From Spirochaetales bacterium (GTDB taxonomy: Bacteria; Spirochaetota; Spirochaetia; SZUA-6; RPPD01), in NCBI GenBank assembly GCA_016930675.1, contig JAFGGG010000043.1:8748-72747 (forward strand): a DNA stretch of 64,000 nucleotides, written 5' to 3'. The position numbers and the translations under genes were made by a program. A model generated the notes under the pieces. It worked only from the letters and a program-made list of their open reading frames with translations, did not search any database and had not been told where the DNA came from. This document shows, in pieces, positions 1 to 64,000 of this stretch (positions are counted from its first letter, which is position 1; each line of letters opens with the position of its first letter).

Positions 1-158
1 AAGCAAAAGAAGGAGACGCGATGATAACCACATCATGGCGTTTCAGAGAAAATTATGTTATTGAGAATAAAATAGAAGATGCTAAAGCATATGTAGCGGA
101 TAATGACGGCAATAATGTATGGAGAGATTACACCATATTGAATTTATATGAAAAGTAA
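1..158 (+). pseudogene. 3' end of an upstream hypothetical gene, possibly frameshifted near 48-52
   Basis: Frame 3 reads AKEGDAMITIMAFQR. Removing one A from AGAAAATTAT continues it as NYVIENKIEDAKAYVADNDGNNVWRDYTILNLYEK*, whose stop overlaps the next start (ATGAAAAGTAA). Confidence 0.3.
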
Positions 159-1695
159 ATTTGTCTTTATCCTCTTATTAATTTCAGCTTCAAGCTGCAT
201 CTCGATCAACAATAATATCGACAATATTTCACTGCTATCAGAAGGCGACTGTGAACAAGAATATTACAATCTATTAAAGAGCATGGAAGCTCATAAAGGA
301 GATATCAAGCTTATCAAGGCCGACAATCTTTTTACTTTTCTCGACGGGTTTTCGGTTGTATACTCAAGCCTTTCCCGCGACCTTCAACTCGCCGAATGGC
401 TGAAAGTATTGAGCATCGGCGATCCTGAAAAGCTGTGCCTGGCCAGAAAAAACCGGAATGACTTCATTAACCTTAATAAAAACAGCTTTTGGATGCTGCG
501 CAAAAACAGTCACAGCACATCCGCCGAGCAAAGGCTGCGCGTGGAATTATGGGAGAGCATATTCGAGAAAGATATATCAAATCCGGGCGCTAAGGGGTCG
601 GCGGAAATCAGCAAAGAAATCAGGGAGATCGAAGACGATATCCTGAAAGCCGGCAACCGTGACCTTCAGGTCTTATTGAATCAGGAAAAACAGTTTAAGC
701 AATTATTTAAATTGAGGAACCGGTACGCGAAAATAAAGGGTCATCAAAATCATCTATACTATATTTTTACACCGAATGAAGTTGAAGAATATAATCTTGT
801 TAATAAAATTATTTTACGTAACCTCCCGCAACAACTGGAACCCAAACAAAATATCGGCGGGTTGATTAATCCCGACAAGGCTGAATATTTTAATATCATA
901 AAAAAGTCAACTCAAGGAATGGGTCTCGCCATAGATACCCAAAAAATCAAATATTTTATTACTCATGAATATACATACAACAGGACCTTCATGACGATAA
1001 TTGAACCCAAGAACGAATGCCGCATCTACATATTTTTCCCAAATTTTAAATTATATCCCGATGAGTACTTGAATTACCTTTCTTTTTTGATGCATGAAAC
1101 AGGACACGGCCTGCATTTTCAGTATATGAATATAGAACCGGCAATCTTTAATTTTTTCGATCTTACTGTCACGGAGACGGTAGCGATTTTTTTTGAAAAC
1201 ATGGTATTCACAAAAGAATGGATACAAACATATTTTCCCCGTCAGTTATCCGCAGCGGAAATGAACATAATCATAAAAAACAGAAAAACCTCAATCTTGG
1301 AATTCTTTCGCTTCGCGATTTTTTTGTGGATGTTTGAGAAATCGGTTTACACCGATCCCGATCAGAACATGGAAGAACTGTATAAAACCTTATCGGCTCA
1401 ACTGAATATGCCGAAAACCAGCCAGTATAGGCTCTGGTATGACACCTCTATTTTTGCCTCACACGATCTCTATTACATTCACTACGCTCTGGCCTATCTC
1501 TACGCGTATAAATTGAAAATACTGCTGGAAAAAAAATACGGGCCCTACTTTTTTAAAAATCCTGAGGCCGGTAATTTCTTGGTGCAAAACCTGTTTGCAT
1601 ACGGCAGGTCCTTAACGCGCAAAGAAATTTTCAAAAGAATATTCGGTAATAATGATCTGCCTGTCAAAGAGTATATCGCCTATTTAATGGAGTAA
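148..1695 (+). CDS. Zinc metallopeptidase lipoprotein (M3/M2-like gluzincin)
   Basis: Lipobox SASSC; HETGH (HExxH) followed by a downstream ETVAIFFE third-ligand motif. Confidence 0.75.
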   Translation: MKSKFVFILLLISASSCISINNNIDNISLLSEGDCEQEYYNLLKSMEAHKGDIKLIKADNLFTFLDGFSVVYSSLSRDLQLAEWLKVLSIGDPEKLCLARKNRNDFINLNKNSFWMLRKNSHSTSAEQRLRVELWESIFEKDISNPGAKGSAEISKEIREIEDDILKAGNRDLQVLLNQEKQFKQLFKLRNRYAKIKGHQNHLYYIFTPNEVEEYNLVNKIILRNLPQQLEPKQNIGGLINPDKAEYFNIIKKSTQGMGLAIDTQKIKYFITHEYTYNRTFMTIIEPKNECRIYIFFPNFKLYPDEYLNYLSFLMHETGHGLHFQYMNIEPAIFNFFDLTVTETVAIFFENMVFTKEWIQTYFPRQLSAAEMNIIIKNRKTSILEFFRFAIFLWMFEKSVYTDPDQNMEELYKTLSAQLNMPKTSQYRLWYDTSIFASHDLYYIHYALAYLYAYKLKILLEKKYGPYFFKNPEAGNFLVQNLFAYGRSLTRKEIFKRIFGNNDLPVKEYIAYLME

Positions 1696-1702
1696 CCGTC
1701 GC

Positions 1703-3331
1703 CTAAAAAACAAACTCCTGCACACCCGTTTCATCGACTACCGTTGATTCGGATTGATTCTTCGGTATACGGCTGGTAACCCGGCACGAATACACGGTTC
1801 CGGGCGAGAGGTATCCATCAACAGCAGACAAAGGAATCGCCGCTTCTATAATGCCCTGTCCGCCGGCAACGGCACCGATCGCTGAAGTCTCGGCCTCGAT
1901 ATTGTCCGCGTTTTTCTTCTCCAATACAATTCGTAATTGTCTGTCCGTATATGACATAATGATACTGAGGATCCGCTTATTCTGCTTCATTATATCTATA
2001 CGATATTCAATGGCCATAAGATCGCTGATATTGCCTCCTGCAAATTTTATGCCGGAAAAGAGGGTATCATTGTTCTTTGCCATGAATAAATACGTAATAT
2101 CAGCCTCCGGCGTATCAAGATCAATATCACCCGCAGGATCGCGAACAACCGGCTGCAAAGACTGCCAATCGTTAATCTTGCCGTCGATAGAAATCGTTTT
2201 ATGTTTTAGCCGGGAAACAGTTTTAATCCCGCCGTCCTCTGCGTATACTTCAAGACTTTCTTCATCACCCGGGGACAGTGTTCGCGTGTCTTCGGATTCG
2301 ATTACATGTTCTTTTTTAAGCATGATGTGTAATGTTTTGTCTTCATCAATTCTTATTATAGATTCGTGTGAAGCATAATCCGGCCGGGTTACTTTAAGCT
2401 TTATTTCCCGGCCCTTTGCAACAAGGAAGGTAAGTTTACCTTTACCCTTGTTTTGACCATTAACAGAGATAGTGGCGTCCGCCGGTTCGGGTTGTATCTC
2501 GCAGGTAGCAGTCTGCTCGGAATCGGTGAAAGATGCGAGGTTACTCTCCTGTACCTGAAGCAGAGCGGCCCTGTGCCCGGCGCTTAACGGAGTGGTGGAG
2601 ATTTCCGTGCTGTCCAAGGTAAGTTCAAGCTCCCGGCCGGACTGTAAAATGTACTCTTTATCCGCGATATTGGATTTTGTTTTTATGCTTAATTTTCCTT
2701 CCAACAGCGCGATGCGGGTAACCCTGTTCTCTTCCGCTCTGACTATAAAAGTGGTACTCTTAATACCGATAATACAGTTATCCGTAACAAGCCTCAGGTC
2801 CAAAGGCCGATCCGGCTTTTTGATATGCCCGATCAATGTACCCCGGACAAGCCGGACTGTCAGCATGTTCTCCCTTTCATCAAGAGTTATGACACTGCGC
2901 TCGGCAAGCCGCAGCAAGGATATTTTATTTATGCTTACATCGCAAGAAGCCCCCTCCGCAACAGTGAGAGTAATGCCCGGTTTAAGCTTTTCCCCCACCT
3001 TTAATGCTACAGGCTCTTCATTATAGACAGCGGTTACGTCTCCGCAGAGCGAGCTTGCCATAAGAGACGGGTAAGCGGAGTCCGGCCCAAAAAAAAGCGG
3101 TGAAAACATAAAAAACAGAGTAAGAATCAAAGCGCACACCAAACCCGAACCGGCAAACACAAGCGCAAGCCTGTGTTTCCATATCACGCCTCTGCTTTTT
3201 TCACTATCACTATCTGTCTGATCTATAATCCTGTACAATTTATTTTTTAAGTGTCTCTGCAGGGAATCATTTTTATAACGGGGAGCACGCACATTTTTTA
3301 AAAAATCATAAAGCTCTTGGTTTTTTTTCAT
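1703..3331 (-). CDS. FecR-domain anti-sigma factor with PEGA-like and C-terminal CBM9/DOMON-like domains
   Basis: Single TM helix, FecR-like beta region (LVRGTL, IGIKSTTF, IALLEGKL), PEGA-like (EPADATISVNG), ISIDGKINDW motif; overlaps the stop of the sigma gene. Confidence 0.8.
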   Translation of the reverse strand: MKKNQELYDFLKNVRAPRYKNDSLQRHLKNKLYRIIDQTDSDSEKSRGVIWKHRLALVFAGSGLVCALILTLFFMFSPLFFGPDSAYPSLMASSLCGDVTAVYNEEPVALKVGEKLKPGITLTVAEGASCDVSINKISLLRLAERSVITLDERENMLTVRLVRGTLIGHIKKPDRPLDLRLVTDNCIIGIKSTTFIVRAEENRVTRIALLEGKLSIKTKSNIADKEYILQSGRELELTLDSTEISTTPLSAGHRAALLQVQESNLASFTDSEQTATCEIQPEPADATISVNGQNKGKGKLTFLVAKGREIKLKVTRPDYASHESIIRIDEDKTLHIMLKKEHVIESEDTRTLSPGDEESLEVYAEDGGIKTVSRLKHKTISIDGKINDWQSLQPVVRDPAGDIDLDTPEADITYLFMAKNNDTLFSGIKFAGGNISDLMAIEYRIDIMKQNKRILSIIMSYTDRQLRIVLEKKNADNIEAETSAIGAVAGGQGIIEAAIPLSAVDGYLSPGTVYSCRVTSRIPKNQSESTVVDETGVQEFVF

Positions 3332-3861
3332 AATTTAACCCTGTCGCCCGAAGCGATAATTTTTTCCAGCTTTTTTAATATGCGATGCACCCTGGTTCGA
3401 ATTGTGGTTTCTTTTAAATCAAGAATCTCGGCCATTTCCTCATATTTCTTGTCTTCAAAAAAGTGCATCTCCACGATTACGGCCTCTTCCGGTTTTAGTT
3501 TCTTTAAAGCCTGCTTTACGGTCCAGTATTGGGCAAAGCTTTCGCTTTTATCGCTTCTTTCATCAACCAGGTAATTTCCCAGCTGTATCTTCTCGTCATC
3601 AATGCTTAACGTGGCTTTTTTCCTCTTACTATTAAGATATTTTAAAAGCTCATTTGTTGCAATTTTATACATCCAGGCTGAAAAATTTTTTATTTCCACG
3701 TTTTTGGTTTTGATGTATTTAAGCGCGTCGGTAAAGGCGTTGGAGGTGAGATCCTCCGCTACTTCAGGGAGAGCTACGGTGCGCAGAATAAAGTTATAGA
3801 TCTTGGGGAAGAACTCATCATACGCAGCGATAAAATCTCTTTCTGAATTTACGGAAATCAT
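3328..3861 (-). CDS. ECF-family RNA polymerase sigma-70 factor
   Basis: Region 2 (AEDLTSNAF, FSAWMYKIATN) and region 4 (YEEMAEIL..ETTIRTRVHR). Start placed at ATG 3861. Confidence 0.9.
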   Translation of the reverse strand: MISVNSERDFIAAYDEFFPKIYNFILRTVALPEVAEDLTSNAFTDALKYIKTKNVEIKNFSAWMYKIATNELLKYLNSKRKKATLSIDDEKIQLGNYLVDERSDKSESFAQYWTVKQALKKLKPEEAVIVEMHFFEDKKYEEMAEILDLKETTIRTRVHRILKKLEKIIASGDRVKL

Positions 3862-3877
3862 AGTAATAATTGAAATG

Positions 3878-3921
3878 TTTTTTACTTCCGAAAAAGCCGC
3901 CACAGATGGTGGTTTTTTCGC
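3878..3921 (+). repeat. Dispersed hairpin repeat family A, copy 1
   Basis: TTTTTTACTTCCGAAAAAGCCGCCACAGATGGTGGTTTTTTCG; 25/26 nt match to the copy at 50317-50342 (reverse complement). Confidence 0.7.
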
Positions 3922-4086
3922 CCACTTATTGATATGTTCTTTTATCATTTGTGTCAAGGTAAATTTTATAGTCGGAACGCTTATTAAAAAACCACGATAC
4001 TTCCTATGTACAACGGATTTTGGCAAGCGGGTTGCAATACAACAAAATAAGCGCTGTTATCCAGACGCGTCTTTTAGCATTATGCT

Positions 4087-5805
4087 TTAAAACCCGACCG
4101 CAAGATATAAAGACAGCCATGATGCATATTCTTCACCATCTTCAAAACCGAAAATATTATACCCTATCTGGTATTCACAGCATAATAGAAACATGGGATC
4201 TTCACTAAATCCCAACTGAACTCCCCCTCCGCCGACAAGATAAGCGCCGCCATCCTCCATAAAATCCATATTTATTCGCATCATAAGACTACCTGATACA
4301 TAGGGTATAATTGAAAGAACGGAGACTTTTAGCGGTAACTGAAGATGATTGGCCCACACAAGCTGAAAGGTTGAGGTGTTAATCTCCGAACCGAAACCAT
4401 CGTCAACAGTAAAGGGACGAATACCGAATTCCACTCCCGTAGTAATATAGTCGTAAAATTTAAAATGTACTCCACCGCTCCACATCGGTGTATCGATCAT
4501 TTCAAAATCAAGCTGGACCCCGCCGAACACAAACATATTATATGGTGTGTTCATTATAAAATCTTCTTGTTTATCTTTTTTGGAAGAAAAAATTTCGCCC
4601 TCTACCTGAAAATCATTCACATACCAGTCACCTTGCTCGTAAACCCAGGAGCTCGATAACTTTTTTTCTGCCAGAGTAAAGGAAACAGTTGTTTTGCGTG
4701 AGTTATCAGTAACATCTCCTTCTACTGCCATAAAACTCAGGTTGGGAGTTTCTTCCTGTTTAACAAAGTGCATATAAATTCCATACGCGATGGCTATGCG
4801 GGCAGCTTCAATGGGAGATGCGCTATAAAATACTCTGATAATTTCATCATGTATCTCCTTAGGCGCGTGGTACACAACTTCGGAAAGCGCGGCTTCACCG
4901 TTCTTCCAAACATATGCAAGCGAAATAAATTGCGCTATCCGCTTGTATGCATTTCCTGAAGTTGAAAAAGCCGTCACAAAATCCCGGCAGCTTTTTTCCA
5001 ACGCGGCGTTTGATTGTTCTTTAACCGGATGATGGGTTGCCGAGAGGGATGTGTCTATAAAGGTCTTGACTGCCGCTGCGGGGATTGAGAAATTTGTCGC
5101 CTGCCTGCCGATAATCTTCCACGTATTAACACCGATTACTTTATATCCCGCGTTATATCTGTCGTCGGCGACAAGCAAAGGACCGCCTGAATTTCCGGAA
5201 TCAACCTGGGCCGAGTGCTGAATAAGTGTGGTTTTTTTAGGATCGACAAGCTCCGGGACTTTGGCGAAAGCATTTGTAATATTACCTTTTCCCAACTGCC
5301 ACATGGGACTACTGAGCAAACCCGGATAACCCGCGGTCCATACTTCAAGACCGTCTTTCAACCGCATATCCGAATAGGAAAGCCCCGATCTGAAAGGGCG
5401 CTTTTCGCTTTGAAAAGCAATAAGCGCCAGATCTAATGTTTTATCAACAGCAAGCACGTAACAGTTCTGATAGACAATTATTGTGCCGTCTTGTTTCTCA
5501 AACTCTAGATTTACCGATTCCGCTTCCGCTACAACATGATAATTTGTTACAACATAATTTGCTCCATTAGCCGCCACATAAACAAAACCGGAGCCGTATG
5601 TACCTTCGGCATAAGCCGCAAGCATATCCGCTATTTCAGTATAACCAATCCAGCTCATGGTAGTACTTAACGAGCTGAAAAACTCCCTTGTCTGCTGGCT
5701 ATAAACCGGCCGGACTATGGGGATATAATCCCTTAGTTGAGCAGAAAGAGAAAACGTAATAAATACGATTAATAAAATTCCAAAAACGGTTTTTTTATAT
5801 GTCAT
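4087..5805 (-). CDS. Secreted trypsin-like (S1C-type) serine protease with C-terminal beta-barrel-like domain
   Basis: Signal peptide; triad motifs VTNYHVV, DLALI, DSGNSGGP; C-terminal alternating beta strands ending in F. Confidence 0.85.
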   Translation of the reverse strand: MTYKKTVFGILLIVFITFSLSAQLRDYIPIVRPVYSQQTREFFSSLSTTMSWIGYTEIADMLAAYAEGTYGSGFVYVAANGANYVVTNYHVVAEAESVNLEFEKQDGTIIVYQNCYVLAVDKTLDLALIAFQSEKRPFRSGLSYSDMRLKDGLEVWTAGYPGLLSSPMWQLGKGNITNAFAKVPELVDPKKTTLIQHSAQVDSGNSGGPLLVADDRYNAGYKVIGVNTWKIIGRQATNFSIPAAAVKTFIDTSLSATHHPVKEQSNAALEKSCRDFVTAFSTSGNAYKRIAQFISLAYVWKNGEAALSEVVYHAPKEIHDEIIRVFYSASPIEAARIAIAYGIYMHFVKQEETPNLSFMAVEGDVTDNSRKTTVSFTLAEKKLSSSWVYEQGDWYVNDFQVEGEIFSSKKDKQEDFIMNTPYNMFVFGGVQLDFEMIDTPMWSGGVHFKFYDYITTGVEFGIRPFTVDDGFGSEINTSTFQLVWANHLQLPLKVSVLSIIPYVSGSLMMRINMDFMEDGGAYLVGGGGVQLGFSEDPMFLLCCEYQIGYNIFGFEDGEEYASWLSLYLAVGF

Positions 5806-5947
5806 TACAGCACCTTTTATAAAGGAATATAGATCCCCTGCAATCTTTTTATCAGTTATAATTTATTTTTTAGATACAAATCCGTGTTAATTGTTACAAA
5901 AAAATTGAATTAATACAAATATTTTACTACGTCGGCACAATCTTTTA

Positions 5948-6949
5948 CTAAAATGATTTTAGCGGCAGATATCCGTTCGCTTCGATAAGCCTCTGTCCCT
6001 GATCTGAAAGCAGCCATTCTTTTATTTTATATGCAGCACTTTCTTGTGGCATATCGGATCTTACTACAATATAGAGTTGCCTGATTAACGGATATGTCCT
6101 GTTTCGTATTGAGTCCCGGTCAGGGATTACACCGTTTACCGCTATCCGTTTAATCATTTTATTCTGTGTCAAATATTCTTCAAAATAAAAAGCGGAATAC
6201 CCGATCCCTCTCACATCTTGCTCTAACATATTAAGTGGTCCGATCATAGCTATTAATACAAGCCGGGGTAATCCATGCATCATTTTCTTTCCCTTCATCA
6301 CAGAACGGACCATATACGCATGATCGTCCGAATTTTCTCCACTTATATATGCGTTTATTTTGGCTGGCTCAAAGCCAAGTTCCGCCCAATCTGTTATTTC
6401 CCCGCTATAAATATCCTGAATCTGTCGAATAGTAATATTTTGCAGCGGATTTTCTATATTAACAATAAATACTAAAGAGTCCAAAGCCACCGCTTGTATG
6501 TCAAAAACCACATCCTCAGTCTCAGCCAAAAGCAGTTCATCACGGGTTGGTTTTCCGCCCACAAGAATCAGATCAAACTCTTTTCGCGCTAATCCAGTGT
6601 ACGCATAATGGGTGTCGGAGTGACTAATTTTCTCATAATAAAGGTTGCTAAATCGATTTCTCTCTTCTTCATTCTCTATACTATCGACCTGTGGTATGAC
6701 CATTGTGGTACCTGTAAAAAACTTTTCCCACTGCCAGGGCATACCAATCAGCTCGCACGCTATAATTGCTCCCAAAGGCGCGGTGGCCCCAGTATTACAT
6801 ACTCTCGGGTAAGTATCGATGGTAAGCTTCGGTTTATCCGTACTTTCGCACTCGACATCCGAGGCAATAAAGAGTACCATAAATATGCAAAACAGGAACA
6901 CATACACGATGAATGACGGATTAATACATATTTTCTTCTTGATACTCAT
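5948..6949 (-). CDS. PstS-like substrate-binding protein (PBP domain)
   Basis: VALDSLVFIVNIENP..ITIRQIQDIYSGEITDW and YPL..LYIV motifs; GGAG RBS before ATG 6949. Confidence 0.8.
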   Translation of the reverse strand: MSIKKKICINPSFIVYVFLFCIFMVLFIASDVECESTDKPKLTIDTYPRVCNTGATAPLGAIIACELIGMPWQWEKFFTGTTMVIPQVDSIENEEERNRFSNLYYEKISHSDTHYAYTGLARKEFDLILVGGKPTRDELLLAETEDVVFDIQAVALDSLVFIVNIENPLQNITIRQIQDIYSGEITDWAELGFEPAKINAYISGENSDDHAYMVRSVMKGKKMMHGLPRLVLIAMIGPLNMLEQDVRGIGYSAFYFEEYLTQNKMIKRIAVNGVIPDRDSIRNRTYPLIRQLYIVVRSDMPQESAAYKIKEWLLSDQGQRLIEANGYLPLKSF

Positions 6950-7069
6950 TACGAAACTCCTTAACTCTATACGTCTTATAAGCAGTATGCCGGTGTTTGT
7001 AAAATTAAATGTCAACAATGGGTAAAAAATTGTAAAAAAATATAAAATTTTAATCCTTTACATAATTTC

Positions 7070-8155
7070 TTATTCAATTTTGAGGGCATCTAATTTATTA
7101 GATTTTACCACACCTCGTTCCGTTATAAAAGCAGTAATCAGACGCGCCGGAGTAACATCAAAAGCATGGTTCAACGCAGTACTGCCCGTACCGAATAATT
7201 GCACCCTTTCCATCTTTCCCCGTTTTATCCCATTAATGTAGAGAACCTCTTCGGGATCTCGTTTTTCAAGCGGAATGTCCCGACCGTTTGCCAGGTTCCG
7301 GTCTATGGTCGGTATGGGCAGCGCCACATAGAAAGGAATCTTATTGTCATAAGCGGCCAGGGCCTTCAAGTACGTTCCTATTTTATTGGCCGTATCGCCG
7401 TTAACCGCCACTCTGTCCGCGCCCACAATAACCATATCGACCATGCCTTGCCGCATCAGTAAACCGCCCGCGTTATCGCAGACTAAGGTATGCGCAATCC
7501 CCTGTTCCCGCAGCTCCCATGCGGTCAGCCTTCCCTGGTTTCTGGGGCGTGTTTCATCCACCCACACATGCAGGGCAATACCCTGTTTGCGGGCCTGATA
7601 GATGGGGGCGGTAGCCGTGCCAAAATCGATACAGCCCAGGGCTCCCGCGTTGCAGTGGGTGAGAATCTGCACCGGCCGGCCTTTGTTTTGGGCACTTATT
7701 CGCTTGATTATTGTCAAACCATAGTGACCGATAGCCCGGCAGCGCTCGACATCATCCTCCGCGATCCGTTCAGCCACCTGCAGGGCGCGTTTTTTTTTGT
7801 CCATAGGATTGTCAGCCTTTTGTAACTGCGCCCGCTGCCTATCCAAAGCCCACATCAGATTAACGGCAGTAGGTCTGGAAGCGGCCAGGCTGGCAAAGCT
7901 TTGTTCGATAAATTCGTCACTCCGCCGCTTTTTTTCGGCTTGGGCACATGCCAGATAGATACCGTAGGCCGCGGCCGCTCCTATAAGGGGTGCTCCCCTT
8001 ACATGCATCTCCTTGATTGCCCTCACCATCTGTTCCACAGTGCGAATTTTCTCGACCACAAATTTAAAAGGCAAAAAGCGCTGGTCTATGACGCGCACGT
8101 GCTTCTTGTCGGGCGCGAGCCAAATTGTACGGTACTGTCTGCCCTGTATAAGCAT
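7070..8155 (-). CDS. mtnA: S-methyl-5-thioribose-1-phosphate isomerase
   Basis: VRGAPLIG, SRPTAVNL, LTHCNAG, DETRPRNQG, GDTANKIGTY, FDVTP; AAGGAG RBS before ATG 8155. Confidence 0.95.
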   Translation of the reverse strand: MLIQGRQYRTIWLAPDKKHVRVIDQRFLPFKFVVEKIRTVEQMVRAIKEMHVRGAPLIGAAAAYGIYLACAQAEKKRRSDEFIEQSFASLAASRPTAVNLMWALDRQRAQLQKADNPMDKKKRALQVAERIAEDDVERCRAIGHYGLTIIKRISAQNKGRPVQILTHCNAGALGCIDFGTATAPIYQARKQGIALHVWVDETRPRNQGRLTAWELREQGIAHTLVCDNAGGLLMRQGMVDMVIVGADRVAVNGDTANKIGTYLKALAAYDNKIPFYVALPIPTIDRNLANGRDIPLEKRDPEEVLYINGIKRGKMERVQLFGTGSTALNHAFDVTPARLITAFITERGVVKSNKLDALKIE

Positions 8156-8198
8156 TGCATTGTCTCCTTGTAAACAGGCTTCTGTATACTCCGCATCA

Positions 8199-8798
8199 TT
8201 ATTCGGTAAAAACATCCGACAGCAAAATACTGCAGGCACCGCTTCCCAAATCGGAATGGCATACGGCCCGAGATAATAATCTATCGATATTTTCAAACCT
8301 TTTATGTCTATTGCCTATTATGAATTCAATATTTTGAAAGCAGTTTGTTGCAGGCAGGTCACCCAATGCTCTTCCTATCTGTATTTTATCTCCCGGGTAC
8401 ATGGTAAACGAAAACCACGAAACGTTTTTATCAGAAGATTCAGAGACTGTCACGCATCTCTTTCTTACATAATTGACGTAGCGATCATATTCATATGATC
8501 CGAAAATATAGTTATTTTGTTCAAAACTCGCTGCATCTTTAACAGGCATTTCAGAACCATAGATCATAAGTCTATTGAAATTATTAATACAGGTTATAAA
8601 AACCTGGGGTGATGTATTCTTTATTTTGAAAATCTGCTTTTCAATGTACATATTTTCTATGGTTTGTGCTATAACAGTCACGCTATCATCGGTATTATTA
8701 ACCAGATAAGTCGTTGTCCATTTATCACAACCTGATAAAGATACTAATAGTAAAAGTGAAATCATTGGATATTTTAGCTTAAATAACAGCAGTTGCAT
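8199..8798 (-). CDS. Hypothetical lipoprotein
   Basis: Lipobox LSGC followed by YLVNNTDD; AT-rich ORF. Confidence 0.6.
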   Translation of the reverse strand: MQLLLFKLKYPMISLLLLVSLSGCDKWTTTYLVNNTDDSVTVIAQTIENMYIEKQIFKIKNTSPQVFITCINNFNRLMIYGSEMPVKDAASFEQNNYIFGSYEYDRYVNYVRKRCVTVSESSDKNVSWFSFTMYPGDKIQIGRALGDLPATNCFQNIEFIIGNRHKRFENIDRLLSRAVCHSDLGSGACSILLSDVFTE

Positions 8799-8980
8799 TT
8801 TTTCCTGTACTCACACCTATACCGGTATAATCCGGGCCGCGAAAGAAGATCACACCTTTCTACTATAAAACGGTGTTTTTTGCAAGCTTCGGGGCACTCA
8901 AACAGATTTTGTTAAATCATCATTGACAAAGCAATTTCCGCCGTATACTCTTTAAGAGAGAAACAAAGAGGGGCAAGGCT

Positions 8981-9319
8981 ATGGATGAGACCATTATGTC
9001 GAACAGCAAAGTCGGCAAACGTTTAAAGGGTTATAAAAAATTCGATGTGTTCAGTCTTACTTTTCAGGGAAAATCAATGCCCGTGGTAAGCTCCATCACC
9101 GTGGGCAGAGACAGAAAGAATAATATTCAAATTGACGATAACCTTACTTCCCGCCGGCACGCGGTAATTCAAAAGATCAAGGACGCCTACTTTATCAAAG
9201 ACCTTAACAGCACAAACGGCACTTTTGTGAACAATAAACAAGTGCCGCAGGCAAAATATATAAAGCTGCACAGGAATGATGTAATTAAAATCGGTCGTAC
9301 GGAAATAATAGTCACTTAG
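8981..9319 (+). CDS. FHA domain protein
   Basis: GR, SRRHA and DLNSTNGTFVN FHA motifs. Confidence 0.92.
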   Translation: MDETIMSNSKVGKRLKGYKKFDVFSLTFQGKSMPVVSSITVGRDRKNNIQIDDNLTSRRHAVIQKIKDAYFIKDLNSTNGTFVNNKQVPQAKYIKLHRNDVIKIGRTEIIVT

Positions 9320-9321
9320 AA

Positions 9322-9442
9322 GAGCTTCTTGCAAAAATATTATTTTTGCAAGAAACTCCTAAAATGGAAATTGTCAACTTATTATGGTATAAAGAATAAG
9401 TATTTTGCGAACTTAATATATTTTGAGTTTTGCAATTTTCTC
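9322..9442. mobile_element. 121-bp MITE copy 1 (4-bp TSD AGAA)
   Basis: About 90% identical without gaps to 38933-39053; imperfect TIRs GAG-N4-TTGCAAAA; flanked by AGAA at 9318-9321 and 9443-9446. Confidence 0.85.
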
Positions 9443-9502
9443 AGAAAACTAAAAAACCAAAACTAAAAAGCCTAACTCTTTAGTTTTTTTTTTAATACTA
9501 CA

Positions 9503-9531
9503 TTGACAACCTGCTTTGCATCCCCTATCAT
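9503..9531 (+). promoter_or_regulatory. sigma70-type promoter of the OmpA gene
   Basis: TTGACA-N17-TATCAT. Confidence 0.6.
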
Positions 9532-9569
9532 GGAACCAGATATTTCTTAGCAAAAGGAGGACAAGAAAT

Positions 9570-10724
9570 ATGAAAAAAATCCTTATTTTATTAATGGTGG
9601 TGAGTTTCGTATTTGCGATGTGTAAATCGACCGATCAAACAGCCACGGAAAGTTCCCTCGGCAATCCGATGCTCACTGAACCTAATCCAAATGATCCTTT
9701 ATACACAGACAATATGGCCTTTTCACCAAACGGAGACGGTAAACAGGATACCATAAAAGTGATTCCCAATTTGCAGGATACCGAAGGTGTAAGCAAGTAT
9801 GAACTGCGCATAAAGGATGCAAAAGGCAATACAGTAAAACAGATGTCAGGCGACCTCAAGGGCCTAAAAACCTATTCCTGGGACGGAAAGGACGATAATG
9901 GCAAACTCCTGCCTGAAGGTATGTACGTCGCGGAAATAACCTTGATAAATGCATCGGGAGAGAAAAAAGTTATCAATTCGAACTACTTCAATCTGGACAA
10001 CTCTCCTCCGGAAGTAGCTATGCTCCTGGCACCTTTGCCGTTCTCACCGGACGGTGACGGTGTAGCGGACACGCTTACCCTGACCTTAACGGCTAACGAT
10101 ATAAGTCCCGCGGCCAGCTGGGATGTTAAAATAAAAGATGCAAACAAAAAGTTGTTCCACACTCTAAAAGGAAAAGATACGGTTCCCGCTCAAAAAACAT
10201 GGAACGGTTATTCCGCAAACGGTACACAGGTTAAATCCGCTTCCACCTATACGGTGGAGTTCAGCGTGATTGATAGGGCGGGGAACGCGGCTTCAACGTT
10301 GGCCGAACTCCCCATTGATATTCTGGTTTTTAAAGTGGGCAGCAAACGCAAACTTTTCGTGCGCTCAATTACATTTAAAGCCTATAAGACCTCATTTTCA
10401 AACATTAATACTGGAGAGGTTAAAGATGTTGTGCGCTGGATCGCCAACATCCTAAAGAAGAATCCCAGTTATAATCTGATTGTTGAAGGCCACGCTCTTA
10501 ATATCTATGAAAACAAACCTGATAAATATCAGGAGGAAGAAGCCGTGCTCATTCCTCTGTCCAAGCAGCGGGCAAAGATCATAAAAGACCTCATTGTGGC
10601 AGAGGGGATCGACGCGGACAGAATCACCATCCAGGGCTTGGGAAGCAGCGAGCCGATCGTGGCTCCGAGCGACGCTTCAAACCGCTGGAAGAACAGACGG
10701 GTTGAGTTCCTGCTTGTAAAGTAA
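9570..10724 (+). CDS. OmpA/MotB-family lipoprotein with FlgD-Ig/CHU_C-like repeats
   Basis: AGGAGG RBS; lipobox FAMC; two FSP(N/D)GDG motifs; WDGKD motif; C-terminal LSKQRA and NRRVEF. Confidence 0.9.
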   Translation: MKKILILLMVVSFVFAMCKSTDQTATESSLGNPMLTEPNPNDPLYTDNMAFSPNGDGKQDTIKVIPNLQDTEGVSKYELRIKDAKGNTVKQMSGDLKGLKTYSWDGKDDNGKLLPEGMYVAEITLINASGEKKVINSNYFNLDNSPPEVAMLLAPLPFSPDGDGVADTLTLTLTANDISPAASWDVKIKDANKKLFHTLKGKDTVPAQKTWNGYSANGTQVKSASTYTVEFSVIDRAGNAASTLAELPIDILVFKVGSKRKLFVRSITFKAYKTSFSNINTGEVKDVVRWIANILKKNPSYNLIVEGHALNIYENKPDKYQEEEAVLIPLSKQRAKIIKDLIVAEGIDADRITIQGLGSSEPIVAPSDASNRWKNRRVEFLLVK

Positions 10725-10746
10725 ATATTTTTTTGTATAGCCAACC

Positions 10747-10776
10747 AAGGGCTGTCTTTAAGACAGCCCTTTTTTT
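10747..10776 (+). terminator. Intrinsic terminator between the convergent OmpA and Hsp20 genes
   Basis: GGGCTGTCT-TTA-AGACAGCCC followed by a T-run. Confidence 0.85.
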
Positions 10777-10806
10777 ATCAATGTTTTATCAATAATAGAA
10801 AAAATG

Positions 10807-11205
10807 TCAGGCTTTACGTGTCTTGGCCAGCATAATGCAAAGCAGACCGTCTCTGAAGCTGATGGAAATATTTTTATTTTCCACATCATTGGGAATAGTA
10901 AAGGAACGTGAAAAACTCGGCTTTCTCCGTTCTTTAAGCAAATAGATGTAGTCTCTCTCCGTCTCACCGTCTTCTTGATTTGATTGCAGGGTAATAAGTT
11001 TCTCATCGATCTTAACCAGCACATCCGTGCCGGTTAAACCGGGCAGCTCCGCTTCCAGGATATAGCAGTCCTTTTTTTCTTTTATATCAACGGCAGGATA
11101 ACTGTCGACAAAAAAAGGCGTATGGGCAAAAAAATCTTCATATTCATCGCTTAACGGATCCTGGGCCACGGCTAAATTTTCCACGGCGTCTTCCTCAGTT
11201 GCCAT
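10807..11205 (-). CDS. Hsp20/alpha-crystallin small heat-shock protein
   Basis: PAVDIKE, AELPG, ERR..SFSRSFTIP, FRDGLL motifs; AGGAGG RBS. Confidence 0.92.
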   Translation of the reverse strand: MATEEDAVENLAVAQDPLSDEYEDFFAHTPFFVDSYPAVDIKEKKDCYILEAELPGLTGTDVLVKIDEKLITLQSNQEDGETERDYIYLLKERRKPSFSRSFTIPNDVENKNISISFRDGLLCIMLAKTRKA

Positions 11206-11253
11206 ATCTTTTTCCTCCTTATCAATAACAACAGGCATTGTTCATATAATATC

Positions 11254-11269
11254 TGCAAAAACCATGCCA
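11254..11269 (-). promoter_or_regulatory. sigma54 (-24/-12) promoter of the Hsp20 gene
   Basis: TGGCATGGTTTTTGCA = GG-N10-GC, about 50 nt upstream of the start codon. Confidence 0.75.
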
Positions 11270-11360
11270 AAATAATTCAAGAATTATAATTCTATATAAT
11301 AACAGTAATTATAGATACAGCCTCAATCTCAAACAGCTGTATTTGACAAATTTTCATCTA

Positions 11361-11382
11361 ACTGTATCATTTATCATACAGT
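11361..11382. promoter_or_regulatory. Palindrome, candidate enhancer-binding-protein site
   Basis: ACTGTAT-N8-ATACAGT about 100 bp upstream of the sigma54 site. Confidence 0.45.
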
Positions 11383-11550
11383 AACTTTATTTTTGCGATA
11401 CATTCTCCCCTCAAAAGCGAAGTACTGAAAATGATAATAATTGGGCGCATACTATTGACTATCCTTTTCCTGTTTTGTTATCTTTATAATTCCATTAGTC
11501 ATGCATTAATAAATTAATTTCCCTCTTTCAAAGGAGAGATCAGAAAATAG

Positions 11551-14500
11551 ATGAAAAAAGCACAATCAACAACTAAAACCCTGGGTATTTGTCTGGGCGC
11601 GTCCACAATCTCCGCCGTGGAACTCATGCAGGAGAACAGCGGTATTTCTATTGCACAAACCATCATCCTGCCCCATGAAGGTAATCCGAAAAAAGTATTC
11701 GGCGAACTTATAGATAAATTCAAAAACAACGATCACAAGGTACTGGTAACCGGCCGAAAATTTCGTAATTTTGTACGCCTGCCTAATATTACCGAACCTG
11801 AAGCCATAGAATACGCTCTTGAGTTTATTTCCAACGGCAGTAAAAAATATGACGCCATAGTATCCGCTGGCGGTGAAACCTTTATGGTTTACAGACTGGA
11901 TCACAATCACAAGGTGGCGGGAATTTCAACAGGCAATAAATGCGCCTCAGGTACCGGGGAGTTTTTTCTCCAGCAGATAAAGCGCATGAATCTCGGCATT
12001 CATGAAGCGGTGGATCTGGCCGATAAAGGCACACCCTACGCGGTCAGCGGACGCTGTTCCGTATTCTGTAAATCCGACTGCACCCACGCCCTGAACAAGG
12101 GAGAACCGATTGCCAATGTAACCGCGGGTCTCTGCCAAATGATTGCGCAAAAGATAACCGAGCTGCTGGCAAAAATACCTCACGAAAATATCATAGTAGT
12201 GGGCGGTACGGCGCAAAACAAAGTAGTAATCGATAATATAAAAAAGGATATAAAAAACGTGCTGGTTCCTTCCGAAGCGGCTTATTTTGAAGCCCTGGGC
12301 GCCGCGCTGGCCGCTTTTAACCGCGGCAAAAAACTTTCCGCGAAGTTGTACAATGAAGGCCATTCCAGCTTTTCCTTTCTGCCGCCGCTAAAGGATTTCG
12401 AAAATTTGGTCACGTTCAATAATATTACTTACGCCAAAGCCAAAACGGGCGACACCTGCATCATAGGACTCGACGTCGGGTCCACCACCACTAAAGCGGT
12501 GCTGTTAAGGGCAGAGGATGATGTATTTCTGGCCTCCGTTTATTTACGCACCAACGGTAATCCGGTGGAGGCATCCCGTCAGTGTTACGAAAGCATTTTA
12601 AAACAGCTCGGCGGAACCAAGGTTAATATAATCGGCGTCGGAGTAACCGGCTCGGGTCGTCAGATCGCCGGCCTCTACTCACTGACCGACGGGATTATCA
12701 ATGAAATAATCGCTCACGCTTCGGCCGCCGTATATTTTGATCCTGACGTGGACACGATTTTTGAAATCGGCGGACAGGACGCGAAATACACCTATATCAC
12801 CAATTCGGTGGCTTCGGACTACGCCATGAACGAGGCCTGTTCCGCGGGAACCGGTTCGTTTCTGGAAGAAGCGGCATACGAATCATTGGGTGTCAAGGTT
12901 GAAGACATAGCCGAGCAGGCCATTCAGGGGGAGCGTCCGCCCAACTTCAACGATCAGTGCGCCGCTTTTATCTCCTCCGATATCAAAAACGCCACCCACG
13001 AAGGAATTTCACGCCATGATATTTTAGCGGGGCTGGTATACTCCATCTGCTTTAATTATATCAACAGAGTAAAAGGTTACCGCCCTGTGGGAGAAAAGGT
13101 GTTCGTGCAGGGAGGAGTATGTTATAACCGGGCCGTACCTCTGGCCATGGCGGCCATCCTACGCAAACCGATCGTAGTGCCGCCGGAACCCGGACTCATG
13201 GGAGCCTTCGGCGTGGCCCTGGAATTGAAGAAGCGTTTGGATCTGGGTTTGGTCGAGAAAAAGCAGTTCGATCTGAAAAGCATGATCGCGCGCAAAGTAA
13301 CTTATGAAAAACCTTTTATCTGCGCGGGCGGCAAGGAAAAATGCGACCTTAAATGCAGTATCAACCGCATCCGCATAGAGGACAACCTCTATCCTTTCGG
13401 CGGCGCCTGCAACCGTTATTATAATCTGCGCTTTAAAATCAAGATGGATCCGGAAGAGCTCGATCTGGTTAAGGTGCGCAACCGGCTCCAGTTCGAAAAG
13501 TACGCTCCGCCCGCGGCGGCAAAATTGGAAGGGCCGGTAATCGGGATTAACAAGAGCTTTCTCTCGGACAAGCTCTTCCCCCTCTATTATAACTTTTTCA
13601 CCGCTTTGGGTTGCAGAGTCATTGTTCCCCATGAGATGAATCATGAGGCACTGGATCGGCAGACCTCGTCAATGTGTTATCCCGCTCAGGTTGCCATCGG
13701 CTTTTTCGACACACTCACCGGCCGGAAACCGGACTACTATTTTATGCCGCATGTCGAAGAGCTGTATGTTCACAAAGGCAATACGCGAAAAGAATTTTCC
13801 TCAACCTGTATTTTTATTCAGGGCGAGGCGTTTTGGATGCGTCAGATCTTTAAGGACAAACCTTTAACAGATAAAATAATCGCTCCCACCATCAATTTTA
13901 ACGAAGGGTATGAAAAAGGCCGTCCCGCTTTTTTAGCCGTTGCCAAACAGCTTAAAATGGCAAAAAAACAGGCTGAACAAGCTTACAGCAAGGCTGTGTC
14001 CATGCAGATGGCCTTTGAAGAGGAATGCTGGGCCATCGGTAAAAAGGCTATCGAGGATCTCCACAACCAACCCGATAAAATCGCGGTTATTGTATTGGGA
14101 CGTCCCTATAATGCCTTCAGCGATGAAGCCAACAAAGGCATCCCCAAAAAAATTACCACCAGAAACCATCTGGTAATACCCGCGGACATGGTGCCTATTG
14201 ATAATGAGCCGCTGGCCTTTCCTCATGATGATTATCTGCACTGGGAAATCGGACAGCAGCTTATCAGGGTTTCCCAGGTGGCAAAGCGCGATCCCCAGCT
14301 GTTTGCCGTGTATATCACGAATTTCCTGTGCGCCATCGATTCGCTGCTCGTCACCTATTTTCGCAAGATTATGGGGACCAAACCTTCACTAACGCTCGAG
14401 CTTGACGGACACACAGCGGACGCGGGTATTAATACGCGCATCGAAGCCTTTTTGGATATCATTCACAACTATATCCAGGTACAAAAAAGCGCGCAGCTTT

Positions 14501-15891
14501 TAACTCAGAACCACTTCACACCCGCGCACATGAGTATAGAACATAGAGGAATCTTCTTTGTGGATACGGAGGGTAAACGGTTCCCGTTAAAACATCCGGA
14601 AGTTACCATGATCATCCCTTCCATGGGCGATCTGGGAAACCGTGGTTTCGCGGCTGTGTTCCGAAAACTGGGGATAAAGGCCGTGGCACTGCCTATTGCC
14701 GATATCGAAGTCCTGCGCTTCGGACGCGGAGTTACTACCTGTAAAGAATGTCTGCCCATGATCATCTGCGTGGGATCCATGCTTAAATATCTGGAAAACC
14801 ATAACAATCCGAATGAGAAGCTGGTGGTTTTTCAACCACGGGCCGCGGGATACTGCCGCCTGGGCCAGTATCACGTATACATGAATATACTTATTCGCGA
14901 GCGAAAGCTTTCCAATGTGGCGGTACTGTCTTTAGCCAATGAAGAGCGCTATGCGGGCGTGGGACCCACCTTTGCTCTCTCGGCCTGGGAAGCGATTGTG
15001 GTCAGCGATGTGATGGACGATATCCGCAATTCGATTATGGTTCTGGCCCAAGATCCAACGGAGGCCATGCGGGTTTTCAATGAAGAATACGACAAGATTG
15101 TCGATACCTTTGCCGGCAAGATCAAACATTCAATCTACCGCCAGCTTAAGCTTACCGCGGGGCGCCTGGCGCAGATACCTCTAAAAATGACCATCGAGCA
15201 GGCGCCTCAGGTCATTGTGATGGGTGAGATTTTTGTGCGCCGCGACTCCTTTTCCAACCAGAACATCGCCAAGATGCTGGCCGAGCGCGGATTCGTGGCC
15301 CGGCTTTCTCCCGTAATGGAGTGGATATACTACCTCAACTATATGATCAAACACGGACTGCACAAATCGGATCACACCCTGCTGGGCGCGCTGGAATTCT
15401 TTGTTTCCGATAAAACACAGCATATAGTCGAAAAGCGTATAAAAAAGATACTTGCCGCCTCCGGTCTTTATGAAACGGAGCTGATAGATATTGAAGATAT
15501 CGTCAATTTTTCCAAGCATATCGTACCGCCCACCTTAAAAGGCGAACCGGGCATGATTATGGGTATGCTCATGCGCGACGCCCTGAACAAATACGCCGGC
15601 ATCATCAATATCGGTCCTTTCGGCTGTATGCCCGTGCGCTTTACCGAAGCGGTAGTTTCCAACAACACGGATATGCAAAGCAAGCTTGAAGCATACGAGC
15701 AGGCGGGAGAGGACAAACAGGCTTTTATCGAGCGGTTCGTCAAGGACGAACGCATTCCTTTTCTTACCGTGGAATGCGACGGTAATCCGTATCCGCAGTT
15801 ACTGGAAGCGCGGTTTGAAAGTTTTTGTCTGCAGGCGTCCCGTGTGGCTTTGAAGCAGGGTAAACAGACTGGTATGCATATCAGTGTTTAA
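11551..15891 (+). CDS. 2-hydroxyacyl-CoA dehydratase activator/reductase fusion (Act-Act-RD-RD; PlsA/Ger-like)
   Basis: Two ASKHA activase domains (KCASGTG, GLDVGSTTTK, EIGGQDAK, EACSAGTG) plus two DUF2229/dehydratase-like domains (MCYPAQ, GRPYN, KECLP, GPFGCMP). Confidence 0.9.
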   Translation: MKKAQSTTKTLGICLGASTISAVELMQENSGISIAQTIILPHEGNPKKVFGELIDKFKNNDHKVLVTGRKFRNFVRLPNITEPEAIEYALEFISNGSKKYDAIVSAGGETFMVYRLDHNHKVAGISTGNKCASGTGEFFLQQIKRMNLGIHEAVDLADKGTPYAVSGRCSVFCKSDCTHALNKGEPIANVTAGLCQMIAQKITELLAKIPHENIIVVGGTAQNKVVIDNIKKDIKNVLVPSEAAYFEALGAALAAFNRGKKLSAKLYNEGHSSFSFLPPLKDFENLVTFNNITYAKAKTGDTCIIGLDVGSTTTKAVLLRAEDDVFLASVYLRTNGNPVEASRQCYESILKQLGGTKVNIIGVGVTGSGRQIAGLYSLTDGIINEIIAHASAAVYFDPDVDTIFEIGGQDAKYTYITNSVASDYAMNEACSAGTGSFLEEAAYESLGVKVEDIAEQAIQGERPPNFNDQCAAFISSDIKNATHEGISRHDILAGLVYSICFNYINRVKGYRPVGEKVFVQGGVCYNRAVPLAMAAILRKPIVVPPEPGLMGAFGVALELKKRLDLGLVEKKQFDLKSMIARKVTYEKPFICAGGKEKCDLKCSINRIRIEDNLYPFGGACNRYYNLRFKIKMDPEELDLVKVRNRLQFEKYAPPAAAKLEGPVIGINKSFLSDKLFPLYYNFFTALGCRVIVPHEMNHEALDRQTSSMCYPAQVAIGFFDTLTGRKPDYYFMPHVEELYVHKGNTRKEFSSTCIFIQGEAFWMRQIFKDKPLTDKIIAPTINFNEGYEKGRPAFLAVAKQLKMAKKQAEQAYSKAVSMQMAFEEECWAIGKKAIEDLHNQPDKIAVIVLGRPYNAFSDEANKGIPKKITTRNHLVIPADMVPIDNEPLAFPHDDYLHWEIGQQLIRVSQVAKRDPQLFAVYITNFLCAIDSLLVTYFRKIMGTKPSLTLELDGHTADAGINTRIEAFLDIIHNYIQVQKSAQLLTQNHFTPAHMSIEHRGIFFVDTEGKRFPLKHPEVTMIIPSMGDLGNRGFAAVFRKLGIKAVALPIADIEVLRFGRGVTTCKECLPMIICVGSMLKYLENHNNPNEKLVVFQPRAAGYCRLGQYHVYMNILIRERKLSNVAVLSLANEERYAGVGPTFALSAWEAIVVSDVMDDIRNSIMVLAQDPTEAMRVFNEEYDKIVDTFAGKIKHSIYRQLKLTAGRLAQIPLKMTIEQAPQVIVMGEIFVRRDSFSNQNIAKMLAERGFVARLSPVMEWIYYLNYMIKHGLHKSDHTLLGALEFFVSDKTQHIVEKRIKKILAASGLYETELIDIEDIVNFSKHIVPPTLKGEPGMIMGMLMRDALNKYAGIINIGPFGCMPVRFTEAVVSNNTDMQSKLEAYEQAGEDKQAFIERFVKDERIPFLTVECDGNPYPQLLEARFESFCLQASRVALKQGKQTGMHISV

Positions 15892-16895
15892 TGCAGCACA
15901 ACACGCATGATTTTATCTCTGACCGCCTCTTTAATGGAGACAAAAGCGAGACTTAAACTGGCATCTTTTTCCGAAACCCTGGCCACGCGTGTCTGAAGCA
16001 CAAGCGGTTCATCGGGCTTAAGCTTCATCAGTAAAATAAGCTCCATCCCTCTAAACGCCTTAATCCCCGGATTTTTTACCTTTGCCCCGCCTCCTCCCAG
16101 ATCGAGCAGGTAGGTATGATAGGTTTTACCGGCGGAGCCGGGCACTTTCAGGACCGCGGGAAGGTGCAGCGGTTTTCTGTAATAATTGCGGTTCTGCACG
16201 CGCTCCAGATGTTCGGAATGCGCCACCTTAAGCCGGTTGTCTCCGCTTTCAATAACATGGGTGCGTACCATATAATACCCCGACCGGGAATCAACCTCCA
16301 GCAGGATCGAATCTCCGCTCCCTGCCTCCGCTTTGGTGATTATGGTGAGTCCCTCCTCATCTATCGCGTCGATTCTTCCTTTGACCGTGCCCGCTTTTTG
16401 CAGGTTGAGTTTGACATAAATACCCGTAACAAATTCCGCGGTGGAATGCAATTGATGCGATCTTTCCCTCCCGCCGCCATGACTTTCACTTGATAATCCC
16501 AGCTTGATCCTGATTTTGGCCACCTGTTCATCGTCAATCCCTTCTTTTTCCGCCATCAGCCGGGCGCAGGTGGTGAAGGTATGCGCATGAGTGAGGATAT
16601 CACTGAGATATTTCTTGTCACGGGGAAAATAGCGGGCCATTTTTTCAACGAACGTGGTTTCTTGAGTGGTAAGTCCTCTTTTTATAATGATGTTTTGAAA
16701 ACGCTCCCGTGAGCGTTTGAGAGTTTTTCGTCTGTTTCTGATCTGGGAAATAATAAACAGCAGCAGAGCTAAAAATAAAAGCCCGAAAAGCACGGCGAAC
16801 AGAATGAATTCCAGAGGACTTTTTTGAAATCCACTGGCCACAGAATCGAAAAATTCATTCAACTTTTCGGCATCGAAAATAATTATTTGAAACAT
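15888..16895 (-). CDS. Membrane-anchored PilZ/YcgR-like c-di-GMP receptor
   Basis: N-terminal TM helix; QNRNYYR (RxxxR) and DLGGGG motifs. Confidence 0.85.
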   Translation of the reverse strand: MFQIIIFDAEKLNEFFDSVASGFQKSPLEFILFAVLFGLLFLALLLFIISQIRNRRKTLKRSRERFQNIIIKRGLTTQETTFVEKMARYFPRDKKYLSDILTHAHTFTTCARLMAEKEGIDDEQVAKIRIKLGLSSESHGGGRERSHQLHSTAEFVTGIYVKLNLQKAGTVKGRIDAIDEEGLTIITKAEAGSGDSILLEVDSRSGYYMVRTHVIESGDNRLKVAHSEHLERVQNRNYYRKPLHLPAVLKVPGSAGKTYHTYLLDLGGGGAKVKNPGIKAFRGMELILLMKLKPDEPLVLQTRVARVSEKDASLSLAFVSIKEAVRDKIMRVVLH

Positions 16896-17007
16896 GGCAT
16901 TCTATTAATAAATATAAAAACTTTAATAATGATAAACAAGCACGCCCGCAAGTAAATTAATACGCGGCATGATGCTGTTATGAAAATTATTTTATCATGC
17001 TATCCTG

Positions 17008-17262
17008 CTAAGTAACCTTATAGACAACATCATGAGATCTTATTTTTTCAGGCACTTTGATTCCCACGGCCGATCCGGGTCCGGCTTCCTGTACACTTTC
17101 ATGCTCGATCTGCATGGATTCGATTGTAAAAGTAACATCCGTGGTATGCCCTTGAACGTGCAGGGTATCGCCCACGCGAATGGTGTCATTTTCAACAGTA
17201 ATCGCCGCCACTCCGATATGGGCGAAATAATCTTCGATTTTACCAATTTTTACTTCCGCCAT
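17008..17262 (-). CDS. Small translation-factor beta-barrel-like protein (EF-Tu domain 2-like)
   Basis: IGKIEDYF.HIGVA, GDT..VQGHTTD, ESMQIEH, VGIKV..K.R..D.VYK; AGGAG RBS. Confidence 0.85.
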   Translation of the reverse strand: MAEVKIGKIEDYFAHIGVAAITVENDTIRVGDTLHVQGHTTDVTFTIESMQIEHESVQEAGPGSAVGIKVPEKIRSHDVVYKVT

Positions 17263-17377
17263 ATTAACTCCTTTATTAACTGAAATTATAGTATCAGTAT
17301 AAATGATAGCCATAAAATTTCAAGAACAGGGATTCTAAATTTGCATAATTATGTTAAAAATAGTATAAAATACCGTA

Positions 17378-18463
17378 ATGCAGCCTAAAAATTATTATTT
17401 AATATTTGTTATGTTATTACTATTCAATTGCTCAACCAATAAAGAACCGATCAAAGAGACGACCTATAATGATAAGATCGATTATATCATGACCCAATAT
17501 TTATTGAACAATTCTCAATGTGTAATATCCGAGATTGATGCCATTGAAAACGCGTCTCCCGAGCAAAGGGCAATCTTGGACTATGTAAAGGGATTATCGT
17601 ATTTTAAGTTGGGTCTTTATCACGCGGCTGTCAATTCGTTTCTGGCGGCTGAAAAGAACATTCCGATGAAGCAGGAACTATATAATAATATCGGAATTTG
17701 TTATTATTATCTGGGTGATTATGAGAATGCCCTGAGATATCTCCATGAGGCTTTTCTTTTTGACCCGGCTTATAAAATCGCCGTGGATAATTATAATCTA
17801 GTGGCATCCGAAGATCGAACGGATGAAAGTTTTCTGGAAATACCCCTTCAAGCCTTTTCGGATAACTGTTCCATATATTTATGCGCTGGCTGGATGAATT
17901 ATTATCTCGATCGGTTTCCCGATGCGGTTTATTATTTTAAAAAAGCGATTGAGATCGCGCCCGATTATGTAATGGGATATATGGCGTTAGGTTTTCTTTA
18001 CGATACCGCGAAAAATTATGCCAGTGCGTTGGAATACTATCGGCAAGCCATCGAATTGGATTCACTCTATCCCGATTTATGGAATAACATCGGAATTACG
18101 TACAGTCATTTATCAATGCCTGATAAATCAAAAGAGAGTTTTTTAAAAGCCATTGAGCTGAATAAAGATTACCCACACCCTTATAACAATTTGGGCTTTT
18201 TATACTTACATGAAGATATAAATAAATCAATCTATTATTTTGAACGTGCCCTGGCCAAGAATAATTATTATCCCGAACTGCTCGCGGAAAGCTGCGGCGG
18301 GTTGGCGCTAGCACTCTACTTTCAAGGCAGCTTGCAGAAAGCACATGAATTGAAGCAAACCGCCTTGGAGCACAATTATAAAATGAGTGAGATCATCTAT
18401 CTGAAAGAATACTTACACTGGCCGGATGATTTTATTAACATATTCATGGAACAAATAGAGTGA
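17378..18463 (+). CDS. TPR-repeat lipoprotein
   Basis: Lipobox LFNC; several YNNIG/YNNLG TPR motifs. Confidence 0.88.
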   Translation: MQPKNYYLIFVMLLLFNCSTNKEPIKETTYNDKIDYIMTQYLLNNSQCVISEIDAIENASPEQRAILDYVKGLSYFKLGLYHAAVNSFLAAEKNIPMKQELYNNIGICYYYLGDYENALRYLHEAFLFDPAYKIAVDNYNLVASEDRTDESFLEIPLQAFSDNCSIYLCAGWMNYYLDRFPDAVYYFKKAIEIAPDYVMGYMALGFLYDTAKNYASALEYYRQAIELDSLYPDLWNNIGITYSHLSMPDKSKESFLKAIELNKDYPHPYNNLGFLYLHEDINKSIYYFERALAKNNYYPELLAESCGGLALALYFQGSLQKAHELKQTALEHNYKMSEIIYLKEYLHWPDDFINIFMEQIE

Positions 18464-18471
18464 GGGCTTGA

Positions 18472-19944
18472 TTATTTTTTATCGGCCTGTAAAAATTTCA
18501 GAATATCGTTATATTCCCCTTCAGTAACCTTGTCCGATTCCCGGCAAACAGTCAGAAAATCATAAATATGCAGATACGAATGCAATGCAATCCCATGCTG
18601 TTTCAGTTCGGCTCTGCAGGTAAGCCCGCGTTCGATCAGCACAGCCAGATCGCCGACCTTAAGACCCTGCTCCTGTAAAATACTCACAGCCTGCAGCTTG
18701 CTTGCTCCCGTGGCGATGAGATCGTCCAGCAGGAGAACTTTTTCACCCGCTTTGTATTCTCCCTCCACAGGCTTCTTTGTACCGTGCTGTTTTATTTCCA
18801 TACGTGGAAACACAAGCGGTTTGTCCAGCATCAGGGCGACCAATGTGGCGAAAGGCACGGCGGCAAAAGGGATTCCCGACAAGCGGTCGAATTTAAGCTC
18901 TTTCACCATACTACAGTATGCCGCGGCCACCCGGCTTAAAAGCAGCGGATGCGAGATAATAAGCCGCAGATCGATATAAAACGGCGAGGTAATTCCCGAT
19001 TTTAAAGTAAATTTTCCCAATTTGAAACAGTCGGCATGGATAAGTTCCGATATAAGATCGCGTTTTTTCTGAGTTAGTTCCGCTTCCTGCTTTATCCGAG
19101 GTGTCTTTTGAGCACGGGCACTCCCGGCACCAACAGAATGTGCAGCAGCCGGCTTTTCTCCGGCCCGCCGCATTTCTTCCACGGCCAGCCGTGCCGCCCG
19201 AGCGGGATCAGCGGCCTGTGTTATGCCTCGTGAAATAGTAAGCAGTATGCCCATCCCGTCACTGCGCATACCCGCGACCAACGCCTGATCTATTCTGCCC
19301 CCCTGTGCGCCTATACCCGGTGCCAATAACCATACGTCGGGCACATCCTTTCTTATTTTGGCCAGCGCGTCATAATCGTTTCCGGCCACGACCAGACCTA
19401 TCCGGTCGCTCCAGCCTGCCGCCTCCCGTGCTACGCGCAGATAATACTCCCCGATACCATGAGGATCGCATACTCTGATCTCCTGCATAACTGCCGAACC
19501 GGGGTTGGAGGTACGGCAGAGCACAAAAAGCCCCCTGCCCTCGTACTCTAAAAAGGGCCCGACGGACTCTTCACCGAGATAAGGATTAAGGGTAACCGCG
19601 TCTGCCCGCAGGCGGTCAAAAATCGCGGCTGCATAGGCTACGGCCGTATTCCCGATATCACCCCGCTTGGCATCCACAATCACGGGAATCTCATCCGGGA
19701 TCAGCTTGTTTATGATGTGTTCGAGGGCCTGTAAACCATCGGGCCCGTATGCTTCGTAGAATGCTATGTTGGGTTTAAAACAGGCCGCGTACTCCCTGGT
19801 CTGCGATATAATTTTTTCCGCCCAGCTTACAAGCGTTGAAAAACTGTTTTCTGCTGCCGGTTCATCCTGCGGATCCAAACCCACACAAAGCAGCGTGTCC
19901 TTTTTTTGAATGCGTTCCTCCAGCATCCGAAAAAAATCTTTCAT
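18472..19944 (-). CDS. pyrF-pyrE: Bifunctional orotidine-5'-phosphate decarboxylase / orotate phosphoribosyltransferase
   Basis: N-terminal CVGLDP, DAKRGDIGNT, PGIGAQGG; C-terminal FTLKSG.TSPFYIDLR and LLDDLIATG PRPP loop. Confidence 0.95.
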   Translation of the reverse strand: MKDFFRMLEERIQKKDTLLCVGLDPQDEPAAENSFSTLVSWAEKIISQTREYAACFKPNIAFYEAYGPDGLQALEHIINKLIPDEIPVIVDAKRGDIGNTAVAYAAAIFDRLRADAVTLNPYLGEESVGPFLEYEGRGLFVLCRTSNPGSAVMQEIRVCDPHGIGEYYLRVAREAAGWSDRIGLVVAGNDYDALAKIRKDVPDVWLLAPGIGAQGGRIDQALVAGMRSDGMGILLTISRGITQAADPARAARLAVEEMRRAGEKPAAAHSVGAGSARAQKTPRIKQEAELTQKKRDLISELIHADCFKLGKFTLKSGITSPFYIDLRLIISHPLLLSRVAAAYCSMVKELKFDRLSGIPFAAVPFATLVALMLDKPLVFPRMEIKQHGTKKPVEGEYKAGEKVLLLDDLIATGASKLQAVSILQEQGLKVGDLAVLIERGLTCRAELKQHGIALHSYLHIYDFLTVCRESDKVTEGEYNDILKFLQADKK

Positions 19945-20120
19945 GTATGCTTCTCCTCTTAGCAAAACGGGATTGCCGCCGCGCGGCACAGCGTTAAAAC
20001 AGCCGGCCGCCCCGACTTCGGGCTTGTCACTGTATCATAACGTATGTCATTATAATAGACAAGATGATCCGGTCACAGCCGATATCATTTAATTATAATA
20101 ATTTCCGAAAGGTCCTTGCC

Positions 20121-20792
20121 ATGATGATAAGAAAAATATTAAGCATCTCACTGCTTTACATGATAAGCGCGGTTTCCGTGATCAACGCCCAGGATTCTGC
20201 AATCGGAGCGGACATACGCGAAGATGAAAACGGGATTCGCAATGTGTACATAACCAAAGACAGCAAGGTTACCAGTATAACCAAATTCAAAAATCCGCAT
20301 CACATTTACAGCGCGGAATTTTCTCCTTCGCAAAAATGGCTGCTGATAACGCACATGGACTATAAGCCGCTCAAACTGGCGGTATATGATTTATCCACAT
20401 ACAATCTTGTCAAGCGCACAGAACCCGGACACGGCTGGCATTTTTCCTGGACAACTGCGGACACTATCATCCACTACTGGGGCTGCGGTTCAAGTTGTGT
20501 ACAATATACGTTATATGACCATCATTTGAATGTGATGTTTACAAAAGGTACTACTGGCATCACCATCTCTCCTGCAAGAGATAAAATGATAACGTTCCCT
20601 TCAACTGCTGCAGATGACGAGGGAATAATAGTATATTATTTTAAAAATCCAAATAAAGAACACAAAATATCGATTGCTCACCTTTCCAGCGTGGCACGAA
20701 TCATATAGGCAGATAATAATACAGTAATCATCGAATATTATCATAAAAACGGCGAACGCCTGCGGATTACAAAACAGCTGCCGGCCGATTAA
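20121..20792 (+). pseudogene. Secreted hypothetical (beta-propeller-like) gene with in-frame TAG at 20706-20708
   Basis: Signal peptide; the frame continues past the TAG as ADNNTVIIEYYHKNGERLRITKQLPAD*, consistent with TGG>TAG. Confidence 0.55.
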
Positions 20793-20855
20793 GTGTTTAT
20801 TGGTGCTTTAAAACGGGATTCACATCACGAGAAAATGTTTAATATTGCATACATT

Positions 20856-22166
20856 TCACCGCGCCCGCCTGGCCATAAGCAGCACGGTCCGCTCAGCCGT
20901 CTGTGCAGGGATAAGGTTGAACTCTTTCAGCCGGTTCATAAGCTCCACCTTGTTGCCCACCTTCAGTTTGTTATAGATATTGGTGATGTGGCGCTTGAGC
21001 GTGTTCTCCGTCACCCCCACGGCTTCGGCTGTTTCGCGGTTGGTGTAGCCCTCGCTTAAAAGCTGCACAATTTCGGCCTCGCGCCCGGTTATCCGGTAAA
21101 AGGCCTTGAGCTGCCTGAGCTCCTTTACCTCCCTGCCCACCACCAGCACGCCCAGGGCGTCGCCGAAGCGGTCTTTGACCAGTGAGAACCTGGCGTCCAT
21201 GAGTATATCCTCGCTTTTATGATTTTTAAAGTTCAGGCGGCAGGCGAAGTTCGACGCCTTTTGTTTTATCAGGTTTTCGATCTCCGTGCGCAGCTCCGCG
21301 AACCGGGGAACAAAGGGCTCAAGCGAGCTTCCTTCCATTTTATCCCCGCCCAAAAGGGCCCTGGCTTTGTCGTTTACCGTGATGATCTCGCCTCTGGTGT
21401 TGATGAGCAGGATGGGCTCCTCTATTCTGCTCACGATGTCCTTGTTCACCAGCTCCGGAGTGAGGGCGAGCAGGCGGTAGCGCGACAGGCAGATCCAGAA
21501 GCCGATGGTCCAGAAAATATAAAATAATGCCCCGCTGCCTATCCATTCGTATTTAAGCAGCTTGAGTATGTTAAAAAACAGAACCATATAAATCAAAAAT
21601 GCAAGTGTGGCTGCAAACAAAGAAATAAGCAGAACCAGGGCCTGTCGTTTCTCTCTTTTTACGGCAGTGCGGAAAAACCAGATTATATTGATAACCACGA
21701 ACACAAGGGTAAAGAAACCGAAAAAAGAGCAGTACAGATTGAAATTGGCCTGGCCCTCGATGCTGAACAGGCGCCAGGAATCTTCATAGCGGATGAAAGT
21801 TACATAGGGCCAGGTTAAGGAGTTTTTAACGGCCATGGCCGCGCCCGGTATAAGCAAAGCGGCATAATGAAACCATCTCAAACGAATCAGTCTGGACAAC
21901 TGCAGCGACACGATAACAGCCAAAATAGGAAGAAACACACTCAGCGATGTACCGTGAATATAAACAAATAAAATTTGATCTTCACTTTTAAAAAGCTGAT
22001 ATAAAATCGGCGCGAGACAGCCTTCCACAAGAATCATTGTCAATATAAAATAAGTTATATGTATCTTGTGCCTGGGATTCAAAAAAAGCACATGCAGGCC
22101 CATGTACAGATTGATGAAGAGGGCTATCATGCATAAAAGCATAAACACAATCATAAATGCCGGCAC
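20856..22166 (-). CDS. Membrane-bound 7TM-PAS-LuxR transcriptional regulator
   Basis: About 7 TM helices, PAS-like region (ILLINTRGEIITVNDKA), LuxR HTH (ITGREAEIVQL..GYTN..TLKRHITNIYNKL). Confidence 0.88.
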   Translation of the reverse strand: MPAFMIVFMLLCMIALFINLYMGLHVLFLNPRHKIHITYFILTMILVEGCLAPILYQLFKSEDQILFVYIHGTSLSVFLPILAVIVSLQLSRLIRLRWFHYAALLIPGAAMAVKNSLTWPYVTFIRYEDSWRLFSIEGQANFNLYCSFFGFFTLVFVVINIIWFFRTAVKREKRQALVLLISLFAATLAFLIYMVLFFNILKLLKYEWIGSGALFYIFWTIGFWICLSRYRLLALTPELVNKDIVSRIEEPILLINTRGEIITVNDKARALLGGDKMEGSSLEPFVPRFAELRTEIENLIKQKASNFACRLNFKNHKSEDILMDARFSLVKDRFGDALGVLVVGREVKELRQLKAFYRITGREAEIVQLLSEGYTNRETAEAVGVTENTLKRHITNIYNKLKVGNKVELMNRLKEFNLIPAQTAERTVLLMARRAR

Positions 22167-22256
22167 CGTGATGTTCTGTTGTTGAGATAATTATAATAGA
22201 AATAAAAAGAGGTGTAAAACAGATTTTTTTAGCGAATTACCCGGAGGACCGCGCGT

Positions 22257-22690
22257 TCACCTGCACAATTTCTGAAAATCCTTATCGCCCCGGAGATTCA
22301 TGTAAAAGAGATTCAGTACGGCGCTGTCTTTGTAAGAGGCGTCAAGATCGACGGCCTTCTTTAAATCGGAGAGCGATTTGTTCTTGTCGCCCTTCATGCA
22401 GTACGCGCCGCCGCGATTAAAGTACGCGTCCGCGAAATTGGGATTCAGTTTGACGGCCTTGTCAAAATCGAATTTCTTGCTCCAGCAAATACCGCGGTTG
22501 AAGTAGGCCGCGGACAGGTTCTTCAGGGAAAGCTCTCCGGAGTCAATGGCTTTTGTGTAAAGCCTGACGGCCGTATCCCAGTAGCCGCTTTATGCGCCGC
22601 GATGCCTGCTTCCAGATCATCAAAGCCATCGGCCCAGACTAAAAAAGCTGTGCACGCGAGTAAAAATAAAACATATGACAGCTTGTTCAT
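22257..22690 (-). pseudogene. Frameshifted secreted TPR protein
   Basis: MNKLSYVLF..AHK, then a one-base shift near 22590 to SGYWDTAVRLYTKAIDSG..AYFNRG..AYFNRGG..LRGDKDFQKLCR*; span 434 nt, not a multiple of 3. Confidence 0.8.
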
Positions 22691-22805
22691 TCCGCCTCCC
22701 TTCCGGGCAAGCACTGAAACAAGTGCAGGCTTGCCGGTATGACAGGCAATGCGAAGATTGTATTTCGCATTGCCCGCCTCCTTATTATATATAGAAATGA
22801 ATAAC

Positions 22806-22831
22806 CCGCCCGGGAAAATGCATCCGGGCGG
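22806..22831 (-). terminator. Hairpin downstream of the FG-GAP gene
   Basis: CCGCCCGG/CCGGGCGG stem with a weak U-tract. Confidence 0.45.
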
Positions 22832-22853
22832 ACTGTCTATTAATCAACTTGCC

Positions 22854-24158
22854 TTATTCCTTTTTATAAACATACGCCGCGCCGCAATCAGTGCCGGTCC
22901 CGTTCTCACCATACGCTCCCACGATGGCATAATCTCCTGCCATAGCAACTGAACAACCCAAATAATCATCATCTGCCGCGTCGCTTGCCGTAAGTTTTGT
23001 CACCTCTCCCCAATTGTCTGATCCTCCCTGATTGCGGTAATAGATATACACCGCCCCGCGATCACTGCCGGCTCCGTCTTCTAATTCTGCTCCGACGATG
23101 ACGTAATCAACAGATATGGCTACTGAACTACCAAAGATATCACCATCTGCCGCATCACTTGCCGTAAGCTTTATCACCTCTCCCCAGTTGTCGGCTCCTC
23201 CCTGATCGCGGTTAAAGATATACACCGCCCCGCGATCACTGCCGGCACCATCTTCCTCTTCTGCTCCTACAATGGCATGATCTTCTGAGATAGCCACAGA
23301 ACAGCCAAAATAATCAACATTTGCCGCATCACTTGCCGTAAGCTTTTTAACCTCTCCCCAGTTGTTAGCCCCGCCCTGGTCGCGGTGATAGATATACGCC
23401 GCGCCGCGATTACTGCCGGCACCATCTTCAAGCCATGCGCCCACAATGGCATAATCACCTGAGATGGCTACCGAACGGCCAAATTGATCTGTATCTTCCG
23501 CATCGCTGGCCGTAAGCTTTGTCACCTCTCCCCAGTTGTCGGCTCCTCCCTGATCGCGGTTAAAGATATACGCCGCGCCGCGATTACTGCCGGCCCCATC
23601 TTCCAAAAATGCTCCCGCAACAGCATAATCCCCTGAGATGGCTACCGAACAACCAAAATAATCATCATCTGCCGCGTCGCTGGCCGTAAGTTTTTTAACC
23701 TCTCCCCAGTTGTCGGCTCCTCCCTGATCGCGGTTAAAGATATACGCCGCGCCGCGATTACTGCCGGCTCCGTCTTCATAGTAGGCACCAACAATGGCAT
23801 AATCACCTGATATAGCTACTGAGTAACCAAACAAATCAGTATTCTCCGCGTCACTGGCCATAAGTTTGGTCACCTCTCCCCAGTTGTTTGATCCTCCCTG
23901 GTTGCAATAATAGATGTAAGCCGCTCCACGATTGCCAATTACTCCGTCTTCATAGGGTGCACCCACAATGGCATAATCACCTGATACGGATACTGAATCG
24001 CCGAACCAATCATCAATTTCCGCATCGCTGGCCGCAAGCTTCTTTACTTCACTAAAGGACACCTCACCGCCTCCTCCTCCGCCTCCACTCTGCAGCGAAC
24101 AGTCGGGAGTCAAAAAAATTGCCGCAACAACAAAAACAAATAAAAAGCCTTTTTTCAT
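22854..24158 (-). CDS. FG-GAP repeat (integrin alpha-like 7-bladed propeller) exported protein/lipoprotein
   Basis: Signal peptide with Cys, poly-Gly linker, seven 58-aa FG.SVAISGDYAIVGA repeats. Confidence 0.92.
   Translation of the reverse strand: MKKGFLFVFVVAAIFLTPDCSLQSGGGGGGGEVSFSEVKKLAASDAEIDDWFGDSVSVSGDYAIVGAPYEDGVIGNRGAAYIYYCNQGGSNNWGEVTKLMASDAENTDLFGYSVAISGDYAIVGAYYEDGAGSNRGAAYIFNRDQGGADNWGEVKKLTASDAADDDYFGCSVAISGDYAVAGAFLEDGAGSNRGAAYIFNRDQGGADNWGEVTKLTASDAEDTDQFGRSVAISGDYAIVGAWLEDGAGSNRGAAYIYHRDQGGANNWGEVKKLTASDAANVDYFGCSVAISEDHAIVGAEEEDGAGSDRGAVYIFNRDQGGADNWGEVIKLTASDAADGDIFGSSVAISVDYVIVGAELEDGAGSDRGAVYIYYRNQGGSDNWGEVTKLTASDAADDDYLGCSVAMAGDYAIVGAYGENGTGTDCGAAYVYKKE
22863..24052 (-). 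repeat. Seven intragenic tandem repeats of 174 bp
   Basis: ACCTCTCCCCA recurs at a 174-bp period (23002, 23176, 23350...). Confidence 0.9.
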
Positions 24159-24220
24159 AATCACGCCTCCTAAAAAAATATATATAAGGTAAATAGATAG
24201 CCCGCCGCGTAATTTCTGAC

Positions 24221-24238
24221 ATCACCCGAAAGTAGTAG
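24221..24238. promoter_or_regulatory. Candidate LuxR/NarL-type operator upstream of the FG-GAP gene
   Basis: Imperfect dyad ATCACC-CGAAAG-TAGTAG about 60-80 bp upstream of the start. Confidence 0.4.
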
Positions 24239-24266
24239 ATGAGAAAAATATTGTAATTATTGCTTT

Positions 24267-24974
24267 TTATGCCCCGGATTTCAGCAGAACAACCCTGTCC
24301 GCCGTCTAATCCGGGATAAGGCTGTTTTTATTTCACCTTGAGTGTTTATAAGCACTACAAGTTCATCGACTCTGGTAACTACGTCCCTGCTTACAGGCTC
24401 TGGTGTAAGCGAAAGCATGCGGTAGCGCGACAGGCAGATCCAGAAGCCGATTGTCCAGAAGATGAAAAACAGGATACCGTCACCCAGCCATTCGAATTCG
24501 ATCCATTTGAAGATATGCAGCGCAAAAACCATATAAAAAATAAATTATAAAATGATCATGGCAGTCAATACTCGATAAGCGCCATGAATTCCCGTAACGC
24601 ATGAAGGTTGCATAGGGAGTGGTCAGAGAGTTTTTTACCGCTATAACAAAGGCGGGCAGAAAAATCAGGACATAATGATACTTTTTTAACTCAATCAGTT
24701 TGGACAGCTGAAGTATTAGTATAACAGTCAATGGCATGATAAAAAAATTCAATGACGTATCGTGCTTATACAGTAAAAGAATATTCTCTTGTTTTTCAAA
24801 AAGCTGCATCGATATGACTGAAAGAATACCAATCGACAGGATAAGACTTAATAAAAAGTAAGTGATATGTGTTTTATGCTTCGGATTTATAAACAGGACA
24901 TGAAGGCCCATATAAAGATTGATGAAAAGGATTATCATACAGATGAGTATAAATCCGATCATAAAAGTGATCAT
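24267..24974 (-). pseudogene. Degenerate paralog of the 7TM-PAS-LuxR gene with two internal deletions
   Basis: Three segments match the intact gene: N-terminus (NLYMGLHVLF.NP), TM7 (FWTIGFWICLSRYR) and extreme C-terminus (LIPD*TADRVVLL vs LIPAQTAERTVLL). Confidence 0.85.
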
Positions 24975-25253
24975 TATGATAGGATATTATTGTAAAATAA
25001 TCAAATATATAAATTACGAAATCACCGCGAGGAGCTGAGACCGGGAGAAAAACAGAGAATGATTTAAGAAGTTATAGGTTTATTTGTATTATCCTTTTCT
25101 ATAAAACCAATCCTCCATGAGGTTATCAGCTGTTTGAATATCATGTTACCATGTCTGCCGTCTATTCAATAGATATTTAAATAGAATTTGAATTTTGTTT
25201 ATAATATATTATATAATAATTATACAATATTAATTAAAGAGGAGGAGTTATTT

Positions 25254-25910
25254 ATGAGAAATACTCTGTATAAGGTATTGATTGTTTTTCTGTTGTTTTT
25301 GGTACCGGCTGCGGCTTTCAGCCAGGACATAAAGATTGGGATAAAGGCCGGAGTAGGACTGCCGTTTTACACGGGAGAGGATTATGACAATTTTATTTCT
25401 CCATTGGAGACACAAATTGTTATCGGATGGGGAGGAGGAGCATTCATTTCGTTGGGATTTGATATGATAGCCATTCAGGTAGAACTGCTGTATACCGCCG
25501 CCGGAGGACAGTTTGGGGATTCTTCCGGTTCATGGGTGAATTATGACAATTTTTTGGAAATACCGGTATTGGTGAAACTGAGATTCAAGATATCGGAGAT
25601 GACTGCTTATGTTTTTGCCGGACCTGATGTTTTAATTAAAGCCGGAGATTTCGATTTCGAAACATTTGATGCCGATGGCAACAGCACCGCCACCGGAAAC
25701 TGGATTGATGACAATTTGGAACCGGTACAGTATGGTTTGGTTATCGGAGGCGGGCTCGATATACCAATGGGCAGTTATTTTATATCTGTTGACGTACGCT
25801 ATATGTTAGGTATCACGACAAGACATAATGAAGACATGCCTGCTCTTACCGGTCAGGAATGGTACCAGAATAATATTCAGCTTATGGTTGGTTTCGGAAT
25901 AAGTTTGTAA
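25254..25910 (+). CDS. Outer-membrane beta-barrel (PorT/porin-family) protein
   Basis: Signal peptide; IGIKAG, IQVELLY, LEIPVLVK, FAGP, DVRYMLG motifs; GGAGG RBS. Confidence 0.85.
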   Translation: MRNTLYKVLIVFLLFLVPAAAFSQDIKIGIKAGVGLPFYTGEDYDNFISPLETQIVIGWGGGAFISLGFDMIAIQVELLYTAAGGQFGDSSGSWVNYDNFLEIPVLVKLRFKISEMTAYVFAGPDVLIKAGDFDFETFDADGNSTATGNWIDDNLEPVQYGLVIGGGLDIPMGSYFISVDVRYMLGITTRHNEDMPALTGQEWYQNNIQLMVGFGISL

Positions 25911-26148
25911 TATTTACCGAACACTGCCATTCAATTTGAATTACGATCTCTGCAATAAGCTGCCAAATAATCAGGATGGCTTTCCGGTTTTTGGGGACAA
26001 AAGACAGTATCGATTAAAAAGGCCGCATGTGTCGGCAGCAGGTTTTTTATGTTTCCATGGTTATTGAACAACGGAAATAGTATCTAGTTATCTATTCTAT
26101 GCCGCAATTTGCTACAGGGTATCCAATAATATTTTTTAACATCTTTTC

Positions 26149-26179
26149 TTGACCTGACTATAGCTTTACAGTTTATCTT
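26149..26179 (+). promoter_or_regulatory. MerR-type promoter with 19-bp spacer and dyad operator
   Basis: TTGACC-N19-TATCTT with a CTG..CTATAG..CAG dyad; a MerR gene lies downstream. Confidence 0.7.
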
Positions 26180-26229
26180 CTTATTAAACGGGTCTCGAGC
26201 CCCAAAATTCTAGTAAAACACATGGAGGT

Positions 26230-26796
26230 ATGAAACGTATGGACACGAAAAAATCGGACAACATCGTGCAGTCTTACCTGCGGCAAAATCCCAAATTACA
26301 GAGGAGAGCTTTGAGCTTTTCCGCGACCTGGCATACTACGGCGGACAAACTCTTTCCCCTGTTATGTCCGGCCAGAGAAGCCGACTGGATTCCCGGCTGG
26401 AATTGCAGGATGATCTATTCAGGTACGGGTTACGCGGAAGACAAATGCGTGTTTACCACGGATGCAGCCAATCCGTTGGGAAGCGGTACGTGGGCGTTCA
26501 CGCGTTATGAACAAAATAAGCTGGTGAAATTCGTGCGCATCGATCAAAATATCTTCACCCACGCCGGCATAACACTGACGGACAATAATGACGGAACGGT
26601 TACGGGAACATGGAACCTTATTGATACCGCGTTAACGGAAAAAGGCAATAAGCAGCTTGAAAAGCAGCCAGATCCTGATGAATCGGCACGGGCAATCTTT
26701 CACATGATCGACACTTATCTTAAAAAGGGGAAAAAACAGGGCAGAGCTTCGCTGTTCATGAAAATGCTTCACGGGCATAAATCGGGCGGAGATTGA
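26230..26796 (+). CDS. SRPBCC/START-like hypothetical protein
   Basis: LFPLLCP.RE.DWIPGW..IYS.TGYAE..CVF.T pattern; GGAGG RBS. Confidence 0.7.
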   Translation: MKRMDTKKSDNIVQSYLRQNPKLQRRALSFSATWHTTADKLFPLLCPAREADWIPGWNCRMIYSGTGYAEDKCVFTTDAANPLGSGTWAFTRYEQNKLVKFVRIDQNIFTHAGITLTDNNDGTVTGTWNLIDTALTEKGNKQLEKQPDPDESARAIFHMIDTYLKKGKKQGRASLFMKMLHGHKSGGD

Positions 26797-26821
26797 CTTT
26801 AAGGCGGGCGCCCACTATACT
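26793..26821 (+). promoter_or_regulatory. sigma70 promoter of the MerR gene
   Basis: TTGACT-N17-TATACT. Confidence 0.65.
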
Positions 26822-26838
26822 TCTTATGAAAATAACTC

Positions 26839-27411
26839 ATGCCTATGTATTTGATTCGTGAGCTGGCTCGCAAATATAATCTTACCCGCTCCTCACTGCT
26901 GTATTACGATTCCATCGGCCTGCTGTCGCCGAGGGGCAGAACGCAGGCGGGGTACCGTGTGTATAACGATGGAGACGAAAAACGGCTTGCAAACATCATA
27001 CTCTTTCGCTCCATGGGCATATCGCTCAGCCAGATAAAAGAACTGCTGGAAAACGACCATTCCAAACTGGCCTCGGTACTGTTTAAACGCCTGGGGCATT
27101 TGAATCAGGAAATCGCGGCTTTAAGAAATCAGCAAAAAAATATTATTAATCTGCTGAAAGAGGTGGGAAATTTAAAAAAGTTCATAGACACCCTGAAAAA
27201 CAGGCGTGTGAATATGTCTCTGCTGGACGGTATCGATCCGCTGGAATGGCACAGGCGGTTTGAAGAAATGTCGCCGGACATCCACGGGGAACTGCTGGCC
27301 ATCATCCGTTCCATACCTGAAGAAGTGAAGAAACATCATCTCAGCGCGCTTGCATCCCTACCGGAAAAGCAGAGAAAAGAACTCAACAGATTTATAGAGA
27401 GGATCCACTAA
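26839..27411 (+). CDS. MerR-family transcriptional regulator
   Basis: IRELA..LLYYDSIGLL.P..RT.AGYRVY motif followed by a coiled coil. Confidence 0.92.
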   Translation: MPMYLIRELARKYNLTRSSLLYYDSIGLLSPRGRTQAGYRVYNDGDEKRLANIILFRSMGISLSQIKELLENDHSKLASVLFKRLGHLNQEIAALRNQQKNIINLLKEVGNLKKFIDTLKNRRVNMSLLDGIDPLEWHRRFEEMSPDIHGELLAIIRSIPEEVKKHHLSALASLPEKQRKELNRFIERIH

Positions 27412-27416
27412 AAATT

Positions 27417-28136
27417 ATGCACGTAAATGCAATCGACATCAACGCGGGGGCCTTTCCCACAGACGAGTATTATCCTTTCAACCTGGAGATCATGCGCAAA
27501 ACACCCGGGCTGGAACTGAAAAAAGCGGTAAGTTTTTTTGTGGGGGAAAACGGTTCGGGCAAGTCCACCCTGCTCAAGGCCATTTCCACGGCCTGCGGTT
27601 ACTATATCTGGCAGGGAGTGACGCGCCAGCCTGCCTTTACCAATCCCTACGAAAAGTACTTGTACAAGCACCTTACCGTACACTGGGTGAACGGCAGAAC
27701 ACCCGGTTCTTTTTTCGCGGCCGAGTTGTTTAAAAATTTCTCCGTGATATTGGATGATTGGGCAAGAGACGATCCCGGTCTGCTTGACTATTTCGGCGGA
27801 TCATCACTCGTGGCCCAATCACACGGCCAGAGTCATATGGCCTTCTTTAAAAGCCGCTTCGAACGCAAGGGGCTTTATCTTCTGGATGAACCGGAAAACG
27901 CCCTCTCCCCTCTGCACCAGATCGAGCTGCTGCATCTGCTGCGCGACATGTCCCGCGACGGGCACGCCCAGTTCATCATCGCCTCGCATTCGCCGATCCT
28001 GCTTGCTTTGCCCGAAGCCGACATCTTCAGTTTCAATCATGTTCCTATAAAAAAGATCTCGTATGAACAAACCGATTATTATAAGGTGTATAAAGAATTC
28101 CTGAACAACAGGAAAAAATATTTATCTGATGTATAA
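27417..28136 (+). CDS. ABC-type/AAA ATPase (COG3910-like)
   Basis: Walker A GENGSGKST, QSHGQS signature, LLDEPE, ASHSPIL. Confidence 0.9.
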   Translation: MHVNAIDINAGAFPTDEYYPFNLEIMRKTPGLELKKAVSFFVGENGSGKSTLLKAISTACGYYIWQGVTRQPAFTNPYEKYLYKHLTVHWVNGRTPGSFFAAELFKNFSVILDDWARDDPGLLDYFGGSSLVAQSHGQSHMAFFKSRFERKGLYLLDEPENALSPLHQIELLHLLRDMSRDGHAQFIIASHSPILLALPEADIFSFNHVPIKKISYEQTDYYKVYKEFLNNRKKYLSDV

Positions 28137-28178
28137 TATTATAAAAGTGTGTATTATCACAAAAAATCGGAGGATTGA

Positions 28179-28604
28179 ATGAAAAAAATATTATTACTCC
28201 TTACAGCGGTATTACTGTTTTCGGGATGCGCATCAACTTTCTTCATCAATGGTGCCGACAAAATTCCTGAAAACCAGCGTGTGAAAATTGTCCATGACAA
28301 ATACATTGCTATTGGCAAAATAGACGACGAGTGGGTCCCTGCAACAGCCAGAAGCATGGGCTCTCCGCAGGAGTACACGTACTTCCTTACACCCGGAGCT
28401 CATATCGTGCATATACAATATATCACAATGGAGGACGAGGGATTCGCGATTATTATCCGTCCCGGCGAGGATGCAGAATTCAAGAAGGATACCAGGAAGG
28501 ATCCTGTTGAGTTGAGGTATGTATTTGAGGCAGGGAAAACATATGTGATCAACTATACATTCCCTGACGAGTATTCTATTAAATATTCCATAGAAGAACG
28601 CTAA
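28179..28604 (+). CDS. Hypothetical lipoprotein
   Basis: Lipobox FSGC; LTPG.H and FEAGKTY motifs; GGAGG RBS. Confidence 0.75.
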   Translation: MKKILLLLTAVLLFSGCASTFFINGADKIPENQRVKIVHDKYIAIGKIDDEWVPATARSMGSPQEYTYFLTPGAHIVHIQYITMEDEGFAIIIRPGEDAEFKKDTRKDPVELRYVFEAGKTYVINYTFPDEYSIKYSIEER

Positions 28605-28707
28605 AGGTTTGGTGAAGCGCACTAGACGGCAGTGCTCTCCTGAAGCCCCTGTACAGACCAATGACAATAGTATTCTTGAAAATTCGCGGTGCTATTTTAG
28701 CTTTACT

Positions 28708-28736
28708 TTGACACTCCTTTTTAAATAATATATAAA
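28708..28736 (+). promoter_or_regulatory. sigma70-type promoter of the aconitase gene
   Basis: TTGACA-N17-TATAAA. Confidence 0.5.
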
Positions 28737-28809
28737 TGATGAATTGACGGCCTTTTCATTAAGGGGCCGGGCGGCAATCGACCCATTCAATTTTAAAACG
28801 GAGGAAGCT

Positions 28810-30729
28810 ATGGGCTTAACGCTTACGGAAAAAATTCTTAAGGCTCACCTGGTCTCAGGATCGGTTAAACCCGGAGACGAGCTGTCCGTTAAAATCGACC
28901 AGACACTGACCCAGGACGCGACCGGCACCATGGTCTACCTGCAGTTCGAAGCCATGGGCCTAAAGCGGGTTCGGACCGAACTCTCCGTGTCTTACGTGGA
29001 TCATAACACACTGCAGAACGATTTCCGCAACATGGACGACCACCGCTATCTGCAGAGTGCGGCCCGCAGGTTCGGCATCTATTTTTCACGGCCCGGCAAC
29101 GGCATCTGTCATCAGGTGCATCTGGAACGTTTCGGCAAACCGGGTAAAACCCTCCTCGGCTCGGACTCCCATACCCCGACCGGCGGCGGATTAGGCATGC
29201 TGGCCGTCGGAGCCGGAGGTTTGGACGTGGCCGCGGCTTTGGCCGGGGAGCCGTTCTCGCTTAACATGCCTCAGGTTGTTGGAGTAAAACTCACCGGAAG
29301 CCTTAAGCCCATGTGCGCGGCCAAAGATGTTATTCTTACCATTCTTCAGCAGGAAACCGTAAAGGGCGGCGTGGGCAAGGTATACGAATACTTCGGTCCG
29401 GGCGTGGCGACTCTTTCGGTTCCTGAACGCGCCACCATTACCAATATGGGCGCGGAGCTGGGCGCCACCTCATCGATTTTCCCATCGGACGAGATAACCA
29501 AAAGATTTCTTACCCTGCAAAAGCGCGAACAGGACTGGTCCGAACAGCACGCAGATAGCGATGCTCACTATGACAGAATTATCGAGCTCGACCTTGGCAA
29601 AATCGTGCCCATGGCGGCCCGGCCCCATATGCCGGACAGAGTGGTGCCGATAAGCGAGATTGAAGGGCTTATAATAGACCAGATCGCCATCGGATCCTGC
29701 ACCAACTCTTCGATTAATGATCTGGGTATAGCGGCGGACATTCTGGGGGGAAAACACATTCCCGAAACTGTTTCTTTGGGGATTTCTCCCGGCTCGCGGC
29801 AGGTGCTGCTCAGCGCCGACCGGGCCGGTATCCTCTCCAAGCTTATCACGGCGGGAGCCCGCATTCTGGAAAGCGCCTGCGGCCCCTGCATCGGCATGGG
29901 ATTCGCGCCCTGTTCGGGAGGAATCTCGGTGCGCACCTTTAACAGAAACTTCAAGGGCAGAAGCGGAACCGGGGACGCTGCTGTTTATCTGGTTTCACCG
30001 GAAACCGCCGCGGCCGCGGCTTTACACGGAAAGCTTGTCGATCCGAGAAAGCTGGCGCTTACAAAAAGGGATTATTCCGAATTTACCGAAATCGACGACT
30101 CCATGATCATAGCACCGGCTAAAGAAAACACGGCCGCAGAGATAATCCGGGGTCCGAACATTAAACCACTGCCTTTGGCGAGCCCACCCCCTGATTCAAT
30201 TCAGGCCGAGGTGTTGATCAAAACCGGAGACAATATCACCACGGATCATATCATGCCGGCGGGAGCAAAAATTCTGCCGCTGCGCTCCAATATTCCCGAA
30301 ATCGCCAAACATGTGTTCGAACAGGTGGACACGGAGTTTTACAACCGGGCGAACAAGGCAAAGGCCGGAATAGTGGTGGGCGGCGAAAATTACGGTCAGG
30401 GATCTTCCCGCGAACACGCTGCCATTGCCCCTATGTTTTTAAAGGTAAAGGCGGTTATCGCCAAGAGCTTCGCCCGCATTCACAAAGCAAACCTCATCAA
30501 CTTCGGGATCCTGCCGCTGGAGTTACAGAACACGGATGATTACGAACAGCTTGCTGTGGGCGATCAACTTACCCTCTCGGCAGTGCCTGAAAACCTAAAA
30601 AGCGGCAACCCCATTCCGGTGCGCAACAATACCAAAAACAGAGATTTTTTTGTCACCTGCGATCTTTCCCCGCGTTTTAAACAGATAATTCTGGCCGGCG
30701 GCAGACTGAACGAGATAAAAAACCGCTAG
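28810..30729 (+). CDS. acnA: Aconitate hydratase (short, Aquifex/archaeal-like type)
   Basis: QDATG, DSHT, IGSCTN, CGPCIG, NRNF.GR, TTDHI, YGQGSSREHA. Confidence 0.93.
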   Translation: MGLTLTEKILKAHLVSGSVKPGDELSVKIDQTLTQDATGTMVYLQFEAMGLKRVRTELSVSYVDHNTLQNDFRNMDDHRYLQSAARRFGIYFSRPGNGICHQVHLERFGKPGKTLLGSDSHTPTGGGLGMLAVGAGGLDVAAALAGEPFSLNMPQVVGVKLTGSLKPMCAAKDVILTILQQETVKGGVGKVYEYFGPGVATLSVPERATITNMGAELGATSSIFPSDEITKRFLTLQKREQDWSEQHADSDAHYDRIIELDLGKIVPMAARPHMPDRVVPISEIEGLIIDQIAIGSCTNSSINDLGIAADILGGKHIPETVSLGISPGSRQVLLSADRAGILSKLITAGARILESACGPCIGMGFAPCSGGISVRTFNRNFKGRSGTGDAAVYLVSPETAAAAALHGKLVDPRKLALTKRDYSEFTEIDDSMIIAPAKENTAAEIIRGPNIKPLPLASPPPDSIQAEVLIKTGDNITTDHIMPAGAKILPLRSNIPEIAKHVFEQVDTEFYNRANKAKAGIVVGGENYGQGSSREHAAIAPMFLKVKAVIAKSFARIHKANLINFGILPLELQNTDDYEQLAVGDQLTLSAVPENLKSGNPIPVRNNTKNRDFFVTCDLSPRFKQIILAGGRLNEIKNR

Positions 30730-30743
30730 CCCGCTGGTTTTCC

Positions 30744-30767
30744 TGGCGGCTTTTTCTGAAGCAAAAA
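30744..30767 (-). repeat. Dispersed hairpin repeat family A, copy 2
   Basis: TGGCGGCTTTTTCTGAAGCAAAAA between convergent genes. Confidence 0.6.
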
Positions 30768-30778
30768 GGGCTGATTTT

Positions 30779-32398
30779 CTAAATTAAAATACGCGGCATA
30801 AAAAACCAGAGAGAAAAAATAAAAAGCAGCACTCCGGAGATAAGCAGTGAATAACGACTCAATTTGTTAAAGATATCAAAAGCCACATGACGCACCATAA
30901 AAACGGCCATGGCTATCATTGCCAAAAACACAAAAATGCCAAGTCCGAAAAATGGAATAATCAGAGGGACCAGTTCCACCTTGCCTATGGCAAGCAGCAT
31001 GGTAAGGATTGCCCAGCCAAAGGGGCAGGGAGCGAGCCCCGTAAGAATGCCCACAACAATCGCGGACTTTTTATTTTTTATGATGTTGGGAGTCACCGGA
31101 TTATCTTTGTTCTTTATTTGATGAGTGCCTTTTAAAATCATAAAAACCGATATGAAAGCCAAACCGATTCCGCCCGCGATTTGCAATATATACGTAACAG
31201 CCGCTGAATCAACAATAGACGCGAAAAGTGAAAAGGCGAAAGCCAGGAACACTACATCAATTAAATGGGTAATGGTGAAGGTAATTATAAATCCCAAAGC
31301 ATGGGGAATTTTTTTATTGCCCTCGGTAAGATAGGCAATTAATATCCCTTTTCCATGCCCCGGCATGGCGGCGTGCAAAAAGCCCAAGGCAAACACCGAG
31401 ACGAGTAAAATAAGCAGACCTCCAAAAGAAAACTCTCCCGTGAAAAGGGTTTTCATATCACCTAAAATCTGCTCCAGAAAACCGGTTTCTGGTACGCGCG
31501 AATCCGTAATATTGTATTGCTTGATAAGATTGGGCAGTCCGACCTCGGAACTGCTCATAAGCACTTTTCCGCTTTCCAGTTGTTCTTTAAGCTGCGACTC
31601 GTCAATAGTGGAGGCGATCACATTTTTATCCGTATACGTTGTGCGTGTACCTGCCTGAACATCACTGCTGGCCTCATTGATCTTATCTCTTGACTGACCG
31701 TCGGAAGGACTCGGATCAAAAGGATCCCAGCCGAAGTTGAACTCTTCGGAATCGGTATACCCGTCGAAATCCGTATCCGGCGCGCCCGGATTTAATCCGT
31801 AAAGCTCCTCAAAATAATCGTTTAAACCGTCGCCGTCGGTGTCTTTTTGGTCGTCATTAAAAGCGGAAAAATCGGGATCCTCCGGATCAAACTGCCACTC
31901 CCTTATTTTACTCGTAAGCAAGACTTCTTTACTATCCTTAAATAAATTGCCGCTTTCATCCAAGAGCACAATTTTGTTGGTCTGCGTGCTAAATTGTTCG
32001 ATAAAAAGATCGACATTAAAAACAATCGGATAGTCGTCCTGGTCCAGTTCAATAAAGAAATTTATATACACACCGGAAGCGAGAATCTGAAAAACCTCCG
32101 CGTCTTCTATTGCCAACCTGGTTTTTTCTAGAAGCCCGTTCTTACCGTATACCTTAAAATGCTGATTAAAATAAGGCAGCAGGATCAGTTTAAGCTCATC
32201 GATCGAAAGCCTTTTGGGATCGACCTTGTTATCCTGAGCCAGCTTGGTTACTTCAAAAGGGTGAAGATAGCTTGTGCCGAATACTCCCTCTTCCTTAATC
32301 TGCACGGTGGTAATCGAGATATCCAATGGATGGGAAAAACCGCTTGTCCCGATAATTATTAATATAAAAATGAGAATATATATTTTTTGAGTGTGCAT
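30779..32398 (-). CDS. RcnA/NicO-like Ni/Co permease fused to a periplasmic domain and Ca-binding DxDxDG repeats
   Basis: Signal peptide then HP; DTDGDGLND and DTDFDGYTD repeats; HAAMPGHGK, THLIDV and GLAPCP motifs in 6 TM helices. Confidence 0.8.
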   Translation of the reverse strand: MHTQKIYILIFILIIIGTSGFSHPLDISITTVQIKEEGVFGTSYLHPFEVTKLAQDNKVDPKRLSIDELKLILLPYFNQHFKVYGKNGLLEKTRLAIEDAEVFQILASGVYINFFIELDQDDYPIVFNVDLFIEQFSTQTNKIVLLDESGNLFKDSKEVLLTSKIREWQFDPEDPDFSAFNDDQKDTDGDGLNDYFEELYGLNPGAPDTDFDGYTDSEEFNFGWDPFDPSPSDGQSRDKINEASSDVQAGTRTTYTDKNVIASTIDESQLKEQLESGKVLMSSSEVGLPNLIKQYNITDSRVPETGFLEQILGDMKTLFTGEFSFGGLLILLVSVFALGFLHAAMPGHGKGILIAYLTEGNKKIPHALGFIITFTITHLIDVVFLAFAFSLFASIVDSAAVTYILQIAGGIGLAFISVFMILKGTHQIKNKDNPVTPNIIKNKKSAIVVGILTGLAPCPFGWAILTMLLAIGKVELVPLIIPFFGLGIFVFLAMIAMAVFMVRHVAFDIFNKLSRYSLLISGVLLFIFSLWFFMPRILI

Positions 32399-32524
32399 TA
32401 TCTATATATCCAGTATTTGTTTCTAACTTTACTATTTATCAAGACTTTACTATATTATGCTCAAAGCATAGTAAACATGATAGGAATTATATAAACTTTT
32501 TAAATCTTAGACAAGAGTTAAGTC

Positions 32525-33307
32525 ATGGCAACTTCATCCTATTTACATATCGCGTTAAAAGCGGCCGGGGCAGCGGCGGAGATACATAAACGTTATTTTA
32601 ATAATGACGCAAAGGTCCGCGCCAAATCCTCACATTTCAATCTGCTTACCCAGGCGGATCTGGAAGCGGAACAGGCCATAGCGCGCATAATAAAAAATGA
32701 GTTCCCGGATCATAATATCATCGGCGAAGAAAACCAGTACGAGCGAACCTCCTCCCCCTATTCCTGGATCGTAGATCCTCTCGACGGCACCAACAATTTC
32801 GCGCACGGGCTGCCCATCTTTTCCGTGTCCATTGCCCTGGCCAAAGATAACGAGCCGATTATCGGCATCGTATTCGATCCCATGCGTGACGAGCTTTTCA
32901 AAGCGGTTAAAAATGAAGGCGCCTACCTGAACGATAAAAAAATAAAGGTGTCCGGCAGCGCCCTCCTTAAACAGAGCCTGCTCATAACCGGTTTCTATTA
33001 CGACAGATCCCGGGCCATGAAACGTACACTGGATGATATCTATCATTTTTTCTCTGAGGGAATCATCGGCCTAAGACGCCTAGGATCCGCCGCATTGGAT
33101 TTATGTTATGTAGCCTCTGGACGGGCGGACGGGTTTTGGGAATTTTTACTCAATCCGTGGGATTTCGCCGCCGGTTCACTTATTCTGAGGGAGGCAGGAG
33201 GCAAGATTACCGATTTTAAAGGCCGCGCCATCCGGCTTGACCCCACATCCGTTTTAGCCTCCAACGGGCACATTCACGATCAGATGCTTGAGGTTTTACA
33301 TAGATAA
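32525..33307 (+). CDS. suhB: Inositol monophosphatase family protein
   Basis: WIVDPLDGTNNF, RRLGSAALDL, PWDFAAG. Confidence 0.88.
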   Translation: MATSSYLHIALKAAGAAAEIHKRYFNNDAKVRAKSSHFNLLTQADLEAEQAIARIIKNEFPDHNIIGEENQYERTSSPYSWIVDPLDGTNNFAHGLPIFSVSIALAKDNEPIIGIVFDPMRDELFKAVKNEGAYLNDKKIKVSGSALLKQSLLITGFYYDRSRAMKRTLDDIYHFFSEGIIGLRRLGSAALDLCYVASGRADGFWEFLLNPWDFAAGSLILREAGGKITDFKGRAIRLDPTSVLASNGHIHDQMLEVLHR

Positions 33308-33321
33308 TAATTTTTAACTAC

Positions 33322-33351
33322 TTGACAGTTTGAGAGTAAATTCTCTAGAAT
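33322..33351 (+). promoter_or_regulatory. sigma70-type promoter of ileS
   Basis: TTGACA-N18-TAGAAT. Confidence 0.55.
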
Positions 33352-33360
33352 AGCACATTC

Positions 33361-33417
33361 AAAAAGCCACATACTCCCCGAGAACGGTGGTATGTGGCGG
33401 CTTTTTTTAAAAGCAAA
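33361..33417 (-). repeat. Dispersed hairpin repeat family A, copy 3 (in the ileS leader)
   Basis: AAAAAGCCACATAC...GTATGTGGCGGCTTTTTTTAAAAGCAAA. Confidence 0.6.
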
Positions 33418-33461
33418 TGATCCGGCCGTAGAAACCGTACCATAGAAATGAGGAGGATATT

Positions 33462-36400
33462 TTGTATAAACCGGTTGATCCGAAAGTTGATTTTGCTCGC
33501 ATGGAAGAGGACATCCTCACATTCTGGGCCCAACATGATACCTTTAAAAAATCGATTGCTCAACACGAGGGCAAAGAGGAATACGTTTTTTACGACGGAC
33601 CTCCTTTTGCCACCGGCTTGCCTCACTACGGTCATTTTGTGGCAAGCACCATAAAGGATATTATTCCCCGCTATCAGACTATGAAGGGTATTAAAGTGGA
33701 CCGTCGTTTTGGTTGGGACTGTCACGGTCTGCCCGTGGAATACGAAATGGAGAAAGAGCTTGCGATCTCAGGCAAACGTGAAATCGAAAAATACGGGATC
33801 GCTAAATTCAATGAGGCCTGCCGCTCCATAGTGCTGCGTTACACCAAAGAATGGCGTACGGTCATAACCCGCATCGGCCGCTGGGTGGATTTTGATAATG
33901 ATTATAAAACCATGGACCCCGACTATATGGAATCAATCTGGTGGGTGGTAAAAGAGTTGTGGAAGAGGGAGCTGCTTTACGAAGGTTATTATATCCTGCC
34001 CTACTGTCCGCGCTGCTCCACGGCTCTCTCCAATTTCGAACTCAATTTAGGCGGTTATAACGATGTGCAGGATCCGGCCATTACCGTACGTTTTCAATTG
34101 AAAGATCAACCCGATACCTTCATCATCGCCTGGACCACGACTCCGTGGACGCTTCCCTCCAATTTGGCTTTGGCCGTTGGAGAGAAGATCGATTACGTAA
34201 AGGTCAAGGACAAGGATGTTTTTTATATCCTGGCCAAAGACCGGCTGTCCGCTTATTATAAAGATCCCGGTGAATACACTATTGTGGAAGAGTTTAAGGG
34301 TGAACAACTGGCCGGACGCTCTTATGCGCCCTTGTTTCCCTATTTTAAGGAACTGGCTGAAAAGAACGCGTTTACCGTGTTTTTGGGGGATTTTGTGAGC
34401 ACGGAAGACGGAACCGGAGTGGTCCATATCGCGCCGGGTTTCGGTGAAGACGACTACAACACGCTTAAAAATACGGACATTCCCACGGTTTGCCCCGTGG
34501 ACGCGGAAGGAAATTTCACGGAGGACGTCAGCGACTACGCAGGTCTTTTTGTAAAGCACGCGGATAAGAGGATCATTAAAGACTTAAAGGAACGGCAAAA
34601 AATCGTAAAGCACGAAACCTACAACCACAGCTACCCGCACTGCTGGCGCTGCAAATCTCCGCTCATTTACAGGGCCATCTCTTCCTGGTTCGTCAACATC
34701 CAAAAGATAAAACAGAATCTCCTAAAAGCCAACGAGCAGATCTATTGGATGCCGGATCATCTTAAACTCGGCCGGTTCGGCAAGTGGCTGGAAGGCGCCC
34801 GCGACTGGGCCATTTCCAGAAACCGCTATTGGGGCAATCCCCTGCCTATCTGGAAGTGCGATTCGTGTCAGGAAAAAACCTGTCTGGGCTCCCGCGCCGA
34901 ACTGGAACAAAAGTCCGGTAAAAAAGTGGAAGACCTGCATAAGCACTATATTGATGAGATTACCTTTGCCTGTAATTGCGGAGGAACCATGCGCAGAATC
35001 CCCGAAGTCCTGGACTGCTGGTTCGAATCAGGAGCCATGCCCTATGCCCAGAACCACTACCCTTTTGAGCATAAAAAACATTTCGAAGAGCATTTCCCCG
35101 CTGATTTTATAGCCGAAGGGCTGGATCAGACACGGGGCTGGTTCTATACATTGACCGTACTGTCCGCCGCGCTGTTCGACAGGCCCGCCTTCGCCAATGT
35201 TATCGTAAACGGTCTGGTGCTGGCAGCGGACGGCAAAAAAATGTCCAAGTCGGAACGTAATTTCACGGATCCCATGAAAGTAATCCACGATTTCGGAGCC
35301 GACGCCTTGCGGCTTTATCTTATGCACTCCGCGGTGGTCAAGGCCGAAGATCTGCGTTTTTCCGATGACGGGGTAAAAGAAGTACTTAAAAACATCATTA
35401 TTCCGCTGTGGAACAGTTACAGTTTTTTTGTCACCTATGCCAATATCGATAACATGCAGCCGCAGGCCGCGCCGGTAAATCCTCCCAATCCGCTTGACAA
35501 CTGGATCCTTTCCGAAGCTGAAAGATTGGTAGCCGAGGTGACTTTGCAGTTCGATCAATACGATCTGCAAAAGGCCATAGATCCGATCGTTGATTTTATC
35601 GATCTGTTGAACAACTGGTATATCCGACGCTCCCGCAGAAGGTTCTGGCGCTCTGAAAACGATCTTGATAAAAAGCAGGCTTACGAGACACTCTACGCCG
35701 TGCTTATGAAACTCATTCTCGTGGCGGCGCCTATCATCCCCTTTATTACCGAGGAGATTTATAAAAACCTTAAAACCGGACACATGCCGGAATCGGTTCA
35801 TCTGTGCGCCTACCCGGCAGCAAACAGCGCCCTGCGTAATCCGGAACTTGACCATAAAATGGCGCTTACCCGTCAGGCAGTGACAATGGGCCGGGCCATC
35901 CGCTCGCTTCACAACCTTAAAACCAGACAGCCGTTAAAAGCGCTGCATCTGGTTACCAAAGATAAAAAAGAAAAGGCCATCCTTTCCGAAATGCAGGAGA
36001 TCATTAAAGAGGAGCTCAATGTTAAAGAAGTGATTTTCAGGGAGAACGAAGAAGAGCTCGTTGAATTCAAAGCCAAGCCGAATTACCGCGTACTGGGCAA
36101 AACATTGGGTAAAGACATGAAAAACGCAGCGGACCGCATCGCCCGGCTATCCACCAAGGAGATACAGGCACTACAGGCGGGCGAAACGCTTTCCCTCAAC
36201 CTGGGATCACAAAGCGTAACCTTAGGCCTGGACGAAATAATCGTACAGCGTGAGGAAAAACAAAACCTGAAGGTGTTGAATCAGGACAGTCTTACGGTTG
36301 CCCTGGATCCCGAATTGACCACGGAACTTTTAGAAGAGGGGATAGTAAGAGATATGGTAAGGGGAGTGCAAAACTTACGGAAAGAAATGGGCTTCAATGT

Positions 36401-36587
36401 TACCGACAGAATCACATTGAAACTCTACGGTGCGGACAGTATTTTAAAAGCTGTAGAACACTTTCAAGAACACCTGACTTCCGAAACCCTGGCACTATCC
36501 TGGGATTGGGAAAAACCGGCCGAAACACATGAAATTGAATGCGGTGCTGAAAAGTGCTATATTGCAATTGAGAAGGCCAAAGAATGA
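33462..36587 (+). CDS. ileS: Isoleucine--tRNA ligase, type 2
   Basis: DGPPFATGLPHYGH, WTTTPWT, KMSKS; type 2 C-terminus; TTG start after GGAGG. Confidence 0.97.
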   Translation: MYKPVDPKVDFARMEEDILTFWAQHDTFKKSIAQHEGKEEYVFYDGPPFATGLPHYGHFVASTIKDIIPRYQTMKGIKVDRRFGWDCHGLPVEYEMEKELAISGKREIEKYGIAKFNEACRSIVLRYTKEWRTVITRIGRWVDFDNDYKTMDPDYMESIWWVVKELWKRELLYEGYYILPYCPRCSTALSNFELNLGGYNDVQDPAITVRFQLKDQPDTFIIAWTTTPWTLPSNLALAVGEKIDYVKVKDKDVFYILAKDRLSAYYKDPGEYTIVEEFKGEQLAGRSYAPLFPYFKELAEKNAFTVFLGDFVSTEDGTGVVHIAPGFGEDDYNTLKNTDIPTVCPVDAEGNFTEDVSDYAGLFVKHADKRIIKDLKERQKIVKHETYNHSYPHCWRCKSPLIYRAISSWFVNIQKIKQNLLKANEQIYWMPDHLKLGRFGKWLEGARDWAISRNRYWGNPLPIWKCDSCQEKTCLGSRAELEQKSGKKVEDLHKHYIDEITFACNCGGTMRRIPEVLDCWFESGAMPYAQNHYPFEHKKHFEEHFPADFIAEGLDQTRGWFYTLTVLSAALFDRPAFANVIVNGLVLAADGKKMSKSERNFTDPMKVIHDFGADALRLYLMHSAVVKAEDLRFSDDGVKEVLKNIIIPLWNSYSFFVTYANIDNMQPQAAPVNPPNPLDNWILSEAERLVAEVTLQFDQYDLQKAIDPIVDFIDLLNNWYIRRSRRRFWRSENDLDKKQAYETLYAVLMKLILVAAPIIPFITEEIYKNLKTGHMPESVHLCAYPAANSALRNPELDHKMALTRQAVTMGRAIRSLHNLKTRQPLKALHLVTKDKKEKAILSEMQEIIKEELNVKEVIFRENEEELVEFKAKPNYRVLGKTLGKDMKNAADRIARLSTKEIQALQAGETLSLNLGSQSVTLGLDEIIVQREEKQNLKVLNQDSLTVALDPELTTELLEEGIVRDMVRGVQNLRKEMGFNVTDRITLKLYGADSILKAVEHFQEHLTSETLALSWDWEKPAETHEIECGAEKCYIAIEKAKE

Positions 36588-36594
36588 TCGCACT

Positions 36595-37488
36595 ATGAAA
36601 ATACCAACCCTCTCTATCAGTTTAAGCTTATTATTCGTCGTATTGCTTACCGGCTGCCCCACGATACCAGTGGATAAAACCTCAGGTGATTGGCTCGGTA
36701 TTCTACCGCGCGGAAACAGCTTTTATATGTACCTTAACCATAAAACCACAAATCCCTTGATAAAAGCAATCTTGAAAAAAGCCGGGCAAGCCTCTTCCGA
36801 TATAGAAGCAATACTGGATCGGACCGAGAAATCTTATATGAGCGTGCTTTTAAAACCAAAAGCCGATCCGGAGATCTCGCTGGTCTTGCTGGGGGGTTAT
36901 CCCAAAGGATACATCCACGGCGCCTTGAAAAAGAATAAAGAATGGCAGCAGATTGAGGGCTCATACACCTACTTCAAAAATATAAACACGCCGCTGCAGA
37001 TCGCCATACCGAAAGCATATATGCTGCTGGTTTCAAATAATAACATCGGCACTATGCTCACTCACTATGAGGGAGCAAGAATCTTTCCTTTGGCCGAAGA
37101 CATAGATTTGGATATCGATACCAGCGACCTCCTGCTTTTTTTCCCTTTGGGATTGGAAAACGACATGGCCGATAAGCTTAAAATCGACTGGCGCAAGATC
37201 AGCATTCAGGAAATATGGATCACAGGCCACAGTAAAGACACTGGGTTTGTATTCTCCGCTGTCTTTCTTATTGCCAATGACACGGGTGCCCGTTTATTTT
37301 CCACGATTTTTAAATTGACACTTATAAGCCTGCTGCGTGAAATCGATGTGGCAAGCGCGGGCGAGCGTTTGAAAAACGTGCAGGTTCTTATCGAAGGTAC
37401 CAAGGTGAAAATTACAAATTTTTACCTGAGCGAAGAAGAATTAACCGGTGTGGTGGCGGGTATTTTACAAAAAAAAGGCCAAGACTGA
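36595..37488 (+). CDS. TP0453-like spirochaetal lipoprotein
   Basis: Lipobox LTGC; DWLGIL..Y.Y, DIEAILDRT, GGYP..W motifs resemble T. pallidum TP0453 as I recall it; follows ileS. Confidence 0.7.
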   Translation: MKIPTLSISLSLLFVVLLTGCPTIPVDKTSGDWLGILPRGNSFYMYLNHKTTNPLIKAILKKAGQASSDIEAILDRTEKSYMSVLLKPKADPEISLVLLGGYPKGYIHGALKKNKEWQQIEGSYTYFKNINTPLQIAIPKAYMLLVSNNNIGTMLTHYEGARIFPLAEDIDLDIDTSDLLLFFPLGLENDMADKLKIDWRKISIQEIWITGHSKDTGFVFSAVFLIANDTGARLFSTIFKLTLISLLREIDVASAGERLKNVQVLIEGTKVKITNFYLSEEELTGVVAGILQKKGQD

Positions 37489-38102
37489 TGAGTATCGCGG
37501 TAGTCGATTATAATGCCGGAAACTTACGGAGTGTTGAAACAGCCTTAAAACACCTCCGCGCCGAGTTCTTCATCACAAGTGATCCTGATAAAATACTTAA
37601 GGCCGATAAGCTTATCTTCCCCGGCGTGGGGGAAGCGCGAGCCGCCATGAAAGTATTGCATGAAACAAATTTAGACCAGGCCATAACCGATTATTATAAA
37701 AGCGGCAGACCCTTCTTGGGCATATGTCTGGGCAGTCAAATTATATTGGACAGCTCTGAAGAAAGCCGAACGGCATGTTTGGGTCTGATTCCCGGTGTTG
37801 CCCGGCGTTTTCCCCGGCAGGCAGGTTATAAAGTACCCCATATGGGCTGGAATCAGGTGTTACATAACGGCAGTCATTATTTATTTAAAGGAATACCGGA
37901 CGCCGCATCATTTTATTTTGTGCACTCATATTATCCGGATCCGTATGAGCAGAAAGCACGGATTACGGATACGGAGTATATGATTAAATTTTGTTCGACG
38001 TTAAGCGTTAATAATCTTACCGCGGTCCAGTTTCACCCTGAAAAATCAGGTAAATACGGACTAAAACTCTTGCAAAATTTTTTGGCCGCTCGCGGTATTT
38101 AA
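37488..38102 (+). CDS. hisH: Imidazole glycerol phosphate synthase glutaminase subunit
   Basis: DYNAGNL.SV, PGVG, GICLG, PHMGWN, YFVHSY, QFHPEKS. Confidence 0.96.
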   Translation: MSIAVVDYNAGNLRSVETALKHLRAEFFITSDPDKILKADKLIFPGVGEARAAMKVLHETNLDQAITDYYKSGRPFLGICLGSQIILDSSEESRTACLGLIPGVARRFPRQAGYKVPHMGWNQVLHNGSHYLFKGIPDAASFYFVHSYYPDPYEQKARITDTEYMIKFCSTLSVNNLTAVQFHPEKSGKYGLKLLQNFLAARGI

Positions 38103-38120
38103 TTCTACAGGACCATACAG

Positions 38121-38891
38121 ATGTTAGAGAAACGAATTATAATTTGCCTGGATGTACGAAACGGACGCACTACCAAAGGAATAAAATTTAAGGAAAATAT
38201 TGACATTGGTGATCCTGTGGAAATGGCCCGCTTCTATTATGAACAAGGTGTTGACGAGCTTGTGTTCTACGACATTACAGCCTCTGCGGAAAAACGCAAA
38301 ATTATGATTGATGTGGTTGCCCGGGTTGCGGAAAATATCTTCATCCCGTTCTCCGTGGGAGGCGGCATCGGATCAATTTCCGAAATGCGGAAGGTTCTGC
38401 TGGCAGGAGCGGAAAAAGTGAGTGTTAATTCACAGGCCGTGCGCAATCCGTCTCTTATTGAAGAGGGAGCTTCGCTTTTCGGGCAGCAGTGCATCGTACT
38501 GGGTATGGATGTACTACAGGACGACTCAATGCCGTCAAACTACCGGGTTGTAATCGACGGCGGGAGAATCCCAACCGAATTGGACGCCCTGGCTTGGGCA
38601 AAACAGGCTGAAAACCTGGGCGCAGGAGAAATCGTCCTCAATTCCATAGACGCGGACGGCACACAGGAAGGTTACGAGCTTACTGTTACCAGGCTTCTTA
38701 CGGAGCAGGTGGGGATTCCGGTCGTGGCTTCCGGGGGAGCGGGAAAAATCGAACACATCCTCGATGTATTTACAAAAGCACATGCCGATGCGGCGCTTAT
38801 CGCATCCATGGTGCATTTTGGCACATTTACGCTTGCGCAAATTAAATCATTTCTGCATAAAAATCAGATACCGGTGCGCTTGGATTTCTAA
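38121..38891 (+). CDS. hisF: Imidazole glycerol phosphate synthase cyclase subunit
   Basis: [37 protein letters not shown]. Confidence 0.96.
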
Positions 38892-38932
38892 AATCTCTCA
38901 CGGGGCACACAGAGATATCTATTCTATAAATT

Positions 38933-39053
38933 GAGCTTCTTGCAAAAATGTTATTTTTGCAAGAAGCTCCTAAAATGGAAATTGCTAAATTAATATGGTA
39001 TAAAGAATTAGTATTTTACTAACTTAATACCTTTTGAGTTTTGCAATTTCCTC
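38933..39053. mobile_element. 121-bp MITE copy 2 (4-bp TSD AATT)
   Basis: Matches 9322-9442; flanked by AATT at 38929-38932 and 39054-39057; perfect 17-bp-arm hairpin at 38933-38969. Confidence 0.85.
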
Positions 39054-39088
39054 AATTGATAATGCTTTTCGTCTGTCACTAGATTTGG

Positions 39089-39235
39089 TTATGTGCCCGT
39101 GTAATAAAAATGATACACGCAATCCGGGCCCACAAGTTTACGCGCGGTTTCCAAAGGGAGTTTGATCTTTCCTTTAAGCAGCAATCTGCGGTATAAGTAT
39201 TTAATGCGCATTATTTCAGCTGTCTCTGGTTTCAT
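39089..39235 (-). CDS. Small hypothetical protein (48 aa)
   Basis: MKPETAEIMRIKYLYRRLLLKGKIKLPLETARKLVGPDCVYHFYYTGT*; fills an otherwise empty gap and is below the ORF-track cutoff. Confidence 0.4.
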   Translation of the reverse strand: MKPETAEIMRIKYLYRRLLLKGKIKLPLETARKLVGPDCVYHFYYTGT

Positions 39236-39436
39236 GTTTTCTTACATCTAATATAACAATTTTTCCGGATAGATACACTTAAGATTTCACAGCAATGCGT
39301 TTTTGCTTGAAATTCTCTCTTCAATAATATAAACTCATAAATGTAAATTCATATGCAGTATTTATGTTTCATGAGAAAGTTTACGTGCTGTCTTTTTGCA
39401 CGGCATTTAATTGTTTAACCGGTAGAAGGATTAAAA

Positions 39437-40927
39437 ATGGAGCTGCTCGCAGCGGATATAAAAAAAATCCAAAGATCAATTCAGAGTTCCGTGCCTCTCT
39501 CAATAAAATTGCACTCGATCCCTCATGAGACGGAAATTTATATTGAAGGACTCCTGGAAGCCTTTCTCAACGAACTGGGACATGAAAATCTAAAGGACAG
39601 AATTTCCTATTGTCTGCGTGAAATTGCTTTAAACGCGCAAAAAGCCAATATCAAACGGGTTTACTTTTTAGAAAGAGATCTGGATATCAATAACAAAAAA
39701 GATTACGGTGAAGGCATGAAGCATTTCAAAGATGATACTTCCAACAATATTGACTACTATCTCAAACAGTTGAAACAGCACAGCTATTATGTAAAAATCA
39801 TATTTCACACCAAAGAAAACAATTTTTATATCAGCGTCAGAAATAATGTGGAAATAACGAAAACCGAACAGATCAGGGTCTTTGATCGTATCGCCCGCGC
39901 CCGCGCCTTTAACTCGGTCGAAGAGGCACCCGCCACCCTGGTTGATGATATCGAAGGCGCGGGTCTTGGTATTATCATCATTGTGCTCATGCTGAAACGA
40001 ATCGGTTTGGATGAGGATTCTTTCGACCTTGATTTCTTAGACGGTGAAACCGTAGCCACCATTACCATACCCTTTTCTGAAGTACATATGGAAAAAATTG
40101 ACAGTTTAATTAAGGAAATCACCAAAGAAGTGGATGCGCTCCCCCAATTTCCCGAGAACATAGTACATTTGCAAAAACTCATTTCGGATCCGGACACTGA
40201 AATATCCGATATTGCCCGCCAAATCAGCACGGATCCGTCTTTAACCGCGGATCTTTTAAAACTGGTGAATTCCGCCCAGTTTATGCTTCCAAAAAAAGTA
40301 GATAACATCGTGGAAGCCGTAAAACTGGTGGGCTTGCGAACCTTAAAAAATCTGCTTTATTCTTACGGAACACAAAAGATTTTCTTTAAGCGCTTTTCCG
40401 AAATAAAATGGCTCTGGGATCATTCCTACCGCACGGCCTTTTATGCTTACACCCTTGCCAAGAGTTTCAAGCGTAAAAAGGATATCCTGGATGACGCCTA
40501 TGTGGGCGGCATTCTTCATGATTTGGGTCAGATAATTTTTGCCTCCATCCACCCTCAGCTTCTGGATAAAATTAAAAGGTTTTGCATGGCCAAGAATATT
40601 CCCCCCAGCATGTTGGAAAATCTTTCCAGCGGCATGAATCACGCCGAAGTCGGAGCACTTATTGCGGAAAAATGGAACTTCCCCCAACAGCTGATCCAGG
40701 CCATCCGCTTTCACCACGAGCCGAACCAGGCGGATGCTCCTTTCCGTGATATTGTAAATACCGTATATATGGCGAACGCCTTTGCCAATGTTCAAGAGGA
40801 AAAATTAAATTACGAACAGATCGACTCTTCAGCCCTTAATGATTTCGGGATAAAAGACGAAGAACACTTTACCTCAATTCTTACAAGATTATCAAAAGCA
40901 TTTGAAGATAATATAGCCAAATATTAA
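39437..40927 (+). CDS. HDOD-domain protein with N-terminal HATPase-like domain
   Basis: EIALNAQKAN (N-box-like) and GAGLG; DPSLTADLLKLVNSA, LHDLG, HAEVGA.IAEKWNFP, FHH. Confidence 0.88.
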   Translation: MELLAADIKKIQRSIQSSVPLSIKLHSIPHETEIYIEGLLEAFLNELGHENLKDRISYCLREIALNAQKANIKRVYFLERDLDINNKKDYGEGMKHFKDDTSNNIDYYLKQLKQHSYYVKIIFHTKENNFYISVRNNVEITKTEQIRVFDRIARARAFNSVEEAPATLVDDIEGAGLGIIIIVLMLKRIGLDEDSFDLDFLDGETVATITIPFSEVHMEKIDSLIKEITKEVDALPQFPENIVHLQKLISDPDTEISDIARQISTDPSLTADLLKLVNSAQFMLPKKVDNIVEAVKLVGLRTLKNLLYSYGTQKIFFKRFSEIKWLWDHSYRTAFYAYTLAKSFKRKKDILDDAYVGGILHDLGQIIFASIHPQLLDKIKRFCMAKNIPPSMLENLSSGMNHAEVGALIAEKWNFPQQLIQAIRFHHEPNQADAPFRDIVNTVYMANAFANVQEEKLNYEQIDSSALNDFGIKDEEHFTSILTRLSKAFEDNIAKY

Positions 40928-41034
40928 ATACCCGTTTCCGATCATTTCGCACAACAGTCGCTGCACAATGTATAGAAGTACTTGTCTTTTTTAGTACTAT
41001 ATATTATATTTTATATATAGTATGGAGGTTATAA

Positions 41035-41262
41035 ATGAGTGTTAATATTTATACAACGCCAACGTGCAGTTTTTGTAATCTGGCAAAATCTTATTTCCGA
41101 CAAAAAAATATTTCGTTTACAGAGTATGATGTATCCAAAGACATGAACAAAGCCCAGGAGATGGTAAACAAGTCGGGCCAGATGGGTGTTCCGGTTATAG
41201 AAATAAACGGCAGGATTATTGTAGGCTTTGACAAGAACCAGATTGAGAGGAATCTTAACTAG
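41035..41262 (+). CDS. Glutaredoxin-like protein (YruB/NrdH type)
   Basis: CSFC, GQMGVPVI, IVGFD; GGAGG RBS. Confidence 0.92.
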   Translation: MSVNIYTTPTCSFCNLAKSYFRQKNISFTEYDVSKDMNKAQEMVNKSGQMGVPVIEINGRIIVGFDKNQIERNLN

Positions 41263-41293
41263 ACAATCATCATGGGTAAAACCAACCACGTTT

Positions 41294-42199
41294 TTAGATG
41301 GCTTTTCTACCGGCCTGTTTTAAAACCTGAACTCTTTCGAATTCGGCGTTTTTGTGTAATGCATCCAATTCTTTAATGATATCGTCAACAACATGTTGTT
41401 TTGAGTTTTCAATGAGTTTTGCATGTTTCAAAGATTGAGTCCGGAATTCTTTGCAGTTAAATACCTTGCTCACCGTGTACATCACAACATCTCTGGTTAC
41501 GAAATCCTCATCCATTTTATTACTTGGGTTTAAGCGCAATGTATTACCGTTTATTGCCACACAAACCATATAATTGAAGGTTTTAAGATATGAATATACC
41601 GCTTTAAGACCTTTACCGGTAGACTCATCCCAAGGCCTGAAGCGGGTTCCGGTCGGAAAAACAAGAATAATTCGTTTATTGTGCTTCAGGTGGGTAATGG
41701 CGTGCAGGGCGGCCCGGTTGATTTTAATCTGCTTTATTTTTTCTTCCAACTTTTTTTTGGTATCCTCAGTATTTTTTGCCGTACTCGAGGGGTAAATAAC
41801 AACTCTGGTATAAGCCTCTGTAAAAGAGCGTACAAAGTCATTTTCTTCATTAAGTTTCATCCCCGCAATAGAGACAATCGACTGGCTGACCTTCTCACCT
41901 ATTTCACCGTGTCTTTCCAAAAGCTCATAAAAATTGGGGATATCAAAGTTGCTAAAATGCTGCATGAATAATATGCATGATTTACCTGTCTGAGCCAGCT
42001 CGTATAATTCAAGTAAATTCTCAAATCCGTTGATCCTGCTTCCGGGCAGCATCAGTTCGCTTACCACCTGGCTTATCAAAGGTTTATTAGTGGCCAGACC
42101 TTCCTGGTAGACATTGTCTTCGGTAATAACCTTATCGATCGATGAGTTTTTTATAAGTTTCTTTCTTACTTCTTTGTAAGCATCATTTATTGGTATCAT
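41294..42199 (-). CDS. Glycerol-3-phosphate/lysophospholipid acyltransferase
   Basis: HFSNFD (HX4D) and FPTGTR.R motifs. Confidence 0.85.
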   Translation of the reverse strand: MIPINDAYKEVRKKLIKNSSIDKVITEDNVYQEGLATNKPLISQVVSELMLPGSRINGFENLLELYELAQTGKSCILFMQHFSNFDIPNFYELLERHGEIGEKVSQSIVSIAGMKLNEENDFVRSFTEAYTRVVIYPSSTAKNTEDTKKKLEEKIKQIKINRAALHAITHLKHNKRIILVFPTGTRFRPWDESTGKGLKAVYSYLKTFNYMVCVAINGNTLRLNPSNKMDEDFVTRDVVMYTVSKVFNCKEFRTQSLKHAKLIENSKQHVVDDIIKELDALHKNAEFERVQVLKQAGRKAI

Positions 42200-42274
42200 G
42201 ACATTCAAGAGCCATTCTAATTTGTTTTTTTTATTATTGTCAAGAGTTTTTAGAGAAATAGGTTGAAGCGATAT

Positions 42275-43702
42275 TTATTCCTGCTTAAGCACTGTTTCGG
42301 GGCTGCTTTGCGCCTGGGTCTCAGCCGGCTTTTGAGTTACCTTGACCTCACTAATCTTTTCTCTGAGCTCATCCGAAAGCTGTTTATTTTTTTCCGACAC
42401 AATCTGCAGTAAATCAAAGGCCTTTTGGATTTCATAACTGCCGCTGAGCTGCTCATGCGCTGCCTGAATAATCTCTTGGGCTTCGTTGTCAACTCTCTTT
42501 ATTATATCCAGCACCCTCACACTTCCTTCGGACTCTTCGCCTGTATCCGTTTTTATCAAACTGGAAAGCTCCACCAGATGAGTAATGGAAGTAAGGATCT
42601 CCTGCGCTCCGGCCCGCTGTTCACTCATTGCATTGGCAATCTCTACAATTATTTTTACTGTCTTATCGATATCCTCCAAAATCTGACTAAAAGCTTTTCC
42701 CGTCTCCTCGGAAAGTTTGGTTCCGTGCTCTATTTTCTCAAGAGTCTCCTGCACATTTTTCTTGATACTTTTTGCTTCCTGTCCCGAATCCGATGCAAGT
42801 TTACGGATTTCTTCGGCCACAACCGCGAAACCTTTGCCCGCCTCTCCGGCATGAGCAGCCTCAATGGCGGCATTCATGGAAAGGAGATTGGTCGTGGCTG
42901 CCAAACGGGTGATGCCGCCGATCCCCTCCGCTATTTTTTTGGAAGTGTCGGAAATATCCTGCATCGACTGCATCATGGTTTTTATATGTGTTTCTCCCTG
43001 ACTGGCGATCTGTTCCAGAGTCTGCCCGATTTCTTTTGCGTTTTCCGCGCTCTTGCTCACGGAATTAATGGAACTCACCATTTGTTCTATGCTGGCCGAG
43101 CTCTGCGCTACCGCGCTTGACTGGCTTTCGATATTCTGTTTTATCTTTTCAGTGGTTTCGTTCATCTTGTTGACTTCTTTAACCGTCTCTTCGATTGCTC
43201 CTTTTTGCCTTTCCAAACTCTTGTTGACACTCTCAATTGTGGCAATCATTTCACGGGTCGCCACTCCCGTCTCCGATACGGCGGATACCAGGTCCACATT
43301 TATCGCTTCAATCGATTGCAGCATCTTTTTCACACCGGAAAAAACAGTATCCAGTTCAGAGACCATGGTGTTCAGCGCGTTTCCGATCTCGCCTATTTCT
43401 TCGTCAGCTGCAAACGTGGAACGTATGGAAAAATCTTTTTCCTTGATATGGTTAATAATGTTCATGATACCGCTCAGGGGACTGCTCATTCTTCTAAGGA
43501 GAATTACCACACCGATTCCCAAAGCGATTAATAGTATCCCGCTAATAATAAACAAAATCTTCAATGTGCCGACCACAGGGCCTTGAACGTCAAGCCCGAA
43601 TAGATTTATCAATCCGAATCCGAATGTGCTTAAAATGAGTATCCCGCAAATGCTGAAAAATAGAATGCCGTATTTCTGAAAATTTGTGCTTTTTTTATCC
43701 AT
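42275..43702 (-). CDS. Methyl-accepting chemotaxis protein
   Basis: Two TM helices, [37 protein letters not shown]. Confidence 0.95.
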
Positions 43703-43933
43703 TACATACCTCGTTACTATACGCTCTTAATAGCTTAACTGTTTACTATATTAACTCTATAATTTTTCGTACCAATTGTCAAAAAAAGTTTATTTTTTTT
43801 GTACACATTGCCGTCACCATACCACCGCCCAAGCAGGCGCCCTCAGCGGATGGGTACGGCGCTTAACCTCTTCACAATTAATAATCCCCCGCCGCTGTTG
43901 CAAAAATAGGCAATTTTGATTATAAATCTTAAC

Positions 43934-45706
43934 ATGAAAACATTACCAGCATGGAAATTAGAGCGTATCTATTCGTCATTTACCGGGAAAAAACTGCAAA
44001 ATCATTTAAGGCTGCTGGGCAAGCATATCAAGCGTCTTGCCAAGCTAATCGAATCTCCTCCTAAGACTCAAGATAAAAGGGCTTACTGGATTAAAGAATT
44101 CATTGATTGCTACAACATGTGCAGCGATCTGTTCGTCACTCTCTATGCCTTTGCCTATATGCACTACACAATTAATACGGCCAATTATGAAGCGATTAAA
44201 TGCATGAACGACCTGGACAAAACCAAGATCTCTCTGATAAGCTCGATTGTTACATTTCGTAATACACTGGCAGGGGAAAAACAGCTGTTAAAAACAAGCC
44301 TCCGCCTGCTACCCGAACTTAAAAACTATGTGTTTTTTTTAAACGAGCAACTGATTCTGCAAAAGCACCAGATGACTAAGGAGCAAGAAGAACTTGCAGC
44401 GGATCTCTCCCGTTCGGGCGCCGATCTCTGGAGCAGATTACAGGAAGCCGTCTCCTCTCAGACATCGGTTGTATGGGATGAGGAACATGGAAAGAAAAAG
44501 ACAATCATCGAACTGCGGGCCCTGGCTCACGAACCCGACAGACAGGTAAGGCACAAAGCCTATTCACTGGAGTTATCCGCGTGGGAGACTGTTAAAACCC
44601 CGCTGGCCTATGCCCTGAACGGAGTTAAAGGAGTTTCTGTAAGTCTTAATAAGCGCAGAGAGTATAAAAATACTCTGGAATGCTCTTTGCTCCAGGCCCG
44701 CATCTCCCGTAACGTCCTGAATTCACTTATTACCGTTATGGAGAAGGCACTGCCTGATTTCAGAAGATATCTCAAGGCTAAGGCGAAAATATTGGGTTTA
44801 AAAAAATTGGCTTTTTTCGATCTTTTTGCCCCCCTTTCCCCTTCAGCAGAAAAATGGAGTTTTAGCCGGGCCAGAGATTTCATAATCCAGGGATTCGCTC
44901 GTTTTAGTCAGGAACTAAAAAACTTCGCGCTTAAGGCCTTTAATGAGAACTGGATCGATGCGCAGCCAAAAACCGGGAAGATCGGCGGCGCTTATTGTAT
45001 TTCCCTGCCTTTGCCGCAGGAATCACGTATTCTTTGCAACTTCGACGGTTCTTTTTCAGCTGTCACCACAATCGCTCACGAGCTCGGCCACGCGTATCAC
45101 CATCATCTCCTGCGCAAGCACAGCGCCATCCACAGAGATTATCCGATGACTCTGGCGGAAACCGCTTCCATCTTTTGTGAAAATATTATAATCAACAACG
45201 CTTTGTTGAGTTTCCCCGCAGCGGAAAAAATAAACCTGCTTGAAATATTTCTGGCCGACAGCACCCAGGTTATAGTGGACATCCTTTCCCGCTTTTATTT
45301 TGAATCGGAACTGATTGATTTAAGAGCGGAAAAAGAACTTTCCGCGGATGAGTTAAACAACCTTATGCTCAAGGCCCAGCAAAAGACGTACGGTCAGGCT
45401 CTTGATCCCGCGCATCTTCACGCCTTTATGTGGGCGGTAAAAAGCCACTATTACCGGTCGGAGCTGGCTTTTTACAATTATCCGTATGCTTTCGGACTGC
45501 TGTTCGGATTGGGGCTGCACGCTCTTTATACAGAGCAGGGCGCGAGTTTTACAACTGTTTATGATAAATTATTAAAGGATACAGGCCGTATGAACTGCAT
45601 GGAGTTGACACGGCAGGTGGGATTTAATATCGAATCCACGGTTTTTTGGCAAAAAGGAATGGACATTATTAAAAAGCGGATCGATGAGTTTGTATCCTTA
45701 GCATAG
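43934..45706 (+). CDS. pepF: M3B oligoendopeptidase (PepF family)
   Basis: W.LE.IY N-terminus, K.GGAYC, AHELGHAYH, LAETAS, FYNYPYAFG. Confidence 0.9.
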   Translation: MKTLPAWKLERIYSSFTGKKLQNHLRLLGKHIKRLAKLIESPPKTQDKRAYWIKEFIDCYNMCSDLFVTLYAFAYMHYTINTANYEAIKCMNDLDKTKISLISSIVTFRNTLAGEKQLLKTSLRLLPELKNYVFFLNEQLILQKHQMTKEQEELAADLSRSGADLWSRLQEAVSSQTSVVWDEEHGKKKTIIELRALAHEPDRQVRHKAYSLELSAWETVKTPLAYALNGVKGVSVSLNKRREYKNTLECSLLQARISRNVLNSLITVMEKALPDFRRYLKAKAKILGLKKLAFFDLFAPLSPSAEKWSFSRARDFIIQGFARFSQELKNFALKAFNENWIDAQPKTGKIGGAYCISLPLPQESRILCNFDGSFSAVTTIAHELGHAYHHHLLRKHSAIHRDYPMTLAETASIFCENIIINNALLSFPAAEKINLLEIFLADSTQVIVDILSRFYFESELIDLRAEKELSADELNNLMLKAQQKTYGQALDPAHLHAFMWAVKSHYYRSELAFYNYPYAFGLLFGLGLHALYTEQGASFTTVYDKLLKDTGRMNCMELTRQVGFNIESTVFWQKGMDIIKKRIDEFVSLA

Positions 45707-45755
45707 CTTGTTACTTTAAATCTATGAACACCGTGTGCTCAGTGAGAAATAAAAC

Positions 45756-46964
45756 TCAATCCTCAAGAATAATTATTTCCACCCGCCGGTTCTGCGCCAT
45801 ACCCTCTTCAGTATCATTACTGGCTACGGGCTCGGTTGCTCCTCTTCCTTCATAAAGAAAGCGCTCGGCAGGTATGCCTTTGCTTACCAAATAATCCACT
45901 ATGGTCTTGGCCCGCTCTACGGAAAGGGTATACTGTGATTCTTCGCTTCCCCAGCGCGCCGTATGGCCGACAACCAGAAAGGTTCTTCCTTCTATTTTTT
46001 TAAGAGCTTCCACAAGAGCGTCGAGTCTACTGTATTCCTCAGGCTTAACTACCGCTTTATCCGCGATGAAATGTATTTTGTTCAGAGTAAGTGCAACTCC
46101 CTCTTCACGTTCTTCGACTACGATATCGGGGATATTCGAATCCTCCAACTCTTCGATAATATCCTTTTTTATCTCATCCCTGTCCATCACCACAATCATA
46201 TCGAACCAGGTAAGAATAAAGCCTTTGTATAATTCCTCCGTGCCGTTATCATACATATAGGTCTCTTCCACCAGATCCCTCATAAACTGCGGCCGTTTGC
46301 CTTCACTGTCAAAATAAATGGTCACTACATGCTTGCCGCTGATATTGCGGATGCGTTCATCGCCGTATACATCATCCCCGGCTTTATAGCGCATAGCGTA
46401 TTGCGCCTGAATAACATCGCACTCCACTCCGTTATACATTCCCTTGCCCTTATATTCATATTCACAATAAAAAGGCACTCTGGTGAAGACACCGTCATGT
46501 AAAGGCTCAACGATCCGCATACCGTAAGCCCGCCACTTTTCACCGACTGTTACGGCTTTTTTGGGAAATACCGGAAAACCGCGCAGCAGAGGATAAGCCT
46601 GACTCTCATGAATTACGTAATGTCCGTCGGAATTAATCCTAAACCTGGACTCGATGGTTTTATCGATTCTGCGGGCAACATGGCGCGTTTCCCGCTTCAT
46701 CTCCTCCAACACATAAAATTTACCCTGATACACCTCATTCTGTCCGGTCTCATCTTCCGCGACCGTTAACACGCCTCTCACCTCCCGGTAGATATATCCC
46801 TGATAGCTGCCGTTAACGCGTTTACTGAGGTCATGTCTCTCCGTAAGCTTGAATTTTTCTCCGGGGATAAATTGAATTTCAAAGGTCTGCTGGGAATAAA
46901 TGAAAGCAGGAATTACAAAGCAAAGCATAAATATAACGCATACAACCTTTTTTCTTATATGCAT
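45756..46964 (-). CDS. OmpA-family protein with spirochaete-type N-terminal domain
   Basis: Signal peptide; C-terminal GHT, LSVERA, NRRVEI. Confidence 0.88.
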   Translation of the reverse strand: MHIRKKVVCVIFMLCFVIPAFIYSQQTFEIQFIPGEKFKLTERHDLSKRVNGSYQGYIYREVRGVLTVAEDETGQNEVYQGKFYVLEEMKRETRHVARRIDKTIESRFRINSDGHYVIHESQAYPLLRGFPVFPKKAVTVGEKWRAYGMRIVEPLHDGVFTRVPFYCEYEYKGKGMYNGVECDVIQAQYAMRYKAGDDVYGDERIRNISGKHVVTIYFDSEGKRPQFMRDLVEETYMYDNGTEELYKGFILTWFDMIVVMDRDEIKKDIIEELEDSNIPDIVVEEREEGVALTLNKIHFIADKAVVKPEEYSRLDALVEALKKIEGRTFLVVGHTARWGSEESQYTLSVERAKTIVDYLVSKGIPAERFLYEGRGATEPVASNDTEEGMAQNRRVEIIILED

Positions 46965-46975
46965 AAATCCGCTCC

Positions 46976-47533
46976 TTACTTTAATTTTAGCACAACACCC
47001 TGCCTAAAACTATGCATGTCTGTAAATGAATCCTGTCCACTATACCCTATAATAAGCTGCAGTTCTTCCTGGCCGTCTTTTATAAAGCCTGATGTTTGCA
47101 ACTCCACTTCCAACGTAGTCAGATTATCCGTTTCTTTTACTGCCACATCGGTTACCACACTTTCCGTAACAAACAGATCTTCATGGCCGTGTCCGACTCC
47201 GATCTGCTCTTTAAACTGCGGCCGGCCGTCTTTGACAAAACCGATAATAATATGAGCATTATTCATTACTTTAGAACCCAACCCAAGCGAAACCCAGCCT
47301 GTTGTTTGCGCCACCAGAGCAAAACTGACTGATTGCTTTTTACGCGCCGCATAGAGAGTACATTGCGCATACTCCTTTTTAAAGCTGTATTCATCTTGAG
47401 TCACCACACCGTCTATCTGAGGCGTATGAGCGGTAACAGCCAAACCGTCTGCGGACTGGGGCGAATTGCCGCAATTAAAAAACAGCAGACAGGATAATAC
47501 GGACAAACATAGCGCACATAGTATTAAACGCAT
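46976..47533 (-). CDS. DOMON-domain lipoprotein (heme-type)
   Basis: Lipobox FFNC; GWVSLGLG...MNNAHIIIG and C-terminal MH, candidate Met/His heme ligands. Confidence 0.8.
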   Translation of the reverse strand: MRLILCALCLSVLSCLLFFNCGNSPQSADGLAVTAHTPQIDGVVTQDEYSFKKEYAQCTLYAARKKQSVSFALVAQTTGWVSLGLGSKVMNNAHIIIGFVKDGRPQFKEQIGVGHGHEDLFVTESVVTDVAVKETDNLTTLEVELQTSGFIKDGQEELQLIIGYSGQDSFTDMHSFRQGVVLKLK

Positions 47534-47611
47534 GGTACTACCTCCTTTTTAATTACTATTAAATAATAACTGAGAATAAAATACAATAGCGATAGATTAT
47601 TTTAAAAAGGG

Positions 47612-48136
47612 CTAAGCCCAGGTCCGTATTTTATAATCGCGAATGGTTTCTACCTTGGTGGGATAAATATTTTCAATAATGTCGTCAGGCTTAAACCACA
47701 TTTTTACTTCATTTTCCGCGCTTTCATCGGAATCAGAACAATGGATAACATTTTCCATGATGCCTTTTTTATTGATTCTGCCGTAGGCACCGCGGATTGT
47801 AATGGGATCGGCCTCTAATGGATTGGTCGCTCCCGCGATTTTACGGACTTTGGTAATGGCATCGTCACCCTCATATACCATCACCAAAACCCGCTCATAA
47901 TCGGGGCCGTATGTTTTGCCGGAAAAGTATTCATACAGATCATTAAAAAAGGGCTTTTCCTTAAGATGCGCGTAATGCTTTTCCGCGATCTCGCGAGATA
48001 CTTTTACAATCTTGGCGGCGATTATGCGGAGGCGGGCCTCCGAAAGCCTGGTTAAAATATTACCCGTCAATGATTTCACCAAAGCGTCGGGCTTTAAAAT
48101 TATAAGTGTATATTGTGTTTTTTCCTTGTTTTGCAT
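47612..48136 (-). CDS. ndk: Nucleoside diphosphate kinase
   Basis: TL.ILKPDA, GATNP, TIRG, NVIHCSDS. Confidence 0.95.
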   Translation of the reverse strand: MQNKEKTQYTLIILKPDALVKSLTGNILTRLSEARLRIIAAKIVKVSREIAEKHYAHLKEKPFFNDLYEYFSGKTYGPDYERVLVMVYEGDDAITKVRKIAGATNPLEADPITIRGAYGRINKKGIMENVIHCSDSDESAENEVKMWFKPDDIIENIYPTKVETIRDYKIRTWA

Positions 48137-48260
48137 AGTGGTTGTACTGTATACAATTCAAAAAATAAAATCAAGACACAAAAATCATACTTCTATTTTA
48201 CTGCTTGCTTAATTCGAACAGCACAATTATAATGGTGCTATAGAAAAAGGAGTATATGGC

Positions 48261-49694
48261 ATGCCCGCCAGAAAGTTCACACCTATAACCCGCAAGGTGA
48301 ATGTAATTATCGTGATCTCCTTGCTCCTGGGCATCGGCGGCATAATCGTATTTTTCTCTCTGGCCTTGATACGGGAGATTGCCGCTTCGCTTGAGAAAAA
48401 CTTAAAGCAACACACAGACACGGTTAAAGTCTCAATCAGAAGTATTATGGTGCCGGGATACGCCGATATAGCTACCCGCTACTTTGAGGAGGTAACCGCG
48501 GCGAATCCAGATGTATCGGTCAAACTGTTCAGAGAGAACGGAAAACCAGCATTTTCAGACGACAACACTATCCGCACGGTTAATGAAAACCAGGGTTATG
48601 AAAGATTTTCCCCTAACGAGCCCCGGATCGACGTTTCGGATATCCCGGAACAGCCGTATTTTAAAGACGCGTTAACCGTCTCTCCTGAAGAAAAGCTGGT
48701 ATCTTTTCAAACGCAAAAAGGCGACGCGATTTTTTTCACAGTCTATGAAAAGCTGCAGAACCGCCCCAGCTGCATGAAATGCCACGGCGCCACGCATACA
48801 ATCCGCGGTGTAATCTGCATTGAAAGCAATATTACCGCATCGATTAATAAGCAAACTCTCTATCTGATAATCTCATACTCTCTTTTTGTGGTTTTATTGA
48901 TCGGCCTTACCGTAATTCTCACTCAATTCCTCAGACGCACGGTTATTCTGCCGGTACAGACCATAGGCGCCGTATGCACAAACGTTACCGCGGGTCAGTT
49001 CGATAAACGTGTCGATATAAAAAATAACGACGAGATCGGAGTATTAGGCAGTACAGTCAATCAAATGGTACAGGGACTCTATGAAAGATTCAAACTCTCC
49101 AAGTTTGTCTCATCCTCAACGCTGCAGTCGCTTAAAACCGAGAAGGCCGGAGAAAAACTGCCCCTCACTATTCTGTTCAGTGATATCCGCGGTTTTACGT
49201 CTTATTCCGAGAAAAAACCGCCCGAGGATGTGGTTGAATCATTAAACAAGATGCTCAACTTTCAAACTGAAATCATTACTGAAAACGGCGGTGATGTGGA
49301 CAAATATGTAGGTGATGAAATTGTGGCTATTTTCACCACCGAAAATCCCGAACTTTCCGCCTGCCGTACCGCCTTGCTCATTCAAAAGGAGCTGTCAGAA
49401 AAAAGCGGTTCAGCATACAGCGGTTTACAGGTGGGAATCGGTATTAATGTGGGAGAGGTTATTTTAGGTATGATCGGATCTGAAAAACGCGCTGATTATA
49501 CGGTTATAGGCGACAATGTAAATACCGCCTCCCGTCTTTGCAATGCGGCCAAAGCCGGACAAATTATTATCGCCCACAGTATCTATCAAAGGGTTAAAGC
49601 TTCAGTGCTCACGGACGGACCGTTTCGGGTGCGGGTAAAAGGAAAAGATCAGTACTTGCGTGTTTATCTGTTAAAGGCGCTTAAAAAGGAGTGA
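48261..49694 (+). CDS. Class III adenylate cyclase with periplasmic c-type heme (CxxCH) sensor and HAMP domain
   Basis: TM-periplasmic (CMKCH)-TM-HAMP (DEIG.L); FSDIRGFT, DKYVGD, DYTVIGDNVNTASRL. Confidence 0.92.
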   Translation: MPARKFTPITRKVNVIIVISLLLGIGGIIVFFSLALIREIAASLEKNLKQHTDTVKVSIRSIMVPGYADIATRYFEEVTAANPDVSVKLFRENGKPAFSDDNTIRTVNENQGYERFSPNEPRIDVSDIPEQPYFKDALTVSPEEKLVSFQTQKGDAIFFTVYEKLQNRPSCMKCHGATHTIRGVICIESNITASINKQTLYLIISYSLFVVLLIGLTVILTQFLRRTVILPVQTIGAVCTNVTAGQFDKRVDIKNNDEIGVLGSTVNQMVQGLYERFKLSKFVSSSTLQSLKTEKAGEKLPLTILFSDIRGFTSYSEKKPPEDVVESLNKMLNFQTEIITENGGDVDKYVGDEIVAIFTTENPELSACRTALLIQKELSEKSGSAYSGLQVGIGINVGEVILGMIGSEKRADYTVIGDNVNTASRLCNAAKAGQIIIAHSIYQRVKASVLTDGPFRVRVKGKDQYLRVYLLKALKKE

Positions 49695-50225
49695 GTGATG
49701 AGACAGGTATTATCAGTTATCTGCTTATGCGCGATTTTTTGGAACTGCGCACCGGAAACAAAAAAATATCTGATACCTGAAGATTACGCTTCATGGAAAA
49801 GAACCACCAATGTAGAGTTGAACTACCCCATACCAGGACACCTGGAGCATTACCGCAAGATATTCATCAACGAAATCGGAGAAAAAGTGGCAGTGACTAC
49901 TGTAGACGGCAAGAAACACTATACCTATCCTACGGGAACAATTATTGTAAAAGAGGTATATCCCGCGCTTGAATATAAAGCAGGCGATAAACCGGGGATG
50001 CTTACGGTCATGATAAAAGATTCCGCTCATCCCCAAGCTCGCGGCGGCTGGATATGGATAGTGCAGGATTTAAAGAATCCTCTCAACGAATACACTGTTT
50101 TTACAAGTGATTTTTGCCTTGATTGCCATACGGATGCCAATCGCAGACACGATCTGGGACCGGGCAATCCGGATGAAGAATTTCGCGATTATGTGTTTTT
50201 TCCTTACGAGGGAGGTGTAGAGTAA
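49695..50225 (+). CDS. Cytochrome P460-family lipoprotein
   Basis: Lipobox FWNC; PEDYASW, YP.GTIIVKE, VMIKD, GGW.W, CLDCH, DYVF. Confidence 0.85.
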   Translation: MMRQVLSVICLCAIFWNCAPETKKYLIPEDYASWKRTTNVELNYPIPGHLEHYRKIFINEIGEKVAVTTVDGKKHYTYPTGTIIVKEVYPALEYKAGDKPGMLTVMIKDSAHPQARGGWIWIVQDLKNPLNEYTVFTSDFCLDCHTDANRRHDLGPGNPDEEFRDYVFFPYEGGVE

Positions 50226-50270
50226 ACATACCATCGGCAAAGCTGATGATACGCGGGGGAGCGAAGGTGG

Positions 50271-50342
50271 CCGAAAAAGCCACCGTCTACTGACCATCTT
50301 TTTAACCGCTCCTATAGGTGGCGGCTTTTTCGGAAGCAAAAA
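50271..50342 (-). repeat. Dispersed hairpin repeat family A, copy 4 (possible bidirectional terminator)
   Basis: CCGAAAAAGCCACC...GGTGGCGGCTTTTTCGGAAGCAAAAA between convergent genes. Confidence 0.7.
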
Positions 50343-50346
50343 AGAA

Positions 50347-50934
50347 CTAGATTTTTATATCCATTGAATTTTCAATGGAAATTTTCAAGAATTTTATTAT
50401 ATCGGCTTCTTTAATATCAATTGAACTGGCGCGGGAAAGTCTTACTGCATTTAAAATTCCTAAAAAAAAGACCATTAGAGCCGTCTCAATAAAGCGTTTG
50501 TTAAATCCATTAATAGTCGGTTTGCTTTTCGAAATGGAGCGAATAAGCTCGTAGATCATAGTACTTAAGACCTCGATCTTTTCTTCAATTTTCGTGAAAG
50601 CGATAGCTTCGGATAAGAGTATATTAATAAGATCCACATCCTTAAGTATTTCCGGAAGAAATTTTTCAATAATAGCCTTAAGCTTGGATTCATCGCTTTC
50701 CTGAGAGGAAACGGTCTGTAAAAGCCGGTCATAAAGATCTTTCCAGCCTTCCTCGACAATTACTTTCATTATTTCATCTTTGCTTGGAAAATAAGTATAA
50801 ATACTTCCCACCGGCAGGTTGGTTGCTTTTACTATATCCGATATAGATGTGTTAAAAAAACCTTGTTTTGAAAAGAGTGTTTTCGAAGCTTCCAAGATTA
50901 AAGCGCGCTTATTTTCATCCTTTAATCTCGCCAT
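50347..50934 (-). CDS. TetR/AcrR-family transcriptional regulator
   Basis: ILEAS..LF..GF..TSI.DI..GSIYTYFPSKDEI. Confidence 0.93.
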   Translation of the reverse strand: MARLKDENKRALILEASKTLFSKQGFFNTSISDIVKATNLPVGSIYTYFPSKDEIMKVIVEEGWKDLYDRLLQTVSSQESDESKLKAIIEKFLPEILKDVDLINILLSEAIAFTKIEEKIEVLSTMIYELIRSISKSKPTINGFNKRFIETALMVFFLGILNAVRLSRASSIDIKEADIIKFLKISIENSMDIKI

Positions 50935-51055
50935 ATTTCCTCCATTTAATCACAGAAGCATTTTATGTATTACTTTGTAAAATTATCTTTATAATAGTAA
51001 TTATTTTATATGATCGTGTAAATAGTAAAAGACCATGAACTGTTATTTTAAAAGC

Positions 51056-52117
51056 TTAATCGGAATACTGCTTGCTTATTTCATAAAACCGGTTTTTTTG
51101 TTCTATAAAAATATCCACGATTTTGGGATCAAAATGCAATCCGGAATCCGTTTTTATTATTCGTTCTGTTTTTTCTTTTGTATATGCTTCTTTATATATT
51201 CTTTGATTCATCAACGCGTCATAAACGTCCGCCAAAGCAACTATGCGTGCTTCCAATGGAATACTCTCAGATTTTAAGCCCTCAATATAGCCGCTGCCGT
51301 CCCATTTCTCATGATGGTATAAAGCGATATTTTTCGCCATAGCATCAATCTCCGGTGAATCCAGGATTTTAAATCCAATGACAACATGCTCTTTCATCTT
51401 TTCATATTCGTCTTCCGAGTATTTACCTTTTTTCTTCAAAATATTATCCGGAATACCCACCTTTCCTATATCATGCAGCGGTGAATATACTTTTATCTTT
51501 TTGATAAAATCCAGACTACAGCCGTAATTCTCAGCTAAAAGCACGGAATATGCGCTTACCCGTTTTATATGGTTACCCGTGTCAATATCATTATAAATAT
51601 TTGCGTTTTCAAGCGCCGTAATTAAGGCAACCGTTAAATTATTTACTTTCTTTGTCTTTTCTTCTACCAGATGAATAAGGTGTATCTCACTGTTTTGCAG
51701 TAAGGAATTCTTTACTTCCAACTCATTCAGCACCCGTTTAAGCTTTAAATGAGTGTTAACCCTGGCAATCAATTCAGCTTTATTAAAAGGTTTGGTTATA
51801 TAATCAACCCCGCCGACCTTGAATGCCTTTACAATGTTGTCTACATCTCCCAGTCCGGTAACAAAAATAATTGGAATTTCCTGCAGCAATTTGTTGTCAT
51901 TCAAATACTGGGCAACCTGTATGCCACTCATTACCGGCATCATAATGTCCAGGAGAATCAAATCAGGCAGATTGTCCGTTCTATTTTCAAACAGTTCAAT
52001 CACATCCTGTCCGCTTTTGGCCATCATTATGTCACAATCCGCGTTCTTTTGCAGAATTGAAGCAAGAAGTTTCCTGTTTTCCGCTACATCATCAACAATA
52101 AGTACTTTAGCTGCCAT
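51056..52117 (-). CDS. Response regulator with HD-GYP phosphodiesterase domain
   Basis: REC (VDD, LLDIMMP, KPF); HDIGK, HHEKWDGSGY, ADVYDAL. Confidence 0.92.
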   Translation of the reverse strand: MAAKVLIVDDVAENRKLLASILQKNADCDIMMAKSGQDVIELFENRTDNLPDLILLDIMMPVMSGIQVAQYLNDNKLLQEIPIIFVTGLGDVDNIVKAFKVGGVDYITKPFNKAELIARVNTHLKLKRVLNELEVKNSLLQNSEIHLIHLVEEKTKKVNNLTVALITALENANIYNDIDTGNHIKRVSAYSVLLAENYGCSLDFIKKIKVYSPLHDIGKVGIPDNILKKKGKYSEDEYEKMKEHVVIGFKILDSPEIDAMAKNIALYHHEKWDGSGYIEGLKSESIPLEARIVALADVYDALMNQRIYKEAYTKEKTERIIKTDSGLHFDPKIVDIFIEQKNRFYEISKQYSD

Positions 52118-55100
52118 TATTTATCAATCCTTCCATTTTTCGCATTAATGTATCCAATCCCTCTTCGTCAAAGTTTTCCGCTATTTTTTCAAGCTCTTCC
52201 TTAATCGAAACCGCGACGTCCGCGGCCTGCTCCTGTGAAAGCCTATGAGCTATTTCCAACAATTTTTTTTGATTAAAAATCTTATAATTTTTTTTCAACT
52301 CGGATAAGACTCGTTTAAGCGAGGTCTTAGTTTTATTATCCAGCTCTGTCTTTTTAGCATTCTTGGCATAAGCGAGTACTAAATTTTTTACATCATGGAT
52401 TGTTTTTATAAATTTATCTTGATTAATCGGTTTCGATATATAACCGTTACATCCCGCTTTGGTATATTTCAAGGCATCGCCTTTCATGGCATATGCCGTG
52501 AGCGCAATAACATACAGGTCTTTCAAGTCTTTATGACCCCTGATTATTTTAATTACTTCAAGACCGTCCATAATAGGCATCTGCATATCCAACAGCAGCA
52601 GATTATACTTCTTATCGTTTTTCAGTCCTTCTTGCAGTAAATCCAAGACAAGCCGGCCGTTATTAGCGATATCAAAACTTATGTTTAACTTTTTCAAATA
52701 AATTCCAATCAGCTTTTGATTCAATTCATTATCTTCCGCGATCAACACCCTAAAGTCATTTGAATTTTCAGCTCGTAACGTTGGAGTTAATCCCCGAATT
52801 TCCTCTAAATAATAGCTTGGTATCTTATTAACCAGTTCTTTTACCACGGACACTAACGGAATTATTTTATTAATTCGAGCATCTTCTTTATTCATCTCTT
52901 TATCGATCTTTAAAAATATATCGTAAATTTCACTTATATTAAGATTGCCGTAAACACTTTTCAGGTCATGACTCAGTTTTTTAATCTTGTCCGGATCATT
53001 ATGCAATACAGCCTGTTCCAATTCGGAGATTCTTTCAGGAAGTTTTTGTATTCCTTGAATAATTAATTCCTTCAGCTGAGGATCCCCTCCCGCCTGTTTC
53101 AACCAGTACTGAACCATCCTCTCGTCACGAAGTTTTTTCCTTACTTGGGTTACCGGATTCTCAGCTATCTGTTTTAAGGGAATTTTTATAGTGAATGTGG
53201 AACCGGCCGCGATCCGGCTCTCTAAAAAAATCCTGCCCCCCATTTTTTCTGCGAGCCCTTTGGAAATGGCCAGTCCCAGGCCGGTTCCGAAATATTCCCT
53301 GGTGGCAGAATTGTCAACCTGAGAAAACGGTGAAAAAATTGTCTGTTGTTTGTCTGCGGCGATTCCGATTCCCGTATCACTCACGCTGATTGTGAGTGTC
53401 TTCTTGTTTTCATACCGGCAATCAATACGAATTTCACCCTGCTTTGTGAATTTAAACGCGTTGCTCACCAGATTCAATATTATTTGGTTGACCCTTCTTT
53501 CGTCACCATACAGATATTCAGGAACTGATTCGGCGACTTTAATAGCAAAGCCGACATTCTTTTCACTGGCTTTGAGAATAAACATTTTTTTAATATCATC
53601 CAAAAGATCTCTGATAGAAAAGCTGGCGTTTTCGAACTCAATCTTATTCGCTTCCATTTTTGAGAAATCAAGAATGTCATTTATAATTTCCAGCAGACTG
53701 TCGCCTGCTTTCATGATTATTTTCAATTTATCCTTTTTCTGGGGATCTTTCTCTTCTTCCAGTAACAACTCGGTAAATCCGATGATCGAATTCATAGGCG
53801 TTCGAATTTCATGACTCATATTCGCTAAAAATTCACCCTTAGTCTTATTGGCGCTTTTGGCAGCCTCCATGGCGGCCAGCTGCAGCTCTTCCGCTTCCTT
53901 CTGCTGCTTGAAAAGCAAAGCGCCTTTAAGCGAGCTGCTTATATAACCGCGCAGAGTTTCATACACTGTTTCGATTCGTGAACCCAATTCAAAGAAGATA
54001 AAGCCGAAGTGCTCATCCCGAAAGAACAACGGCATCAGCACCATGGAGTATCTTTCACGAGTCGGCAAATATTTACGCTGACATAATTCAAGCGTGGGAA
54101 AGTGAACACTACCCTCTTTGGAAGTAAAACTTTTATGTTTATTAAATGCCAGCAGTACTTGAGACGTATGAGGAACATCCCAAAAGTATTTTGATATCTT
54201 TTTAACCGGTCCGTCAAAAAAGGCAATTGTACACATATTAATTCCCATATACGGCAGTTGTTCTTTTATATCCTCAAGCAGCTGATTCAATTCGAACGAA
54301 GAAATCAAGACACTGCCCACCGATCGCAAGGTCCATACCATATGTTTTTCATTGACGCTTTGAAATGGATCGGATCTAAGCAGCATTTCACTTAAAAAAA
54401 TTTGAATTTTTTTATAAAGCAGCTCAAGAAAAAGCATGGCATTATTATCTTTTAAAGTGAGAACCGCATTGGTATATAAGGTTTTTATTACACTCTGCCA
54501 GAACGATTCATGCTTTGTCATTCCCGTTTTTGAAATCGGCAGATCGCCAATAAGATAAAAAAAGGCTTTATTCTTATAATCTTGGTTTTTTAAACATTCG
54601 ATCATACCATCCAGTATTTCCTTCAACCAGTCAAAAAGCGCTGTATTATTTATTCCTTTGGCTTTTAATTCTCGCGTCGTATTATCAATGATCCGCGCTT
54701 TGTTTTCTTCCAAATCCATGTGTGAGCTGTCATCGCACGCGGGTTGATGTTCTATTGTGGAATCAATATACAGCATGGAAGGGGAAAAACAGCCGCACGA
54801 CTGTCTGATTACCGCTTTGGAAGGCAGATACGAAATTTCAGGCACCTTTTCTCCATTAATTCGAGCCAGCACAATTTCCAGTGCTTTTCTGGCTTGGTTG
54901 TGCATAGGTTGGGTAACCGATGTCAATGGCGGATTGAAAACCTTTGCCAGTTTAATATCGTCGAAACCGGTAATGGCAATATCCTGCGGTACTCTGATAC
55001 CCTTTCCCTGTAAATACTTCAAAGCTCCTAATGCCATATCGTCATTAGCCGATACCACGGCATCACAGTGTTGTTTCCTTTCTTCGAGCAAGATGCGCAT

Positions 55101-55661
55101 GGCTTCGGCTCCCTTATCGTAGACAAAATTACCGGTAACAACCAAATCAGGATTAAAGGGCAGATTGTGTTCCTCCAGTGTTTTTTTATATGTTTCAAAG
55201 CGAATATCCGCTTCCTGATAACCCTCAGGCCCTCTGATATGGGCGATATGTTTGTATCCGTGATCAACAATGAGATGCTTGACCACTTCTTTCATTCCGA
55301 ATTTATTATCAAGTAAAACACTCGGGATGCCTTTTACCGCCTCCCCCATACTGACGGTCGGCAGAGACTGAAATCTTTCACAAAACATAGTTGCTTCTTC
55401 CATAGAAATAAAACAGCACATAGAACCCGTTAAAATGACTAAGCCATCCAAATTTTGTTCATCAACCAGACTGTAACTAAGATGATGCTGGTAGTCATAA
55501 CCGTAGGGTGAACCGAGTGCTTTACCCACTATGAATATTAAATTCACATCCAGCTCAATTGCATTATCTACCATATTCTTCCAAATATTGGCCTGATAAT
55601 CTTCATCAAGCATCCCGATAAGCATACCTATTGTCGGTCGGTCCTTTTTATGTTTTACCAC
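52107..55661 (-). CDS. Cytoplasmic hybrid histidine kinase: LacI-type sugar-binding domain, HisKA, HATPase, HPt, REC
   Basis: ANDDMALG, GFDD, IRQSCGC; SHEIRTP; NAFKF, DTGIG, GTGLG; SHDLKS; LLDMQMP. Confidence 0.9.
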   Translation of the reverse strand: MVKHKKDRPTIGMLIGMLDEDYQANIWKNMVDNAIELDVNLIFIVGKALGSPYGYDYQHHLSYSLVDEQNLDGLVILTGSMCCFISMEEATMFCERFQSLPTVSMGEAVKGIPSVLLDNKFGMKEVVKHLIVDHGYKHIAHIRGPEGYQEADIRFETYKKTLEEHNLPFNPDLVVTGNFVYDKGAEAMRILLEERKQHCDAVVSANDDMALGALKYLQGKGIRVPQDIAITGFDDIKLAKVFNPPLTSVTQPMHNQARKALEIVLARINGEKVPEISYLPSKAVIRQSCGCFSPSMLYIDSTIEHQPACDDSSHMDLEENKARIIDNTTRELKAKGINNTALFDWLKEILDGMIECLKNQDYKNKAFFYLIGDLPISKTGMTKHESFWQSVIKTLYTNAVLTLKDNNAMLFLELLYKKIQIFLSEMLLRSDPFQSVNEKHMVWTLRSVGSVLISSFELNQLLEDIKEQLPYMGINMCTIAFFDGPVKKISKYFWDVPHTSQVLLAFNKHKSFTSKEGSVHFPTLELCQRKYLPTRERYSMVLMPLFFRDEHFGFIFFELGSRIETVYETLRGYISSSLKGALLFKQQKEAEELQLAAMEAAKSANKTKGEFLANMSHEIRTPMNSIIGFTELLLEEEKDPQKKDKLKIIMKAGDSLLEIINDILDFSKMEANKIEFENASFSIRDLLDDIKKMFILKASEKNVGFAIKVAESVPEYLYGDERRVNQIILNLVSNAFKFTKQGEIRIDCRYENKKTLTISVSDTGIGIAADKQQTIFSPFSQVDNSATREYFGTGLGLAISKGLAEKMGGRIFLESRIAAGSTFTIKIPLKQIAENPVTQVRKKLRDERMVQYWLKQAGGDPQLKELIIQGIQKLPERISELEQAVLHNDPDKIKKLSHDLKSVYGNLNISEIYDIFLKIDKEMNKEDARINKIIPLVSVVKELVNKIPSYYLEEIRGLTPTLRAENSNDFRVLIAEDNELNQKLIGIYLKKLNISFDIANNGRLVLDLLQEGLKNDKKYNLLLLDMQMPIMDGLEVIKIIRGHKDLKDLYVIALTAYAMKGDALKYTKAGCNGYISKPINQDKFIKTIHDVKNLVLAYAKNAKKTELDNKTKTSLKRVLSELKKNYKIFNQKKLLEIAHRLSQEQAADVAVSIKEELEKIAENFDEEGLDTLMRKMEGLINNGS

Positions 55662-55858
55662 AGAATCATGTCCTTCACAGTACAATACTAGTATAAGCAT
55701 TATGGATTTAATTTAAAAATGTTTTTATCAAGCAATTTTAATATTGAATTCTTTTATTGCATAACGACTGTTTCTCCATATACTACATAGTATATGCGCT
55801 TCAATTTATAAAAAAACTCCACCGTGAATGGAAAAGCGCGACAATAAAGGAGGAAATT

Positions 55859-56533
55859 ATGCAGTTTAAAATTGAAAACGGACCCGTGTTTACCAGTCTG
55901 CGGGTACAGCTTGGGGCAGGTGAATCCATAAAAGCAGAGGCCGGAGCTATGGTATCCATGTCAAATACACTGGAACTGCAATCCAAGGCCACCGGCAAAG
56001 GTGTGTTTGGAACCTTAAAGGCGGCCGTAGGCGGAGAAGCCTTATTTGCTTCTCTTTATACCGCGAGCGGGGGAGCAGGAGAACTGTTACTGGCTCCGCC
56101 GGTTCCGGGTGATATTTTGAAAATCGACCTTTCGGGCAGCACCCTCTTTGCCCAGGGCGGAGCGTATTTGGCGGGAAGCCCTGAGCTTGAACTGTCCACA
56201 AAAGGTTCGTTTAAGGCCATGTTTTCCGGTGAAGGCCTGTTTTTACAGGTGATTTCAGGAACAGGCACTCTCTTCTTAAGTTCCTATGGTTCCATTCTTG
56301 AAAAAAGCCTGGCCAGCGGTGAAAATTATATCGTGGATACGGGCCATATAATTGCCTTTGAAGAATCGGTTCAATACAAACTTAAAAAAGCAGCCAAGGG
56401 CATATTCTCCACCTTGGCTTCCGGAGAAGGCCTGGTTTGCGAGTACAGCGGTCCGGGAAAGCTTTGGATCCAAACACGGAATTTAAAGGGATTTGCTTCA
56501 TTAATTACCAAGCTGGCCCCCAGATCCAGCTAG
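55859..56533 (+). CDS. TIGR00266/AIM24-family protein
   Basis: E.GAMV.M, GEGLF, VDTGHI.AF, SGEGLV..GPG.LWIQTRN; AGGAGG RBS. Confidence 0.92.
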   Translation: MQFKIENGPVFTSLRVQLGAGESIKAEAGAMVSMSNTLELQSKATGKGVFGTLKAAVGGEALFASLYTASGGAGELLLAPPVPGDILKIDLSGSTLFAQGGAYLAGSPELELSTKGSFKAMFSGEGLFLQVISGTGTLFLSSYGSILEKSLASGENYIVDTGHIIAFEESVQYKLKKAAKGIFSTLASGEGLVCEYSGPGKLWIQTRNLKGFASLITKLAPRSS

Positions 56534-56540
56534 GTGCCAT

Positions 56541-56612
56541 CGGAAACACAGAGACGCAAAGATTATCGAGTAAGGTTTTGATAAATTCTTTGCGTCTCCG
56601 CAACTCTCCGTT
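56541..56612. repeat. Intergenic inverted repeat (REP-like family B)
   Basis: GAGACGCAAAGA (56551-56562) / TCTTTGCGTCTC (56587-56598). Confidence 0.65.
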
Positions 56613-56707
56613 AAAAAAATCCGCAAAGATATAACAATTGCCGATTTACAAAGCATATTCATTTACGCTATAGTGTCTTTAAAATTCTTCACGAGGAGTT
56701 TCTGGAT

Positions 56708-57559
56708 ATGGCTAATCCATTGATTTTGGACGGCAAGAAAATTGCCGCTGAGCTGCAAGAAGAACTAAAAACACGGGTAGCTCACCTGGTTGCGAAAACG
56801 GGAAGCATACCGATCCTTGCCACAATTTTAGTGGGAAACGACCCTGCCTCCGTTACCTATGTGCGCATGAAGGGCAATGCCTGCAAGAGAGTGGGCATGG
56901 AATCCTTAAAGCTTGAACTGCCCGAATCCTCCACCACCGGACAGGTATTAGCCAAAATCCAGGAACTCAATAAAAATAAAGATGTTCATGGAATCCTGCT
57001 GCAACATCCGGTACCGGAACAGGTGGATGAGCAGCTATGTTTTAATTCGATCGCGCTGGAAAAGGATGTGGACGGAGTAAATACAACCAGTTTCGGCAGG
57101 ATGGCCATGGGACAGAAAGCCTACTTTAGTGCAACGCCTTTGGCCATCCTCACCATCCTTAAATATTATAATATTCCCCTGCAAGGAAAAGATGCCGTTG
57201 TGGTGGGCAGAAGCCCTATTTTAGGAAAACCGGTTGCCATGATGCTGTTAAATGAGAATGCAACTGTTACCATCTGTCATTCGAAAACCCAAAACCTGCC
57301 CGATGTCGTTAAAAGAGCGGATATTGTCGTAGGAGCTGTAGGCAAACCCGAATTTATCAAAGCGGATTGGATTAAAAAAGGCGCGGTGGTAATAGACGCG
57401 GGCTATAATCCCGGCAATGTGGGGGATACCGACTTGGAAGCTATTCAGCACGTAGCGTCAGCTTATACTCCCGTTCCCGGCGGCGTAGGTCCGATGACAA
57501 TTATCTCCTTAATGCGTCAGACTGTTGAAGCGGCTGAAAGATTCTATACTATTGAGTAA
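56708..57559 (+). CDS. folD: Methylenetetrahydrofolate dehydrogenase/cyclohydrolase
   Basis: [30 protein letters not shown]. Confidence 0.96.
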
Positions 57560-57572
57560 GGAAAGAGAAATC

Positions 57573-59714
57573 ATGCACTATAGGCAGATAAAGACTCGCT
57601 TGCTTCTGGCAGGTATTATCCTGACAAGTTTATTATTCTTTATCCATTGCAATTCAAAAGATATTGATCCGGCTGGTCACACCATTTTTCTAGTCGATAA
57701 AGAACATACCGTCAGTTATGCGAGTTTTAAAAATCCAGCACAAGAACCTGTATTTTTTAAAACAAATATTTTACGGCAACTTTCGGCGCAAACCGAACTG
57801 GAACTGCTTGATATTATCCCCCTTAACACGGATATACTCTTGATTATTACCCGCAAGCACGGCATCTATAAAATTGTCAATCTGGCAAAAAAGAATGAGT
57901 ATCTTATAAGGATAGACTCGGGGCTGCCTCCCCAGGTGATCTATCCCTTTGAAGAACAGGGACTTACAAAGCCCGTGGTAAGCCATTCGGTTTCCGACGA
58001 TAAAAACAGGATCGCGCTGCTTTTTTCAAACGGACTCTATCTTTCCTTTAACGGAGGGTACAGTTTCCAAACCGCCCCTTTAACGGGCATGAAAACCGTA
58101 GCTGAACCGCTGTCCGTTGCTTGGCACCCGCGGAATCAAAAGCTTATCATGATCGGTACATCTTTCAGTGGTATATATTATTCCACCGACGGCGGCAGGA
58201 CAGTACAAAAAATAGAAAATGGAATCCCGGGTGAACCCATACACTCTCCTTTTTTACTTGAAGAGGTGCGCTCCCTATGTTTCGGTTCTACCGAAGACAC
58301 CTTTTTTGCGGGATTTGCCAATGGGGGCGGTGTGTGGCAAGGGAGCATCTCGCAAAAACGGATTCAAAAACTCGCCGATTCTTCACTCTATACCTATCCG
58401 GATGGTGATTTCTATATGGTTGAAAACCTAAGCTACTTGGCAGGCAACCTTATCCTTGCTTCCAACAGGCAGTCCCGCAAGATTATCACATTTAAAACCT
58501 CCCAATACCCTCAGAACCTGCATGCAATTATCAACAATTATATCCTGTATTCGGACCGGCTTGTAGCCCTTAGTTCGAACGGGCAACATGTTTCATTTTC
58601 AGGTTATTACAAACCAAAGCGTACCTTTGCGCCGCAGGCCAAAGCACTCAACAAGCGGGCTATGTACATAAGCTATACATTCACGCAGAGGGAAAACTAT
58701 GATAAACTCATAAAGCTACTGTCCTTGTTAAACCTTAATGCCGTAGTAATTAATCTTAAGGACGATTATGGTTCCATCAGAGTGCCGACGACCGATCCCG
58801 TGCTGAATCAGGTGCCTGAAGCGGTTGATCCTTATTTAGACGTGGCCGCAACTGTAAAAAAACTAAAACAGGATGGTATCTATGTAATCGGCAGAATGGT
58901 TGTTTTCAAGGACGAACACCTCTATAAATATGACAATCATAAATATGCGATAAAAGATACGGCGAGCCACGTATTCCTAAAAGGTCCGGAAATGTGGGTT
59001 GATGCCTATAGTGAGTTTGTTTGGGATTACAATATCCGGGCGGCACAAGCGGTCGTAGAGGCCGGCGTGGATGAAATTCAATTTGATTACATCCGTTTTC
59101 CCGATATCCGCAACAGGAAAGACACACGAAAATATGATTTCCAAAAGAAAAATCAAATAATGCGTGAAGCACTCGTCTCTTTTTTAAAGAAGGCCAGGGA
59201 GAAGCTGACGGTCCCCATCTCAATCGACCTGTTCGGCTATAACGCAATTTCAAAAATGGGAAACTGGATCGGGCAGGATATCGCGGAACTTGCCCGTTAT
59301 GTGGATGTGGTAAGCCCGATGTTTTATCCTTCCCATTACGGGGGGAGCTATGCCAGCCATTACGGGGATAAACGGATCTATTATATCATCTACCTGAGCT
59401 GTAAACGCACAAAGGAGCTTATAGACGGCGCACATTTGCGACCCTATATCCAGGCTTTTTATTACAAAGAAAATACGGATAACTATTGCGTTGACTATAT
59501 CAGTTGGGAGCTGAACGGTCTTAAAAACTGCGGCCTTCAAGATTATATCTTCTGGAACGATCTTCACGAATACACGATTCTTATCAGGGGCCTTCGCAAG
59601 TATATGGGATTGGGCGGTGAGCCGCTTTCCGGTGAAATTTCAGCCAGTATTCCCCGCAAACTGCCATTTTCATCCGTATTGGAGAAAGAAGTCAACGGTA
59701 CTCATAAAGATTAA
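57573..59714 (+). CDS. Putative glycoside hydrolase (DUF4015-like) lipoprotein with N-terminal BNR/propeller region
   Basis: Lipobox FIHC; S.NGG.SF and STDGG.T Asp-boxes; RMVVFKD, DEIQFDYIRFP, IGQD, SPMFYPSH. Confidence 0.85.
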   Translation: MHYRQIKTRLLLAGIILTSLLFFIHCNSKDIDPAGHTIFLVDKEHTVSYASFKNPAQEPVFFKTNILRQLSAQTELELLDIIPLNTDILLIITRKHGIYKIVNLAKKNEYLIRIDSGLPPQVIYPFEEQGLTKPVVSHSVSDDKNRIALLFSNGLYLSFNGGYSFQTAPLTGMKTVAEPLSVAWHPRNQKLIMIGTSFSGIYYSTDGGRTVQKIENGIPGEPIHSPFLLEEVRSLCFGSTEDTFFAGFANGGGVWQGSISQKRIQKLADSSLYTYPDGDFYMVENLSYLAGNLILASNRQSRKIITFKTSQYPQNLHAIINNYILYSDRLVALSSNGQHVSFSGYYKPKRTFAPQAKALNKRAMYISYTFTQRENYDKLIKLLSLLNLNAVVINLKDDYGSIRVPTTDPVLNQVPEAVDPYLDVAATVKKLKQDGIYVIGRMVVFKDEHLYKYDNHKYAIKDTASHVFLKGPEMWVDAYSEFVWDYNIRAAQAVVEAGVDEIQFDYIRFPDIRNRKDTRKYDFQKKNQIMREALVSFLKKAREKLTVPISIDLFGYNAISKMGNWIGQDIAELARYVDVVSPMFYPSHYGGSYASHYGDKRIYYIIYLSCKRTKELIDGAHLRPYIQAFYYKENTDNYCVDYISWELNGLKNCGLQDYIFWNDLHEYTILIRGLRKYMGLGGEPLSGEISASIPRKLPFSSVLEKEVNGTHKD

Positions 59715-60040
59715 TCCTTTTTATTGCGGTAGTTTTTCGGCCTTAGATAACTGGTAAAACCGCCTCCCCGGCGCAGGAGTCTGAGCTTGATAATGACGGA
59801 TTCTGTGGTTTTTCTGTACTGCTCCTGAGTTATGGAGAGTCTCTCCTGCAATATCAACTCCTCCCCTACCCTTCTCCTTTTCTCTTTGGAAAGAAGCGAA
59901 AGCGCGTATGCTCTATCGTTTTCATCCATATAGAGAAAAGCAAGCGACAGCTCTCTATCACTTAAAGTCATAAGTGAATTCTGCACGTCGATACGGGGCA
60001 GGGTCTTTATTAATTTCACCAAGGTATTATTCAACATCAT
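59711..60040 (-). CDS. Small FliG C-terminal-domain-like protein
   Basis: DVQN.L..L.DRELSLAF..M and II.KLR.LR..G patterns. Confidence 0.55.
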   Translation of the reverse strand: MMLNNTLVKLIKTLPRIDVQNSLMTLSDRELSLAFLYMDENDRAYALSLLSKEKRRRVGEELILQERLSITQEQYRKTTESVIIKLRLLRRGGGFTSYLRPKNYRNKKD

Positions 60041-60155
60041 GTTTCTTGTATACCTATAACATAATTAATAACCGTACCAAAAAAAATTTATTTCTTGCTT
60101 TTTAACGGTATTGGTTTATAATGATAAAAAACCTTATAAAAGAAAGGAGAAATTT

Positions 60156-60359
60156 ATGAAAAGAATAATTTTTCTCGCCATCGTATTATTATTTGTTTTT
60201 GGTATGATGAATTGTAAAACCGACCCCGAAAAAGTGGCAAAAGAAACAGCTTGTAATGAAGCTTATGAGCAATGCGCGGATGAAGCAGGAGGGGATGACG
60301 CAGCTCTTATTCTTTGTGAAGAAGCCAGACAACAGTGTTTGGAAGAGATTAATAAATAG
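60156..60359 (+). CDS. Small cysteine-rich lipoprotein
   Basis: AAGGAG RBS; lipobox MMNC; twin CX6C; own terminator. Confidence 0.8.
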   Translation: MKRIIFLAIVLLFVFGMMNCKTDPEKVAKETACNEAYEQCADEAGGDDAALILCEEARQQCLEEINK

Positions 60360-60387
60360 TTGTCATTGCGTGTCAAGTAACACAAAG

Positions 60388-60411
60388 GGGGCCAGAAAGG
60401 CCCCTTTTTTT
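60388..60411 (+). terminator. Intrinsic terminator
   Basis: GGGGCC-AGAAA-GGCCCC followed by T7. Confidence 0.88.
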
Positions 60412-60506
60412 ATAAATATATAAAATTATTTGCTATAACTTTCAGATCGCTTATACTATTAATAAGAAATCCATGACGGGTATAGACAAATTGTATTTTC
60501 ACGGCA

Positions 60507-63500
60507 ATGAATAAAAAAACCTACGACCAACTGAAAAACGAACTTGAAAGCTGTCGCAAGGAAATCAAAAAATTACAGCAACAATTAAAAACTCATGCTG
60601 CCGCCATCTCCAAACTGAATAAAACAAAACAAGCATTACTGGAAAGTGAACAAAAATTGGAATCCCTTACCCAAGAAGCGGCTGACGCTATTATAATCGC
60701 TTCTGCGAAAGGCGCGCTTTTCGTAAACAAAAAGCTGATTGATATGCTTGGATACAGCAAAAAGGAGCTTTTGGGTGCCACATCTTTCAAGAACTTTGTA
60801 CCTCCTGATGATCTGTCGAAAATAGAGACGCTCTTTCGTAAAAGATTAAAGGGCGCCGGGCCAACTTGGACCTACCGCGTCAGATTAATCTGCAAAAATA
60901 AAAAAATAATACCGGTTGAAATCTCCTCCTCCTTTATCAAATGGCAGGGCCAACCCGCTTCTTTTGCTCTTATACGTGATATTACGGAAAGAGTTGATAT
61001 AGAAGAAAAATTGCTGTTACGCGAAAAGCTTTTTCAACTCATTACCGCTATGTCCACCGAGTTTGTGAATATATCAGTAGAAAACATCGGTAAAGGTATA
61101 TATAAGGCCCTGCAATCCATCTGTGAATTTGCCGGTGTGGACCGCGGGTATATCTTCGAATTCCATGACCACAGAAAAAAGATGAGCAACACCTATGAAT
61201 GGTGCGCCAAAGGAATCAAATCACAAAAAGCAAGACTGCAGGGATTAAATCTCGACACCTACACCTGGGCCGTTTCTTATTTTCTCAAGAACAAGGTCCT
61301 GTACTGTCCGAAAATATCCGAGCTTCCTCCGGAAGCGGAACCTGCCAGATCGGAATTCATGGGCGCGGGTATAAAATCCTTGCTCTGCGTTCCTCTTATT
61401 GTGGGAAAACAGGTAAAGGGCTGCATGGGATTTGATTCGGTAAAAGAAGAAAAAATCTGGGAACCGGATCTCATCATCCTTTTACAGATAGCGGCGGAAA
61501 CTGTTGCCAACGCCCTGGAGCGAAAGGCGTCTGAAGCAGCCCTTAGAGAGAGTGAGGAGAAGTTTTTTAAGTTGTTTCATACAAGCATGGATCCCATGGC
61601 AATCAGCGGTATTAACAGCGGTATTTTCATGGATGTTAATGAGGCTTTTCTAAAATCCCTGAAGTTCAAGAAAACCGAAGTAATAGGCAACAGTTCTAGC
61701 AGTCTTAATATATGGATCGATCTTAAACAAAGAAACAAGGTCATTTCTTGTGTAAAACAAAAGGGATCATGCAAAGATTTCGAGGTCCGGATAAGAAAAA
61801 AAACAGGAGAAATTATCCATGGTCTTTTTTCAGCTTCGTCTATTGAATTAACATCAGGACCTGTGCTTTTTACCACGCTTAAAGACATTACGGAACGCAA
61901 ACATGCGGAACAAGCCTTAAAAGAAAGTGAAGAGAAATATCGCACCCTGTTTAATAGCGCCGGTGATGCCGTGTTTCAGGTTCGCTTAAACGACGATATG
62001 ATTATAGACGCCAACCTGGAATGCACGGAAATGCTGGGATATACACATACCGAGTTTTTACACATGTCACTATGGGACCTCCATCCGGAGCATGAAAGGC
62101 GAAAGGCGGGAACTCTTAAAGAACAGGCACGTGCTTACGGCAGATTCCAGGATGTGGAAGGTTTTTCTTATCTGCATAAAAAAGGAAATCTCATACCTGT
62201 AAGCATTACCTGCGTTAACATCCGGAAAAGCCCCGTCCCCTTTGCCATTATTCATGTACATGATATTACCGAACGCAAACAAGCGGAAGCTGCCTTAAAA
62301 GAGAGTGAGGAAAAATTCAGAACCATAGCGGAGCAGTCCATTATCGGTATTGCTGTGGTTCAGGGGATGAGCGTTGTCTATATCAATCAGGCCTATGCCG
62401 ATATACTGGGTTACAGCCCGGATGAAATTCTGGAATGGAAGCCCGGAGAGCTTTTCAAGATAATTCATCCTGATGATAAAGATTATGTAACCGAGCAGGC
62501 CTCCAGGAAAGAAGCGGCCACCATCGGCTATATCGTGCATTATCACTATCGTATTATAAGTAAAACCGGAGAAACAAAGACTATTTCTATCTATTCCAAA
62601 ACCATAAACTATCAGGGAAAAAACGCTTTTTTTGTTATTGCCAGCGATATAACTGCCCAGAAAAAGGCTGAAGAGAGTTTAAAAACAAGTGAAGAACGGC
62701 TATCCTTGGCGCTTGAAGCCACAAACGACGGGTTATGGGACTGGGATCTTGTTCATGACACAAGCTACACCAGTCCGAGGTGCTACGAAATATTGGGAAC
62801 TAAACCGGGTGAATCAGCGAATGTTCTTAAAAGGTGGAGAGATGTAGTGTGCCCGGACTATATCCCCGAAGCCGAAGCAAAGCTTCAAGAGTGTTTAAGC
62901 GGAAAGACACAGACATTCAGCTTCGAATATCGAGCAATGACATATGATATAAAAGAAAAATGGATTTTAACCCGCGCCAAGGTTGTTGAGTATGACAAAC
63001 AGGGAAAGCCTGTCCGGATTGTAGGCACGCATACGGATATTACCCATCAAAAACAAATGGAAGAGCGTCTGCTGCATTCCGAAAAAATGGAAGCCATAGG
63101 TCAGCTGGCAGGAGGCATAGCTCACGACTTCAATAACCAGCTGTCAAGCATTGTGGGCTATATCGAACTCCTGCAGGAAGGAGTGAAGGACCGCTCTGAG
63201 CTCGTTGAATATACGGAAAACATCATGACCGCGACCAAAAGGGCATCCGATCTTACCGCGCAGCTACTGGCCTTCGCCCGTAAAGGCAAATATCAAACCG
63301 TTCCTGTGGACGTGCACAAAACGATCCATGAAGTGATCTCATTACTCCGGCATAGCATCGACAAGCGAATTGTGCTGACCACGCATCTACACGCGTCGCC
63401 GCCGTTTATTTTAGGTGATCCCACCCAGCTTCAAAACGCGCTGCTTAATCTGGCTCTTAATGCCCGGGACGCCATGCCCAAAGGAGGAGGGATGACCTTT

Positions 63501-64000
63501 TCCACAAATCTTGTCACCCTAAACAAACAGTTCTGCAAGCAGAGTCCTTTTGAACTTCGCCCCGGCGAGTATCTTAAAATCGATGTCATTGACGCAGGTG
63601 GGGGTATGGACAAGGAAACACAAAAACATATTTTCGAACCTTTTTTTACTACCAAACCGTATGGCAAAGGCACGGGCATGGGTATGGCAGCCGTTTATGG
63701 CACTGTAAAAAATCATAAAGGAGCCATTGAGGTGTTAAGTACAGTCGGCAGGGGCACTACCATACAGCTCTACTTCCCGCACCTCACGCTTAAAACAGAC
63801 ATCAAACAACCTCCGGACCAGAAGGTAGAGATCGTAAAGGGATCCGCACATGTGCTGCTCGCGGACGACGAAGAGATGATCAGGGAGGTGGGCAGTATAA
63901 TGTTGAACAGTTTGGGTTACAAGGTAAGTCTTTGCGCAAACGGCGCCGAAGCCGTCGAGCTTTACAAAAAAGCATGGCACCATATCGACCTTATAATTTT
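60507..64000 (+). CDS. Multi-PAS/GAF hybrid sensor histidine kinase (3' end runs off the window)
   Basis: Absent from the ORF track because it has no stop. MNKKTYDQLK.. start, PAS repeats (DITERK), GAF, LAGGIAHDFNN, NARDAM, FEPFFTTK, GTGMG, start of REC (LLADDE). Confidence 0.92.
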   Translation, partial: MNKKTYDQLKNELESCRKEIKKLQQQLKTHAAAISKLNKTKQALLESEQKLESLTQEAADAIIIASAKGALFVNKKLIDMLGYSKKELLGATSFKNFVPPDDLSKIETLFRKRLKGAGPTWTYRVRLICKNKKIIPVEISSSFIKWQGQPASFALIRDITERVDIEEKLLLREKLFQLITAMSTEFVNISVENIGKGIYKALQSICEFAGVDRGYIFEFHDHRKKMSNTYEWCAKGIKSQKARLQGLNLDTYTWAVSYFLKNKVLYCPKISELPPEAEPARSEFMGAGIKSLLCVPLIVGKQVKGCMGFDSVKEEKIWEPDLIILLQIAAETVANALERKASEAALRESEEKFFKLFHTSMDPMAISGINSGIFMDVNEAFLKSLKFKKTEVIGNSSSSLNIWIDLKQRNKVISCVKQKGSCKDFEVRIRKKTGEIIHGLFSASSIELTSGPVLFTTLKDITERKHAEQALKESEEKYRTLFNSAGDAVFQVRLNDDMIIDANLECTEMLGYTHTEFLHMSLWDLHPEHERRKAGTLKEQARAYGRFQDVEGFSYLHKKGNLIPVSITCVNIRKSPVPFAIIHVHDITERKQAEAALKESEEKFRTIAEQSIIGIAVVQGMSVVYINQAYADILGYSPDEILEWKPGELFKIIHPDDKDYVTEQASRKEAATIGYIVHYHYRIISKTGETKTISIYSKTINYQGKNAFFVIASDITAQKKAEESLKTSEERLSLALEATNDGLWDWDLVHDTSYTSPRCYEILGTKPGESANVLKRWRDVVCPDYIPEAEAKLQECLSGKTQTFSFEYRAMTYDIKEKWILTRAKVVEYDKQGKPVRIVGTHTDITHQKQMEERLLHSEKMEAIGQLAGGIAHDFNNQLSSIVGYIELLQEGVKDRSELVEYTENIMTATKRASDLTAQLLAFARKGKYQTVPVDVHKTIHEVISLLRHSIDKRIVLTTHLHASPPFILGDPTQLQNALLNLALNARDAMPKGGGMTFSTNLVTLNKQFCKQSPFELRPGEYLKIDVIDAGGGMDKETQKHIFEPFFTTKPYGKGTGMGMAAVYGTVKNHKGAIEVLSTVGRGTTIQLYFPHLTLKTDIKQPPDQKVEIVKGSAHVLLADDEEMIREVGSIMLNSLGYKVSLCANGAEAVELYKKAWHHIDLII

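Follow-up and report, generated by a model that had tools for sequence, protein, structure and literature searches.

A cytochrome c-type Cache adenylate cyclase paired with a cytochrome P460-family lipoprotein in spirochaetes: a candidate two-haem sensor with cAMP output

The window analysed here, a 64,000-nucleotide stretch of a Spirochaetales genome, contains a two-gene operon whose features are collected in Table 1. The product of the first gene is predicted to be a membrane class III adenylate cyclase with a c-haem Cache sensor. The second gene appears to encode a protein of the P460/c'-beta fold with the cross-link lysine and an arginine cap, but without the proton-relay carboxylate of active P460s.

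Table 1. Features of the cyclase-P460 operon, with positions in the window and the basis of each assignment
Feature	Positions	Strand	Basis
AAGGAG ribosome-binding site, 8 bases 5' of the cyclase ATG	48247..48252	+	sequence inspection
Predicted sCache_heme-HAMP-class III adenylate cyclase, 477 aa	48261..49694	+	ORF; Pfam; 6fht and 2w01 matches
Predicted periplasmic c-haem Cache (sCache_heme) domain, aa 36-197	48366..48851	+	profile, AF2, Foldseek
Met63 codon, candidate distal haem ligand	48447..48449	+	invariance and 3b42 alignment
CMKCH haem c motif: Cys171, Cys174, proximal His175	48771..48785	+	invariant in orthologues
HAMP domain, aa 223-273	48927..49079	+	Pfam PF00672, E 7.8e-10, 39.4 bits
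Class III catalytic domain, aa 301-471, Lys348/Asp418 (ATP type)	49161..49673	+	Pfam, 6fht/2w01 alignment, invariance
AAGGAG ribosome-binding site for P460, within the last cyclase codons	49686..49691	+	sequence inspection
Predicted cytochrome P460-family lipoprotein, 176 aa (GTG 49695) or 175 aa (ATG 49698)	49695..50225	+	ORF, Pfam, AF2, Foldseek
Cys18, lipobox Cys, predicted lipid anchor after signal peptide cleavage	49746..49748	+	33/38 orthologues; motif only
Arg54, aligned with distal cap Arg50 of McP460	49854..49856	+	6hiu alignment; 38/38
Lys86 in GTIIVKE (aa 81-87), haem cross-link position	49950..49952	+	6hiu/6e0y/6e0x alignment; 38/38
Thr104, at the proton-relay carboxylate site of active P460s	50004..50006	+	NsP460 residue 131 alignment
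CLDCH haem c motif, aa 141-145	50115..50129	+	38/38 orthologues
Terminator-like hairpin and T run, 3' of the operon	50306..50321	+	pattern scan: 1 found versus a mean of 2.7 in shuffles, weak

The cyclase assignment is based on a Guanylate_cyc (PF00211) match over residues 301-471 (85.2 bits versus a cut-off of 21.9) and on matches of the protein to the solved cyclases 6fht and 2w01 at E 1e-28. Six residues, D308, D352, K348, D418, N421 and R425, are invariant in all 46 orthologues, and their columns align with 6fht and 2w01; by analogy with class III cyclases, we take D308 and D352 to be metal-binding, K348 and D418 to be adenine-specifying, and N421 and R425 to be the transition-state residues. 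The CMKCH motif falls between hydrophobic helices at residues ~13-35 and ~198-222, both of which are long helices in the AF2 model of the sensor region, and the membrane topology is predicted solely from these hydrophobic helices. An earlier note, made from the letters of this DNA, had described the same reading frame, CMKCH motif, HAMP domain and catalytic residue set, all of which were confirmed by the ORFs, Pfam and the invariance in 46/46 orthologues; its proposal of a periplasmic c-haem sensor on the cyclase is likewise supported by the sCache_heme profile and fold matches and the invariant CxxCH.

This CxxCH is invariant in two alignments of the sensor (46/46 and 45/45 orthologues), as is Met63 (45/45). 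A profile built from the 45 orthologous sensors matches the sensor domains of Geobacter sulfurreducens GSU0582 and GSU0935 (3b47 and 3b42) at E 0.002, and in this alignment the Met63 column coincides with chain residue 26 of 3b42, i.e. Met60 of GSU0935 (numbering offset worked out from His144). In GSU0582 and GSU0935, this methionine serves as the distal ligand, binding when the haem is reduced and giving way to NO or CO (PMC8396549). At E values up to 1, PF21563 is matched by 42 of the 45 orthologue sensors (best 3.7e-9) and PF11845 by 41 (best 1e-5). The window's own copy diverges too far from the DUF3365/Tll0287 family for the Pfam cut-offs, scoring 19.3 bits against PF11845 (cut-off 24.1) and 15.1 bits against PF21563 (cut-off 27). 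Searches of its own genome with both models gave zero matches, which is uninformative since even the window's copy was missed.

In the AF2 model of the sensor (pLDDT 84.5), a long N-terminal helix is followed by strands, a short helix (residues 169-175) with the motif, a further strand and the C-terminal transmembrane helix. Foldseek matches of this model include the WalK Cache domain (TM 0.65 on target), 3b42, 3b47 and 5b82, so that model and matches describe a Cache fold with a motif-bearing short helical insert between two transmembrane helices. With the Geobacter proteins the cyclase has in common a periplasmic Cache/PAS-like domain between two transmembrane helices, a short CxxCH-bearing helix towards the end of that domain, and the methionine at the Met60 site, followed by HAMP; their output is chemotaxis, whereas that of the window's protein would be cAMP synthesis. 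We thus assign the sensor, from its profile and fold matches, to the predicted members of the sCache_heme family (DUF3365/Tll0287, GSU0582/GSU0935 type). The name stems from a 2026 preprint (Deshpande, Xing, Gumerov, Crane, Zhulin, bioRxiv, PMC12889525), in which cyclase outputs, as found here, are listed in a figure legend and fused sCache_heme domains are described as NO sensors in behaviour.

For the second gene, we found a Cytochrome_P460 (PF16694) match of 52.1 bits (cut-off 27). In nitrifiers and methanotrophs, cytochrome P460s are known enzymes that handle hydroxylamine, with no settled role ascribed to them in other organisms. With the AF2 model (pLDDT 80.9), the top 22 Foldseek hits are without exception P460 or c'-beta structures (probability 0.99-1.00), and Methylococcus capsulatus P460 (6hiu, 9hrk) and the cytochromes c'-beta (6hih, 7ead) are the best sequence and fold matches. 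Lys86 pairs with the lysine of GAILVK in McP460 (6hiu) and of GTVIVKE in NsP460 (6e0y, 6e0x), which we took to be Lys78 and Lys106, respectively (PMC11928373, Table 2); the c'-beta proteins have Phe or Met at this position (PMC11928373). The same table gives the cap role of McP460 Arg50. The claim of the earlier note that this is a lipoprotein with CLDCH and GTIIVKE and the cross-link lysine in place is borne out by Pfam and by Lys86 in 38/38 orthologues, and the motif suggests a lipid-anchored periplasmic protein.

At the carboxylate position the window's protein differs from the active enzymes. The Thr104 column corresponds to NsP460 residue 131, which the mutant entries 6e0y and 6e0x show as Q or E, and across the 38 orthologues it holds T (27), Y (6), V (3), D (1) and A (1). 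A distal carboxylate is described as required for hydroxylamine oxidation (Glu96 in NeP460, Asp102 in the hydroxylamine-oxidising McP460) and as absent from inactive NsP460, and the Glu96Asp variant of NeP460 also loses activity (PMC11928373). The closest parallel is the "halfway house" member NsP460 of Nitrosomonas sp. AL212 (PDB 6amg), with which the window's protein has in common the P460 fold, the C-terminal CxxCH and a lysine at the cross-link position, and which has Ala131 where Thr104 stands here, both thus lacking the distal carboxylate. The likeness at the lysine is one of position only, the window's cross-link being putative, and identity to the NsP460 entries is about 17-19% in the Foldseek alignments. 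Furthermore, the cap is Phe76 in NsP460 versus Arg54 here, and NsP460 comes from a nitrifier, whereas the window's protein is spirochaetal, predicted to be lipid-anchored, and located in a signalling operon.

These residues bear on the idea of the earlier note that P460 oxidises hydroxylamine and hands NO or electrons to the cyclase haem, making the system a hydroxylamine reporter. The invariant cross-link lysine and the polar Arg cap, as in active McP460, would fit such a role, as would a hybrid cluster protein gene (Pfam Prismane) in the genome, hybrid cluster proteins being linked to hydroxylamine and NO detoxification. On the other hand, an acidic residue occupies the carboxylate position in only 1 of 38 orthologues, NsP460 is inactive despite having the cross-link, and no ammonia- or methane-oxidising context was evident in a CxxCH scan of ORFs of at least 90 aa, which also revealed no multi-haem proteins in the genome. 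Given Thr104 and this orthologue count, the idea is not supported, and we regard it as highly unlikely.

The cyclase and P460 ORFs share one reading frame with a single TGA (49692-49694) between them, which directly follows an AAGGAG motif and is itself followed by GTG (49695) and ATG (49698); the second gene indeed begins immediately past the cyclase stop, as had been noted before. Because of Shine-Dalgarno spacing, the ATG is the likelier P460 start. Next after the operon lies a TetR gene on the opposite strand (50347-50934). In a promoter scan, sites were not more frequent than in shuffled sequence. In other genomes, the NDK, DOMON lipoprotein, OmpA-like, TetR, response regulator and PepF genes of the window show no conserved association with the cassette, except for a DOMON match in one locus (L025), a weaker one in another (L039) and synteny in close relatives.

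The gene pair itself is strongly conserved, as became apparent from the neighbourhood comparison that the earlier note had put forward as a check. For every one of the 18 P460 matches of near-full length in relatives (L003-L020, counting the window's own genome), the cyclase is the gene immediately upstream on the same strand. Among 56 orthologous public loci (L031-L086), 48 show the order sensor, HAMP-cyclase, P460. The eight exceptions comprise two loci without upstream DNA (L070, L083), two whose contig begins inside the cyclase (L033, L084), three with a decayed or fragmented cyclase (L075, L077, L081) and one with a split P460 and no cyclase in 3 kb (L085). At 39 of 53 junctions, stop and start overlap by 4 bases. 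The pairing lies far beyond chance, and the two genes are, judging from their arrangement, translationally coupled and inherited as a unit; since the pairing is so strongly conserved, a functional link is well founded. Among more distant P460 relatives (L087-L110; 25-37% identity in the best aligned segment), drawn from Gammaproteobacteria, Bacteroidota and other groups, none has a sensor of this type inside 3 kb. Lysine conservation in these says nothing, because the search pattern itself demanded GT..KE. An apparent cyclase-P460 fusion in one genome (G056), a 759-aa frame over both genes, proved spurious, the genes being in different frames; no fused P460-sensor proteins were found among longer proteins, a search that provides weak evidence.

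Could the two genes be neighbours through descent only, with unrelated functions? The loci come mostly from one phylum, so that the pairing counts are inflated by shared ancestry. Distance correlations also show nothing beyond common descent: in a mirror-tree analysis of the window and 48 loci, r was 0.654 for P460 and sensor, 0.699 for P460 and catalytic domain, and 0.635 for sensor and catalytic domain. The partial r of P460 and sensor given the catalytic domain was 0.38 (reached by 0 of 2000 permutations), and that of P460 and catalytic domain given the sensor was higher still (0.485). P460 therefore tracks the catalytic domain no less closely than the sensor domain, which points to common descent rather than specific co-evolution. 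Adjacency nevertheless outlasts divergence to 30-50% protein identity, the two genes decay together in two genomes (G036 and G012), and one paired locus is titled Candidatus Moduliflexus, a member of another phylum.

A second argument against mere descent comes from a divergent P460 subfamily, about 30% identical to the window's P460. In three genomes of the window's family (L026, L115, L116), its genes lie directly upstream of sCache_heme-HAMP-cyclases, i.e. in the opposite order to the window's cassette. Sampling 401 genomes of the phylum gave 18 with a match to this subfamily, which in 10 of them is directly upstream of an sCache_heme sensor protein; all nine of these sensor proteins that were run through Pfam are HAMP-cyclases. 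In three genomes (G055, G056, G440), the divergent P460 adjoins sCache_heme-HAMP-Hpt-HATPase_c histidine kinases; in two of these, G055 and G056, the kinase gene and the P460 gene point towards each other and are hence not co-transcribed. Two gene orders, and a kinase instead of a cyclase, indicate that P460 is tied to the sensor and not to the output, and the P460 family is thus linked to the sCache_heme sensor whatever the output domain. With two paralogous subfamilies in opposite orders, different output enzymes and a second phylum, an explanation by descent only is barely credible, and the two proteins are very probably functionally coupled.

The coupling is not obligatory for the cyclase, which can persist without an intact partner. 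For example, a genome of the same genus (G001) encodes an intact cyclase (88% identity over the HAMP-catalytic part) and a P460 of only 112 aa, with an in-frame internal deletion of approximately residues 52-116 that removes Arg54, Lys86 and Thr104; this short form is present on eight contigs. Another genome (G018) has an intact cyclase orthologue and a P460 remnant only, and a third (G011) a related cyclase and no P460 match. Such cases would fit a co-expressed periplasmic scavenger or buffer, which protects the cell or sets the local ligand level without touching the sensor, leaving the cyclase haem as sole sensor. In line with this, members of the P460/c'-beta fold without the carboxylate have been described as binding gases (PMC11928373), and a role of cytochrome c' in scavenging periplasmic NO is cited (PMC12889525; 10.64898/2026.05.25.727664). 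A scavenger, however, would have no reason to overlap by 4 bases with the gene of one specific sensor, nor to follow one sensor type over two gene orders and two output classes, and the single P460 gene of the window's genome is located in this very operon. We consider this explanation unlikely.

A contact between the two proteins was addressed by co-folding the two periplasmic parts with two haems, another check named in the earlier note. The score was 0.34 (runs 0.45, 0.34 and 0.14; best control 0.01), with a partner pLDDT of at least 80 and agreement between runs for at least 70% of contacts. This passes a mark that was reached by 116 of 157 solved complexes and 2 of 215 mismatched pairs, in a calibration set without ligands and custom alignments; at scores of 0.60 or below, there were only 18 of the 157 solved complexes, plus both passing mismatches. 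The prediction thus stands out from its controls and lends weak support to an association of P460 and sensor, a weakness that also suits the scavenger.

As to haem attachment, the cytochrome c maturation genes that had been suggested for confirmation were found: the genome contains CcsA and a ResB-like gene. In one locus (L041), ResB and CcsA directly follow the cassette, and in two others (L010, L059) CcsA lies beside it. Of the 21 genomes whose P460 match reaches E 1e-30 or better, 20 have CcsA; it is useless as a discriminating marker, since 52 of 61 genomes overall carry it anyway. Among ORFs of at least 90 aa in this 78%-complete genome, the cyclase and P460 are the only cytochrome-like CxxCH proteins with a hydrophobic N-terminus. 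Searches of the same 78%-complete genome turned up neither ALAD (HemB) nor porphobilinogen deaminase (HemC), and none of four cassette-bearing relatives of the family (92-95% complete) yielded an ALAD match. This apparent gap in haem supply counts against a haem-based system. These bacteria may have to import haem; if so, the maturation genes would be kept mainly for the cyclase and P460. The genome further has seven cyclase-domain matches above the Pfam cut-off and 22 matches to cNMP-binding domains.

We propose, with a probability of roughly 60%, that the operon encodes a two-haem periplasmic sensor with cAMP output, which probably senses nitric oxide or redox state. The P460 protein would dock on, or sit beside, the cyclase sensor domain as its ligand-binding or redox partner, and it more likely than not acts on this domain directly. 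Its open, five-coordinate, low-potential haem would bind a small molecule, most likely NO, and the state of P460 would alter the coordination or redox state of the His175/Met63-ligated sensor haem. This change may shift the transmembrane helices and HAMP and so set cyclase activity. P460 would act as a binder or tuner, not as a hydroxylamine-oxidising enzyme. That NO is the physiological signal is a tentative suggestion, to which we give somewhat less than an even chance.

A different division of labour, with the P460 haem receiving the primary input and passing it on by contact or electron transfer to the Cache His/Met haem as a mere transducer, seems quite unlikely. In a bolder form of this relay, the lysine cross-link would register oxidant exposure irreversibly and so reset the set point of the sensor, because the cross-link is reported only after exposure to peroxide or oxygen; for instance, anaerobically made NeP460 lacks the Lys-haem link until peroxide treatment (PMC11928373).

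The proposed two-haem sensor with cAMP output resembles known systems in some respects. Stand-alone haem NO sensors are found beside signalling enzymes in the case of H-NOX (with kinases or diguanylate cyclases) and NosP (with kinases). They follow the logic of the proposed system, in that a signalling enzyme is controlled by a small haem protein whose gene adjoins its own, but H-NOX and NosP bind haem b in the cytoplasm, have folds unrelated to those found here, and act on enzymes that do not themselves carry haem. A separately encoded partner also occurs in Pseudomonas azotoformans, where a Ser/Thr kinase docks on an NO-binding sCache_heme-HAMP receptor (bioRxiv 10.64898/2026.05.25.727664). 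According to the account given there, that partner is cytoplasmic and docks on HAMP, whereas the window's partner is predicted to be periplasmic and itself a haem protein; the window's receptor, unlike that of P. azotoformans, has its own enzymatic output. The earlier note knew of no characterised system with this pairing. Our literature search found no published description of it either, and "P460" does not occur in PMC12889525 and 10.64898/2026.05.25.727664, supplementary tables aside; the sensor family, on the other hand, is already characterised through the Geobacter chemoreceptors. What is new is therefore the P460 partnership only.

With just two genes involved, and with domains that can be produced in soluble form, the question lends itself to direct testing. 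If true, the partnership would give the P460 fold a role in signalling and would represent the first periplasmic accessory protein for sCache_heme receptors. It would also provide a defined input for cAMP signalling in free-living spirochaetes.

A functional link between the HAMP-cyclase and the P460-family lipoprotein encoded next to it is, as judged from comparative sequence evidence, well supported. The earlier note had seen a cyclase ORF followed directly by a P460 ORF, and ORFs and Pfam matches place the two adjoining plus-strand genes exactly so. NDK upstream and TetR downstream lie on the opposite strand, and the pair is therefore a two-gene operon. The likelier start of the P460 gene, from the sequence around the junction, would be the ATG at 49698. 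In the window, both ORFs share one reading frame with a single TGA between them (49692-49697), read-through of which would yield a cyclase-P460 fusion with the P460 signal peptide as a third membrane helix. Elsewhere a 4-base overlap (39 of 53 junctions, the start codon nearest the stop being taken, a choice that favours small gaps) puts the genes of most loci in different frames.

Features of the window and of selected loci in other genomes, with domain positions in residues (aa)
Feature	Position	Strand	Remarks
OmpA-like gene	45756-46964		adjoins DOMON gene
DOMON protein	46976-47533	-	Pfam DOMON, E 3e-10; signal-peptide-like N-terminus; two genes upstream
Cyclase ORF	48261-49694	+	477 aa
Tll0287-like match	aa 53-179 of cyclase		Pfam, sub-threshold
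HAMP domain	aa 223-273 of cyclase		Pfam
Class III cyclase domain	aa 301-471 of cyclase		Pfam, 85.2 bits
Cyclase/P460 junction			AAGGAG-TGA-GTG-ATG; ribosome-binding site within final cyclase codons
P460 ORF	49695-50225	+	176 aa; Pfam Cytochrome_P460, 52.1 bits against a cut-off of 27
Response regulator	51056-52117	-	HD-type (HD_5) domain, Pfam
1197-aa ORF	52107-55700	-	looks like a hybrid sensor kinase from its translation
Hybrid cluster protein gene, own genome	G000:C5:50165-51856		Pfam Prismane, E 1e-179
P460 gene with deletion, genome G001	L027:1501-1836		112-aa form (P0014)
Kinase and P460-family genes, genome G440	L141:872-4166	same strand	kinase first

In an alignment of the first 215 residues of the cyclase with 44 orthologues (45 members), Cys171, Cys174, His175 and Met63 are invariant. 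A search with the profile of these sequences retrieves two Geobacter chemoreceptor c-haem sensor domains, those of GSU0582 (3b47) and GSU0935 (3b42), with an E-value of 0.002. The conserved Met corresponds to chain residue 26 of GSU0935, its distal ligand Met60 (in the numbering of that alignment, His144 is chain residue 110). At E up to 1, PF21563 matches 42 of the 45 members (best 3.7e-9) and PF11845 41 (best 1e-5), with the copy in the window scoring under both cut-offs. An AF2 model of the sensor (pLDDT 84.5) begins with a long helix and ends with a membrane helix, between which lie a sheet and a short helix bearing the CxxCH, and with it Foldseek finds extracellular Cache domains (WalK), 3b42, 3b47 and Tll0287. 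Passages of PMC8396549 describe haems of the GSU0582/GSU0935 type as high-spin in the oxidised state and as low-spin with His/Met ligation in the reduced state, the Met being displaced by NO, and by CO in the reduced form. The family was named sCache_heme in a 2026 preprint, which ascribes NO-sensor-like properties to fused forms and, in a figure legend, includes a cyclase among the outputs (PMC12889525). On its own, the cyclase is therefore a member of an already known kind.

Solved adenylate cyclases match the C-terminal half of the protein (E 1e-28). The metal residues, the base-specifying pair Lys348/Asp418 and the transition-state residues are invariant in 46/46 orthologues, from which an ATP-specific, active enzyme would be expected.

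PDB searches with the P460 protein, by single sequence and by profile, matched only P460 and c'-beta cytochromes, and Foldseek with its AF2 model (pLDDT 80.9) placed family members at all ranks from 1 to 22. Cys18 fits a lipobox and is retained in 33 of the 38 aligned orthologues, those lacking it resembling ordinary secreted forms; CxxCH, Lys86, Arg54, His49, Met106 and a few other residues are invariant. Section 6 and Table 2 of a P460 review (PMC11928373) list three pocket features, namely a cross-link Lys (Lys70, Lys78 and Lys106 in known P460s), a proton-accepting carboxylate (Glu96, Asp102; Ala131 in inactive NsP460, from Nitrosomonas sp. AL212) and a capping residue. The Lys of GAILVK in the Methylococcus capsulatus protein (McP460) and of GTVIVKE in NsP460 aligns with Lys86, and the cap Arg50 of McP460 with Arg54, whereas Thr104 stands where active P460s have Glu96/Asp102 (T 27, Y 6, V 3, D 1 and A 1 across the 38 orthologues). 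By the published criteria, the protein encoded here is a Lys-bearing P460, predicted to bind ligands but not to oxidise hydroxylamine. The version of the earlier proposal in which the P460 protein converts hydroxylamine for the cyclase haem is disfavoured because this carboxylate is missing.

For the main cassette the pairing is conserved, as a neighbourhood search showed beyond this genome. Of 61 genomes from the order, this one counted, 24 have a P460 match, and a cyclase gene lies immediately upstream, on the same strand, at 18/18 near-full-length matches in relatives (L003-L020; one cut by the contig start). A wider scan, reduced to one genome per species, gave 56 orthologous loci (L031-L086), 48 of them with the order sensor, HAMP-cyclase, P460. 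Of the remaining eight, two lack upstream DNA, in two the contig begins within the cyclase, in three the cyclase is decayed or fragmented, and one has a split P460 and no cyclase. One cassette locus lies in a record titled Candidatus Moduliflexus, another phylum, and two further ones in records titled 'Bacterium UASB14' and 'Bacterium UASB270'.

When relatives were searched with the sensor domain, weaker sensor matches, too, adjoined weaker P460 matches. In G005, G006 and G007, all from the family to which the window belongs, a P460-family lipoprotein about 30% identical to the window's, with its own GT..VKE and CxxCH, is encoded directly upstream of an sCache_heme-HAMP-cyclase. In two genomes that carry the main cassette as well (G055, G056; loci L111, L112), a gene of this second subfamily and one for an sCache_heme-HAMP-Hpt-HATPase_c kinase are convergent, and in G440, a complete genome, a P460-family lipoprotein gene comes after a kinase gene of this type. 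A 155-aa ORF lies just upstream of the G440 kinase on the same strand. Extra copies of the subfamily in G336 and G301 (L137, L139) lie beside genes for DUF5777 (membrane beta-barrel), not sensors. In a 401-genome sample of the phylum, the second subfamily is present in 18 genomes, with an sCache_heme sensor protein directly after it in 10 (9/9 of those run through Pfam being HAMP-cyclases); with G440 included, sensor pairing is found in 11 of the 18. The association is therefore with the sensor domain, whichever of the two gene orders is present and whether the output is a cyclase or a kinase. No other finding argues as strongly for the P460 protein working with the periplasmic domain.

Co-folding both periplasmic parts together with two haems gave a score of 0.34 (runs 0.45, 0.34, 0.14) against 0.01 for the best control, with a partner pLDDT of at least 80 and runs agreeing in at least 70% of contacts. 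Among solved complexes 116 of 157 reached the calibration mark, and among mismatched pairs 2 of 215, but only 18 of the 157, and both passing mismatches, did so at 0.60 or under; the present run, with its own alignments and a riding ligand, lies outside that calibration. The model lends weak support to a contact between cyclase sensor and P460. In G001, of the same genus, the cyclase is intact and the P460 gene has lost about residues 52-116 in frame, and with them the sheet core including Arg54, Lys86 and Thr104, while lipobox and CxxCH are retained; this form was seen on 8 contigs. G018 has a cyclase with a P460 remnant only, and G011 a related cyclase without P460. These cyclases with a crippled or no P460 count against strict dependence. 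A mirror-tree test recovered shared descent, with no excess correlation of P460 with the sensor over the catalytic domain.

As to haem supply, CcsA and a ResB-like gene are adjacent in the own genome, so that cytochrome c maturation genes, which the earlier note had wished to see confirmed, are present. ResB and CcsA directly follow the cassette at L041, and CcsA adjoins it at L010 and L059. A crude scan of all ORFs of at least 90 aa gave 23 with CxxCH, of which only the cyclase, the P460 protein and a membrane 4Fe-4S protein begin with a strongly hydrophobic stretch. Within the 78% of the genome that is assembled, the cyclase and the P460 protein may be the sole c-type cytochromes. ALAD (HemB) and porphobilinogen deaminase (HemC) were not found in this genome (G000, 78% complete), nor was ALAD in four relatives from its family that bear the cassette (G001-G004, 92-95% complete); ALAD is present in G026. 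CcsA is kept in all five genomes (G000-G004), which may be haem auxotrophs keeping cytochrome c maturation for very few clients.

Relatives of the DOMON protein occur near the cassette only at L025 and, weakly, at L039. In the minus-strand stretch at 51056-55700, the response regulator overlaps the end of the 1197-aa ORF. The genome also encodes a hybrid cluster protein, a type linked to NO/hydroxylamine detoxification in anaerobes.

A literature search returned no paper joining cytochrome P460 with adenylate cyclase or with a sensor domain; for cytochrome P460 with 'spirochaet', a paper on Tn7 cargo genes was among the matches listed. The terms 'gene cluster', 'genomic context', 'spirochaet' and 'lipoprotein' are absent from the text of the P460 review (PMC11928373), as is 'P460' from the main text of both sCache_heme preprints (PMC12889525, 10.64898/2026.05.25.727664).

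Most probably the pair works as a two-haem periplasmic sensor, in which a lipid-anchored, ligand-binding P460-type haem protein would modulate a His/Met c-haem Cache receptor, which in turn would drive the HAMP-cyclase. Going by publications on both families, our best guess is that the signal would be NO.
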